Notes under the pieces: model-generated
Told to the model about the DNA's origin: nothing
Database searches by the model: none
What the model saw: only the letters and a program-made list of their open reading frames with translations
Made by a program: the position numbers and the translations under genes
In this document: positions 1 through 39,780 of the stretch, piece by piece
Position numbering within the stretch: the stretch's first letter is position 1
Layout: each line of letters opens with the position of its first letter
DNA from: a virus
DNA length: 39,780 nucleotides
Direction: 5' to 3' (one strand)
UHGV virus genome: UHGV-1378608

Positions 1-17
1 AATCATTCCCACTCAAT
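1..17 (+). repeat. Putative attL core (17-bp direct repeat aatcattcccactcaat)
   Basis: Exact 17-bp match with 39764-39780 at the opposite end of the element. Confidence 0.6.
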
Positions 18-94
18 TATTTACGACAAACATAACCAATTGAGTGATAACAACTTTCTCATAACTTACTTCCACCGTACCGTTCTATATACCG

Positions 95-595
95 TCACAG
101 GTTAATGGTGCCCCGCTTTTTCAGTGCGTCATACTGCTGCTCACAGGACTCACCTGCAACCCTATATCGCTCAGCTTCTTCTGCTGTTGCGACGTAAGCT
201 CGGTTGCTTTCTTCAAGCATGTCGGCGAGCACACTGATGACCTTGCTGGCTGGCGTGCCAGTGGGGAAAGTTCCGGTATAGTGTTCGGCGATTCGCTTGA
301 TCTTGTCAAGTTCTGACTGCAGGCGGCCAGAAGAGGCAGCAGCAAAATCAGCATCAGCCCGCGCAGACTCAATACGGGATAGCGCATCACGTTCAATTTG
401 TGTTTTCTCCTTATCTCGTTGTGCCCGGGCCTTATCATCAGCCTGTTTCTGATCTGACTGCGCCTGCGCGTACCCGGCGTCATACTGCCGGTCACCATGG
501 ATATTCCAGGCAACAACGCAACTGATAACCAACGCAGCAAGCATCACGACAATAAGCAACTGTTTCCAGTATGCTTTCACGAATACCCAGATCAT
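95..595 (-). CDS. Rz-like i-spanin (lysis protein)
   Basis: 166 aa; N-terminal transmembrane segment followed by charged coiled-coil-like periplasmic domain; last gene of lysis cassette directly after endolysin; contains embedded lipoprotein ORF in alternate frame. Confidence 0.6.
121..387 (-). CDS. Rz1-like o-spanin lipoprotein, embedded within the Rz-like gene in another frame
   Basis: ORF 121-540 contains an internal start giving [23 protein letters not shown]: positively charged n-region, hydrophobic core, lipobox LAAC, then a Pro/Ser-rich short mature part. Start choice (387 vs 354) uncertain. Confidence 0.45.
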   Translation of the reverse strand: MRYPVLSLRGLMLILLLPLLAACSQNLTRSSESPNTIPELSPLARQPARSSVCSPTCLKKATELTSQQQKKLSDIGLQVSPVSSSMTH

Positions 596-1218
596 AAAAG
601 CACCTTACTGGCGGTGATATACCGCGCGCGCCGGTCATCGATGCCGTTCTGCCCACCATTAATGATCTGCGTGACGCGCACCATATCGCCGGTGTACTTC
701 ATACAGCCCTTGGTGGCGAAGAACCACGCCGCGCTGCGGGCCGCATATTCGTCCTGCGTCAACAGCTCAGGATTCTCCAGCAGGTCCACTTTTAGACCGT
801 TTCCGCAGTCACGATAGTTATTCAAACCGGTAATCTGGATAAGCCCGCGCCCACGGTAAAACCAGCCGTCAGTCGGCCCGTTGTTCCCCATGCGCTTGCT
901 ATACACCAGATTGGCGATCGCACGCTGGCGCTCCAGCGGTAACGATGGCTCACCAGCACGACGGCCCAGCGCATTGGCCTGGCCCTGAGTGAGGCGCCCG
1001 GAACGGACGAATCCCGCCAGCCCGGTCACGCTGTAGTTGAAGTTCTCCTGCAGCCGGGTGAAGCCTCCAGACTCATGCCCGACCTGAGCAATAAACATTG
1101 CCTGATCTTCTGGTTTGCTGATACCAAACTCTTTCATCGCAGAAGTTATATGCGAGAACCAGCGTGCGGCCAGCGCCTCGCTAATACCAGCAGCTCGCTG
1201 GAATTGTTTAATCTCCAT
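592..1218 (-). CDS. Endolysin, glycoside hydrolase family 19-like (chitinase-like lysozyme)
   Basis: 208 aa; motifs [12 protein letters not shown] and [13 protein letters not shown] typical of GH19-type phage endolysins; sits between holin-like genes and the spanin. Confidence 0.8.
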
Positions 1219-1516
1219 GTTTAGACCTCGTTATTTTGAAAATCTGAACGACGTTACCGCGAGTTTTAAGAACCGCAGCAAGCATGACAGCATTGATAAT
1301 GACCTCAGATAAATCCACAGCCATTGGCGTGCGTAACCAGATTGCATAGACGACACGAACAGGAATACTGGCCGCAGCAACAATAAGGAAATAAGCAAGC
1401 CACCCTCCCCACCTTCGATGTTGTGAACCGTTACGCCGGAATGTGACAACACGAATTGCTATGCCAGTACAAATAAGTGCATTGGTGATAAGCAAAACAA
1501 GCTCATTAGTTACCAT
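1208..1516 (-). CDS. Small membrane protein, putative holin or antiholin
   Basis: 102 aa with hydrophobic helices ([39 protein letters not shown]); immediately upstream of endolysin. Confidence 0.5.
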
Positions 1517-1916
1517 CGCCTTTTCTCCCCGGAATTAACTCGCGTGGATTATCGGAACGGTGATAGAGCCAGATGCCAATTCGAACTGCAACGATTGCTG
1601 ACACGAATGCACCAGCAGAGAAAACAATCCCTTTCTCGAAAGAGTCCTGCGTGATGGTAGGGATCAGGCTGGCTACGCCGATAAGGATGGATGCAGTTGG
1701 TTTGTAGAAGAGAAGGCCGCAGAGAAAGCTGAGCATCGACAGGAGAACCCGGCGGCGGATCGGGTATTCGACAGCCGAGGTAACAAAGATTACCGCGCCT
1801 GCCAAAGACCCCAACGCCACTTCTGGCGGGACACCAGCGATTACCGCAGCGAGCGAACCCATACTAAGCCACTGATTTAAAGACTCACTTGTTAGCCCGG
1901 CTGACATAATGACCAC
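1506..1916 (-). CDS. Membrane protein, putative holin
   Basis: 136 aa, multiple predicted TM helices; first gene of lysis cassette downstream of tailspike terminator. Start uncertain (GTG at 1916 or ATG at 1907); a strong SD (taaggagg) at 1937-1944 precedes a 12-codon mini-ORF overlapping the start. Confidence 0.5.
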   Translation of the reverse strand: MVIMSAGLTSESLNQWLSMGSLAAVIAGVPPEVALGSLAGAVIFVTSAVEYPIRRRVLLSMLSFLCGLLFYKPTASILIGVASLIPTITQDSFEKGIVFSAGAFVSAIVAVRIGIWLYHRSDNPRELIPGRKGDGN

Positions 1917-1997
1917 CGTTTACTGTGCATAAAGAACCTCCTTAGTTGGTTCTCATATCATACACAATAAACCATATGTGTTTTAATTTGGTAACAA

Positions 1998-2037
1998 ATG
2001 AAAAAGCCCTTTAGTGAAAAACATTCATTAAAGGGCT
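1998..2037 (-). terminator. Rho-independent terminator-like hairpin after tailspike gene (minus strand)
   Basis: 9-bp perfect stem agcccttta/taaagggct with 15-nt loop, followed on the minus strand by TTTTTCATTTG. Confidence 0.5.
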
Positions 2038-2047
2038 AGATATTTAC

Positions 2048-4792
2048 TTAACCTTTAGAAAAAACAGACAGTAACGGAAGTGTAAAAGTCGACACACCAG
2101 TATTCATCATGCAGGTTTTACCACCTGAGTATCCAGATATGGTTTGCGAAACTGGACTTCCTGTTGTTGGGAAAATGGTGATTTCATCCCCCCCCTTCAA
2201 TACTCTAACTTTGCCTGTAACATCAACCGATGAACTTGAAACAGACGTGAGAGATCCATTGGTCATTGTATAAAAGTTTATAGTTCCTGTTGCTGTTCTG
2301 CTTACACCACATCCTGATTTTTGCTTCTGTTTATAGTTAAACAATACCAGCAGGCCAACAGGCATTGACTCAAGCTCAACTGCTGTAGACTGGTAGGTCT
2401 TACTGCCGTTTCTCATGTCAGGAGCCTCATCATCTGGATCAGAAAAATTATACCCAAGAGTTAAATCATTAACCGTGGCATTATTCCCTGTTATTCCTTT
2501 GACTTGATTAACACTTAACGGTATGTAATTAAACCCTGCAAAAAGCGGTGTTAACTTTTCTCTAAATAAAAGGCCTGGTGGGTATACTAACGAAGGTGTA
2601 CCATCATATGTCACTGAGATAATATTAAGTCCCTTTTTAAGGGTTCCAATGCACGTTGTTTGTTTGCCTGTAAATGATGTTAGCCCATTGCTGGCAACTT
2701 TACCTGATAGATAAGAAGAGTTCCTGATGTCATTGAGAATGACATTGAACTGGTTAACACGATCTGATGAAGTATAAGTTGGGTTATATGGCTCAAATAA
2801 TGTTACAGAGATATCGCTTGTATCACTCCATACAAAATACCGACAAATAACATTTTCATTTGAAGGCGTAATCCTTCCCCATCCACCAAGTGCATCAAGA
2901 TAATCACCTCCACTTAATATCGAAATTGATGGGTAGTATCTGGTATTTGAAGGGTATCCAATACCAATAAATGAAAGTTGCGTAGTAGGGATTAGGTTCT
3001 TATTTTTTACAGCTGTATAAACGCGCTCTTTTAATACCTCTTTTGCAGCATAAGCACCGATGTATGCATGTCCTATCGTTGATGGATGGCTCTGGTCAAA
3101 GACAGTACCGCCGTCACGTTTGGCAACATCAGATATAGAGTACGCGCCTATATCTGCATAAGCGTCAGTCGTGGCAATGGACAAATCCAAAAACTCGACC
3201 TTTGGGAAAAGGCGTTCGATACGCTTCTTAATGGCTGACTCCAGGAAAGCCTTTGGCGCATCGTTATTGTTTACAGTAACAAAGCATATCGGACAACCAT
3301 ATCCCCATGATTTTCTAATCAACTTTTCAAACTCATGAAAATACGCTTCAAATCCTATTGTTGGAAGTATTCCATTGTCATTAAAACCAAGGCTTATAAA
3401 AAGAACATCAGGAGCTTTTTTTCCATACGCAGCATTCTGGAAAAATCCATAGTCGAAGTTTTCATAACCCCAACCTGTCGCAAGTGACTTGCCAGACGAT
3501 CCGCAGTTATATGCTTTAAAAATATTATCCGTGCTGTCGGATAGCATATTGAGGCAATCAGTAAAAATTCTGAACCATGAATGCTTACCGCCATTTAAAT
3601 TATGATTGTAGTTGGTAGAGTTAAGATTTCCATCGCTACCAGTCGGGTTCGGGGTCCATCCTGAACTATAGGCTCCATCCGTTATAGAATCACCAATGAT
3701 ACCTACATGGCAATCTTCTACAGTTGATGGGTAACCCTGCTTATTTGCAAATTTAGCAATTGTTCCAAGAGCAGTAAAATCAGGGCCATTGTTAGATAGC
3801 CCAACATCAAAAACATGCTCATTACCCCATTTGTCTCTTGTGAGAATTTTACCTTCTCCAAGAAATTTAGTCACATCATCTGACGGTAAAAAATTACACC
3901 TGATGGTTACATCTTTTGGGATGTAAATCTGACCAGGGAAAGCATAAATTGCACTTCTGTTGTCAGTTGTCGTGTTAATAACGACATTTGGAACATAAAA
4001 TATTGACGTTGCGTCAGTTCTATATTGTCCGTTAACAAGCTCAGATCTGAGAACCGCATCCCCAACACCTCTCCAAGCGCCAGGACCAACACCACCAGTA
4101 GTGGTAGGAGTTGATCCTGGAGGAACTACTTTGGGCAGTGGCCCGTCCCATCTGTAGTATTCGCCGTTGCTTTCCCAGAGAAGAACATCGTTAAGATAGA
4201 TGATGGTATTACCCAACTCAAAAGATTTCTTCGTGTTATAGCCATACAATCCATTTTCTAAGGTTTCAATAATGGTGCTAAGTATGGTACTAAATTTTGC
4301 ATAAAGATCATCAGTATATTTTTTTGTAGCAGCATCTTGGGGAAGAGATGGATCACGAAGATTTCTAATATAATTTGAAAGCGCGTCATAAAAAATTGCT
4401 ACGTCATTTGGCTTTCTTAAAGCCAACTTATCATTTCTTAATGATTGTTGAATGAGCATAGTAAGTTTATCAAACGCATCCTCATGTACCTCAGCGAAGA
4501 ACTTACCCTGATTACGTAAATCCGTTTCCTGAGTAGCTGGTAGTTCTCGTGATATAGATATCTGATGACCGTTAGCCAACGCCTTCGAGAGAATTACATT
4601 ACCGCCGTTATATCCTCCAGCCCCGGTAACTGTGTAATCAGTATCAAGAGCCAGCACAGCGATATTTTCGTCAAGGTCAACCACCTGTACTACCAGATCA
4701 GATTTATTGAAAACCCTAAAGGTGTACGGAAATGATGTCGTAACGCCGTTACCTGTGTATTCGTTGTGGTCAACTTCGGTTGAGACCGTCAT
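2048..4792 (-). CDS. Tailspike/tail fibre protein with internal SGNH(GDSL)-type esterase domain
   Basis: 914 aa; N-terminal ~120 aa resembles the conserved podovirus tail-fibre anchor domain (NEYTGNGVTTSFPYTF...TDYTVT...AEVHEDAFDKLTMLIQ); residues ~360-585 carry SGNH blocks GIIGDSITDG, FISLGFNDNG and DQSHPS (Ser and Asp/His of catalytic triad). Confidence 0.8.
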   Translation of the reverse strand: MTVSTEVDHNEYTGNGVTTSFPYTFRVFNKSDLVVQVVDLDENIAVLALDTDYTVTGAGGYNGGNVILSKALANGHQISISRELPATQETDLRNQGKFFAEVHEDAFDKLTMLIQQSLRNDKLALRKPNDVAIFYDALSNYIRNLRDPSLPQDAATKKYTDDLYAKFSTILSTIIETLENGLYGYNTKKSFELGNTIIYLNDVLLWESNGEYYRWDGPLPKVVPPGSTPTTTGGVGPGAWRGVGDAVLRSELVNGQYRTDATSIFYVPNVVINTTTDNRSAIYAFPGQIYIPKDVTIRCNFLPSDDVTKFLGEGKILTRDKWGNEHVFDVGLSNNGPDFTALGTIAKFANKQGYPSTVEDCHVGIIGDSITDGAYSSGWTPNPTGSDGNLNSTNYNHNLNGGKHSWFRIFTDCLNMLSDSTDNIFKAYNCGSSGKSLATGWGYENFDYGFFQNAAYGKKAPDVLFISLGFNDNGILPTIGFEAYFHEFEKLIRKSWGYGCPICFVTVNNNDAPKAFLESAIKKRIERLFPKVEFLDLSIATTDAYADIGAYSISDVAKRDGGTVFDQSHPSTIGHAYIGAYAAKEVLKERVYTAVKNKNLIPTTQLSFIGIGYPSNTRYYPSISILSGGDYLDALGGWGRITPSNENVICRYFVWSDTSDISVTLFEPYNPTYTSSDRVNQFNVILNDIRNSSYLSGKVASNGLTSFTGKQTTCIGTLKKGLNIISVTYDGTPSLVYPPGLLFREKLTPLFAGFNYIPLSVNQVKGITGNNATVNDLTLGYNFSDPDDEAPDMRNGSKTYQSTAVELESMPVGLLVLFNYKQKQKSGCGVSRTATGTINFYTMTNGSLTSVSSSSVDVTGKVRVLKGGDEITIFPTTGSPVSQTISGYSGGKTCMMNTGVSTFTLPLLSVFSKG

Positions 4793-4896
4793 GTTAAATC
4801 TCCAGATAGTCGCAGCACCCGTTGCGCCGCATATCTGGTTATTCTATTACCAGAAAAACCATATATGGATATATAGCTCATGAATACGAACAGATA

Positions 4897-4911
4897 TTAC
4901 CTTTCAGGTGA
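4897..4911 (+). promoter_or_regulatory. Operator-like palindrome TTACCTTTCAGGTGA (TTACCT-N4-GGTAA family, 1 mismatch)
   Basis: Member of a recurring inverted-repeat motif; lies about 40 bp upstream of the LexA box. Confidence 0.4.
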
Positions 4912-4948
4912 TTCGCAAAACGTGCTGGATAGCAAACAAATTATTTGC

Positions 4949-4968
4949 TACTGTATATTTATACAGTT
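4949..4968 (+). promoter_or_regulatory. LexA (SOS) box TACTGTATATTTATACAGTT
   Basis: Perfect CTGT-N8-ACAG with AT-rich centre, near-identical to the E. coli consensus TACTGTATATATATACAGTA; 20 bp upstream of the ATG at 4988, with GGAGA RBS at 4975-4979. Confidence 0.75.
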
Positions 4969-4987
4969 ATTGCTTGGAGAAGATAAG

Positions 4988-5245
4988 ATGCAGCAGTATC
5001 ACTATCCACTGGAAGACGGATTTACCGAAAGGATTCACACGCCGGGAGGCGTCAGGTCACTGGTGGAGGGATCGCACTTGATGAAATTACTCCGGGCTCT
5101 CGATAAGGATGGATTTAATGTCGATGGCCCACTTGCCGAACTGACTGCACTGATTAACTACGTCACCAGCTCACAGATGTCTATGCAGGATCTGCAAACA
5201 CATCTCGACTATTGTGCCGAACAATTACGAAAACAAATCAGGTAA
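4988..5245 (+). CDS. Small LexA-controlled moron protein (85 aa), candidate SOS-inducible antirepressor
   Basis: In-frame internal ATG of ORF 4880-5245 preceded by RBS and LexA box; the ORF-track start at 4880 would place the LexA box and RBS inside coding sequence. No confident family match by eye. Confidence 0.5.
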   Translation: MQQYHYPLEDGFTERIHTPGGVRSLVEGSHLMKLLRALDKDGFNVDGPLAELTALINYVTSSQMSMQDLQTHLDYCAEQLRKQIR

Positions 5246-5252
5246 ATTTAAG

Positions 5253-5268
5253 GGCCGCGAAAGCGGCC
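5253..5268. other. GNRA-tetraloop hairpin ggccgc-gaaa-gcggcc
   Basis: 6-bp perfect stem with GAAA loop just 3' of the LexA-controlled gene and 1 nt before the 12-bp palindrome; no strong T-run on either strand. Confidence 0.4.
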
Positions 5269-5269
5269 T

Positions 5270-5281
5270 GTGACATGTCAC
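5270..5281. repeat. Perfect 12-bp palindrome GTGACATGTCAC (copy 1 of 3; 14-bp TGTGACATGTCACA here)
   Basis: Exact palindrome recurring at 22503-22514 and 25578-25589, each in an intergenic position. Confidence 0.6.
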
Positions 5282-5288
5282 ACTCAAG

Positions 5289-5429
5289 CTATGACAAACC
5301 TATGTACCCTGCTACACCAGATAATATCAAAACAACTGCTACAGCAAATTCACCGTCTTCAATGATACATTTACGATTCATAACGCCAAGGGCAACAAGC
5401 ACAAATACAACAAGAATAAAAGCAATCAT
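5289..5429 (-). CDS. Small hydrophobic peptide (46 aa, MIAFILVVFVLVALGVMNRKCIIEDGEFAVAVVLILSGVAGYIGLS)
   Basis: Not in the ORF track (under 60 aa); ATG at 5429 with AGGA 7 nt upstream; two hydrophobic segments; sits right after the 824-aa virion protein gene. Confidence 0.3.
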   Translation of the reverse strand: MIAFILVVFVLVALGVMNRKCIIEDGEFAVAVVLILSGVAGYIGLS

Positions 5430-5438
5430 TTCTCATCC

Positions 5439-7913
5439 TTATTGCGGAGTGACATCCTGTGGTCGCCACCAGTATGTCTGGTTAAACTCTTTCTTCGAAC
5501 GTTGCTCCATTTTACGCAAATAGCCTGGTGAAAAATACTCCTGCATCTGGTTAAAGATCATGTGATCAAGAGCTGCCTTCAAGTACCAGAGATTCGCACC
5601 TGGCATCAGCCCTTTCCCAAGTTTCACCAGATCACCACCAGTCTGCTCGTTCTTCCCTTCCACAGCATTTAATGGTATGCCCTGAGCTATCTTCACTACG
5701 TCATCAACCAGGCCAGCTACCGGGCCAAGCATCGACGCCAGCGCGCCGCTTCCGTATCTAGTGTGATCTGACAATAAAAAGTCACCGTAAAGGCCAAGAC
5801 CACCACCTTTCAGTAGAGCACCAAGCCAAAATTTAGCAGCATCTTCTCCTGTCATCTCGCGAGGATTACGACCAGACGCAAGGTCGTTAAGTTGCTGCGA
5901 CAAAGCGCCAAGAATGGTCGTACTAGCAATAAACGTCGCAATATATGCCGCACGCCCACCAGCAGACGGCATACCCATAGCGCGTGACCAGTGACGCATA
6001 ACCACCGAGATAGGGAACGATTTAAACAGGAAAACACTTCTCGTTAATTCACCTTTCCATGTTCCACGCTGAATACCAGAACCGGTTATCAGTTGCTCAC
6101 GTGCTCCCGGTGTAATAACAGCCATATCAACTTCTTCAGTTACGGCACCGAGCAGTTTACGCATTGCCTCAAATTTCACGCGTTCAGGCTCACCAAGATG
6201 TTTAACTGCTGAATCAGGGATACGCATAATGCTTTCCGGTGTCAGCATCGTATTATTACCGTTCCCCCAGTCCTCCTGTTGCGCCAGCTTCCATACGCTC
6301 CAGTCTGTGTCAGTAATCCCTTTGCTTTTCAGAATACGAAAATCAGAGTCATCGAGGCTACGAAGGTCTGGTGTCCGTGACACTACTTCTCCCAGGCTTC
6401 CCATCATGGTTACGCCATAGGCGCGCTTGTGCGCATCTGACCATGCTGTAAGCCCACTGGCACGCATTACCGCCGTTGCCGCCCAACGAGACACTGACGG
6501 CCCCATATTATCCATCGCCCAGCGGTTAACGCTGCCAAGTAGAGATTCCATCGCCAGACCAGCGCGTCGCGCCCGCGCAAGCTCAGTACGGTTCGTTGGG
6601 TCCATAGCTTCAAGCTGGTTGCGGAATAACTGGTTCATTGGAAGGTTGGTCACCTTCGCAGACAGATACATGGTTCCAAGATCAGAGAACGATGACAGCA
6701 ACGCGGATCCGAGTCTGCTGGCAACCAGCCAGTTGCGGATATTGTCAGACCATTGCGCGATGTGCGGATTCGCTACAGGCTGTGTCTTTCCGGAAATAAA
6801 GTTGTACAGATTCTCTGTGTTGTTCGCCAGCCGCTCGACTTTACCGGTTTTACTCGGGTTAGCTGTTGCCGTTTCTGCCTTAACCTGATCAAGAAGTGAG
6901 CGGAAAACATGATCGGGGTTTGGACCATATGTTTCCACCAGAGAAATATCTTTACTGATACCTTCCAGGTGACCGACCATGATTTCCCATAGAGAGCGAT
7001 CGCCATAAAGTTGTTGATATTGGAGATAGGAATCTGCATCTTTGAAATGTATCTGTCGTGATGCATTACCACGGTTAGCACGTGCGCCGGAAATTCGCAT
7101 TCCGGTATCAGTAAGCTTATTCAGCCCACCAGTAGCGATCGTGTTATAAGCCTCTCCAAGAAATGCAGACAACTCGGCATCGTTCATCAGTTGTCCATCG
7201 GATCGGGTATAATATTTGCGATCCAGCTTACCTATAACATCGCTAACCCACTTATCCTTTGATACCGCCCCAACCTTTTCCATAGAATGATGTTGAGGGA
7301 TCCCCCAGTTTTCGAGATAGCCAATGTCCCCACCAGCATCATTAAACCGGCGGCGCAGCAGCTCTGTAACTTCTCTCCACGCCTTAGCACCTTTTCTTGC
7401 TTTAGCATTGCCAGTATTTTGCCCCCGCATTTCATATACCAGGTCACGTACGCCCGCTTCATCTTCAAACAGACCAAAAAAGCGAGGATCAACTGCTTCA
7501 AATGCCTCCTGCAATTGACTCAATGCATAATCACGAGTGGCTTTTGTTCTGGATTCAACAGAGAGGAAATTCGATTTACCGTCTGCATTAAAAGCAATAG
7601 TACGGTTAAGAGCGCCAAGTTTCCCATCAGCCCCTTGATAGCTATTGATAAATTTATCCAATCTCTGACGTGCGGCTATAGTGAGAGCCACACGACGTTT
7701 CTTTAATGCCGCTTCTCGCTGTAATTCTTCAGATGCCAATTGTGCTGCACGATACAACCGTTCTGATTCGGAAAGTTGTCGCCACGACATCGGGTCATCA
7801 CGAGCAATGGAGCGCATATTTCGATAAATGCGGTCTTCAATGTTCTGTATTTCTCGCGCCGTTAACGTGCGCTGCGCCGCCTGCTGGACCGCTTGTATAC
7901 ATTCCTGTCTCAT
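5439..7913 (-). CDS. Large internal virion/ejection protein (824 aa)
   Basis: Size and position within a run of three large genes downstream of tail tubular genes, as in podovirus internal core/ejection proteins; no catalytic motif recognised. Confidence 0.55.
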   Translation of the reverse strand: MRQECIQAVQQAAQRTLTAREIQNIEDRIYRNMRSIARDDPMSWRQLSESERLYRAAQLASEELQREAALKKRRVALTIAARQRLDKFINSYQGADGKLGALNRTIAFNADGKSNFLSVESRTKATRDYALSQLQEAFEAVDPRFFGLFEDEAGVRDLVYEMRGQNTGNAKARKGAKAWREVTELLRRRFNDAGGDIGYLENWGIPQHHSMEKVGAVSKDKWVSDVIGKLDRKYYTRSDGQLMNDAELSAFLGEAYNTIATGGLNKLTDTGMRISGARANRGNASRQIHFKDADSYLQYQQLYGDRSLWEIMVGHLEGISKDISLVETYGPNPDHVFRSLLDQVKAETATANPSKTGKVERLANNTENLYNFISGKTQPVANPHIAQWSDNIRNWLVASRLGSALLSSFSDLGTMYLSAKVTNLPMNQLFRNQLEAMDPTNRTELARARRAGLAMESLLGSVNRWAMDNMGPSVSRWAATAVMRASGLTAWSDAHKRAYGVTMMGSLGEVVSRTPDLRSLDDSDFRILKSKGITDTDWSVWKLAQQEDWGNGNNTMLTPESIMRIPDSAVKHLGEPERVKFEAMRKLLGAVTEEVDMAVITPGAREQLITGSGIQRGTWKGELTRSVFLFKSFPISVVMRHWSRAMGMPSAGGRAAYIATFIASTTILGALSQQLNDLASGRNPREMTGEDAAKFWLGALLKGGGLGLYGDFLLSDHTRYGSGALASMLGPVAGLVDDVVKIAQGIPLNAVEGKNEQTGGDLVKLGKGLMPGANLWYLKAALDHMIFNQMQEYFSPGYLRKMEQRSKKEFNQTYWWRPQDVTPQ

Positions 7914-7918
7914 TTAAT

Positions 7919-9721
7919 TTAACCTCTCAAGAAACACGCCACAGCAACATCAAACAGGCTGGAATCCTGTATTGCCTGCTCACTTTCCCTGTTCGCTTCA
8001 TCCAGTACTTCACGCGCACTGCGCGATTGTGGATTACCATCATCATCCAGCACGGTGATTATCATGTCCGGAGATTCAAGCAGCGAGTCTTCAGCTATAC
8101 GCAGATCAATATCTCCTGCCGGATCTGCCATCATTTTTTGTTCTGTCTGTTGCAATATCTTACCGGGCTCAAAAGGAGCTACTTCGTCTGGCGTCCTGAC
8201 CTCTGCTGTTTTATAGAATGAAACAGCCTGAGCATTAAGTTCACTTTCTGCCTGCTGTCGTCGTGCCAGTTCTGCTCGAGCTTCAAAAAACTGACCGCCA
8301 GGCTCATGCGGTGCCAACGCGTTACGGGAAAATTCCAGGCGCTCTTGTGCCTGCCGGATTCGTTGGTCAATATCGCGAAGTCTGACCTGTTTATCTGATC
8401 GAGCACGAGACAAAGCTTTACCGCTACCGTTTGGCTCTTCTGCAAGAATTTGTGCGCGCTGTTCAGTGAGATTTTCAATAATTCGTTGGCTATTAGCGAT
8501 TTCAGACTGGTAAACCTGTCTATCGCCACGCGGCAAAAGCTGCGCGGCCTGTTCTTCAAGCAACCGATTTTCTATAGCGCGCGCCGTTACTCCATCATCT
8601 ACAGATGACAGAGCCTCATTAACTGCCTGAGACAGCAGACTCTTGCGCCCAGGAATTTCACTGAAAGATGCAGACTCAACAATGCTGGCAACGTCTACAG
8701 GTCTCCCCTCGCTAACATCAGACATAGCTTTTCTCAGAGCCTGAATGTGAGAATTGCGCGAAAGCACGTTGATCGGCACGCCGGGCGCAATATCAATTTC
8801 AGCATGATGAGCGGCATTCGCCGCCAGTGCAGCATCAACATCAACTGGTGAAAAATTTGCTGCGTTTGTAGACTCGCCGCGAGAGTTAATAAATCTGCCG
8901 ACACCACCAAACGCCACCCCAAGAACAGCATCAATAGCAATTGCCTGTCGATCCAACACATCATACTGGTTAGCCATTTCGCTATAGCCACCATCACGAA
9001 GCGTTTTTGCAGTAAGCCCACGCTGTGCCATACCGAACGCAATATTTGTACCTGCGGCATAGGCAATATCTGGCGTTGCACGTACTGCTGTTGCTGCGGC
9101 GCGTCGCACTGAACTCTCACCCGTCCGCGCAAGCTGAGCCGCCACACCTTCCGCCAGCGCACCACCAGCACGTAACCCGAGGCTCATAGGGATCAGTGTT
9201 CCGGCACCAGCAGTAATGCCCTGCACTAATCCCGCTTCCTGCGCCGTCCTGAAATCAACACCCTGTGCTGTCAGCCGTTCAAACTCAGAAAAACCCTGTA
9301 GCGAAGTTACCGCCGCTGCACCTCCGACAGGACCACCGAGCGTTGTACCGACAACAGCCTGCCCGCCCATATCGAACAACCCATAAAGAACCTGCCCGGC
9401 GGTTCCGGTTGTCGCGGCATCAGGCGTCAGCTGCTTAACCTGCTGCTCTGCTAGTTTTCTCTGCTCGGCAATGTATGAAACTGAAGTGTCATTGAGCGAG
9501 GTGTTTTCGTTAACAAACTGAGCAATCGGGGATACGATTTTATCCATCCCTGCCCAGAGCAACTGATCTGGCTTTGCCACCAGCCCGGAGTACAAACCAG
9601 ACAATGCCGCTCCTACAGCATTGTCGAAAAAACCAACATCGCTGTTAAAACCAGCTGGATTTGATGCTGCTTCGTCAAGCTGCTGATTCTGGTTTACTGG
9701 ATTAAGGCCAAAGTAACTCAT
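7919..9721 (-). CDS. Internal virion protein (600 aa), Ala/Gly-rich
   Basis: Position in core-protein run; long Ala/Gly-rich segments and a charged coiled-coil region. Confidence 0.5.
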   Translation of the reverse strand: MSYFGLNPVNQNQQLDEAASNPAGFNSDVGFFDNAVGAALSGLYSGLVAKPDQLLWAGMDKIVSPIAQFVNENTSLNDTSVSYIAEQRKLAEQQVKQLTPDAATTGTAGQVLYGLFDMGGQAVVGTTLGGPVGGAAAVTSLQGFSEFERLTAQGVDFRTAQEAGLVQGITAGAGTLIPMSLGLRAGGALAEGVAAQLARTGESSVRRAAATAVRATPDIAYAAGTNIAFGMAQRGLTAKTLRDGGYSEMANQYDVLDRQAIAIDAVLGVAFGGVGRFINSRGESTNAANFSPVDVDAALAANAAHHAEIDIAPGVPINVLSRNSHIQALRKAMSDVSEGRPVDVASIVESASFSEIPGRKSLLSQAVNEALSSVDDGVTARAIENRLLEEQAAQLLPRGDRQVYQSEIANSQRIIENLTEQRAQILAEEPNGSGKALSRARSDKQVRLRDIDQRIRQAQERLEFSRNALAPHEPGGQFFEARAELARRQQAESELNAQAVSFYKTAEVRTPDEVAPFEPGKILQQTEQKMMADPAGDIDLRIAEDSLLESPDMIITVLDDDGNPQSRSAREVLDEANRESEQAIQDSSLFDVAVACFLRG

Positions 9722-12231
9722 TGCGGAATATCTCCGGAGAATCTCTGACGCTTCTGTGTCAGATCAAGAACAACGGGAGAACCATCATCTTTTAGCAGAT
9801 AACCAGTACCAAGTTTCACCAGGTACTGACTATCGCCGTAACTTTGCAAACCATACTGACCAGGCGGTGTTTTTATCCCTGTGCCAACAACTTGTTCATT
9901 CCAAGCCTGATTAACCTGCTTATCGAATTGCTCTGCAGACATTCCCCACGGCAAAAGAACATTCCCCATTCCGTTATAGTCATGCACGCCACCTGTAGCT
10001 ACGTTAACAGCCTGTTTCCAGATATCATTGTCAATTTCGCCTGATACCACGCCTTTTTTCGCCATCACACCAGCGTAATAGTCCTTTGCGATCTCGTATG
10101 CCATTGATGCCCCCTGAGCATCACCAGCAAATGCATCCTTCACCATGTCAGAAAACTCAAGGCGAAGATCAGCATCTTTAGGCATCGGAATACCTTTCGC
10201 GTCATCAGTACCTTTACGAGCCGCCGCGCCAGCAAGAATTGTCTGCGCAGCGGTTTCAGGAGACACGGAAACATCCGGATTAAACCAGTTTTTTTCTGCC
10301 AAAATACCACCTGGCTTATCCATCAGTATCCCGGCAACGGCAGCAGATGGAGCGTTGGCACTGATCTGCTGTAGTGCTGACATATACACCTGCCCACCAC
10401 CAGTGCTCTGCCTGATGGTATCGAGATATGCTGCCTGTTGGGAAACGGGCGCATCACGAAAGAAAACACCGATCTGATTGGCCTCGTCTTTGGAAAAGAA
10501 CGTCAGTGGAGTGCCATATGACTTAGCAAGGTCACTGACCTGAGCAGCACGCAAGGCAACGCTCTGTCCAAAGTTATCCTTATTGCTCATGTCGATAGGC
10601 TTTGCCTGTCCGGCGGCAAGAGAGAACTGTACAGGATCAGCCTGTCGCTGCTTTATCACCTGACTTGCAGCCGACACAACGTTGTCATAAAGAGCGGCTC
10701 GTGCCGCATAACCCTCCCCTGTCTCACCAGTATCCGGGCGTAATTGCTCAACATATGCTGTAATGCTGCTTGTCGGCATGTTGCGGAAAGAGCCTATATA
10801 CTGTCCGGCGATTTGCGTATTTCTGAACTCGGTATATCGCAGGTTTCCTTCTCTGACTCCATAAGCTGCAATAAAATCAGCCTCACCAGGTGGGTTAGGA
10901 AATTCAACGCCACGCATATACGCAGCTGTCGCATCGCGAACCTGGCTGTCAATCATCGTTTTATATTCAGCCTGCTGCTGCCGACGCAGTTGATCCGCCT
11001 GTCGCATAAAACTTGCCTGCGCCTCAGAAGATGCCGCATCGAATGCTGCATTACCGGTATAGCGTTTGGTGTTGGTTGGAATTGTTGATAAACCAAGTGC
11101 TGCACTGACACCAGCAGTTAACTGCTGATCACTGTATGGCTGGCTACCGTTCTCATGATGGATAATGGCTGCACAAAGCGCCTTCAGGGTATCAGGATTA
11201 GATGCATCGAGAGGCTCATCAGCAGAAACGCCAAGTTGTTCGCACACTGCTTTGATATACGACATAGTGTCATTTTTATCAGTAGGCGGTGCCCAGCGAT
11301 TAATTATCTCGCTGACGGTATCGATACCCTGCCGCTGATACGACATCAGGTTACGCCCTAATGCACGAATCCCGTGCTCAGGTGTTTCGAATTTAGCAAA
11401 TCGACCATCATCACCGGTCTGGCCTACCCACGGATTAGTTTTGCTGTATTCGAGATTTCCTGGGTTATTGTTGCGTATGCCACGGGCACGCTCGGAAGAG
11501 TCACTATCTGCTACAGCACGGCGAGCTCCAGCAGCAATATCACTTAACTCGCCATTACTTTGGATGAATGCGGTCGCATTGTTTGCCGACCACTGGGACA
11601 ATGCGGCATCAGCAACCTTCTCTTTAAACTCGATTTTCTTGGCCTGTATTTGCTCGTCGCTCCAGCCATGCGCAATGCCATAATCCTCAATTTGCTGGAA
11701 AGTTTGCTTATTAGCCAATACGTATGCGGCGTTGTCGCCATACAATGCTGCGGCATTTTTACCATTGTTCAGCAGCGTCGCCTGAAACTGGCCTTCTTCG
11801 TAGGCATTTATTTGCCCTATCTCGTGCCGCCCGGCCTGCATAGTGAACTGAATACGCTGCTGCTGCGCCTGCTGCATGAAAGCATTACGAGCCTGTTCAT
11901 CCGGCAGCGACATAGCCAGTTGTTCGACCTGAGCATCAAACTGCTGCGTATACTCATGGCCTTTTCCAATAGCATTTTTCCCTTTCAGGTTAAGCAATCC
12001 TGTTTCAGGATTATTCAGCAGATCGCTGCTTATCTGACTGAGGTTAAGAGATGCCTCCTGAGCCAGAGCGATATTGGCACGCTGTTTTGCCTGCCCCAAA
12101 ACATCAATTGCCTCTGTCCCTGCCCGAACAAAAGCATCACCAATACCTTGCTGAGAAAACGTCTGCAAGCCTGCTGACTGAACTCCACGACTCTCAACCT
12201 GACGTCCGGATACTGTTGGTACGACTGGCAT
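9718..12231 (-). CDS. Internal virion protein (about 837 aa), possibly with a cell-wall-interacting domain
   Basis: ORF 9718-12306 with likely true start at Met 12231 (ATGA overlap with upstream gene); contains motif GIRNNNPGNL...RWAPP that I tentatively recall from virion-associated proteins, not verified. Confidence 0.5.
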   Translation of the reverse strand: MPVVPTVSGRQVESRGVQSAGLQTFSQQGIGDAFVRAGTEAIDVLGQAKQRANIALAQEASLNLSQISSDLLNNPETGLLNLKGKNAIGKGHEYTQQFDAQVEQLAMSLPDEQARNAFMQQAQQQRIQFTMQAGRHEIGQINAYEEGQFQATLLNNGKNAAALYGDNAAYVLANKQTFQQIEDYGIAHGWSDEQIQAKKIEFKEKVADAALSQWSANNATAFIQSNGELSDIAAGARRAVADSDSSERARGIRNNNPGNLEYSKTNPWVGQTGDDGRFAKFETPEHGIRALGRNLMSYQRQGIDTVSEIINRWAPPTDKNDTMSYIKAVCEQLGVSADEPLDASNPDTLKALCAAIIHHENGSQPYSDQQLTAGVSAALGLSTIPTNTKRYTGNAAFDAASSEAQASFMRQADQLRRQQQAEYKTMIDSQVRDATAAYMRGVEFPNPPGEADFIAAYGVREGNLRYTEFRNTQIAGQYIGSFRNMPTSSITAYVEQLRPDTGETGEGYAARAALYDNVVSAASQVIKQRQADPVQFSLAAGQAKPIDMSNKDNFGQSVALRAAQVSDLAKSYGTPLTFFSKDEANQIGVFFRDAPVSQQAAYLDTIRQSTGGGQVYMSALQQISANAPSAAVAGILMDKPGGILAEKNWFNPDVSVSPETAAQTILAGAAARKGTDDAKGIPMPKDADLRLEFSDMVKDAFAGDAQGASMAYEIAKDYYAGVMAKKGVVSGEIDNDIWKQAVNVATGGVHDYNGMGNVLLPWGMSAEQFDKQVNQAWNEQVVGTGIKTPPGQYGLQSYGDSQYLVKLGTGYLLKDDGSPVVLDLTQKRQRFSGDIPQ

Positions 12232-12776
12232 TATAATCCTCCGGGTAATCTGGTTCCTGCTGCTGCCACGATTGGCGCAGGAGTGCTTTGAGTAAACGGA
12301 CTCCACGTCCCACCAAACATCTGGTACGCACCGTATGCCTTCAGAGGCGCAGTGAGCAATGTTGTTGCTGCTCCCACATTCCCCTGTTTACGGGCTGAAC
12401 TGGCTTCTGCTTTATAGTTGGCAGCCTGAACCTGATAACCGTAAGCCTCGCGTTGCGCGTTATTCACCGTCGTCAGCGAATCAAGAGCGCCAAACTGAGC
12501 AGTGTCACCAAATATATCCAGCGCATTACCGGTAGATAAATCAGCGCCGGTAGCCCCCATTGTCGCCGCCTGTGTACCAAGCCGCTGTCGAGTCTCTCTG
12601 CGCCGTTGCTCAGCTTCAGCGTTACCCCTGTTTATTGCATCATTTGCCTGAGCTGTGGCTATATCTGCGTTCGCTTCTGCAGCCGTCGAGGCATACTTTC
12701 CCTGTTGGTACTGGGTGTATGCCTGAATGCCACTCATGGCGAGCATTGCGCCACCAGCAATAACCGGATCGCACAT
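12231..12776 (-). CDS. Internal virion protein (181 aa), Ala-rich
   Basis: Size and position analogous to small internal core protein of T7-like structural modules. Confidence 0.45.
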   Translation of the reverse strand: MCDPVIAGGAMLAMSGIQAYTQYQQGKYASTAAEANADIATAQANDAINRGNAEAEQRRRETRQRLGTQAATMGATGADLSTGNALDIFGDTAQFGALDSLTTVNNAQREAYGYQVQAANYKAEASSARKQGNVGAATTLLTAPLKAYGAYQMFGGTWSPFTQSTPAPIVAAAGTRLPGGL

Positions 12777-13240
12777 TATTTTCTCTCCATGTGAAATCTG
12801 TGGAAATTAAGACCAAGTGCACCATAAGGCGCGGCTTCTTCAAGCCTGAATCCAAGCCAGTGCAGCCATGCTTTGGCAACATGGTTTCGCTCATCGACAT
12901 AGTTTTCCAGGCGCGGATAAACTGCCAGCATCTGCTGCAATACAGGGCGGCAGTGGCGCAGAAATGTCTTCTGATATTTTTCAATACGGCTGGTCCCGAC
13001 CAGCCAGGGCGTACCATTGCCACCGATCATTGACGCCGGAGATACGCCAAACATGGTTGCCAGTTCTCCGTTCGCGAACCCTGACCAGGCCATAGTCGCA
13101 GTGCGCAGACCAACACGCAGCGCATCTTCGGTAGTCATCAGCGATACCGCATACAGTTCGTCAATATCAGCCTGACGAACATCCGGCAAAATCATCTGAA
13201 GATGCTCTTCGGTAGCGGGAATAATTTGAACGTCGATCAT
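12776..13240 (-). CDS. Hypothetical virion protein (154 aa)
   Basis: Translationally coupled (ATGA overlaps) within the structural operon. Confidence 0.45.
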   Translation of the reverse strand: MIDVQIIPATEEHLQMILPDVRQADIDELYAVSLMTTEDALRVGLRTATMAWSGFANGELATMFGVSPASMIGGNGTPWLVGTSRIEKYQKTFLRHCRPVLQQMLAVYPRLENYVDERNHVAKAWLHWLGFRLEEAAPYGALGLNFHRFHMERK

Positions 13241-15711
13241 CAGAATCCCCCAACAGTAAGGCGAGGAATAACGGCAAGAACAGACAGCGGCAACGGGTCA
13301 AGCTGACGGATTTTTACACGTCCGTTTTTGCCCCAGTTACTGTCAAGTTTCACTTCTACTTTTCCGGTAGCATCATCAACAGGATCATCGTAGAACTCGA
13401 ATTCACGCTGTGGATATTCGTACCATTTACCGCCGGGCGTAGTCGCCCAGATGCCGCGACTGGCATTCACAACCAGAGTAACGGACGGGTTCACCTGTTT
13501 TTTGTCCAGCAGCGTTTCCTGTCCGTTAATGTTGATATCCAGTGTTTCGAATTCAGCAGTTATTGGCAGGCCGATGTGCACTACAGCCCCCGGAGATTCC
13601 AGCGTGACGGCACCTCCGGAAACCACTTTCTGTGGTTCCACGTTCGCATCAGAGAGAATGTTTACGGTCTGGCCTTCAAGATGAGACAGGCCTCCAAATG
13701 TCCGGCGCGCCATCTGCCAGTTCGTGGTGGCCACATTCCTGAGGGATGGCGGGACGTTCCTGTTGGCACGAACCACTACAGCGGTATTGCTGGTTACAGA
13801 AATAATGTCGCAACGTAATTCTTTTGACACTTCATCGCCAGTATCAGGAACAGTTCCGGTATAAGGGAACTGTAGTTGCGCGCCGACATCACTACTGGTG
13901 AAGTACGCACCACCAGAAACACTGATTGTATATTCCGCACGGTAATCCCATTCACCAGAACCACCAGTGATGGTCATCGTTCTGTCAGACGTATTTCTTC
14001 CATCATAGCTAAGGCCAGAATCAACAAAGAAAGCATCTTCATCGCTGGTAAATAAACGGCTGGACAGTCTCTCGATGTATCTCACTGTTTTCCCGTTAAC
14101 GGTTCGGTTAACGACGAAATACACCGCATCTTCATTGCCTTCGCTGATACTGCATGTGCTTTCATATTTTCCGGTACTGGATTGTGGTGCCCATGCAAAA
14201 ACCTGCTGATCACGCAAATAGGTCATCACCAGTAATTTACCGTCATCACGAATGCAGAAGGCGCTGGAGTAAGGGACAATCGAGAAGCACCAGTCAACAA
14301 TGCTGTGCTTCTGAAAAAGATGATTGGCAAGGATGGTCAGGTCGTTCCCCTGATAGCCGTCAACATCGAATGAGTAGGCCAGATCACGGACAACACTGCC
14401 TTTCTCCTGGACGAACAGAGCAATATTCGCCACGGCAATTGGTGGGACATTGCTCGAGCCATTTGATCCCTGAGAGCTGAATGCAAATGATGATGGGGTA
14501 AGCACTTTGTTCTGGTCGCCAGTGATGACGTACTCACCTCCGGAAGTCAGCGCCACCAGCGAACCAACATCAATCAGGTGACGGATCTCATTAACCTGAC
14601 GCCCGGCATAGGTGTAGATAATTCTGTCGTCATCCTGCGTAGGATTGCTTTTGCCAAAATCCTTATAATCCCCGGTACGGCTGGCCCAGATAGTCTGAGG
14701 GAACGCAGTCGATGCGGCGAAGTAAAGGCGTTGTTGATAATAAACAACAGTGCCAGGATAACCGTTAATACTGTTCCAGGCATATTTAGCCCATTTATAG
14801 CTGGCATTATCCTCGCCAACTACCTGCGAAGGGATATAGGAAATCACCTCGGCAGTTGCAGTAGTTCCATTTGCAGCAGAGATACGGGCAATGCCAAAAC
14901 CACTGTGCAGATACTCCCACTCAATGCCGGTATCATCATCACCGGATCCGCCCCAGCCATCCCATGATGTGCCTTCTGTATGCGAAGGGCGCAAAGTGCC
15001 TGTTTTGCCTGCTGTAACGGCGCGATAGTAGTTACTGTCTGCACGGCGAATATCGCCAATCGACGTACTCTTACTGGTTTCCCATACCGGCACAGAATCC
15101 ACTGCAGGCTGTTCCAGATAGAACAATTTGCCTACCTGCTCCGCGCCAAAAATTGAGGCGCTTGCCGTTAACGTAATTGTCCCGGTGCTGGCGCTGGCAT
15201 AAACCGTCACTGACTCGTCAATATTGATATCTTCAAATGGCCCGTTCTTCGTTACCACATCAACCAGTTGCCAGTTGTCATGCGCATAGCGGCGCAACTC
15301 TTTCGGCGGGTATGCCGGGTGAACCAGCGTAAGCACGTCTGCGCTTTGCGTGAATTTAATTCGGAACAGATCGGCTTCAGTATATGGCGTGGCAATTTCA
15401 TAAATAACATTGCTGCTGTTCAGCACCAACGCACCATCTTTGATAACGCGCATGTACTGGTGTCCGAACTCCAGAGCGTAGGTCTGAACCGTCGAGAACT
15501 GGAACGGGATCAGGCGGCATTTCCGATTTGGGTATTTGGCGGCACCGACAAAACGCGTACCAGGTCGATTCTCAACGCCGCCATACTGCCGCACGATAAA
15601 GTTATCGCACTTGCGCAATGCCACCTGGTACTTCGCCATGTCGATACGACCGTACAACGACGGTCCAATCTCACCACCGGCAAAGCTGGGCTGGATCCAA
15701 CTGATAGCCAT
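13240..15711 (-). CDS. Tail tubular protein B-like (nozzle), 823 aa
   Basis: Size (about 800 aa) and position immediately after a roughly 200-aa protein mirrors the podovirus gp11/gp12 pair. Confidence 0.5.
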   Translation of the reverse strand: MAISWIQPSFAGGEIGPSLYGRIDMAKYQVALRKCDNFIVRQYGGVENRPGTRFVGAAKYPNRKCRLIPFQFSTVQTYALEFGHQYMRVIKDGALVLNSSNVIYEIATPYTEADLFRIKFTQSADVLTLVHPAYPPKELRRYAHDNWQLVDVVTKNGPFEDINIDESVTVYASASTGTITLTASASIFGAEQVGKLFYLEQPAVDSVPVWETSKSTSIGDIRRADSNYYRAVTAGKTGTLRPSHTEGTSWDGWGGSGDDDTGIEWEYLHSGFGIARISAANGTTATAEVISYIPSQVVGEDNASYKWAKYAWNSINGYPGTVVYYQQRLYFAASTAFPQTIWASRTGDYKDFGKSNPTQDDDRIIYTYAGRQVNEIRHLIDVGSLVALTSGGEYVITGDQNKVLTPSSFAFSSQGSNGSSNVPPIAVANIALFVQEKGSVVRDLAYSFDVDGYQGNDLTILANHLFQKHSIVDWCFSIVPYSSAFCIRDDGKLLVMTYLRDQQVFAWAPQSSTGKYESTCSISEGNEDAVYFVVNRTVNGKTVRYIERLSSRLFTSDEDAFFVDSGLSYDGRNTSDRTMTITGGSGEWDYRAEYTISVSGGAYFTSSDVGAQLQFPYTGTVPDTGDEVSKELRCDIISVTSNTAVVVRANRNVPPSLRNVATTNWQMARRTFGGLSHLEGQTVNILSDANVEPQKVVSGGAVTLESPGAVVHIGLPITAEFETLDININGQETLLDKKQVNPSVTLVVNASRGIWATTPGGKWYEYPQREFEFYDDPVDDATGKVEVKLDSNWGKNGRVKIRQLDPLPLSVLAVIPRLTVGGF

Positions 15712-16316
15712 CAGGACAACCTCGCAATGGTAAACTCGTCAACCGGTGGCTGTGGTTCCTGTGATTCATTCTGGCTATGCGAGCCAGCACTAAGAATCAC
15801 GCGATTGTACATATTGAGGGCAAACGTACCGAGGTCTGCATTCCCAGTCAGCGCCATGTTAATAGCTGCCGCAAGACGCCAGGCCAACGCCTCCATAAAA
15901 ATGGCATCAAACATGTTCACATCTGAAACGCGAGAGACATACTTGAGCCATGCCTGCGGCTGGTCTGTGTAGATCAACTTTCCTGTTCCGTTGGTGTCTG
16001 CACCAACTTCGTACTGAACGCGCATTGCTGCTGTTGGATTGCGTACACCAGGAAGCATAATTTCAGTAATGCGCAGACAATCGGACGGGTACTGGTACGC
16101 ATATTCCCAGTCAGGCGGTGGATTGCTCGTATCTGCAAGCGCCACGCGTTTGGTAGCAAAGTTCCAGTCAAAATCAGAAAGCACAGCATCACGGCAGGCC
16201 TCAAAGTGCAGCGAACATTCCCCCGCTTCCTTGCTGGCTTCCGTCAGGCTGTTAATGCTGCGGCTGTTGCCAATATTGGACAGCGCACGATTGCAGATCT
16301 CTACTACAGAGGCCAT
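15711..16316 (-). CDS. Tail tubular protein A-like (adaptor), 201 aa
   Basis: Size and synteny with the following 823-aa gene. Confidence 0.45.
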   Translation of the reverse strand: MASVVEICNRALSNIGNSRSINSLTEASKEAGECSLHFEACRDAVLSDFDWNFATKRVALADTSNPPPDWEYAYQYPSDCLRITEIMLPGVRNPTAAMRVQYEVGADTNGTGKLIYTDQPQAWLKYVSRVSDVNMFDAIFMEALAWRLAAAINMALTGNADLGTFALNMYNRVILSAGSHSQNESQEPQPPVDEFTIARLS

Positions 16317-16645
16317 TACTCACCCCCATTGCCGTACAGAGTTTCAGCCGCTGATTTTTCTACATCACCGGAAACAGGAGCGATTGCCATATCAGTGATC
16401 TGCAGATCGGCGCTGCGATTAACGCCATCGTCAGTTTCTCTGGCAGACAGGCCTCGAATAACAGCCTTTGCAGTTATCATCACTTCTGTTCCGACGCCCT
16501 GAGGTTGCGCCTTCAGCTTATTCAATGTGTCGTTATTCAGCGTGATGCACAGCCCCCATGGGTATTCATCGCGAGTTCTGGTTTCTCCGCTCTCATCCTG
16601 GTAGCTGTCAGTGCCGGTTTTGAGGTTTACGAGTTCCATATACAC
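16316..16645 (-). CDS. Hypothetical head-tail joining protein (109 aa)
   Basis: Coupled ORF within the structural operon between capsid-associated and tail tubular genes. Confidence 0.4.
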   Translation of the reverse strand: MYMELVNLKTGTDSYQDESGETRTRDEYPWGLCITLNNDTLNKLKAQPQGVGTEVMITAKAVIRGLSARETDDGVNRSADLQITDMAIAPVSGDVEKSAAETLYGNGGE

Positions 16646-16689
16646 TCCTGCAATAAAGGGGCCGAAGCCCCTTGTCTGATTCGCGAGGC

Positions 16690-17034
16690 TTACACGCCCA
16701 GTTCTTTACGCTTATCTGCGATCTTCTCGCGGAGCGTTTCAGCTTTGGCGTTATGGTGTGGCTTCTCGTTAAAGAGCAATTCGTACTCTTCACGGAGCTT
16801 ATCCAGTTCACCATCATCTGACACATCGTTGATGATTTTGGTGCTGGTTGCTGCCATTGACACCTTTCCTGCAACTTTTGCTTTTGCCTGTCTGGCTGCA
16901 TCGTTAACAGGTTCCAGTGCGCTACCAGGCTCACCTTCGTATTCGATTTCTGCCCCCTCCGGCCACAGAGTGTTATGGATATGAGAGAGGCGCAGAACGC
17001 GGTATCTTGGTTTCTCACCTGACATCGATATCAC
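16690..17034 (-). CDS. Hypothetical structural protein (about 110 aa)
   Basis: ORF in structural operon; likely true start at internal Met (MSGEKPRYRV). Confidence 0.4.
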   Translation of the reverse strand: MISMSGEKPRYRVLRLSHIHNTLWPEGAEIEYEGEPGSALEPVNDAARQAKAKVAGKVSMAATSTKIINDVSDDGELDKLREEYELLFNEKPHHNAKAETLREKIADKRKELGV

Positions 17035-17035
17035 C

Positions 17036-17473
17036 TTAACCAGTTACTTTTGAGCGGATCGGATACGGCGTATTGGCATCAACATCAAGACTGATACCAG
17101 CAGTGAATTCGCCAGCCGTTAGTGGGCCAGTTGCGACGGAGTAGTTAACACGCAGATATCGCTGAACACCGGCAGGCACCTTTGCAGAAACAACTCGTTT
17201 ACCTGCTGTCAGGGCGGTCTTTGCCAGTGCGCCACTATCATAAATAGTGGTCCATGAGCTGTTATCCTCACTCGTCTGCAACTGGATGTTTACAGTTGCA
17301 TCACCGCTTGCCGCGGCGGCTGTGTTAACCAGCGCCCAAAACTCAAGCGGGTAACCCACGCCGATATCACGACGTTTTCCGTCAATTGGACCGAGATCGA
17401 TTACGTCAGTAGAAGCCGCGGTATTCGTAACCGCCTGAGCTTCGGAGAACATCAACAGTTTGTCGGTGATCAT
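17036..17473 (-). CDS. Putative capsid decoration/accessory protein (145 aa)
   Basis: Small beta-rich protein directly downstream of major capsid gene. Confidence 0.45.
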   Translation of the reverse strand: MITDKLLMFSEAQAVTNTAASTDVIDLGPIDGKRRDIGVGYPLEFWALVNTAAAASGDATVNIQLQTSEDNSSWTTIYDSGALAKTALTAGKRVVSAKVPAGVQRYLRVNYSVATGPLTAGEFTAGISLDVDANTPYPIRSKVTG

Positions 17474-17524
17474 CTTCTTTCTCCATTAGTGGGTCTGTTA
17501 CGACCCACAGGTTAATAACAGGCG

Positions 17525-18517
17525 TTACACCACACGGGCTTCTGTTTCCAGAAGCGCATCAGTCTCACGGATTGGTACACCACGGAATGAAGTCCACCAC
17601 TCGCCTTCTGTCTCTTTTACGCTGATCGCCAGAGATGTTTTCTCCAGAGATTGCAGATCAAGAGCCTGGCCTACAGTGCGGTTCATGTAGAACACCGGGC
17701 GGCCCATGCCACGGTTTGGAATGCGATGCAGTGCTTTAACCATCAACTTCGCAATATTTGCTGCAGAGGAAGGTTCTGAAAGATTGCTGACATCGATGTT
17801 TGCAATGCGAACAACATAACGCCAGTCACGCAGAGCAAGCCCGTTGTCCCATTTGTAATGGGTACGGTAGCCTTCGTACTTGCCGCCATTCGCATCTTCC
17901 AGTGTCACCTGGCCTTTATCTTCCATCTGGATGCCAGCCTTCTGCCCTTTCGGGAAGATGCCATGCACGGTGTTTTCGCCCCACACCACTAACCAGATTG
18001 AGGTGTTATCTGTACCCGTGCCACCAGCATCAATGATGTTCTGAGCATTACCCGCAGACAGGCTGGAATAGCGGGAGGACAGTCCCATAAACTGCTGAGG
18101 GTTAACGCTGGAATCACCATAAAACAGCGTCTGCGCCATCTGCTGATTCATCGCTTCAATAAATGCGCGGTCTTCAGACAGGCGGAATTCGGCGGTATTG
18201 CCGTTCAGATCAGCCAGTGACTTATCGACTTCAGCATAGGTTTCCAGCATGCCAACGGAATCGGTTACCTGCACTGTGGTTGATTTGCTTGGCTGTACGC
18301 CATAGTTCAGCAAACGCCAGGTAGCTGAAGGTAAACCAGAACGAATGGTGGTTCGGTGTCCGGTAGGAAGGTTCCCTTCGACAAAAGGCATATCCTGAAG
18401 GATCGGGTTAGTTTGACCGAGAAGCTCGATAATCTTATCGACTTTCCCGTTTGGATCGACGCGCTTACCCCAGTCAGCCAGCGTTAGCGCAGTTAAGCCT
18501 TTAACAGCCATTGTCAT
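17525..18517 (-). CDS. Major capsid protein (HK97-fold type), 330 aa
   Basis: Size, composition and position after the scaffold gene. Confidence 0.7.
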   Translation of the reverse strand: MTMAVKGLTALTLADWGKRVDPNGKVDKIIELLGQTNPILQDMPFVEGNLPTGHRTTIRSGLPSATWRLLNYGVQPSKSTTVQVTDSVGMLETYAEVDKSLADLNGNTAEFRLSEDRAFIEAMNQQMAQTLFYGDSSVNPQQFMGLSSRYSSLSAGNAQNIIDAGGTGTDNTSIWLVVWGENTVHGIFPKGQKAGIQMEDKGQVTLEDANGGKYEGYRTHYKWDNGLALRDWRYVVRIANIDVSNLSEPSSAANIAKLMVKALHRIPNRGMGRPVFYMNRTVGQALDLQSLEKTSLAISVKETEGEWWTSFRGVPIRETDALLETEARVV

Positions 18518-18525
18518 TTCCTCTC

Positions 18526-19227
18526 TTATTTGCCATAGAGCACTTCGGCCGCACTACGCTGGCCTTCATTACCACCGGTGACCATGCCATCTTCAGACAT
18601 CGCCTTTCCGATTTTCACGAACGTCTTGACCAGATCAGGGTGATTACCCAGCCCGGTGGTGTTCAGATATTCTTTGAGTTCAGGTGTCCCGAACTGGTCA
18701 AGCGCACGCTGTGCGGCGCTAAGGTTAGAAATCAACTTGTCGCCACCGATTTCTTTGTCAGCTTTTACATCCGCAGCCCACTGCTCGGTTGTTTTCTGCC
18801 AGGCTTCTGCCTGGCGCTGCTGAACACCTGCCAGAATCTTCGGATAAGCATCAACCAGCTTTTGCGCTTGCTCGTTGGTCAGGTTAAGTTCTCGCGCCAC
18901 CGGCTCGAATTCCTTCAACGCTTCTGTATCCAGCTCTACGCCTTCGGCAGCCTGAAACTCGTACTTCTCCGGCGCACCCTCCGGTTTATCGTCGTCATTT
19001 TTTTCACCCTGCTTATCGCTTTCAGGCTTTTTGTCATCAGCAGGTTTATCGCCATCAGCAACAGGTTGTGGCTTATCACCTTCCTGTTGTGATGGATCAC
19101 CAACTGGAGCAGGGTTATCACCTGCAGGCGCTGACGGTTCTGACGCAGCCGGAGCTACTCCACCATCGACTGGTTGCTCATTGCAAAGACGGCGATACAG
19201 CAAACGCTCAAATAAACTCATGATCAC
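18526..19227 (-). CDS. Scaffolding protein
   Basis: Acidic, Pro/Ala/Glu/Lys-rich low-complexity N-half and helical C-half; located between portal and capsid genes. Confidence 0.6.
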   Translation of the reverse strand: MIMSLFERLLYRRLCNEQPVDGGVAPAASEPSAPAGDNPAPVGDPSQQEGDKPQPVADGDKPADDKKPESDKQGEKNDDDKPEGAPEKYEFQAAEGVELDTEALKEFEPVARELNLTNEQAQKLVDAYPKILAGVQQRQAEAWQKTTEQWAADVKADKEIGGDKLISNLSAAQRALDQFGTPELKEYLNTTGLGNHPDLVKTFVKIGKAMSEDGMVTGGNEGQRSAAEVLYGK

Positions 19228-19520
19228 TCCTGTTCACTGGCCTCTTTGGCCATCTTCAAATACTGTTCAGGGCAATGCGCCATAACGCGCTGAAACAGTT
19301 CCAGCGCCAGATTGCGTTGCCCCTCATTAAATGCCATTGCCATAGCGTCCATCGGCGAGATAGCGGAAAACACACGGCCTTTCTCCAGTACCGACCAGAC
19401 AACCCGACGCCCCTGTTCACAGCTCATGACAAAGCGAATGTCATCAATTTCACGCTGTGCCATGTCACGTTGCTTACGGGCGTTTTCTTCTTTCAGTTGA
19501 TCGTCTTCGTAATCTGTCAT
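19224..19520 (-). CDS. Hypothetical head protein (98 aa)
   Basis: Translationally coupled between portal and scaffold genes. Confidence 0.4.
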   Translation of the reverse strand: MTDYEDDQLKEENARKQRDMAQREIDDIRFVMSCEQGRRVVWSVLEKGRVFSAISPMDAMAMAFNEGQRNLALELFQRVMAHCPEQYLKMAKEASEQE

Positions 19521-21196
19521 TGTGATTGCCCACCCTGACCACTAACTGCATTCGCCATAGCTGACAAAACACTCGGATCCGAAGTTTTAGCTTCGCTTAG
19601 CGTCTTGGCCCCCTGTGCCGCCGCCATCCCCATCGCCATCATTTGTTGCTGCTGTTGCTGCTGTGCCCGTTGCTGGCGAGCCTGCTCAACCTGTTCCTGC
19701 GGAACAATGACGGTTGGAGACACTCCGGACATATCAGCGAATGCATCGATCGCCTGATCAACGTTGAGTTTGTCGAGAGCTTCTGGTTTCGCTTGCGCAA
19801 GTTGACCAATGAAGTTAACCGTGGACGCCAGACTGGACAGGCCGATAGACTTCTGCGCCTGAGCCATGACGGAAATGTATTCGACCTTCAGGGGCATGCC
19901 TTCCATCGCGTCAGGCGGTGGCGGCAGCATGTTTTTACGCACCATCATCGAGAAAGCGCGATCAATGAGAGGATTAAGACATTCGTCGTTCAGACGCTCC
20001 AGAACCGGCCCCAACATCAGAAGTTTTTCTTCTTTCATTTCGATCACCGCTTCAACAGGCATCGAGCGGGTATTGATGTTCTGCAACATCATGAACAGAT
20101 CGACAAAGTAGGCGCTGTTAATGATTTGGCGAGTGTCCTGAATGTCTGCCACCAGATCTGCTGTACTGGGGTTAACCAGATAAGCAGGCCTGAAACCATC
20201 CTGACCAGTAATCTGATCGATATACGTGATGTCGCCAGGAAGAAGGGAGGCGCGCTGATTCTTGAGGGAAGTCGGAGCAACCATCGGCGGATTGGTGGCT
20301 TTATCAATCAACTGCGACTTGCGCTTCTGGAGAAGCTGCAATGCCTTAACAGGTCCAAGCGCCAGCATACCCGGGCATGATGATCCATAAACATCTTCGC
20401 CGTTAACTTCCCAGCGCGGAGCCATAATTGGAAACTCATCGAATCCGGACTCACGCAACAACTTGTCGTTATCGCCACCAACCTCGTAATAAACCGATTT
20501 GAATGGCTTGTTCTTGCTATCCAGCTTCGATGTATCGCGGTCAATGTTCGGGTAAACCGAATGCATCACTTCGATCCACTTCTCGTAGGTGCCGCTTTCC
20601 CACATGCTTTTTACGGATTCGCTGACGTTATTTAGCCCGAACTCCTGAACAAGCTGACGAACAGTCATAGAGAACTTGCGAAAACAGGTGTCAACACTGC
20701 CACGAGGTGAGTTAGCCAGGTAGTAACTGCCTATCGGGAATGGCATTGTGCGAATGATGTCCTCATCATCCTCCAGTACCGCCATTGCACCGGTGCTGTA
20801 TGTGCCGAGGCTTCCGTATAACTGCGGCAGCGACTGATAGAGATTCGACTTATTGAACATATCGTTCATGCGGTTCTGCACCGCCTCAAGCCACAACTTA
20901 ACAGGGCCATAATCCATCATTTCAGGATCTGGCGTAGCCAGGCGAAACCACGGACGCGCGGGGCTTGTGATGCCTGACATCATGCCGCTGGCGAGAGTGC
21001 GCGCCGCCATAGTCCCGGTCGAATCAATAATGCGTGTATTGCGTCGATCGTTACGGTTGACCTCAGAAGTCAGAAAGCGGGAACCACGCGGGTTGATGTA
21101 ATCACTCAACTCGCGCCAGTGCGGCTCGAACGACTGACGCTCGCTTTCAAGTTGTGCGAACTGTTTGTTCAATCGCTCTTTAGTTGTTTCCGCCAT
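19517..21196 (-). CDS. Portal (head-to-tail connector) protein, 559 aa
   Basis: Size and position after terminase; Gln/Ala-rich C-terminus. Confidence 0.65.
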   Translation of the reverse strand: MAETTKERLNKQFAQLESERQSFEPHWRELSDYINPRGSRFLTSEVNRNDRRNTRIIDSTGTMAARTLASGMMSGITSPARPWFRLATPDPEMMDYGPVKLWLEAVQNRMNDMFNKSNLYQSLPQLYGSLGTYSTGAMAVLEDDEDIIRTMPFPIGSYYLANSPRGSVDTCFRKFSMTVRQLVQEFGLNNVSESVKSMWESGTYEKWIEVMHSVYPNIDRDTSKLDSKNKPFKSVYYEVGGDNDKLLRESGFDEFPIMAPRWEVNGEDVYGSSCPGMLALGPVKALQLLQKRKSQLIDKATNPPMVAPTSLKNQRASLLPGDITYIDQITGQDGFRPAYLVNPSTADLVADIQDTRQIINSAYFVDLFMMLQNINTRSMPVEAVIEMKEEKLLMLGPVLERLNDECLNPLIDRAFSMMVRKNMLPPPPDAMEGMPLKVEYISVMAQAQKSIGLSSLASTVNFIGQLAQAKPEALDKLNVDQAIDAFADMSGVSPTVIVPQEQVEQARQQRAQQQQQQQMMAMGMAAAQGAKTLSEAKTSDPSVLSAMANAVSGQGGQSQ

Positions 21197-21210
21197 TTCA
21201 ATGACTCCGG

Positions 21211-21417
21211 TTACTGACCAAGCAGCGTTTTACCGCTGGTATTAGCAGTTGATGTGTCGCCCTGAGAACCGGTAAGCAGCGTAGAACTACGACCAGCAGC
21301 AGCGCGACGGCGACGTGTTTCTTCGTCGCGGGCATCAACAACGGCGGCATCCTGCTCCTGTGGTGCTGCCTGAACTTCTGGTGTTGCAGGCACTGATGGT
21401 GAGCTACCCATGCACAT
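21211..21417 (-). CDS. Small hypothetical protein (68 aa)
   Basis: ORF immediately upstream of portal; Ala/Arg-rich; uncertain whether expressed. Confidence 0.3.
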   Translation of the reverse strand: MCMGSSPSVPATPEVQAAPQEQDAAVVDARDEETRRRRAAAGRSSTLLTGSQGDTSTANTSGKTLLGQ

Positions 21418-21507
21418 ATCAATGACTCCGTACGCAATTAAATTATTACCAATTTAACCATATATGATTTATTTATCGTAGGTAGTTGACATTTAACGCA
21501 CAAATTA

Positions 21508-21522
21508 TTACCTTTAAGGTAA
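21508..21522 (+). promoter_or_regulatory. Operator-like palindrome TTACCTTTAAGGTAA
   Basis: Perfect TTACCT-N4-GGTAA site in the non-coding gap between the late genes and the tRNA; a TTGACA hexamer lies at 21486-21491. Confidence 0.45.
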
Positions 21523-21845
21523 GCAAAGGGTTCATTCCGGTTATTAACCTGACTGGCTTGTCGTTAAATTGAACAGGTGGAGTGAGCTTTTATTTTGAGC
21601 AGTACGGCGTATGGCACATGCGCCGATAGCGGTATGGATACGTTTAAGGGGCACCCTCCCTTGCTCGGGCAAACGAACCAGGTAGCCGGAATGTGCAAGT
21701 CGAGCGGTTTTATTCCGCGCACGGGGATTCACCATCCCGGCGATTCGGTGTGACGCCTCGGAAGAGACGAGGGTACAACGATGAGAGCATTTATGGAGCT
21801 GCGACAAAGTGTGGCGCACTTAACAGGCTAAGTGCTCTCAGCGTT

Positions 21846-21922
21846 GTGGCATTAGCTCAGTTGGACAGAGCAACCGCCTTCTAAGCGGTTGGTCGCAGGT
21901 TCGAATCCTGCATGCCACGCCA
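21846..21922 (+). tRNA. tRNA-Arg, anticodon UCU
   Basis: 77 nt; acceptor stem GTGGCAT/ATGCCAC, D-arm GCTC-AGTTGGACA-GAGC, anticodon stem ACCGC/GCGGT with loop CTTCTAA, T-arm GCAGG-TTCGAAT-CCTGC, discriminator G and encoded CCA. Confidence 0.85.
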
Positions 21923-21965
21923 GAATCACGCCTAAGGACCGTGATGCCAGAAGTTCCAGGGGCTT

Positions 21966-22008
21966 GGCGGTGATGGTTTCCCTTGAAGGACTATCACCGC
22001 CCTTTTTA
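21966..22008 (+). terminator. Terminator-like hairpin downstream of tRNA
   Basis: 9-bp perfect stem ggcggtgat/atcaccgcc followed by CTTTTTA. Confidence 0.5.
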
Positions 22009-22085
22009 CAGCAGGACGCCATTGCGATGACTTCATGCTGTAAACCAGTACAGCCACGGAAGGCATAACTCATTGCTTCCAGTTT

Positions 22086-22109
22086 GCCCGGTTCGCCGGG
22101 CATTTTTTT
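22086..22109 (+). terminator. Rho-independent terminator (GC stem, TTCG tetraloop, T7 run)
   Basis: gcccgg-ttcg-ccgggc followed by ATTTTTTTA; ends 11 nt before the RBS and ATG of the next gene. Confidence 0.6.
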
Positions 22110-22120
22110 AAGGTGAGATT

Positions 22121-22498
22121 ATGAACGACCAGCAAATCGAAAAAGAAATCATTGAGAAAGGCAAAACGGCACCGCGAATCACCCCGCAGCACATCGAAGA
22201 CGTGATTATTAGTGAGCACTATTTCACGGCTGCAGAAGGGGTTCATGGCGCTAATGAGCTTTTAAAACCGCATGAAAGCCCAATTGACTATTACCAGGAA
22301 GCGCACCCTGCTGAGTCACTTCTGACCTTCTGCGTTCTGGTGCTGCGCAACGGATTTACTGTAACCGGAGAAAGCGCCTGTGCAAGCCATGAAAACTTTG
22401 ATGCAGAAATTGGTCGGAAGATTGCCCGGCAGAATGCTGTAAACAAAATCTGGATGCTCGAAGGTTACTTGCTGAAGCAGAAGCTAAGCGAGCAATAA
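22121..22498 (+). CDS. Gp49-like phage protein (125 aa), moron
   Basis: Motifs ITPQHIEDVI, HYFTAAEGV and FTVTGESACASHENFDAEIGRKIAR match my recollection of the phage Gp49/66 family; RBS aaggtgag. Confidence 0.55.
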   Translation: MNDQQIEKEIIEKGKTAPRITPQHIEDVIISEHYFTAAEGVHGANELLKPHESPIDYYQEAHPAESLLTFCVLVLRNGFTVTGESACASHENFDAEIGRKIARQNAVNKIWMLEGYLLKQKLSEQ

Positions 22499-22502
22499 CA
22501 CC

Positions 22503-22514
22503 GTGACATGTCAC
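22503..22514. repeat. Perfect 12-bp palindrome GTGACATGTCAC (copy 2 of 3)
   Basis: Exact repeat of the palindrome at 5270 and 25578; 5 bp after the stop of the Gp49-like gene. Confidence 0.6.
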
Positions 22515-22612
22515 AAACAGCCGGCCGATGAGCTGGCTTTGTTTTATCCTCATCAGAGGATATCAACGACATTATCCCCTCATAGGGATACGTTTTTCAT
22601 AATGACCGAAGA

Positions 22613-22627
22613 TTACCTTAAAGGTAG
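22613..22627 (+). promoter_or_regulatory. Operator-like palindrome TTACCTTAAAGGTAG (1 mismatch)
   Basis: TTACCT-N4-GGTAA family member about 30 bp upstream of the 22658 ATG. Confidence 0.4.
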
Positions 22628-22657
22628 AATCAGAAAAAAACCTAAAAGGGCCTGGAC

Positions 22658-23398
22658 ATGCTTGAATCACTTAAAGAATACCTATCTTCAACCGTTAATA
22701 CCGCTGCGCAAAGGGTCAGAAATCCAGTGTTTGGAGCGTTCGCACTGTCATGGTGCGCCTTTAACTGGAAGTCGATTTTATACTTACTCCTCAGCGACTC
22801 CAGCATCATCGACAAGATCACCTACATTTCCAGCAATAGCAGTTGGAAAACGGTATTAGCATTCCCATGTGTTTCAGCAATAATCCTGTGCGGCGGCATG
22901 CCCTGGATCAACAACGTGATTTCAAAGTGGCAAGCCAAACCTCTTGATAATTACGATTCGATAGAGAACCACCGGAAGGCCAAGCGCATTCATCGCGCCA
23001 CACGCCTGCAGCGCCTGAAGGCAAAGCACGATGTGACATACGACAAAGTTAAGACTGGCGCCGAAAAGGACATACAGGCTATGAAGGAAAGAATTACGGA
23101 GTCACAGGCCAGGATGGGTGAGCTAACGTCGGAAAGAGATAGGCTCTCCGATAAGGTTTTGGAATTGAATAAGAAGCTGGAAAACATGCAATCAGTGGCT
23201 GCAGCGTTAAAGATTGAGGCAGAAAAGTCCGCCAGAATGCTTGAAGATAGGGAGGCCAAAATAAATAATCTCATACAAGAATTAAAGGAAAAAGAAAAGG
23301 AAAGTATCGTATTGCATATGGGCCATGAACCCTTGCGAAAAACATATACATCACAGGCTGAGAGAATGATTGCTGAAGCCGTGAAAAATAAGCAATAA
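22658..23398 (+). CDS. Membrane-anchored coiled-coil protein (246 aa), moron of unknown function
   Basis: N-terminal hydrophobic segments, then a long charged heptad-like region; visibly AT-rich coding sequence; opposite strand to flanking late genes. Confidence 0.5.
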   Translation: MLESLKEYLSSTVNTAAQRVRNPVFGAFALSWCAFNWKSILYLLLSDSSIIDKITYISSNSSWKTVLAFPCVSAIILCGGMPWINNVISKWQAKPLDNYDSIENHRKAKRIHRATRLQRLKAKHDVTYDKVKTGAEKDIQAMKERITESQARMGELTSERDRLSDKVLELNKKLENMQSVAAALKIEAEKSARMLEDREAKINNLIQELKEKEKESIVLHMGHEPLRKTYTSQAERMIAEAVKNKQ

Positions 23399-23399
23399 A

Positions 23400-24875
23400 T
23401 CACGCAAACGGGTCGTAATCTGTGATGGCCTTGCCTTGCTGGTTCTGCTGACCGGGAATTCGCAGGCGCTTCGACACAGGGAAAGCAAACGTCAGCAATA
23501 GCGCATCGCCTTTCCCCGGCGAACGCCCAAGTCGTTCTTTGATATCTTCCTTCGGTTCGATAACGATTTTACCGTCCACGCGAACTTTGTACTCTGCCGT
23601 CGACAGGTCGTCCGCTGTTTCCTGGTCATCCAGCATACCGCCCAGCCTCAGCCATGTCTTACATGAGTTGAACATCTCCCCACGCTTGTTGAGCATCTGC
23701 GGGTCAGTAGACGCGCCACCGAACGGAACAAGTTGCCATGTCCTGCCCCAGCCGTCACCGATGGACTTCAGCCCGGTGCCGTAACCGAAGTCGATGAACA
23801 CCGCGTCAGCCTGGTACTGGTCTTCAAAGTCGGCGATTCGCTTAGCCATAATCAAATCGTCGGTGGTCTTGTTGCCGGTCCAGAGCACTTTGCTGTGCAG
23901 CCCCTGCCGCAGGTATATCACCGCGTCATCAACTCCGGAATACGCCGGGTCGACGCCGATAATCACAGGAGCGTGAGCAACCTGCCCGGCGGTAACCACC
24001 CGCTTCATGGCCTCGTCTGTAAGGCCTGTTGGGATAAACTGGAGTTCTGACGCGTCAGGGAAGATCCCCCGCACGCGGACCTTCACGAAGTCGCTGTCTT
24101 CCCCGTAGTCATCAACCCATTTCTGCAACTGCTGTTTGTTAGTGCCTTCCACCGTCCGGCTGTCAATCTGCGCAGTTTTCCAGCGGTGTTTATATTTGCG
24201 GAAACATTCGCGGAAACGCCCGGTATTACGCGTCGGGTTCCCGAACGCCACCCAGATGATTTCGGTGTCTTCGTCCGTAAGCGCACCCTCAGCAACTTCC
24301 CACACCAGATCCGCAATGTTCGACGCTTCATCGAATACCACGATGATGCGTTTGCGCTCGTTGTGTAGTCCGGCGAATGCCTCAGTGTTGTGCTCAGACC
24401 AGGGTATTGCGTCAGCCCGCCACCGCTTGTCGTGCCCAGGATCATTGCTGTACATCGCGGTAGCGGTACAGGTAAACCAGTCTTTCGTGATGGCAAGGTT
24501 CGACCACTTGATAATTTCCGGCCAGGTCTTCGTTCGTAGCTGGTTGTCGGTGTTGGCGGTCACCACGACCTTACAATCCTCGCAAGTGGACATGCCCCAG
24601 TTGATCAGCATTGAGATGAATGCGGATTTACCAATACCGTGACCAGAAGCGCGTGCCAGCATAAGCGGCTGATAGCGCGTCTCTGGATTCTGCAGGTGAT
24701 CACGTATCTCTCGGAACGCATCGGCCTGCCACTGACGTGGACCGGTGGCATGTGCCAGTTCAGTACCCTCTTCCCCCCACGGGAACGCATAGAGGGCATA
24801 GCCAAGCGGATCGTGAGTGAACCCTGCAATATCCTCGATCAACTGCTCTTCAGGAGATAACGCTGTATCTGTCAC
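23400..24875 (-). CDS. Terminase large subunit
   Basis: 491 aa; Walker A-like LARASGHGIGKS, ATPase N-half and nuclease C-half with conserved acidic residues; follows small subunit with overlap. Confidence 0.85.
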   Translation of the reverse strand: MTDTALSPEEQLIEDIAGFTHDPLGYALYAFPWGEEGTELAHATGPRQWQADAFREIRDHLQNPETRYQPLMLARASGHGIGKSAFISMLINWGMSTCEDCKVVVTANTDNQLRTKTWPEIIKWSNLAITKDWFTCTATAMYSNDPGHDKRWRADAIPWSEHNTEAFAGLHNERKRIIVVFDEASNIADLVWEVAEGALTDEDTEIIWVAFGNPTRNTGRFRECFRKYKHRWKTAQIDSRTVEGTNKQQLQKWVDDYGEDSDFVKVRVRGIFPDASELQFIPTGLTDEAMKRVVTAGQVAHAPVIIGVDPAYSGVDDAVIYLRQGLHSKVLWTGNKTTDDLIMAKRIADFEDQYQADAVFIDFGYGTGLKSIGDGWGRTWQLVPFGGASTDPQMLNKRGEMFNSCKTWLRLGGMLDDQETADDLSTAEYKVRVDGKIVIEPKEDIKERLGRSPGKGDALLLTFAFPVSKRLRIPGQQNQQGKAITDYDPFA

Positions 24876-25468
24876 TGATTACCATCCTGACGTTCTTTGA
24901 GTCGCTTCCTGGCTGCTGCTATGCGATCAGCAATTGTCACATTCACATTAACATCCAGGCGTTCTTTGAATGCGTTGACGTCGACGTGCTTACCAATCAG
25001 TTCTAGGTTCTTCACCTTGTCAGGCCATTTAATTTTTTTGAGGATTGTCTCTATCGAGTCCTCGTTCATGTTCATGATGGTCGATGACAGATCAAAGCCG
25101 CTAAGCGTAGTGCGCCATATTTTCGGCCACTCGCGGATTGGCTTAAGACTCCCATCGTCGTTGAGGATATCAATCACGTCCATCTGGTCGATCTCCACCA
25201 GGCGCATGAGAACGTAATCAGCACTGACGCGCATTCGTTTGTTGCGCTCCTCCATCAACTCGGCAATCCGTTTTTTAATGCGTTCATCACGCATCATGAC
25301 ACTGGCTTTAACTGCCGCTGTATTTGGGGAGAATCCTGCGTTAATCGCTGCCTGAGTCTGGTTTTCAGGCGTTTTGATGTATGACTGGCAATAAGCCTCC
25401 TGCATTGCTGTTAGTGGCTTAAATTGCGTTGATTTGCGTTTATAGGTTTTAGGTTCAGCAGACATCAT
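24872..25468 (-). CDS. Terminase small subunit
   Basis: Likely start at MMSAEP (25468) with GGTGG RBS; the ORF-track N-terminal extension to 25546 runs through a terminator hairpin and direct repeats and is probably not coding. Confidence 0.7.
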   Translation of the reverse strand: MMSAEPKTYKRKSTQFKPLTAMQEAYCQSYIKTPENQTQAAINAGFSPNTAAVKASVMMRDERIKKRIAELMEERNKRMRVSADYVLMRLVEIDQMDVIDILNDDGSLKPIREWPKIWRTTLSGFDLSSTIMNMNEDSIETILKKIKWPDKVKNLELIGKHVDVNAFKERLDVNVNVTIADRIAAARKRLKERQDGNQ

Positions 25469-25475
25469 AACCACC

Positions 25476-25509
25476 GTGGTAATAGTTACCGTTGTGGTAA
25501 TAGTACCAT
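25476..25509 (-). promoter_or_regulatory. Tandem direct repeats GTGGTAATAGT(T)ACC x2 immediately upstream of the terminase small subunit (candidate late promoter/activator site)
   Basis: Two adjacent copies, each also an inverted arrangement GGTAA-TAG-TTACC, between the terminator and the TerS start. Confidence 0.35.
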
Positions 25510-25510
25510 G

Positions 25511-25537
25511 CAAAATAAAGCCGCCATAGTTGGCGGC
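25511..25537 (-). terminator. Rho-independent terminator separating the early-left operon from the packaging genes (minus strand)
   Basis: Stem gccgcca/tggcggc with 4-nt loop, followed on the minus strand by TTTATTTTG. Confidence 0.55.
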
Positions 25538-25577
25538 AGTATTCAAAACCCATCAAATTCATCATGCATAATCTAAT

Positions 25578-25589
25578 CGTGACATGTCA
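25578..25589. repeat. Perfect 12-bp palindrome GTGACATGTCAC (copy 3 of 3)
   Basis: Overlaps the stop codon of the 113-aa Cys-rich gene, about 110 bp upstream of the TerS start. Confidence 0.6.
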
Positions 25590-25928
25590 CACTATTAATT
25601 TCGTTTCATGCCAGCCTTTAGTCACCCAGCATTGCAAGTCACCATTACACGGACATGAATTAACTGGAACTCTCTCGCCGCACTTACCGCAACATTTTCT
25701 GCTGATCGATTTTATACGCCCGCGCACGCGTGCATCATCCTGGCGGATCAGTAACGCTATATACTCACCAAATTCGTAAGGCGCACGCCCGGGGCGACGC
25801 GTGGCACAGTTACGCTCCAGCATTTCAATTTCCTGAGCATCAAGCACAATTTCCAGCTTACGCACACCAGATGCAGCTTGTCTGGCTCTCTGAGCGGCTT
25901 TGCGCTCTGCTGCTGATTTAGCCATCAA
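25587..25928 (-). CDS. Cys-rich (zinc-ribbon-like) basic protein, 113 aa; candidate late-gene regulator
   Basis: Basic helical N-half and C-terminal CCGKCGERVPVNSCPCNGDLQC; last gene before the late operon. Confidence 0.4.
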   Translation of the reverse strand: MMAKSAAERKAAQRARQAASGVRKLEIVLDAQEIEMLERNCATRRPGRAPYEFGEYIALLIRQDDARVRGRIKSISRKCCGKCGERVPVNSCPCNGDLQCWVTKGWHETKLIV

Positions 25929-26199
25929 TATTTACCTTTATCGCGTACACCTTTACCGGTTTATCGCCGAAGTGCGGATGTGTGATTGTCTTGATTTCAT
26001 ATCCGTCATACGGGACGTCTATTCTGCGGCTGGAATCGTCGCGCTTCGGATATCCCTTTGTGATAATCAGGCGGTCATACTCCCGGAACATAATTCGCTT
26101 ATTCCAGTAGTCATTACACAGGCGATACTCTTCCGTTTTCTCGCCTGACTTCATCTGGTCGAAATATTCACCGTTAACTGCCAGTTGAAGGTTAGCCAC
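25918..26199 (-). CDS. ASCH/DUF3850-like small protein (93 aa)
   Basis: Pattern EYFDQMKSGEKTEEYR...REYDRLIITKGY resembles ASCH-like DUF3850 phage proteins (from memory). Confidence 0.45.
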   Translation of the reverse strand: MANLQLAVNGEYFDQMKSGEKTEEYRLCNDYWNKRIMFREYDRLIITKGYPKRDDSSRRIDVPYDGYEIKTITHPHFGDKPVKVYAIKVNIDG

Positions 26200-27382
26200 G
26201 GTTAACCTCCTGCGGCGGTTCTGGTAGAGGCATCCAGTCGGTTACATTGCGGCTCTGCGTTTCGAAGAACTCCTCACCATTGCGGACAACATCAAAAAAC
26301 TCACCGTCTCGATATTGTGCATAAAGAACGAATGCACCATCACATAAAATAATTACGTGCTGACCATCATCAGGCATTTGCTCACTACAGCTTATCCAAC
26401 CATCCGGAGTTACCGGAGAATTGCCATTTACCAAGTCAGCTCGAACATATAGCGTGTCATCATGGTGCTGATTGTGGCTGCACCACGTTAATTCGCTTAA
26501 CTCGCCATCTTCTGGCCATACTCCAGCTGTTTGCAGCCAGATATGGGCTGGCGCATCCTGGCAAGGTGTATTAACTGGAAACTTGTAAGTTTGGCTTACA
26601 GGTTGGCTACCCTGAAGCATGGCAGCGTGGCAGGCTTCATCAACCATAGCTTCTACGTTTTCGAGAAGTACGTAACTGTACTGCTGCCCACTAACCCATT
26701 CTTTTCTGCGAGGTAATGCGCGTGGGTCCGCTACAATGGTTCGCAAACGTTCCAGAACAGCAGGCACTACCGGCTCTACTGCCAACCGACTGGCATATTT
26801 GTTAATGGTAACGATAAGCTCTTGCTCAGCCTCATCCAGACAATCACCGATACCTCGCCTGTCACCGTCAAAATCATCGAAATCGGCACGAATCTTGGCA
26901 ACCTTCAGGATTGCGGACAACACCTCACTAGGAATTACCGGATAGTTGGTTGACGTTTCCGCGATTTCCCGAAAATTATTGGTTGACGAATTCTTGTTTT
27001 CCCGAAAGTTTCCGGACTGAAGCATGGCGGCGCGGCAGGCGTTCCAGCCATCTGCGTAACAATCTCTGTGTGTCTTGAAATATGTCACCGCCCTTGGTAC
27101 ATCGTTTACGTCTATTTCATCCGGCACAACCGGCGCAGGTGAGTCAGCATAAACAGGAATAACGTCCGGTTGCTCTTTATTGCTTTCATCCGTTAAAGCC
27201 CAGAATAATTTCCCGGCCGGATGTTTGAAAATATAAGCAACTGGTTCTGCTTCCAGCGATGCCAGAGCAATTCGTGCCAGTTCTTCCGCTTCTTCTGCTG
27301 GCAGTACAACGTTGCTACCAGGTCCGTATGTTTCGCGCCACTGCTTGATTGTCAGTAGTCGCTCTTTGGTAATAGTGATCAT
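26192..27382 (-). CDS. DUF551-like protein (396 aa)
   Basis: C-terminal WMPLPEPP signature typical of DUF551 proteins in the nin-like regions of lambdoid phages. Confidence 0.5.
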   Translation of the reverse strand: MITITKERLLTIKQWRETYGPGSNVVLPAEEAEELARIALASLEAEPVAYIFKHPAGKLFWALTDESNKEQPDVIPVYADSPAPVVPDEIDVNDVPRAVTYFKTHRDCYADGWNACRAAMLQSGNFRENKNSSTNNFREIAETSTNYPVIPSEVLSAILKVAKIRADFDDFDGDRRGIGDCLDEAEQELIVTINKYASRLAVEPVVPAVLERLRTIVADPRALPRRKEWVSGQQYSYVLLENVEAMVDEACHAAMLQGSQPVSQTYKFPVNTPCQDAPAHIWLQTAGVWPEDGELSELTWCSHNQHHDDTLYVRADLVNGNSPVTPDGWISCSEQMPDDGQHVIILCDGAFVLYAQYRDGEFFDVVRNGEEFFETQSRNVTDWMPLPEPPQEVNRG

Positions 27383-27894
27383 GCCGCGTTTCCTTCTTTC
27401 TTATTAACAATTACACCGTCATATATTTCATTAAGGTGCCCTCTCAACTCCATGCGCCTTAATGCAGATAACATGTAATCGCATTCAACCTGCTTATTTC
27501 CAGTAAATGGCTTATCGTCAGGATTACCCCAACAGCAATTACCCTTGGGCCACCCATGTACCTTCCGTACTCTTCCGTTAACAACGTGAAGTAATCCCCA
27601 GCCAGGTGGTAAATCCTCAATTGAAATAATTCCCGGCTCACTAATAAAGAATCGCCAGTCGCCCATTCCAAGAGACGGATTTTTACGAAAACGCTTTTTT
27701 CTATCTGCCAACAAGTCAGCACGAGAACACTTCGCCTCTATCAGGCATGATGCTGAATTTCTGAATCCCATAGCATCTGGCTGTTCTCCGGTACTGGTTA
27801 CAGCTATAAAGCGGTCATGAAAACAAACCTTGAACCCGTTGCGCTTAAGGAACTTGTACGCAATCTGACAGAGTTCGCGGTGTGTTAACGCCAT
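27379..27894 (-). CDS. Hypothetical protein, possible PD-(D/E)xK-like nuclease fold (171 aa)
   Basis: Weak motif PDAMGF...CLIEAKCS; assignment is tentative. Confidence 0.35.
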   Translation of the reverse strand: MALTHRELCQIAYKFLKRNGFKVCFHDRFIAVTSTGEQPDAMGFRNSASCLIEAKCSRADLLADRKKRFRKNPSLGMGDWRFFISEPGIISIEDLPPGWGLLHVVNGRVRKVHGWPKGNCCWGNPDDKPFTGNKQVECDYMLSALRRMELRGHLNEIYDGVIVNKKEGNAA

Positions 27895-27895
27895 A

Positions 27896-28261
27896 TCACT
27901 CTCCTTTGATGCGAATGCCAGCGGCGCGGATTGCAGCGATGACTTCAGAAACTTTGTATGCCATTACCGTTTGGTAATCATCGTGAAAATCTGTTCGATG
28001 AAGCATGCTGCTACGTTCCGGGAGCGATATTTCCCGAGCATCCAGTTCCTTAACGCGTTCCTCCAGTTCGTAGACCCTGCATTGTTCTCTATCATCAATC
28101 AGATATAACCCAAGACATTCGCTTTCTACCCAACCGCCAAAATCATGATCGTAACGCTCACATGAAAACTCACCGTCACCGTCCTTTGTTGGAATGGTGT
28201 AACTATCTAATGGGCCACCATATGTCGGCACATTCCCCAATGTTGGATGCTCAATCCACAT
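27896..28261 (-). CDS. Hypothetical protein (121 aa); possibly the C-terminal part of a frameshifted longer gene
   Basis: The reading frame stays open about 300 nt upstream of the ATG with coiled-coil-like translation but no start codon, overlapping ORF 28372-28575 in another frame. Confidence 0.4.
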   Translation of the reverse strand: MWIEHPTLGNVPTYGGPLDSYTIPTKDGDGEFSCERYDHDFGGWVESECLGLYLIDDREQCRVYELEERVKELDAREISLPERSSMLHRTDFHDDYQTVMAYKVSEVIAAIRAAGIRIKGE

Positions 28262-28371
28262 GAAAAATGCACGTCCGGTTATTGGGCAAATATCTGGCCG
28301 CCATTGGTTACGAACAGCCTTGGTTTCGGATAATTCTTCAGCGTGTTGTTTTACTTCCTCAAGCTCAACTC

Positions 28372-28575
28372 TCAGCTTCCCAACCGTAAGAGCAATATCC
28401 TCGTTCTCCTGGTCACGGCGTTTGATGTATTGCTGGTTTCTTTCCCGTTCATCCAGTAGTGCAGTGCCACCGATGGCGTGAACGCCATACGAAACGCCAC
28501 AAAATTTTGATGCATAGGTTCTGTTTCTACTGCAACTGCCGCATCTCGCAGTGCCTGATAGTCAATTTCGCTCAC
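28372..28575 (-). CDS. Hypothetical small protein (67 aa, GTG start); possibly the N-terminal part of a frameshifted gene
   Basis: C-terminal 25 residues look non-protein-like while the overlapping frame looks coding. Confidence 0.3.
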   Translation of the reverse strand: MSEIDYQALRDAAVAVETEPMHQNFVAFRMAFTPSVALHYWMNGKETSNTSNAVTRRTRILLLRLGS

Positions 28576-28879
28576 TGGTTGTCTCCTTTGCTTGGCCTTC
28601 TAACTTCTGAGTGGTTGTATCAAACTCAAACAACTTAACCACGTCATCAAACAGGACATAATCGCCATCAGAATCTTCAGTCATGTCAGCGCCACAATCC
28701 TGACCGCACGAGTCGCAACCTCCCATATCAAGCTCGTATCGCTTCAGGTTTGCGATATTTGATAAATTCAGCGCCAGTACAGCTAGGTCATAAACCTCGT
28801 CAGCGGTATACCCTGCACCATGTCCATACATTTCAATGCGGGATATGATTTCTTCTAACCGTTGTTTTGTGATCGTCAT
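28562..28879 (-). CDS. Hypothetical acidic protein with Cys cluster (105 aa)
   Basis: ORF in early-left operon; CDSCGQDCG motif. Confidence 0.4.
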   Translation of the reverse strand: MTITKQRLEEIISRIEMYGHGAGYTADEVYDLAVLALNLSNIANLKRYELDMGGCDSCGQDCGADMTEDSDGDYVLFDDVVKLFEFDTTTQKLEGQAKETTSERN

Positions 28880-28881
28880 TT

Positions 28882-29439
28882 TTACTCACCTTCCTGTTCT
28901 TCCAGAAAAATACGCATAGCCTCAAGCATCTCTTCGGTGTCATACGGAGACAGCTTGTCACGCAGGATGTGTTCAATGCTGTTAATGAACTTTCGGATTG
29001 CTTTGCGTTCAATTTCAGTCAGGAAAGCATCGGTGGCTGGGGTGTCTGATTGCAGAGACTTTGCGCGATAGTCATTCCACCCTCTTGCATACATGGGATT
29101 AACTCGCACTCCATCTTTTACGCAATATGCCTGACCTCCACGGTTGATAACCTTGATTTCGTCCATAGCGCCAGACTTCAGCCCCGCATTCTCCGCCGCC
29201 AGCGCTGAAAACTTCTCGTGTGCCAACTTAACAGCCGAATCAGCCTGCTTAATTGACTCAATCGCTTTCTGCTGGTCTTCGGCCAGCGCATTAGCACGCA
29301 CCAGTTGCACTTCCAGTTGCGTTGCCAAATCGCTGATCAGCTTTGCCACACTACGCATATCAACGGCACCACATTCTGCTTTCAGTTCCGAAGCCATCTC
29401 ATGCCCGGCGGAAACTAACCATTTGATATTACTTTCCAT
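28882..29439 (-). CDS. Ea22/Ead-like early protein (185 aa)
   Basis: Coiled-coil-rich protein in the position typical of Ea22-like genes; family assignment from memory. Confidence 0.4.
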   Translation of the reverse strand: MESNIKWLVSAGHEMASELKAECGAVDMRSVAKLISDLATQLEVQLVRANALAEDQQKAIESIKQADSAVKLAHEKFSALAAENAGLKSGAMDEIKVINRGGQAYCVKDGVRVNPMYARGWNDYRAKSLQSDTPATDAFLTEIERKAIRKFINSIEHILRDKLSPYDTEEMLEAMRIFLEEQEGE

Positions 29440-29500
29440 CTTTACCCTCGCTTATCCACATAACTTATTGATTACATTGATAACTAAAAAGATCGTCGAT

Positions 29501-29848
29501 TCAGAACTCTTCGATGTTCCAGCCGCCACCTGCTTTCTTTGGTTTAACCGTTACCCCGATGATTCGGAACGGATACTGATCTGCGGCTACTTTGGTTTTC
29601 ACCCTGGCGTCGTCGGTCCAGAATCCCCCTTTCACTTCGTGCAGTTCCATCTCTCCGGTGGCGAGCATCACAGCGAAATCGGGCGTATAGAACGTGTTGT
29701 CAGCTAACCGCAGCTTGATACCCTCGAATCGATACCAGGCGATTTCCCCTGCACGTTTACGCTGCTCAAGGTGCTGGCAATACGCAGATTCTGTTTTGTT
29801 CATCTGGCCTGTTTTGAGTCGACCAAGAGCCTGTATCTGTTTTCTCAT
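29501..29848 (-). CDS. DUF1064-like phage protein (115 aa)
   Basis: Pattern AYCQHLE...WYRFEGIKLRLADNTFYTPDF...HEVKGG.WTDDARVK matches my recollection of DUF1064 proteins found next to phage replication genes. Confidence 0.45.
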   Translation of the reverse strand: MRKQIQALGRLKTGQMNKTESAYCQHLEQRKRAGEIAWYRFEGIKLRLADNTFYTPDFAVMLATGEMELHEVKGGFWTDDARVKTKVAADQYPFRIIGVTVKPKKAGGGWNIEEF

Positions 29849-29851
29849 GAT

Positions 29852-29866
29852 TTACCTCTAAGGTAA
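29852..29866 (+). promoter_or_regulatory. Operator-like palindrome TTACCTCTAAGGTAA
   Basis: Perfect TTACCT-N4-GGTAA site 4 bp upstream of the minus-strand ATG at 29848. Confidence 0.45.
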
Positions 29867-29913
29867 TTAAAAACCACATAAGACACGAAATCAATAGAGT
29901 TTAGAATATTTTG

Positions 29914-29928
29914 TTACCTCATAGGTAA
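29914..29928 (+). promoter_or_regulatory. Operator-like palindrome TTACCTCATAGGTAA
   Basis: Second perfect site in the same intergenic gap, about 60 bp from the first. Confidence 0.45.
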
Positions 29929-29965
29929 TTGTTGAGGCGTAAAAAAATGCGCTATCGCGCTGGTA

Positions 29966-30766
29966 TTACTTGATAAATCCTGCCGCCTTTCCCCGCCTGT
30001 ATTCCTCCATCAGCCACTGCGCCGGTGTTATTCCCCCAAGGGTGGCGGCGTTAGGCATGCACCCGAAACTTCGCCCTGGTGGATGGTAAACGTCTCTCCC
30101 TGTGTCCGGAGGTGTACTCATGGGCTCTGGCTTTGCCTGTATGCTGATCACCGGATCGGGTATCTGCTGTCCGGAAGCCACCTTTTTCGCCCAATCATCG
30201 AGCAGCCTGCGCGCGTGTTTCTCAACCTCAATCTCGCTAAGCTGGCGCTGATACATTGCACGGCGGGTATCACATACGACCCAGTACATAACCGGATGCC
30301 GCCACGGGAATCTTTCGGGACCACCAGGATATAAACTTTTTTCCTTGCTGTACCGGTGAAACTCCGCCATCACATCGTCAATGGTGACGCCAAGAACCAT
30401 CTTGCTGTCTTTGCACCACTTGATGAATTGCCCTGGCGACGGCCAGAACGGAGATTCACTGGCGCGGGCGTGGCGCATACCAGCAGAAACCTGTTCACGG
30501 GTTCGGATCCCACCTTCGGCAAACGCAGCAATCCACTGCTGTTTTGCAGCGACTTCCTGCTCTGGCGTCTTCAGGTTGGTTACCACTGCCGCCGGAAACA
30601 GTTGTTTCAGCTGTTTGAAAAGGGCATCAACAAGCCTCTCTGCTGACATGTTCACCACGTTGTCATTGTTGGTGTACTGATGCTCATAACCTGACATGCG
30701 AGAAAGGGCTTCTCCGTCACGGTTTTGTATCGCGGTAAAAACGTTGTTCACAAGAAATCCTCCCAT
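29966..30766 (-). CDS. Replication protein P-like (lambda P family helicase loader)
   Basis: Collinear similarity to lambda P as I recall it: QWIAAFAEGGIRTREQVSAGMRHAR, FWPSPGQFIKWC, SLYPGG..FPWRHPVMYWVV, IPDPV. Confidence 0.7.
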   Translation of the reverse strand: MGGFLVNNVFTAIQNRDGEALSRMSGYEHQYTNNDNVVNMSAERLVDALFKQLKQLFPAAVVTNLKTPEQEVAAKQQWIAAFAEGGIRTREQVSAGMRHARASESPFWPSPGQFIKWCKDSKMVLGVTIDDVMAEFHRYSKEKSLYPGGPERFPWRHPVMYWVVCDTRRAMYQRQLSEIEVEKHARRLLDDWAKKVASGQQIPDPVISIQAKPEPMSTPPDTGRDVYHPPGRSFGCMPNAATLGGITPAQWLMEEYRRGKAAGFIK

Positions 30767-31563
30767 GCTTCAGGGCTGTTCCAGTGCGGAACGTTGTTAT
30801 CAGGTAATGTTGATTGCTTCTGTCTGCTAATCTGCAGCCGCCTTGCCAGCTTCTGCTCCCACTGTGCCTGATGGTATGCCTTACCCTCAGCCATCCAGTA
30901 AATTCTGAACTCTGCAAGTTCCTGTGCCGTTGGCAGACTGTCCAGGTAGATCCCCTGCAATGAGCTTTTCCGAAGAAAGTCATCTGATGGCTGCCATTGT
31001 TCATGCATGACAAATTTGCCTAATTGCCCTGGCCCACCAGGAGGAACAAAGTTATTCATCACGGCGTTGTTTGCGCCGGGGTCATGAGGCACAGAATCCC
31101 CGCTTTTTGTCCTGCTCTCCCTCTCTTGGTTAAATGACTGGTTATATGACTGGTTCTGGATCCCGTTTTTGGGATCATTCAACATCCCGTTTTTGGGATC
31201 ATTCAACATCCCGTTTTTGGGTATATTCCCGTTTTCGGTAACATTACCGTTTTCGGGTTCATTACCCCCTTCCCGGTTGCCTTTAATGTTCCCGTTTTTG
31301 GTTATATTAAGAGAGAAAACCCGCACTCTTTTCGTCGCTCCCTTTCTCTCTCCGGTATCTGAAATAAGCCCCATTTTCATGAGCGATATAAGCCCGGCCT
31401 GCACGGTTTTTTTGTTCAGGCAAGTGTCTTTAACGAGGCGTTCTATGCTGGGGTAGCAGAGGTTATATTCATCGGCTCTGTCAGCCATCGAGAGCAGTAT
31501 GAGCTTTAATGACGAGCTACCTGGATCTGTCTCCCAGGCCCAATCTGTTGCATGTCTGCTCAT
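30748..31563 (-). CDS. Replication initiator O-like protein with internal iteron-containing origin
   Basis: N-terminal winged-helix-like DNA-binding region; central Asn/Gly-rich repetitive segment encoded by DNA iterons; immediately upstream of the P-like gene. Confidence 0.65.
   Translation of the reverse strand: MSRHATDWAWETDPGSSSLKLILLSMADRADEYNLCYPSIERLVKDTCLNKKTVQAGLISLMKMGLISDTGERKGATKRVRVFSLNITKNGNIKGNREGGNEPENGNVTENGNIPKNGMLNDPKNGMLNDPKNGIQNQSYNQSFNQERESRTKSGDSVPHDPGANNAVMNNFVPPGGPGQLGKFVMHEQWQPSDDFLRKSSLQGIYLDSLPTAQELAEFRIYWMAEGKAYHQAQWEQKLARRLQISRQKQSTLPDNNVPHWNSPEAWEDFL
31158..31310. repeat. Origin-like iteron array (about 6 copies of ATCCCGTTTTTGGGATCATT-like repeat) with GATC sites
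   Basis: Two exact 24-bp tandem copies atcccgtttttgggatcattcaac followed by diverged copies (cccgttttcggtaacatt, accgttttcgggttcatt, ttcccgtttttggttatatt) and an AT-rich stretch. Confidence 0.65.
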
Positions 31564-31578
31564 GATTAATCTCCGCTA

Positions 31579-31842
31579 TCAGCTTGAATGTTGTGGGGAG
31601 GAATTAATCATGATCTGCTTAATCTCTGCCCTGATACGACGGTTTGATTCCATGGTGCACTCAACACAGTGTCCGTTGTAAACCCAGCGTTCACTGTCAT
31701 GTCCGTGCTTACATGTTTTTCCGGTGTAGTAGCGTTTAAGTCCGCGCTTTGCGGCATCAATACGTGTAATGATTTCCATGGTAAGCCCTGCTATTAGTAT
31801 TGGGATTACGGTCATTTTGTGCTGACACAAAAAAAAGATCAA
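31579..31842 (-). CDS. Small zinc-ribbon protein in CII-equivalent position
   Basis: TCKHGHDSERWVYNGHCVEC motif; first gene after the Cro-like gene and terminator; start uncertain (31842, 31815 or 31779). Confidence 0.4.
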   Translation of the reverse strand: MIFFLCQHKMTVIPILIAGLTMEIITRIDAAKRGLKRYYTGKTCKHGHDSERWVYNGHCVECTMESNRRIRAEIKQIMINSSPQHSS

Positions 31843-31859
31843 CCAGATTTGGTTTTTTA

Positions 31860-31874
31860 TTACCTTTGAGGTAC
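31860..31874 (+). promoter_or_regulatory. Operator-like palindrome TTACCTTTGAGGTAC (1 mismatch)
   Basis: Between the tR1-like terminator and the next minus-strand gene. Confidence 0.4.
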
Positions 31875-31880
31875 GAATAG

Positions 31881-31907
31881 ATATGAAAAGACCGCCGGGT
31901 GGCGGTC
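31881..31907 (-). terminator. tR1-like terminator after the Cro-like gene (minus strand)
   Basis: Perfect 7-bp stem gaccgcc/ggcggtc with 4-nt loop followed on the minus strand by TTTTC. Confidence 0.5.
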
Positions 31908-31929
31908 TACAGAGGGTTGTAGCTGGATA

Positions 31930-32160
31930 TCATGAGTAGAAGAAGTATGCCAGTTCTGCTTTTGAGCGCAGCCATTGTCTTGTTTTACAGGCTTTAAAAA
32001 GCCCATTCATCAATACTTTACCTGGCATTTTGCGCTTACCTGTTAAGTGAGTCTGGATATAGTGACTCGTCGTTCCGGCTTCCTGTGCGAAGGCTTCACG
32101 CTCATCCGGAGTAAGTGCAAGCCAGTGCTTTTTGAAATCGAAATGTTCGTTATCGCTCAT
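31930..32160 (-). CDS. Cro-like HTH regulator (76 aa)
   Basis: Small protein with HTH-like segment REAFAQEAGTTSHYIQTHL; first gene of the leftward operon, divergent from the repressor gene. Confidence 0.5.
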   Translation of the reverse strand: MSDNEHFDFKKHWLALTPDEREAFAQEAGTTSHYIQTHLTGKRKMPGKVLMNGLFKACKTRQWLRSKAELAYFFYS

Positions 32161-32185
32161 AGCTATTGCCTGATATTTATTTCAG

Positions 32186-32214
32186 ATAATAAATATTCAC
32201 CCATAAGGTAACAA
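32186..32214 (-). promoter_or_regulatory. PR-like promoter for the leftward operon (TTGTTA-17-TATTAT on minus strand)
   Basis: -35 and -10 hexamers with 17-bp spacer that contains an operator half-palindrome; about 20 nt upstream of the Cro-like start. Confidence 0.45.
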
Positions 32215-32259
32215 AAATCAAGGATAGTTACCTATGGGGTGCATTTACCTGTTGGGTAA
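32197..32259. promoter_or_regulatory. OR-like tripartite operator (three TTACCT-N4-GGTAA-type sites)
   Basis: Sites at 32197-32211 (tcacccataaggtaa), 32228-32242 (degenerate) and 32245-32259 (ttacctgttgggtaa, perfect) in the divergent region between the Cro-like and repressor genes. Confidence 0.55.
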
Positions 32260-32314
32260 TATTGCTTTAAATTGAATCATCTACTGATTCATATATGAGG
32301 CGATTTTCCAGAAA

Positions 32315-32899
32315 ATGAAAAGTATCCAGGACGTCCGCAGGCAAAATCTCAACGACTTGATCGACCGTGAATTCAATGGTGTTCAGACGCGGATGGCAGA
32401 AAAACTTGGAACTCAGGCAAATCTGGTAAACCGCTGGGCTCTTGGCAAGAAGGTTATCGGCGACCAGGTTGCGCGAAAAATTGAAGCTGCCGCCAATAAA
32501 CCACGTAACTGGCTTGATATCGATCGCTCGCTTTCTCAGGAAGGTTTTCAGCCTGTCGGCCCGAGCGATATAGGTCAGCTGGCGGCTCACAACCTGGAAC
32601 GCTGGATGAGCGAAAGCCGCGACCTTTCAACACAGGGAAAACTTCACCGCGCATCCGGCGTCGCCCAGGTGACAATCAGCCGCCTGTTAAACAATGAAGT
32701 CAGCGTTTCCATTTCCACCCTGGAGAATGTTGCATCCGCATTCGGGCGTCACGGCTATGAATTACTGATTCACCCGCACGACCCTGCGACTATCAACTAT
32801 GATCGCTCGCGCTACGCATTGTTACCTGAAACAGAGAAGGCAAAGATCGAAAGTTACATTGAATTTGTCATCAACCAGAACGAAAAAAGCAAACAATAA
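32315..32899 (+). CDS. Phage repressor candidate, tandem XRE-type HTH, no recognisable S24 peptidase domain
   Basis: 194 aa; two HTH-like segments (VQTRMAEKLGTQANLVNRW and GVAQVTISRLLNNEVSVSISTLENVASAF); transcribed from the OR-like region toward the OL-like region, as lambda cI is. Confidence 0.55.
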   Translation: MKSIQDVRRQNLNDLIDREFNGVQTRMAEKLGTQANLVNRWALGKKVIGDQVARKIEAAANKPRNWLDIDRSLSQEGFQPVGPSDIGQLAAHNLERWMSESRDLSTQGKLHRASGVAQVTISRLLNNEVSVSISTLENVASAFGRHGYELLIHPHDPATINYDRSRYALLPETEKAKIESYIEFVINQNEKSKQ

Positions 32900-32920
32900 A
32901 ATCATATTTTTCAGTAAGTA

Positions 32921-32946
32921 AGCCGCCTCATGGCGGCTTTTTTATT
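32921..32946 (+). terminator. Rho-independent terminator after the repressor gene
   Basis: Stem agccgcc/ggcggct followed by TTTTTTATT. Confidence 0.6.
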
Positions 32947-32956
32947 GCCTATGCGA

Positions 32957-33033
32957 TTACCTTATGGGTAATTTTTTTAACTCATATCTATTGACATCAA
33001 ACCAGATACGCATAATTATTACCTCAACGGTAA
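32957..33033 (+). promoter_or_regulatory. OL/PL-like region: two perfect operator palindromes flanking a TTGACA -35 hexamer
   Basis: ttaccttatgggtaa (32957-32971), TTGACA (32991-32996), AATTAT-like -10 about 17 bp downstream, ttacctcaacggtaa (33019-33033) overlapping the -10/+1 region. Confidence 0.55.
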
Positions 33034-33052
33034 CAGACCGAGGTAACAAGTT

Positions 33053-33202
33053 ATGCAGTGGAAAATCATCAACGGTTGGTACTGCGTTACTGCATGCGGA
33101 TTCATGAGCTGGAAGTTCCGCACCTTACAGGAAGGCATTAAGTGGGCTTTCGTCAGCAAAGAAGCTCGCGATGTAGCCAACGATAACGAGATATGGGAGT
33201 AG
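33053..33202 (+). CDS. Small ORF (49 aa) at head of rightward early operon
   Basis: ATG with GAGG RBS 10 nt upstream; below ORF-track size cutoff; coding status unverified. Confidence 0.3.
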   Translation: MQWKIINGWYCVTACGFMSWKFRTLQEGIKWAFVSKEARDVANDNEIWE

Positions 33203-33210
33203 GTTAGCAA

Positions 33211-34245
33211 ATGAGTGAATTATCAATCATCGAAATCACACCAGACATGGCACCAAGAATTTACGTTGAAAAAGGGCTGGAAAAGTTTCTCGAGCAGATC
33301 CGTGAAGGTGTTAATGAAGTGCCTGACATTAGCACAGACAAAGGCAGAAAGCGCATTGCATCTCTGGCTGCGAAGGTTTCAAGAAGTAAAACAGCGGTAG
33401 AAAAACCAGGACGTGATTATCTGAAACGCCTGAAAGAACAGCCGAAAGTAGTTGAAGCAGAGTTACGACGCTTCGTAACCGAATGCGATCGGCTTCGTGA
33501 TGAAGTACGCCGCCCACTCACCGAGTGGGAAAATGCTGAGAAATTACGCACTGAAGCACTGCAACAACGCCTGACAAATTTGCGAGCACTAGCTGACGTG
33601 ATCGATCTCTCCGGAAACTACTTGCCATCATCTGATATTCAGGAACGAATTCAAGAGGCTAAATCAGTAGCACTTGATGAAAGTTGGCAGGAGTACGCAG
33701 CAGAAGCTGGAGTAGCCAAGGATTCAACCATCCAGAAACTGGAAGAATCACTCGCAGTAGCTCAAAAACGCGAGCGTGAAGCCGCTGAGCTGGAGCGACT
33801 TCGCAAAGAAGCGGAGGAAAAAGCGCGCATTGAGCGAGAAGAGAATATCCGCCGGGAAGCTGCTGAACAGGCCAGGCTCGAAGCTGAACAAAAAGCGAAA
33901 GCTGAAATTGAGGCTGCGGCACGCCTGGCGGCGGAAGAAAAAGCACGTGCAGAAGTAGCAGAACGTCAGCGAATTGAAGCAGAGCAGCGTGCACGACGCG
34001 AAAAAGAAGAAGCCGTTGCCGAGGAACGCCGACGCCAAGAGGCGGCAGAAAAAGCCCGCCTTGACGAACAGAAGCGTATCGCCGACGAAGAAGCGCGCCG
34101 AGCTGCAGATAAAGAGCATCGCCGTACCGTTAACCGCAGAGTAATCGCAGATCTGATAGCCCAAGGCATTCACGAAGAATTCGCGCAGAAAGCAATGTTG
34201 GCTATCGCTGGCGGCAAAGTGCAGGACGCGTATATCAAATATTGA
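33211..34245 (+). CDS. Large coiled-coil protein with Glu/Ala/Arg/Lys-rich repetitive region (344 aa)
   Basis: N-terminal globular part then about 150 aa of EAERxRxEAEQ-type repeats; first large gene of the recombination module. Confidence 0.45.
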   Translation: MSELSIIEITPDMAPRIYVEKGLEKFLEQIREGVNEVPDISTDKGRKRIASLAAKVSRSKTAVEKPGRDYLKRLKEQPKVVEAELRRFVTECDRLRDEVRRPLTEWENAEKLRTEALQQRLTNLRALADVIDLSGNYLPSSDIQERIQEAKSVALDESWQEYAAEAGVAKDSTIQKLEESLAVAQKREREAAELERLRKEAEEKARIEREENIRREAAEQARLEAEQKAKAEIEAAARLAAEEKARAEVAERQRIEAEQRARREKEEAVAEERRRQEAAEKARLDEQKRIADEEARRAADKEHRRTVNRRVIADLIAQGIHEEFAQKAMLAIAGGKVQDAYIKY

Positions 34246-34246
34246 G

Positions 34247-34552
34247 GTGGGTATGAACGTTAATCAGCAGAAAAATCTTCAAAAAATCATGCTGGCATTC
34301 GACAAGGACTACCGTCTGTCAGAACAGCTATATGACCGACAAGTTGAACTGATTGAGAGTATCCGGCTTCATCAACTGGCATCAACTTTCGACGTTGTAA
34401 CAGTTAAAGGCGTTCGCCAGGAAGTACTGGAGGCCGCTAAAGACAGCCCTGAGTTCGAAGAACTAATGGATGCCTACCGGCGCGAGGCAATGGCAATTAT
34501 CGCCCGCTGGGATCTGGCTGATCAGCTTGATGGGCAGAGGGACGCGGCATGA
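34247..34552 (+). CDS. Hypothetical protein (101 aa)
   Basis: Translationally coupled ORF between the coiled-coil gene and the exonuclease. Confidence 0.45.
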   Translation: MGMNVNQQKNLQKIMLAFDKDYRLSEQLYDRQVELIESIRLHQLASTFDVVTVKGVRQEVLEAAKDSPEFEELMDAYRREAMAIIARWDLADQLDGQRDAA

Positions 34553-35370
34553 AACCGGGAATTTATTTCGACATCAGCAACGAAGACTACCACGCCGGTG
34601 ACGGCGTGAGTAAGTCGCAACTGGACATGGTTGCCAAGAATCCGGCGCTTCTTAAATGGGTTCAGGCAGCACCAGAAGACGAAGAGAAAAAGTCTGCACT
34701 GGATATGGGAACCGCATTGCACTGTCTGCTTCTGGAGCCTGGAGAGTTCGACAAACGCTTCATTGTTTCACAGAAATTCGATCGTCGGACGAAACAAGGT
34801 AAAGCTGACGAAGAGGAATTTCTTCGTGATGTGGCGGATATGGGGATTACGGTACTTGATGCCGAGCAGTGGCGGAAACTGGAGCTGATGCGTGATAGCG
34901 CAATGGCTCACCCGGCGGCACGCTGGATGCTGGAAGCACCTGGTTACTGCGAAGCATCAATGTACTGGAACGATGAAGAGACGGGGGAGTTGTGCCGAAT
35001 TCGTCCAGACAAATGGCTGAACGAGCACAACGTGATCGTCGACGTGAAAAAGGTTGCAGATATGGACCGTTTTGCACGCCACATCGAGGAATTCCGCTAC
35101 CACGTGCAGGACGCAATGTACCGCGAAGGCGCAATGAGGGTTACTGGTCAGCCGCATGGTTTTTTCTTTCTTGCCGTGAGCGAAAGCATTGATTGTGGTC
35201 GGTATCCGGTACGCGTGTTCGAGCTGGATGCGCAGGATGTCGATGCCGGGCACGCTCTGTTCCGCCGGGATCTGAATACCTATCACGAATGCCGCATCAA
35301 TGATGAATGGGGCGGTGTGGAAATCATTAAACGCCCTGAGTGGGCACGCAAACAGGATATGTACATATGA
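34549..35370 (+). CDS. PD-(D/E)xK exonuclease (YqaJ/RecE-like recombination exonuclease)
   Basis: 273 aa; candidate PD-(D/E)xK motif IRPDKW...VIVDVKK; directly upstream of and overlapping a RecT-like gene. Confidence 0.7.
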   Translation: MKPGIYFDISNEDYHAGDGVSKSQLDMVAKNPALLKWVQAAPEDEEKKSALDMGTALHCLLLEPGEFDKRFIVSQKFDRRTKQGKADEEEFLRDVADMGITVLDAEQWRKLELMRDSAMAHPAARWMLEAPGYCEASMYWNDEETGELCRIRPDKWLNEHNVIVDVKKVADMDRFARHIEEFRYHVQDAMYREGAMRVTGQPHGFFFLAVSESIDCGRYPVRVFELDAQDVDAGHALFRRDLNTYHECRINDEWGGVEIIKRPEWARKQDMYI

Positions 35371-36308
35371 GCAACGACATCGCAAACATCAACGCACCAG
35401 TAGACACAGCAATCGCTGGAACTGCTGCAACTATTTTCAGCCCAGACGGCTTGAACCAACTGATGAAATTCGCCGAGGTAATGGCGCAAAGCCGCGTAAC
35501 GGTACCGGCGCACCTCGCCGGGAAACCAGCTGATTGCATGGCCGTGGCAATGCAGGCTGCGCAGTGGGGAATGAACCCGTTTGCCGTGGCTCAGAAAACC
35601 CATGTTGTGAACGGCACGCTAGGTTATGAAGCCCAATTAGTAAACGCAGTTATCTCAACGATGTCGCCAACAAAAGATCGCATCAACTACGAGTGGTTTG
35701 GGCCGTGGGAACGCGTGATCGGTAAGTTTGTTGAGAAAACATCCAAAAACGGCAATCCATATATCGCACCAGGCTGGACTCTAAAAGACGAAGAAGGCTG
35801 CGGTGTTCGCGTATGGGCAACCATGAAGGGCGAGGATCAACCTCGAGTGCTTGAGTTAATGCTGTCTCAAGCACAGGTAAGAAACTCCACACTTTGGGCC
35901 AGTGATCCGAAACAACAACTCGCATACCTTGCGACAAAACGCTGGTCTCGCCTGCACTGTCCTGACGTAATCATGGGCGTCTACACCCCAGACGAATTAC
36001 AGGAAACGGCACCGCGCGTTGAGCGAGACATTACTCCGCAAACGACAACTGCTGCGGGAATGAACAGTCTGATCAACGCTAAAACAGTGAAAAAGCCTGA
36101 TGAGCAAACGCGTAAAGCGGATAGCCGTGATCCAGAAGAAATGCTGATGGCCTTTACCAGCGCAGCGATGAATTACAGCACTGTCTCCGAACTGGATAAG
36201 GCTTACAAATACATTGCACAAAAACTTTCAGATGATGACGAACTGCTGGCAAAAGCCACCGACGTTTACAGCGTTCGTCGGGAAGAATTAAACGAAACAT
36301 CTATGTAA
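35367..36308 (+). CDS. RecT-family single-strand annealing recombinase
   Basis: Synteny with the exonuclease (ATGA overlap); size and composition consistent with RecT; start taken at MSNDIANINA. Confidence 0.6.
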   Translation: MSNDIANINAPVDTAIAGTAATIFSPDGLNQLMKFAEVMAQSRVTVPAHLAGKPADCMAVAMQAAQWGMNPFAVAQKTHVVNGTLGYEAQLVNAVISTMSPTKDRINYEWFGPWERVIGKFVEKTSKNGNPYIAPGWTLKDEEGCGVRVWATMKGEDQPRVLELMLSQAQVRNSTLWASDPKQQLAYLATKRWSRLHCPDVIMGVYTPDELQETAPRVERDITPQTTTAAGMNSLINAKTVKKPDEQTRKADSRDPEEMLMAFTSAAMNYSTVSELDKAYKYIAQKLSDDDELLAKATDVYSVRREELNETSM

Positions 36309-36357
36309 CCACCACCGCGGCGCCACGCGCGCCGCACTGCAACCAAGAGAGGTATTT

Positions 36358-36606
36358 ATGAAAGGTGCATTAGGTAAGAAGGAACTCCTGGCGGTGGTGC
36401 CACTGTCATGGAGCACTATCGACCGTATGGAGCGCGCAGGTGAATTTCCTAAACGCTGGTATATCACTGACAAACGCTGCGCATGGAACCGTGACGAAGT
36501 TGAGCGTTGGCTTGATGAACGTCAGGCAGCAAGCCCGGCAGAGTTCCAGGGTAAAAAGCCTCCTGTTCAGCAACGTGTATATCGTCCTGTGAGCAACGCT
36601 GCATGA
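36358..36606 (+). CDS. AlpA-family DNA-binding protein, candidate excisionase
   Basis: 82 aa; pattern STIDRMERAGEFPKRWYITDKRCAWNRDEVERWL resembles AlpA/Xis-like regulators. Confidence 0.55.
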   Translation: MKGALGKKELLAVVPLSWSTIDRMERAGEFPKRWYITDKRCAWNRDEVERWLDERQAASPAEFQGKKPPVQQRVYRPVSNAA

Positions 36607-36715
36607 GTGCGCTGCTAAGGCACTGGAGCAAATGGTCAGGATGGTACTTATTCCTGGCCTCTGTTTCAGCATGGCTTTATCTGCTGGCATTAATTTTCAG
36701 AGAGGGTTGGATTAA

Positions 36716-37015
36716 GTGAGAAAGTTAAGCCGACTTGAAAAATATCACATGAACAAGGTTTCAATGCGCAGCCCTTCAAAGATTGTCGCCGTTACTCCTG
36801 CGGCGATAGAGATCGAAAAACGCGCGATTGAAAGAGAGAAAAAAGGGCAATTCCGCATTGCCGCTCACCTTTGGCTTCAGTGTATGGATGTTGCTTCTGG
36901 TGATGTTGAACGTGCAAGGATCGCGGTTCGCAGGGACCAATGTATCACAAAAGGTAACGGCCTTCGCCGTGGCGACTATAGCGGCATAGGATGTTGTGGG
37001 GTGGTTTATGACTAA
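36716..37015 (+). CDS. Hypothetical protein (start uncertain)
   Basis: ORF immediately upstream of the methyltransferase; no family recognised. Confidence 0.35.
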   Translation: MRKLSRLEKYHMNKVSMRSPSKIVAVTPAAIEIEKRAIEREKKGQFRIAAHLWLQCMDVASGDVERARIAVRRDQCITKGNGLRRGDYSGIGCCGVVYD

Positions 37016-37658
37016 GAAATACACACTAATCTATGCAGATCCACCCTGGGTATACCGGGACAAAGCCGCAGATGGTAATCGCGGTGCCAGTTTTAAATAT
37101 CCGGTTATGAGTGTGATGGATATCTGCCGCCTTCCTGTGTGGGATTTGGCCGATGAAAACTGTCTGTTGGCCATGTGGTGGGTGCCAACACAACCACTCG
37201 AAGCGCTAAAAGTTGTTGAAGCCTGGGGATTCCGTCTGATGACCATGAAGGGCTTCACGTGGATAAAATGTGGTAGTCGACAACCAGATAAACTGGTTAT
37301 GGGTATGGGGCACATGACTCGCGCCAATAGTGAAGATTGCCTGTTTGCGGTAAAGGGAAAGCTACCTACGCGCATTAATGCAGGGATCGTTCAGTCATTT
37401 ACCGCACCGCGGCTTGAGCATTCAAGAAAACCAGATATCGTTCGTGAAAAACTTGTGCAATTGTTAGGCGATGTTTCTCGCATTGAACTGTTCGCCCGCC
37501 AGACGTCTCATGGCTTCGATGTTTGGGGTAATCAGTGCGAAGACCCGGCAGTGCAACTACACCCTGGATACGCGTTGGATATTGGCGGATTAACAAATGC
37601 ATTCAGCAATGCTCCGGTGTCACCAATAGACAACCAGGGGCGGGAGCGTGCAGCATGA
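37008..37658 (+). CDS. MT-A70-family N6-adenine DNA methyltransferase
   Basis: DPPW catalytic motif ([10 protein letters not shown]); start taken at ATG 37008 (MTKKYT) rather than the GTG at 36996. Confidence 0.75.
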
Positions 37659-38314
37659 ACCTATATCAACGCATCAATGGCGCTGACTGGTGCAATATCT
37701 TCGTCGTCGGCGATCTGCATGGGTGCTACACGCTGCTGATGAACGAACTCGACAAAGTTTCATTCGACCCGGCGCGCGATTTACTTATTTCCGTTGGTGA
37801 CCTTGTTGACCGCGGCGCTGAAAACGTCGAATGCCTGGATTTGATTACTATGCCGTGGTTCCGAGCTGTTCGTGGCAACCATGAGCAGATGATGCTGGAT
37901 GCACTGGTCAACGGCGGAAGTTTCGGACATTGGATGTCAAACGGCGGTGGATGGTGGCACCAACTTGATTCTGAGCAGGATGTGCAACTCAAATACCTTC
38001 TGCCAAAGATTACCAACCTCCCGATGATTATCGAACTGGTTACCGGCAATAAGAAGGTCGTCATCTGTCACGCAGACTACCCGCACAACGAATACGCATT
38101 CGATAAGCAAGTACCAGAAGAAATGGTGATATGGAATCGTGAGCGGGTTAGCGACGCGCAGGACGGTATTGTCTCGGAGATAACCGGTGCCGATTTGTTC
38201 ATCTTCGGTCATACGCCAGCACATCACCCACTGGTGTATGCAAACCAGATGTACATCGACACCGGCGCAGTGTTCTGCGGAAATCTGACGCTTACCAAAG
38301 TCCAGGAAGGATAG
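37655..38314 (+). CDS. Ser/Thr protein phosphatase (lambda-type metallophosphatase)
   Basis: Metallophosphatase motifs GDLHG, GDLVDRG, GNHE; start MNLYQRING overlaps the methylase stop. Confidence 0.75.
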
Positions 38315-38316
38315 AA

Positions 38317-39573
38317 TTATTTATTACTGTCTTCCATCCACCTCTCAAACTTCGACGGGGAGAACGGAATCAGATCCGTATGCTCCCCGTTAATCCAGGA
38401 ATCAATCATATCGGCCCACTGCTGCAACATGTAGGCGCGCTGTCTGGCGTATTCCGCTTTGTTATATACGGCGCGCACACCTTTCTGCTCATGTGCCAGA
38501 GCCTTTTCAATCCAGTCTGAAGGATAACCAGCCTCATGCAACAACGTACTTGCTGTACGGCGCATATCGTGTACGGTGAAGTCCTGAATATGCTCACCAT
38601 CTTCATTTATTATTTTCACCGTTCTGTCGATCAGAGAGTTCAGCGCGGCATTAGATAATGGCTTCCGGAAATTGTAACGACCAGGAACCAGATATTCACT
38701 TCCACCAGCGCACATCTGCAACCCAACCAATATATCCTGTGCCTGTTTAGGCAGGTAAATAACGTGCGCCCGGCTTCCCTTCATGCGGTCTGGAGGAATT
38801 GTCCATGTCCATTTTTTAAAATCTATTTCATCCCACGTTGCATTGGTGAATTCGCCCTTACGAACCATAGTGATAAGCACCAGTTTTAAAGCCATTTTCA
38901 TAGTGCCCATAGCACCAATGGCATCCAGCGTGCGGAAGAACAGGCCAATTTCTTCTGGTGTCAGTGTTCGCTCTCGTGGTTTAAATATGGCGATAGACGA
39001 AGGTTTAATGTCAGCCGCAGGATTAAACAAACCATGACCACGGTCATTGGCGTGACGGTATACGCTACTGATGATCTCCCTGGCCTGCACTGCTGTTGCC
39101 CGGCCACCGCGTTCGACAATCCGGTCACACAAATCACGAACCATCGATGTGGTAATTTCAGCCATCATTTTATTGCCAAGAACCGGAAGTATGTCACGGT
39201 CGATCACCGCCTGTTTCATTGCGCGGGTACTGTCAGCCAGGATGACGTGTTTCATATAACTGTCGGTATGTACCGCAAACGTCTCGGCACCACGAATCTT
39301 TTTGATACCGTCACGTTTAGCCGCAGCCGGTGACTGGCCTGCTTTAAGCAGCTTCTTTGCAGCAATCAGTTCTTCTCGCGCTTCTGCCAGGCTGATACCG
39401 TCACGCCCATACTGCCCGATTACCAGTGTTTCGCGGCGACCGTTGATACGGTAGTCATAGCGAAACGAGACCGTGCCTGACGTAAGCACAGCTACATACA
39501 GCCCGTCACGATCGGAGACCTTGTACAGTTTGTCCTGCGGCTTGAGGCTTTTTAATTTTGTATCGGTAAGCAC
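38317..39573 (-). CDS. int: Tyrosine integrase
   Basis: 418 aa; N-terminal arm-binding-like domain and C-terminal catalytic domain (HDMRRTASTLL, ALAHE, terminal Tyr region); adjacent to right attachment repeat. Confidence 0.85.
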   Translation of the reverse strand: MLTDTKLKSLKPQDKLYKVSDRDGLYVAVLTSGTVSFRYDYRINGRRETLVIGQYGRDGISLAEAREELIAAKKLLKAGQSPAAAKRDGIKKIRGAETFAVHTDSYMKHVILADSTRAMKQAVIDRDILPVLGNKMMAEITTSMVRDLCDRIVERGGRATAVQAREIISSVYRHANDRGHGLFNPAADIKPSSIAIFKPRERTLTPEEIGLFFRTLDAIGAMGTMKMALKLVLITMVRKGEFTNATWDEIDFKKWTWTIPPDRMKGSRAHVIYLPKQAQDILVGLQMCAGGSEYLVPGRYNFRKPLSNAALNSLIDRTVKIINEDGEHIQDFTVHDMRRTASTLLHEAGYPSDWIEKALAHEQKGVRAVYNKAEYARQRAYMLQQWADMIDSWINGEHTDLIPFSPSKFERWMEDSNK

Positions 39574-39615
39574 AATTCACCCGTATAGAAACCATTTTCA
39601 TGACGGTATGAGAGT

Positions 39616-39630
39616 ATACCTTTAAGGTAA
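39616..39630 (+). promoter_or_regulatory. Operator-like palindrome ATACCTTTAAGGTAA upstream of int, nested in a longer inverted repeat
   Basis: Flanked by tgacggtat (39601-39609) and ataccgtca (39630-39638); about 45 bp upstream of the int start. Confidence 0.45.
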
Positions 39631-39695
39631 TACCGTCACCTGTACCGACGAAAAATATGGTGTAGAGTGAATAGAAATGAATACATAAAAACAAA

Positions 39696-39719
39696 AACCC
39701 TCTGTAAAAACAGAGGGTT
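39696..39719 (-). terminator. Terminator-like hairpin between attR and int (could block read-in from the host flank)
   Basis: 9-bp stem aaccctctg/cagagggtt with 6-nt loop, followed on the minus strand by TTTTTGTTTTTATG. Confidence 0.45.
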
Positions 39720-39763
39720 AAATTAGTATCTGAATAGGAATGAGTTGCTATGAGTTAGCTGTT

Positions 39764-39780
39764 AATCATTCCCACTCAAT
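39764..39780 (+). repeat. Putative attR core (17-bp direct repeat aatcattcccactcaat)
   Basis: Exact match with 1-17. Confidence 0.6.

Follow-up and report, generated by a model that had tools for sequence, protein, structure and literature searches.

A regulatory junction upstream of terS in an epsilon15/phiV10-like prophage, with a gp49-family gene linked to a 12-bp palindrome

A composite junction between the early and terminase operons

In virus genome UHGV-1378608 (39,780 nt, the whole of it referred to here as the window), the 25469-25928 region marks where the cro/replication (early) operon meets the terminase operon of an epsilon15/phiV10-like prophage, and forms a regulatory region with a previously undescribed gene-site cassette. 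The new result is that the last early gene, a member of the gp49 family, is tied to a palindrome, GTGAC-NN-GTCAC (P), across distant homologues. Reading the elements jointly, we interpret the region as a four-part composite of regulator gene, palindrome on its stop codon, terminator and repressor operators before terS, with a probability of roughly 0.6. Gene order and the annotation of relatives identified the phage as an epsilon15/phiV10-like temperate podophage (Uetakevirus), a group that includes reporter and typing phages for E. coli O157 and Salmonella. To our knowledge, how the late genes of these phages are switched on has not been worked out. Every feature listed for the region in the original prediction is present and exceeds chance; the existence of a regulatory junction directly upstream of terS was upheld, whereas the wider interpretation placed on it was upheld only in part. 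The elements are as follows.

25587-25925, minus strand: gp49-family gene, 112 aa from ATG 25925; an alternative TTG at 25928 gives 113 aa
25579-25590, no strand: palindrome P, GTGACATGTCAC, overlapping the TGA stop (25589-25587) of the gp49-family gene
25543-25569, minus strand: small moron ORF remnant (MHDEFDGF, then stop), an intact 70-aa ORF in some close relatives
25511-25537, minus strand: intrinsic terminator of the cro/replication (early) operon, a 7-bp stem and U-tract, kept in relatives
25500-25508, minus strand: candidate extended -10 element of a terS promoter, TGgTACTAT, as read from the sequence
25485-25501, no strand: putative operator O1, ATTACCACAACGGTAAC on the minus strand, one mismatch to ATTACC-N5-GGTAAT
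25467-25483, no strand: putative operator O2, ATTACCACGGTGGTTAT on the minus strand, one mismatch, 18 bp from O1
24872-25465, minus strand: terS (Terminase_2), first gene of the packaging operon (Pfam PF03592, E 1.2e-29; PHROG 51; annotation of relatives)
23400-24875, minus strand: terL, following terS

The gp49-family gene had been described as the last 'early-left' gene. It is the last gene of the early operon, but because that operon carries the cro-like and replication genes it is 'early-right' in lambda terms, though leftward in the window. Its ATG at 25925, the start codon used in the annotation of relatives, overlaps the stop codon of the preceding ASCH gene. For TerS the most likely start is ATG 25465, giving the 197-aa product annotated in TL-2011b; the 224-aa TTG ORF annotated in phiV10 would cross the terminator and the operators.

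The gp49 family

The gene product is, as originally described, a 113-aa basic protein with a C-terminal Cys cluster (pI 9.5; 22 K+R versus 13 D+E), six of its seven Cys residues lying within residues 78-99. The family, which includes phiV10 gp55, epsilon15 gp49 and N15 gp46, corresponds to PHROG 536 and is without a Pfam family. The cluster is kept in homologues with the spacing C-X2-C-X8-10-C-X6-8-C: C79 and C82 never vary, at least 90 % of sequences have C99, and the fourth Cys lies near 90-92, although some members have no zinc knuckle. Structure prediction gave an N-terminal basic helix, a ribbon-helix-helix (RHH), a four-Cys zinc knuckle and a C-terminal helix. The predicted fold is unlike that of Q or Ogr.

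The gp49-family protein is predicted to be a DNA-binding regulator. The model contains the beta-strand, helix, helix core of the RHH superfamily; Pfam scans of the window protein and 52 family members returned no curated RHH family above threshold, with sub-threshold hits to RHH_5, RepB-RCR_reg and RHH_1 in one or two of the 52 and an NCBIfam match to a LexA-regulated protein at E 0.053. Like Arc, Mnt, CopG, omega, TacA and AmrZ, the protein has a predicted beta-alpha-alpha core after a basic segment, and its gene is linked to a short palindrome. Unlike these regulators, it adds a C-terminal four-Cys knuckle, and its palindrome sits at the 3' end of the gene instead of the promoter, with extra copies elsewhere in the genome. 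A BFVD fold search found a fragment of the same protein as its sole match. Longer family members, considered for fusion partners that might hint at function, had no informative domains and look like mis-called ORFs. The ZX5 phage paper does not treat the gene.

Podo-, sipho- and myoviruses infecting Escherichia, Salmonella, Klebsiella, Yersinia, Vibrio and Aeromonas encode members of the family, among them a P2-like Yersinia phage (Peduoviridae) and the unrelated myovirus AH07. Homologues are usually located late in early operons, a few genes ahead of the lysis or late genes; the AH07 homologue belongs to the leftward operon, beside xis and int. In N15, ZF40, AH07 and the P2-like Yersinia phage, the homologue is distant from the terminase genes.

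A palindrome that travels with the gene

The predicted palindrome GTGACATGTCAC is present at 25579-25590 and is one of three perfect copies in the window, against 0.085 matches with up to one mismatch expected from shuffling. The other two are located as follows.

22503-22514, no strand: second perfect P, 4 nt past the stop of the plus-strand ORF 22121-22498 and 4 nt before a terminator hairpin at 22519-22538
5270-5281, no strand: third perfect P, 9 nt beyond the stop codon of the final gene in the structural operon, with a hairpin (5268-5253) 1 nt away on its other side

The order stop codon, P, hairpin is therefore found at all three perfect copies. Copies homologous to the second are present in phiV10, epsilon15 and Tyrion, and those homologous to the third in these phages and BUCT711.

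In N15, ZF40, BUCT554, 65FD and AH07, P is found at the gp49-family stop codon or no more than 3 nt from it; among 35 distant IMG/VR loci, 27 have P within 60 nt of the stop, against an expectation of about 1e-4 per locus. In one clade P falls inside the gp49-family ORF: its 10 specified bases are invariant in the 20 loci with a perfect P while flanking synonymous sites vary, and one further locus has P with one mismatch. Variants that have lost the zinc module also retain P. The site is 12 bp long in all genomes examined, with three to four copies in N15, K308, the Uetakeviruses and BUCT711 and two in AH07. No terminator is found near P in the in-ORF clade, and some copies in BUCT711, N15 and AH07 lie within unrelated genes, so that a rule placing P at operon ends is not general. 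A literature search turned up no relevant paper that contains the palindrome strings.

Since the gene and P travel together through unrelated phages, P is most probably the cognate binding site of the gp49-family protein. It could also be bound by another factor. The association links an unnamed protein family, which includes the long-sequenced N15 gp46, to a specific 12-bp DNA site, and yields a hypothesis, simple and directly testable, for proteins widely annotated as 'hypothetical' or 'transcriptional regulator'. A probable binding site on a gene's own stop codon, retained even within coding sequence and repeated at operon ends, is an unusual regulatory arrangement.

Alternative roles for the gp49-family protein and P

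The position of the gene invites the reading that its product is a late activator or a Q-like antiterminator, which would bind P through its -35-like GTGACA, let RNA polymerase read through the terminator into terS and act likewise at the other two P-terminator pairs. The gene closes the early operon immediately ahead of terS, a hairpin follows P at all three window copies, and most homologues occupy a comparable late position in early operons. The statement that no lambda Q-like protein is evident elsewhere also proved correct, none being found by Pfam on ten selected window ORFs or in the phiV10 and epsilon15 annotations. As in lambda, where Q acts with PR'-qut-tR' (with 21Q, 82Q and AlpA as analogues), the gene comes last in the early operon before the late genes and the DNA site is closely followed by an intrinsic terminator; lambda Q, too, contains a zinc finger (PMC9371919).

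The family itself argues against this reading. It is without sequence or fold similarity to lambda Q: no Q-family Pfam match was obtained at E<=1 for the window protein or the 52 members, and the Q fold, an N-terminal ring-forming segment with a C-terminal helix-turn-helix (PMC9371919), does not appear in a prediction that is RHH in character. There was likewise no match to Mor or to Pfam Ogr_Delta, and the Ogr spacing (C-X2-C-X22-C-X4-C) is absent from the family. Profile comparison against the PDB gave YbiI and TraR, of an RNA polymerase-binding zinc-finger family, as the best matches, which might be counted in favour of an effect on the polymerase, but they are weak (E 0.075-0.094, about 0.08). 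The zf-dskA_traR spacing is C-X2-C-X17-C-X2-C, whereas the second knuckle of the gp49 family has a single Cys. Neither Pfam nor Foldseek bore out a TraR/DksA relationship. The zinc knuckle is moreover missing from some members. Homologues also coexist with annotated Q-like antiterminators or late activators in N15 (gp40), ZF40 (gp25) and AH07 (gene 52), in the last of which the homologue sits beside xis and int.

At the DNA site, a terminator follows P and promoter-like spacing can be read, as GTGACA-17/18-(-10-like) in the window and, by eye, GTGACA-17-TAAATT in epsilon15. The hexamers are weak (9/12), and neither a conserved promoter nor a sigma-dependent pause element was identified there. 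A sigma70 promoter over P (GTGACA-18-CATGAT) was rejected as a conserved feature, its hexamers being parted by a 186-bp insertion in 25 of 79 close relatives, and its transcript would stop at the terminator after about 40 nt. At the P copy after terL, the hairpin comes before P for transcription of the late strand. Late activation or antitermination by the gp49-family protein is accordingly disfavoured, and we consider it unlikely. As the Uetakevirus protein occupies the position of lambda Q and no other late regulator was identified, a positive role nevertheless stays under consideration. The 82-aa 'AlpA family' protein of the phage was considered as a Q-like factor and set aside, P. aeruginosa AlpA being larger, with a 21Q-like fold and no obvious relation to it.

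Another reading holds that P is a matS-like site for host MatP or a phage MatP analogue, organizing or tethering phage DNA instead of affecting transcription. The half-sites GTGAC and GTCAC are those of matS, for which Mercier and co-workers reportedly gave the consensus GTGACRNYGTCAC in 2008. Both P and matS occur dispersed, P in few copies per genome, and the range of MatP overlaps that of the hosts of gp49-family phages. MatP is also an RHH protein, the class predicted for the gp49 family. However, the spacer of P is 2 bp and not 3, and no genome examined had the 13-bp GTGACRNYGTCAC spacing at its P sites. Homology to MatP was rejected: hhalign gave a probability of 0.4 % against E. coli MatP (query verified against PDB 4D8J), the MatP Pfam domains PF06303 and PF17414 were unmatched in the 52 members, and the four-helix bundle and coiled coil of MatP have no counterpart. 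A MatP database search yielded near-identical sequences only and was unsuited to profile building. A host factor also leaves the tight link of P to the stop codon of one phage gene unexplained, and this reading appears highly doubtful.

Terminator and candidate terS promoter

The predicted intrinsic terminator on the coding strand was recovered as a GC-rich hairpin with a U-tract at 25537-25511, as expected of a rho-independent terminator: the stem spans 25537-25520 (7 bp, 6 GC, 4-nt loop) and is followed by TTTATTTTG. A 41-nt stretch containing it folds at -16.2 kcal/mol. It is retained in epsilon15, Tyrion and 65FD, and the epsilon15 and phiV10 annotations list it as a terminator.

The putative terS promoter has an extended -10 element and no -35 element, the place of which is taken by the terminator, and terS may have no promoter of its own. 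The motif TGnTAYTAT is nonetheless kept in epsilon15 (TGTTACTAT), Tyrion and BUCT711 (TGGTATTAT). The last two bases of TGgTACTAT are the first two of O1, and a promoter at 29851 has a -10-like hexamer that overlaps an operator in a similar way.

Putative repressor operators in front of terS

The tandem repeats directly upstream of terS, GTGGTAATAGT at 25476-86 and 25494-504 with an 18-bp period, are present as predicted. They are parts of two 17-bp palindromes, 25485-25501 and 25467-25483, and did not hold up as a late-control element private to this region, as the same motif occurs at 15 places in the window. ATTACC-N5-GGTAAT, with these 15 matches against 0.88 expected, is among the most over-represented palindromes in four genomes, and one operator motif is common to all Uetakeviruses compared. 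Copies precede several transcription units, among them the portal, tailspike and DUF1064 units, and flank the repressor gene at 32244, 32956 and 33018.

32315-32899, plus strand: prophage repressor Rep (HTH_3), presumed binder of O1 and O2

Rep matches SPC32H Rep (PDB 5D50) over its full length (E 3.5e-42). The discussion in PMC9638917 describes SPC32H Rep as a tetramer that binds palindromic sites. The epsilon15 GenBank record marks seven sites of this kind as 'repressor', including 12-27 upstream of terS, so the terS operators are already known from database annotation; those entries may themselves be computational predictions. With a homologous repressor, a motif that flanks the repressor gene and is annotated in epsilon15, the same 17-bp sequence and the same positions including that upstream of terS, nothing essential distinguishes the window sites from the Rep/Ant immunity operators of epsilon15 and SPC32H. 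The terS site of the window is a clear tandem pair, 18 bp apart, over the ribosome-binding site. A second, O2-like site in the same register is found in epsilon15 and Tyrion (two mismatches) and is degenerate in BUCT711; correspondingly, the register of O1, O2 and TGnTAYTAT is kept in epsilon15 and Tyrion, and BUCT711 keeps O1 and TGnTAYTAT only. These comparisons suggest that the repeats are putative binding sites of the prophage repressor.

O2 covers the terS Shine-Dalgarno sequence GGTGG (25475-25471) and ends 2 nt before ATG 25465. A repeat array ending this close to the start codon cannot serve a terS promoter as its upstream activator site, and the repeats drop out as evidence for a dedicated late activator. 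Repressor operators are indicated at each late transcription unit. In being dispersed, including before late genes and just past a terminator, the sites resemble the stoperators of mycobacteriophage L5, which Brown and co-workers reportedly described in 1997 as repressor-bound sites spread over the early and late operons, where they keep transcription silent in the lysogen. Unlike the asymmetric, orientation-dependent L5 sites, those of the window are palindromic, and because several overlap recognizable -10 elements they look like ordinary promoter operators.

It is very improbable that the repeats are instead a packaging site (pac, pacL-like) to which the small terminase would bind, as it does in SPP1. 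TerS of the window belongs to the same Pfam family (Terminase_2) as SPP1 TerS, the repeats lie directly upstream of its gene and several public records of related phages begin near them. But pac would be unique, whereas the 17-bp palindrome occurs at 15 places, among them positions ahead of early genes and to either side of the repressor gene, and record starts reflect annotation convention, as seen from the phiV10 record, which ends at the last base of gp55.

Proposed working of the junction

We infer the pairing of proteins with sites, and the direction of any effect on transcription, from the sequence features, their over-representation and conservation, the gene-palindrome linkage and the predicted fold. 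Early transcription would end at the strong intrinsic terminator after the gp49-family gene. In the lysogen, a Rep tetramer on O1 and O2, which overlap both the -10-like element and the terS ribosome-binding site, would directly silence terS-terL. After inactivation of Rep, transcription of terS would come from a weak promoter of its own, from polymerase passing the terminator, or from both. The gp49-family protein bound at P may act at transcription-unit ends, as a roadblock, gate or modulator of read-through, an idea drawn from the two further copies of P, each likewise placed after a stop codon and before a terminator hairpin; action as a promoter activator at P is not favoured. More speculatively, the gp49/N15-gp46 family and GTGAC-NN-GTCAC might form a portable gate: bound at P on its own stop codon and at a few further operon ends beside terminators, the protein would either block RNA polymerase or, via the zinc module, render it termination-resistant. 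We put this forward tentatively and regard it as rather unlikely. If it were true, the gate would time the expression of packaging and structural genes in phages without Q, such as epsilon15 and phiV10.

Moron remnant and intergenic RNA

The decayed moron ORF sits between P and the terminator. The 186-bp insertion, present in 25 of 79 close loci, lies right after P, and in some close relatives it bears the moron ORF (PHROG 1541) in its intact 70-aa form. A search of the intergenic region for RNA families gave a sub-threshold match to rseX (28.5 bits against a gathering score of 50), mostly due to the terminator, and the terminator likewise dominates the fold of the intergenic RNA, which has a z-score of -2.8.

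Elements at the junction upstream of terS

The ORF, palindrome, terminator and repeats of the original prediction were all confirmed in the sequence:

25587..25928 (-): ORF of the Cys-rich protein; ATG at 25925, giving 112 aa
25579-25590: palindrome P, GTGACATGTCAC, overlapping the TGA stop of this gene
25537-25520: terminator hairpin, a 7-bp GC-rich stem followed by TTTATTTTG
25476 and 25494: two copies of the repeat GTGGTAATAGT, 18 bp apart

Across 1.5 kb around the locus, database comparison gave 93-98 % identity to Uetakevirus members infecting Escherichia, namely O157 typing phages 9 and 10, PAS61, ZX5, TL-2011b and phiV10. The window runs in the reverse orientation to the phiV10 record. 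Arranged as in phiV10, a leftward repressor gene comes first, followed rightward by a cro-like gene, the replication genes, DUF1064, eae/ea22-like genes, ASCH and gp55, and then by terS, terL, structural genes, tail spike, lysis genes and int. The 113-aa ORF corresponds to phiV10 gp55 and epsilon15 gp49 (hereafter the gp49 family) and closes the operon containing cro and the replication genes, its ATG at 25925 overlapping the ASCH stop by 8 nt. The final base of gp55 is also that of the phiV10 record, a matter of annotation convention that does not represent a mapped end of the DNA.

The hairpin, contained in a 41-nt stretch with a folding energy of -16.2 kcal/mol, is an ordinary operon-end terminator. 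The most likely terS start is the ATG at 25465, which follows the Shine-Dalgarno sequence GGTGG and is equivalent to the start annotated in TL-2011b. The TTG annotated in phiV10, 81 nt further upstream (window 25466-25546, - strand; phiV10 record 41-715), was probably mis-called, because that ORF would span the terminator and both operators described below. A sub-threshold Rfam match to rseX, an Hfq-binding sRNA, covered the full model length from palindrome to terminator (25513-25598, - strand; 28.5 bits, gathering score 50; E of about 0.1-0.2) and was probably driven by the terminator.

A palindrome linked to the gp49-family gene

The main new result is a linkage between gene and site: the palindrome, GTGAC-NN-GTCAC, belongs to the gene for the Cys-rich protein. 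Three perfect copies of GTGACATGTCAC occur in the window, at 5270, 22503 and 25579, against 0.085 matches with one mismatch or fewer expected from shuffling. Epsilon15 carries P at all three corresponding positions, and phiV10 and Tyrion at the two internal ones; the copy at the end of the gene was missed by the scan in these two phages because it spans the junction between record end and start. A one-mismatch copy (GTGCCATGTCAC) also lies at 19457-19468, inside a small ORF after the portal gene, and the same mismatch is kept in phiV10 (5306, other strand).

Distant homologues, 35-65 % identical and flanked by unrelated genes, carry the motif at their 3' ends as well. In N15, BUCT554, 65FD and AH07 the motif and the stop codon overlap, and in ZF40 the motif is 2 nt past the stop. 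Three distant family members were used to retrieve 35 IMG/VR loci, of which 27 had P no more than 60 nt from the stop, compared with an expectation of about 1e-4 per locus. In one clade P is inside the ORF and codes for V-T-G-H. There, the ten specified bases were invariant in the 20 loci with a perfect P whilst flanking synonymous positions varied, and the sole change within the site fell at its unspecified centre. A further locus had a one-mismatch copy. Even family variants without the zinc knuckle end in P.

Several phages carry further copies. The three in N15 (28550 and 33237 in retrieved locus L130, 5267 in locus L004) share an identical central dinucleotide, GTGAC-TG/CA-GTCAC, and are located after gene 33 before a terminator, inside repA and on the gp46 stop. 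BUCT711 has four copies. K308 has three, including one situated 20 nt before the ATG of terS. AH07 has two: one on the stop codon of its gp49 homologue, and a perfect GTGACATGTCAC at 34430-34441, inside an antitermination-protein gene far from that homologue.

An unconstrained centre between invariant half-sites is characteristic of a site bound by a protein dimer. Since P has this form and the gp49-family gene was the only element shared by all these loci, we infer from these sequence comparisons that the gp49-family protein binds P, with a probability of roughly 0.65. P has the same half-sites as matS, the site of MatP, but its spacer is one base shorter, and no sequence relationship between MatP and the gp49-family protein was detectable. 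We found no description of this conserved cassette of gene and site in the searchable literature.

Conservation and predicted fold of the Cys-rich protein

With a pI of 9.5 the protein is basic, as first noted, and six of its seven Cys fall within residues 78-99. The Cys cluster is conserved: C79 and C82 were invariant among 52 aligned, diverse members, C99 was present in at least 90 % and a fourth Cys fell near 90-92, and in the N-terminal basic helix R8 was invariant and R13 nearly so. AlphaFold2 run on this alignment returned a confident model (pLDDT 89.6) with helices at 5-19, 30-42, 52-75 and 100-108 and the knuckle at 78-99. Foldseek comparison of the model with the PDB gave no significant match. 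Only 153 clusters were found among 1.84 billion cluster representatives, and no Pfam or NCBIfam family was found; the protein matched PHROG 536, labelled 'transcriptional regulator', with an E of 1e-53. A profile search of PDB sequences placed the DksA/TraR-type zinc-finger proteins YbiI and TraR best, at an E of about 0.08 only, a relationship confirmed by neither Pfam nor Foldseek.

Possible action at P and the question of late control

What the cassette does at P we can only infer. Read in the local gene direction, all three perfect window copies follow the order stop, 0-9 nt, P, 1-41 nt, terminator hairpin, which suggests a role where transcription units end. One possibility is that a bound dimer stalls polymerase, which would place an autogenous limit on gp49-family mRNA and on read-through into downstream genes; alternatively, the bound protein could modify termination. 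The arrangement is not universal, given the copies inside ORFs in other phages, and the copy that follows terL, read along the late strand, comes after its hairpin and not before it.

The original prediction cast the protein as a candidate late activator or antiterminator. The check for a non-conserved Cys cluster did not refute that proposal. Family, fold, site geometry and distribution lent it no support, and for the Uetakeviruses, which lack Q, we regard it as unlikely. No likeness to Q, Ogr/Delta or Mor/C was found, and the family is not tied to terminase genes. N15 gp46 belongs to the early-right operon of a phage with its own late activator, gp40; ZF40 gp22, from a Pectobacterium phage with the Q-like gp25, lies between a methyltransferase gene and NinB; and the homologue in the Pantoea myovirus AH07 is the penultimate gene of a leftward operon, adjoining xis and int, with the antitermination protein annotated elsewhere. 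The homologue follows gpA in the P2-like Yersinia phage examined, is last in an early operon of the Vibrio siphovirus K308 and precedes the endolysin gene by a few genes in two metagenomic clades. The gp49 family is therefore typically a distal early gene that coexists with annotated antiterminators. An alternative candidate for late-gene activator is a PerC-family 'transcriptional activator' (PF06069, E 6e-7; PHROG 868) at 36716-37015 (+), encoded in the other early operon together with an AlpA/Xis-family protein at 36358-36606 (+).

Probable repressor operators upstream of terS

The regulatory junction upstream of terS is genuine, but its parts have different owners. The tandem repeats are real but not unique to this locus: they coincide with O1 and O2, two copies of a genome-wide motif that belongs to the immunity repressor and was already known from epsilon15, where the RefSeq record lists seven sites under 'protein_bind: repressor, lysogeny'. 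One, at 12-27, is directly upstream of terS. The consensus of the seven, ATTACC-N5-GGTAAT, was among the commonest palindromes in an unbiased scan of the window, phiV10, epsilon15, Tyrion and BUCT711, and 15 copies with two mismatches or fewer occur in the window against 0.88 expected, including:

25485-25501 (O1) and 25467-25483 (O2): upstream of terS
32244, 32956 and 33018: flanking the repressor gene on both sides
29851 and 29913: after the replication genes
21507: upstream of the portal operon
4896: upstream of the tail spike

The window repressor is a full-length homologue of SPC32H Rep (PDB 5D50, E 3.5e-42), and the repeats are probably its operators. Rep is described in PMC9638917 as a tetramer that binds palindromic sites, which fits paired operators. 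The 18-bp register of O1 and O2 recurs in epsilon15 and Tyrion, and the second site is degenerate in BUCT711. Two further pairs, 29851-29867 with 29913-29929 and 32956-32972 with 33018-33034, are each spaced by exactly 62 bp, the downstream copy overlapping a -10 element; this is consistent with tetramer binding and looping.

O2 spans the terS Shine-Dalgarno sequence and ends 2 nt short of the ATG; site 29851 is similarly placed relative to DUF1064, whose ribosome-binding site it covers. The repeats lie too close to the start codon to serve as an upstream activator site for a terS promoter. The leftward-operon promoter and the one at 29851 each have a recognizable -35/-10 pair, which ends at the ATTACC half-site or just short of it; the terS counterpart, TGgTACTAT, is an extended -10 without a -35, kept as TGnTAYTAT in epsilon15, Tyrion and BUCT711. 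Transcription of terS could start from this element or arrive by read-through of the terminator.

Insertions beside P

Similarity between relatives ends 2-3 nt after P, and morons are inserted exactly there. A 186-bp insertion directly after P, carrying a 70-aa ORF (PHROG 1541), was present in 25 of 79 close relatives (locus L022 and 24 others). In BUCT554 (locus L091, about 2790-3190) and BUCT711 (locus L132, 34-430), a LexA-box-controlled umuD-like gene lies between P and terS; its LexA box, CTGT-N8-ACAG, is perfect, and the gene has a promoter of its own (TTGACT/TATACT). The related window features were:

25543-25569 (-): 8-codon remnant of the 70-aa ORF, MHDEFDGF*
22121-22498 (+): ORF, PHROG 322
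22658-23398 (+): ORF, PHROG 4780; 246-aa translation, coiled-coil-like by eye

Both plus-strand ORFs converge on terL. The longer is missing at the corresponding place in phiV10, which identifies the region after terL as a variable moron site bounded by a P copy.

A second palindrome near late units

A second palindrome, approximately ACCATATATGGT, had six copies in the window against 1.2 expected, among them those at 4858-4869, 21457-21468, 1971-1982 and 31842-31853. It was not found upstream of terS. At the portal, tail-spike and lysis units it lies about 40-50 nt downstream of the Rep operators and immediately upstream of a TGGTAATA-like extended -10, and may be the real late-promoter element.

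What the first reader, a model, noticed from the sequence alone, without database searches (positions are those of the whole stretch)
31860..33060. Lambda-like immunity switch in mirror orientation with a non-canonical two-HTH repressor
The layout reproduces lambda logic: Cro-like gene (minus), a PR-like promoter whose 17-bp spacer contains an operator, three operators in the divergent region, a repressor gene read toward a second operator pair, a terminator, then a PL-like promoter for the recombination operon, and a tR1-like terminator after the Cro-like gene. The repressor itself has two HTH-like segments and no obvious Ser-Lys peptidase domain, so induction is probably indirect.
Basis: partly seen in the sequence, partly recalled or inferred. 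Interest (0 to 1): 0.55.

Follow-up and report, generated by a model that had tools for sequence, protein, structure and literature searches.

The report
Known phiV10/epsilon15-type phage immunity switch
This is the lysis-lysogeny control region of a common phiV10/epsilon15-like E. coli prophage; its repressor and SOS-controlled antirepressor belong to the Rep-Ant system already solved in Salmonella phage SPC32H, so the reading is correct but the feature is ordinary.

Summary
At 31860-33060 a 194-aa repressor gene (+) and a 76-aa Cro-like gene (-) diverge from a three-operator region. Two more operators flank a strong promoter for the recombination operon, and each regulator gene ends in a hairpin terminator. 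The operator is TTACC-N5-GGTAA, with 14 sites in the window against about 0.6 expected.

The window is a complete Uetakevirus genome, 96-99% identical to phiv142-3 and phiV10. The repressor is 99.5-100% identical to proteins already annotated as repressor. The vB_EcoP_ZX5 protein, 99.5% identical here, blocked lytic growth when overexpressed. It aligns full length with SPC32H Rep (PDB 5D50_A, E=3.5e-42, 43% identity). That protein has a DNA-binding domain, a middle dimerisation domain and a C-terminal tetramerisation/Ant-binding domain.

Indirect induction is confirmed. An 85-aa Ant homologue (88% identical to 5D50_E) lies at 4988-5245 behind a near-consensus LexA box. There is no S24 peptidase domain.

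It differs from lambda in one respect: conserved operators also sit at six other loci. The epsilon15 GenBank record already annotates such scattered repressor sites. Verdict: already known, low interest.

The parts
32315..32899 (+). rep: 194-aa prophage repressor of the SPC32H Rep type (N-terminal DNA-binding domain, middle dimerisation domain carrying the HTH_3 signature, C-terminal tetramerisation/Ant-binding domain)
   Evidence: phmmer against PDB: 5D50_A 'Repressor', E=3.5e-42, residues 1-190. 43% identity to SPC32H Rep. 99.5-100% identical to annotated repressors of phiV10, phiv142-3 and ZX5. Pfam HTH_3 at 106-147 and YdaS at 21-61, with no S24. Domain names from PMC9986798.
31930..32160 (-). 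Cro-like gene, 76 aa, first gene of the rightward-type early transcript
   Evidence: phrog_35 'transcriptional repressor', E=5.7e-13. No Pfam or PDB sequence hit. Conserved position opposite rep in all five genomes.
32186..32214 (-). PR-like promoter: TTGTTA, 17-nt spacer, TATTAT
   Evidence: Consensus scan, 9/12 matches. Overlapped by operator 32197-32211. The same arrangement is seen in phiv142-3 and Tyrion.
32197..32211 (.). Operator on the cro side (TCACCCATAAGGTAA, 1 mismatch)
32228..32242 (.). Middle operator (TTACCTATGGGGTGC, 2 mismatches), 17 bp centre to centre from the rep-side operator
   Evidence: The orthologous site is a perfect palindrome in SPC32H and BUCT711.
32245..32259 (.). 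Operator on the rep side (TTACCTGTTGGGTAA, perfect). It overlaps the candidate rep promoter -35.
32244..32272 (+). Candidate rep promoter (TTTACC, 17-nt spacer, TTAAAT). Inferred only.
   Evidence: My reading: a TTAAAT/TTTAAT element lies 7 nt past the operator in all four lineages. The scan did not call it.
32920..32939 (+). Intrinsic terminator after rep
   Evidence: z=-5.35. Annotated at the same place in phiV10.
32957..32971 (.). Upstream OL-type operator (perfect), 19 nt before the -35
32991..33019 (+). PL-like promoter TTGACA-17-AATTAT for the recombination operon (49-aa, 344-aa and 101-aa proteins, PDDEXK exonuclease, RecT)
   Evidence: 10/12 matches. Conserved ctaTTGACA and -10 in five genomes. 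Operon content.
33019..33033 (.). Downstream OL-type operator (perfect). Its first T is the last T of the -10. It lies 62 bp from the upstream operator.
31889..31908 (-). Intrinsic terminator after the Cro-like gene
   Evidence: z=-4.3. Annotated in phiV10.
31860..31874 (.). Operator-like site (1 mismatch) just past that terminator. On the minus strand it is followed by a conserved TTGATC, 16-17-nt spacer, (C/A)AAAAT element (31842-31814).
   Evidence: The restart-promoter reading is an inference.
4988..5245 (+). ant: 85-aa antirepressor, the inducer of the switch
   Evidence: phmmer 5D50_E 'Anti-repressor protein', E=4e-46. 88% identity to SPC32H Ant.
4949..4968 (.). LexA box TACTGTATATTTATACAGTT upstream of ant
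   Evidence: One of three perfect CTGT-N8-ACAG matches in the window. Sequence. Conserved in five genomes.
4897..4911 (.). Operator (1 mismatch) between ant and the divergent tail-fibre gene
   Evidence: Annotated as a repressor site in epsilon15.
29852..29928 (-). Second PL-type unit: two perfect operators 62 bp apart flanking cTATTGATT-17-TTTAAT, directly before the DUF1064/resolvase-like gene
   Evidence: The scan did not call this promoter because it lacks A at -10 position 2.
25468..25500 (-). Two operators 18 bp apart, between a terminator (25537-25520) and the terS start codon
   Evidence: Annotated as a repressor site in epsilon15.
21486..21522 (+). TTGACA, 16 nt, then a perfect operator, upstream of tRNA-Arg(tct) at 21846-21922
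   Evidence: Annotated as a repressor site in epsilon15.
39616..39630 (.). Operator-like site (ATACC arm in all lineages) about 50 bp upstream of int

Best explanation
This is the immunity (lysis-lysogeny) region of a phiV10-type Uetakevirus prophage.

The 194-aa Rep binds 15-bp palindromes, TTACC-N5-GGTAA, through its N-terminal HTH domain.

In a lysogen, Rep would occupy these sites:
- the three sites between rep and the Cro-like gene, blocking the PR-like promoter and probably limiting its own promoter;
- the two sites that bracket the PL-like promoter;
- equivalent sites at further early, late and accessory promoters.

Rep cannot cleave itself. After DNA damage, LexA leaves the box in front of ant (4949-4968). 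The 85-aa Ant is then made, binds the Rep C-terminal domains, splits the tetramer and pulls Rep off DNA, and the early promoters fire.

Shown here: homology, operators, layout and the LexA box. Shown elsewhere: repression on overexpression of the near-identical (99.5%) ZX5 repressor, and the Rep/Ant structures and tetramer model for the 43%-identical SPC32H protein. Inferred: which promoter each site controls, autoregulation, and DNA looping between sites 62 bp apart.
For: - Identity of the genome: 98% nucleotide identity to phiv142-3 and phiV10 across the region, and the whole window is collinear with phiv142-3.
- Rep is a full-length homologue of 5D50_A (E=3.5e-42). Ant matches 5D50_E (E=4e-46, 88% identity).
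- There is no S24 domain.
- A near-consensus LexA box precedes ant and is conserved in five genomes.
- Operator enrichment: 14 sites against 0.59 expected.
- At 12 orthologous operator positions in four lineages the arms are 94% identical, the centres 50% and the flanks 61%.
- The recognition-helix motif NLVNRW is conserved between the window Rep and SPC32H Rep, in line with the conserved operator arms.
- Overexpression of the ZX5 repressor (99.5% identical to the window protein) removed free phage and cut lysis-gene transcripts by more than 99.9% (PMC9782041).
[quoted passage not shown] Its architecture is DNA-binding domain, middle dimerisation domain, C-terminal domain (PMC9986798).
- phiV10-species prophages are induced by a DNA-damaging microcin (bioRxiv 10.64898/2026.05.26.727859).
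- The epsilon15 record annotates ATTACC-N5-GGTAAT as repressor-binding sites.
Against: - No binding, footprinting or transcript-mapping data exist for this exact phage in the library I could search.
- The primary SPC32H papers (Kim & Ryu 2013; Kim et al. 2016) and the epsilon15 and phiV10 genome papers are not held. Their operator definitions could not be read.
- Rep is only 43% identical to the solved protein, so the tetramer and trans-binding model is transferred, not shown.
- The generic promoter scan is not above chance.
- A perfect operator sits over the candidate rep promoter. This fits autorepression but leaves open how rep is kept on in a lysogen.
Confidence: 0.9

Rival explanations
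1. Both HTH-like segments read DNA, so one chain or one dimer contacts the operator with two different heads. This would be a truly novel two-HTH repressor.
For: Pfam's stronger HTH hit falls on the second segment: HTH_3 at residues 106-147, E=1.2e-9, against E=3e-4 for the N-terminal one.
Against: The operators are symmetric palindromes with identical arms, which fits one head type used twice. In the solved homologue, the region matching residues 89-190 forms the dimer/tetramer and Ant-binding part, and the DNA-binding domain is N-terminal. No asymmetric or extended motif was seen beside the 15-17-bp palindrome. The two segments show no detectable similarity to each other.
Confidence: 0.05
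2. It is a lambda CI-type switch, with induction by RecA-stimulated self-cleavage of the repressor.
For: The gene layout resembles lambda. phiV10-species prophages respond to DNA damage.
Against: There is no Peptidase_S24 domain or Ser-Lys module. The protein is homologous over its full length to a repressor with a different architecture. A LexA-controlled Ant gene is present and accounts for the SOS response.
Confidence: 0.02
3. The palindromes are mainly sites for another protein, such as the Cro-like protein or a late regulator, and Rep acts elsewhere.
For: No binding data for this phage. Several sites lie next to ribosome-binding sites or within late regions, where a lysogeny repressor is not obviously needed.
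Against: The sites bracket both divergent early promoters next to rep. SPC32H Rep is reported to bind palindromic sites. The epsilon15 annotators assign the same motif to the repressor. Shared use by Cro, as in lambda, is compatible with the main explanation.
Confidence: 0.04

Closest known systems
Rep-Ant antirepression module of Salmonella phage SPC32H (PDB 5D4Z, 5D50; Kim & Ryu 2013, Kim et al. 2016, cited through PMC9638917 and PMC9986798)
   Same: Same genus. Rep is homologous over its full length (43% identity) and Ant is 88% identical. A LexA box precedes ant. The operator arms are the same (TTACC/GGTAA) and operator spacings match: 17 bp in the divergent region and 62 bp around PL.
   Different: Different host (E. 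coli) and a divergent Rep sequence. The operator centres differ (mostly T/G-rich here, A/T-rich in SPC32H). No biochemistry exists for this variant.
phiV10 gp40, phiv142-3 Orf43 and vB_EcoP_ZX5 ORF21 repressors
   Same: The protein is 99.5-100% identical and the surrounding DNA is 98% identical. The phiV10 record already notes two HTH motifs and the three terminators. ZX5 ORF21 was tested by overexpression.
   Different: This window lacks the Bro-N-type 'anti-repressor' found in phiv142-3, phiV10 and ZX5. It carries only the small SPC32H-type Ant, which those records label hypothetical.
Phage lambda immunity region (cI, cro, OR1-3, OL, PR, PL, PRM, tR1)
   Same: Divergent repressor and Cro-like genes around three operators. 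A second operator cluster lies at a leftward-type promoter for the recombination genes. A terminator follows the Cro-like gene.
   Different: No S24 autocleavage domain. OL has two operators 62 bp apart rather than three adjacent ones. No N homologue was recognised. Operators are also found at six other loci. The repressor's oligomerisation domains are unrelated.
LexA-controlled antirepressor induction in coliphage 186 (Tum), Gifsy and Fels-2 prophages, and N15
   Same: A non-cleavable repressor is inactivated by a small protein whose gene is repressed by LexA (PMC3121763 is listed under the title on trans-acting antirepressors; details of 186 and N15 are from my own knowledge).
   Different: Ant here is homologous to the SPC32H protein, not to those antirepressors. 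No hit to them appeared in the PDB or PHROG searches.

Membership tests
SPC32H-type Rep-Ant immunity module (Uetakevirus) | Repressor homologous over its full length to SPC32H Rep (DNA-binding, middle dimerisation and C-terminal domains) | tested here: met
   phmmer 5D50_A, E=3.5e-42, query 1-190 to chain 2-197. BLASTP 43% identity with 7 gap positions.
SPC32H-type Rep-Ant immunity module (Uetakevirus) | Small antirepressor homologous to SPC32H Ant encoded elsewhere in the genome | tested here: met
   ORF 4988-5245: 5D50_E at E=4e-46, 88% identity.
SPC32H-type Rep-Ant immunity module (Uetakevirus) | LexA box overlapping the ant promoter | tested here: met
   TACTGTATATTTATACAGTT at 4949-4968, ending 19 nt before the ant ATG at 4988 (20 nt from the last base of the box to the A of the ATG). 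It is conserved in five genomes. The promoter hexamers themselves are my reading and were not called by the scan.
SPC32H-type Rep-Ant immunity module (Uetakevirus) | Repressor lacks a self-cleavage (S24) domain | tested here: met
   No Peptidase_S24 hit at E<=0.1.
SPC32H-type Rep-Ant immunity module (Uetakevirus) | Palindromic operators shared with the genus | tested here: met
   TTACC-N5-GGTAA occurs 13-18 times per genome in five genomes, against about 1-1.5 in shuffles, at orthologous positions. epsilon15 annotation agrees.
SPC32H-type Rep-Ant immunity module (Uetakevirus) | Rep binds DNA as a tetramer, and an Ant tetramer disassembles it | not testable with these tools
   Known only for SPC32H. 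Needs biochemistry.
Lambda CI / LexA-like autocleaving repressors | C-terminal S24 peptidase domain with a Ser-Lys dyad and a cleavage site | tested here: not met
   No S24 hit. The C-terminal half matches the SPC32H Rep dimerisation and tetramerisation domains instead.
Lambdoid immunity-region layout | Divergent repressor and cro genes around a tripartite operator, plus a second operator cluster at a leftward early promoter | tested here: met
Lambdoid immunity-region layout | Repressor sites confined to OL and OR, with downstream expression through N/Q antitermination | tested here: not met
   Operators lie at six further conserved loci. No N- or Q-like protein was recognised among the ORFs scanned. 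Only a subset of ORFs was scanned.

The most novel reading that the evidence does not exclude
Rep may act as a genome-wide repressor rather than a two-locus one. On this reading each early transcription unit ends at a terminator and restarts at its own Rep-controlled promoter (after the Cro-like gene and after the replication genes). Rep would also directly gate terS, a tRNA-Arg unit, int and the ant/tail-fibre region. Operator pairs exactly 62 bp apart would be bridged by one tetramer. This would replace a lambda-style antitermination cascade with direct multi-promoter repression. The scattered sites are already annotated in silico for epsilon15, so only the mechanism would be new.
Probability: 0.3. 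Interest if true: 0.3.

Novelty: already known. Interest (0 to 1): 0.12.

Why it matters
It matters little as a discovery. The module is present in about one in ten complete E. coli genomes, and its mechanism has been solved in a sister phage.

Two practical points follow. In phiV10-like E. coli phage records the true SPC32H-type Ant is labelled 'hypothetical', while a Bro-domain protein carries the antirepressor name. And the operator map gives a ready set of predictions for ChIP-seq or TSS mapping in these widespread prophages, some of which modify the O157 antigen.

Tried and rejected
- I tried to read the primary sources: Kropinski 2007 (PMC2698709), Kim & Ryu 2013 (PMC3807360 and its DOI), and Kim 2016 (PMC4983836 and its DOI). 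None is held, so I used citing papers and GenBank annotation instead.
- Full-text searches for an operator description in this genus found only the ZX5 paper.
- I tested whether the two HTH-like halves are an internal duplication. No alignment was found.
- I tested whether the Cro-like protein has a solved relative by sequence. None was found.
- I ran the generic promoter scan over the extra operator loci. It did not call the P3, terS, tRNA or post-terminator promoters, so those rest on comparative reading only.
- I considered a PRE-like promoter on the rep strand downstream of the Cro-like gene, because a PL-like spacer, -10 and operator copy lies at 31841-31874 (repeat D3). Its -35 is absent, and a conserved minus-strand TTGATC/CAAAAT element explains the same bases, so I left it as an untested note.
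- I did not run the large protein searches or a structure prediction. The PDB sequence match was already decisive.
Full report
**What is in the sequence.** The stretch 31860-33060 contains the following, from left to right:

- an operator-like palindrome at 31860-31874;
- a hairpin terminator on the minus strand at 31908-31889;
- a 76-aa gene on the minus strand at 31930-32160;
- a 155-bp divergent region;
- a 194-aa gene on the plus strand at 32315-32899;
- a hairpin terminator at 32920-32939;
- a strong promoter-like site, TTGACA-17-AATTAT, at 32991-33019, bracketed by two perfect palindromes at 32957-32971 and 33019-33033;
- the start of a plus-strand operon at 33053.

That operon encodes small proteins, a PDDEXK exonuclease and RecT.

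The divergent region holds three copies of the palindrome: 32197-32211 with one mismatch, 32228-32242 with two, and 32245-32259 perfect. It also holds a minus-strand promoter-like site, TTGTTA-17-TATTAT, at 32214-32186. The first palindrome fills the spacer of that promoter.

Both hairpins fold far better than shuffled sequence (z=-4.3 and -5.35) and are followed by U-rich tracts.

The palindrome TTACC-N5-GGTAA, allowing one mismatch, occurs 14 times in the window against 0.59 expected. No shuffle reached that number. The generic promoter scan is not above chance on its own. The operators are statistically solid. The promoters rest on context.

**What the window is.** The region is 98% identical to Escherichia phages phiv142-3 and phiV10 and to a dozen relatives. 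The whole window is collinear with the 39.3-kb phiv142-3 genome. It is therefore a complete phiV10-type Uetakevirus, an epsilon15-like podophage.

The same 1.2-kb module is found at 95-99% identity in 540 of 5,426 complete E. coli genomes.

The phiV10 GenBank record already calls the 194-aa protein a putative transcriptional repressor with 'two helix-turn-helix motifs'. It also annotates terminators at the same three relative positions.

The vB_EcoP_ZX5 paper states that the ZX5, phiV10 and phiv142-3 repressors have the same sequence, and that protein is 99.5% identical to the window's. Overexpressing it eliminated free phage and reduced endolysin and holin transcripts by more than 99.9% (PMC9782041).

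**The repressor.** Pfam finds HTH_3 at residues 106-147 and a weak YdaS/Cro-type HTH at 21-61. It finds no S24 peptidase.

Against the PDB, the protein aligns over its full length with the repressor of Salmonella phage SPC32H (5D50_A, E=3.5e-42). Its C-terminal half aligns with the 92-198 fragment (5D4Z). Identity is 43%.

Papers that discuss those structures describe Rep as an N-terminal DNA-binding domain, a middle dimerisation domain and a C-terminal domain that both tetramerises Rep and binds the antirepressor (PMC9986798). They report that Rep binds palindromic sites as a tetramer. In that tetramer, each pair of DNA-binding domains comes from different dimers. The tetrameric Ant binds two Rep dimers and breaks the tetramer (PMC9638917).

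By homology, however, it is the dimerisation domain. The two halves show no detectable similarity to each other.

The N-terminal helix motif NLVNRW is conserved between the two repressors. This fits the conserved operator arms described below.

**Induction.** The genome supplies the mechanism.

At 4988-5245 lies an 85-aa ORF that is 88% identical to SPC32H Ant (5D50_E, E=4e-46). Ending 19 nt upstream of its start codon is TACTGTATATTTATACAGTT at 4949-4968. This is one of only three perfect CTGT-N8-ACAG matches in the window and is close to the LexA consensus as I know it.

The operator, the LexA box, the ribosome-binding site and the gene are all conserved in SPC32H, phiv142-3, Tyrion and BUCT711.

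A recent preprint reports that phiV10-species prophages are induced by a DNA-damaging microcin.

The Bro-domain 'anti-repressor' tested in the ZX5 paper is absent from this window. Its phiv142-3 counterpart has a C-terminal part 44% identical to the small Ant.

**Comparative evidence for the operators.** I compared the window with phiv142-3, SPC32H, Tyrion and Klebsiella phage BUCT711. Their Rep proteins are 99.5%, 43%, 78% and 45% identical to the window's.

Each genome has 13-18 sites with at most one mismatch, against about 1-1.5 in shuffles. The sites sit at the same places relative to orthologous genes.

At 12 orthologous positions in four lineages, pairwise identity is 94% in the arms, 50% in the five central bases and 61% in the flanks.

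Spacing is also conserved. It is 17 bp between the two rep-side sites and 62 bp (63 in one genome) between the two sites around the PL-like promoter. In that promoter the last T of the -10 is the first T of the downstream operator.

**Where it departs from lambda.** The same motif marks further conserved loci:

- A second PL-type unit lies on the minus strand at 29928-29852. Two perfect operators 62 bp apart flank cTATTGATT-17-TTTAAT. The unit sits just after the replication genes and directly before a DUF1064/resolvase-like gene.
- Two operators 18 bp apart lie between a terminator and the terS start codon (25500-25468).
- TTGACA followed after 16 nt by a perfect operator lies upstream of a plus-strand tRNA-Arg (21486-21522; tRNA at 21846-21922).
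- A site lies between ant and the tail-fibre gene (4897-4911).
- A site lies about 50 bp upstream of int (39616-39630).
- The site just past the Cro-like gene's terminator (31860-31874) is followed on the minus strand by a conserved TTGATC, 16-17-nt spacer, (C/A)AAAAT element. This could restart transcription into the replication genes.

The tool's promoter scan did not call any of these additional promoters. They remain inferences from conservation.

This distribution is not new either. The epsilon15 GenBank record annotates ATTACC-N5-GGTAAT as 'repressor, lysogeny' binding sites at seven places, including before terS, before the portal-side unit, before the ant homologue, three sites on the PL side of rep, and one after the replication genes. 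Its repressor CDS note cites 5D50_A.

**Mechanism, with its status.** In a lysogen, Rep tetramers occupy the palindromes and block the PR-like and PL-like promoters. The operator positions are shown here. Binding is inferred from SPC32H and from the ZX5 overexpression result.

The perfect operator at 32245-32259 overlaps a candidate rep promoter, TTTACC-17-TTAAAT. That candidate is conserved in position in four lineages but was not called by the scan. The overlap suggests negative autoregulation. This step is inferred with low confidence.

DNA damage removes LexA from the ant promoter. Ant then disassembles the Rep tetramer and the early promoters fire. The box and gene are shown here. The mechanism is transferred from SPC32H.

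The Cro-like protein (phrog_35, E=5.7e-13) presumably then shuts off rep. That step is inferred.

**Verdict.** The system is already known. It has a solved homologue, an experimentally tested protein 99.5% identical to the window's, and public annotation of the operators. It is also common in E. coli. Interest is low.

The limits of this assessment are as follows. The primary SPC32H, epsilon15 and phiV10 papers were not available to read. No binding or transcript data exist for this exact phage in the searchable library.

Noticed in passing
window 4949-5245: An SPC32H-type antirepressor gene (85 aa, 88% identical to 5D50_E) lies behind a near-consensus LexA box. The orthologue in phiv142-3 (Orf7) is annotated only as a hypothetical protein.
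   Followed up: yes
window 29852-29928 (minus strand): A second PL-type unit: two perfect operators exactly 62 bp apart flank cTATTGATT-17-TTTAAT, just before the DUF1064/resolvase-like gene. The geometry is conserved in all five Uetakevirus genomes compared.
   Followed up: partly
window 25468-25537 (minus strand): In order: a terminator, a TGgTACTAT extended -10-like element fused to an operator, a second operator 18 bp away, and the terS start codon. This suggests direct repressor control of the packaging/late operon. The site is also annotated in epsilon15.
   Followed up: partly
window 21486-21922: TTGACA, 16 nt, then a perfect operator on the plus strand, upstream of tRNA-Arg(tct) at 21846-21922 (+). 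This is opposite to the flanking structural genes. The phiv142-3 record places the equivalent tRNA on the other strand, which looks like an annotation slip.
   Followed up: partly
window 31814-31874: Past the Cro-like gene's terminator lies an operator-like site, followed by a conserved minus-strand TTGATC, 16-17-nt spacer, (C/A)AAAAT element. The same bases, read on the plus strand, copy the PL spacer, -10 and operator (AACCAGAT...TTATTACC). In Tyrion the copy matches Tyrion's own PL. This could be a restart promoter, a PRE-like promoter or a relic of an inverted duplication. It is unresolved.
   Followed up: partly
window 39616-39630: An operator-like site with an ATACC arm in all five genomes lies about 50 bp upstream of int. 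It is embedded in a larger inverted repeat, GACGGTA...TACCGTC. It may be a repressor site or an integrase/IHF-related site.
   Followed up: no
window 31127-31266: Iteron-like tandem repeats lie inside the DnaT/HTH_36 replication-initiator gene: 24 nt x 2.6 at 100% match, 18 nt x 3.1, and 12 nt x 2.4. This is probably the replication origin, as with lambda ori inside gene O.
   Followed up: no
L003 (phiv142-3) 5424-6080 compared with window 4979-5212: The Bro-N 'anti-repressor' of phiv142-3 (and, by annotation, those of phiV10 and ZX5) has a C-terminal part 44% identical to the small Ant. It is thus a Bro-N::Ant-like fusion. This window lacks it.
   Followed up: partly
window 32315-32899 and 4988-5245 compared with L004 (SPC32H): Ant is far more conserved than its target: 88% against 43% identity between this phage and SPC32H. 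The operator arms and the NLVNRW helix motif are also conserved. This hints at cross-acting antirepressors, or even cross-immunity, within the genus.
   Followed up: no
window 31860-33060 in E. coli genomes: The immunity module occurs at 95-99% identity in 540 of 5,426 complete E. coli genomes, almost always once per genome and on the chromosome.
   Followed up: yes
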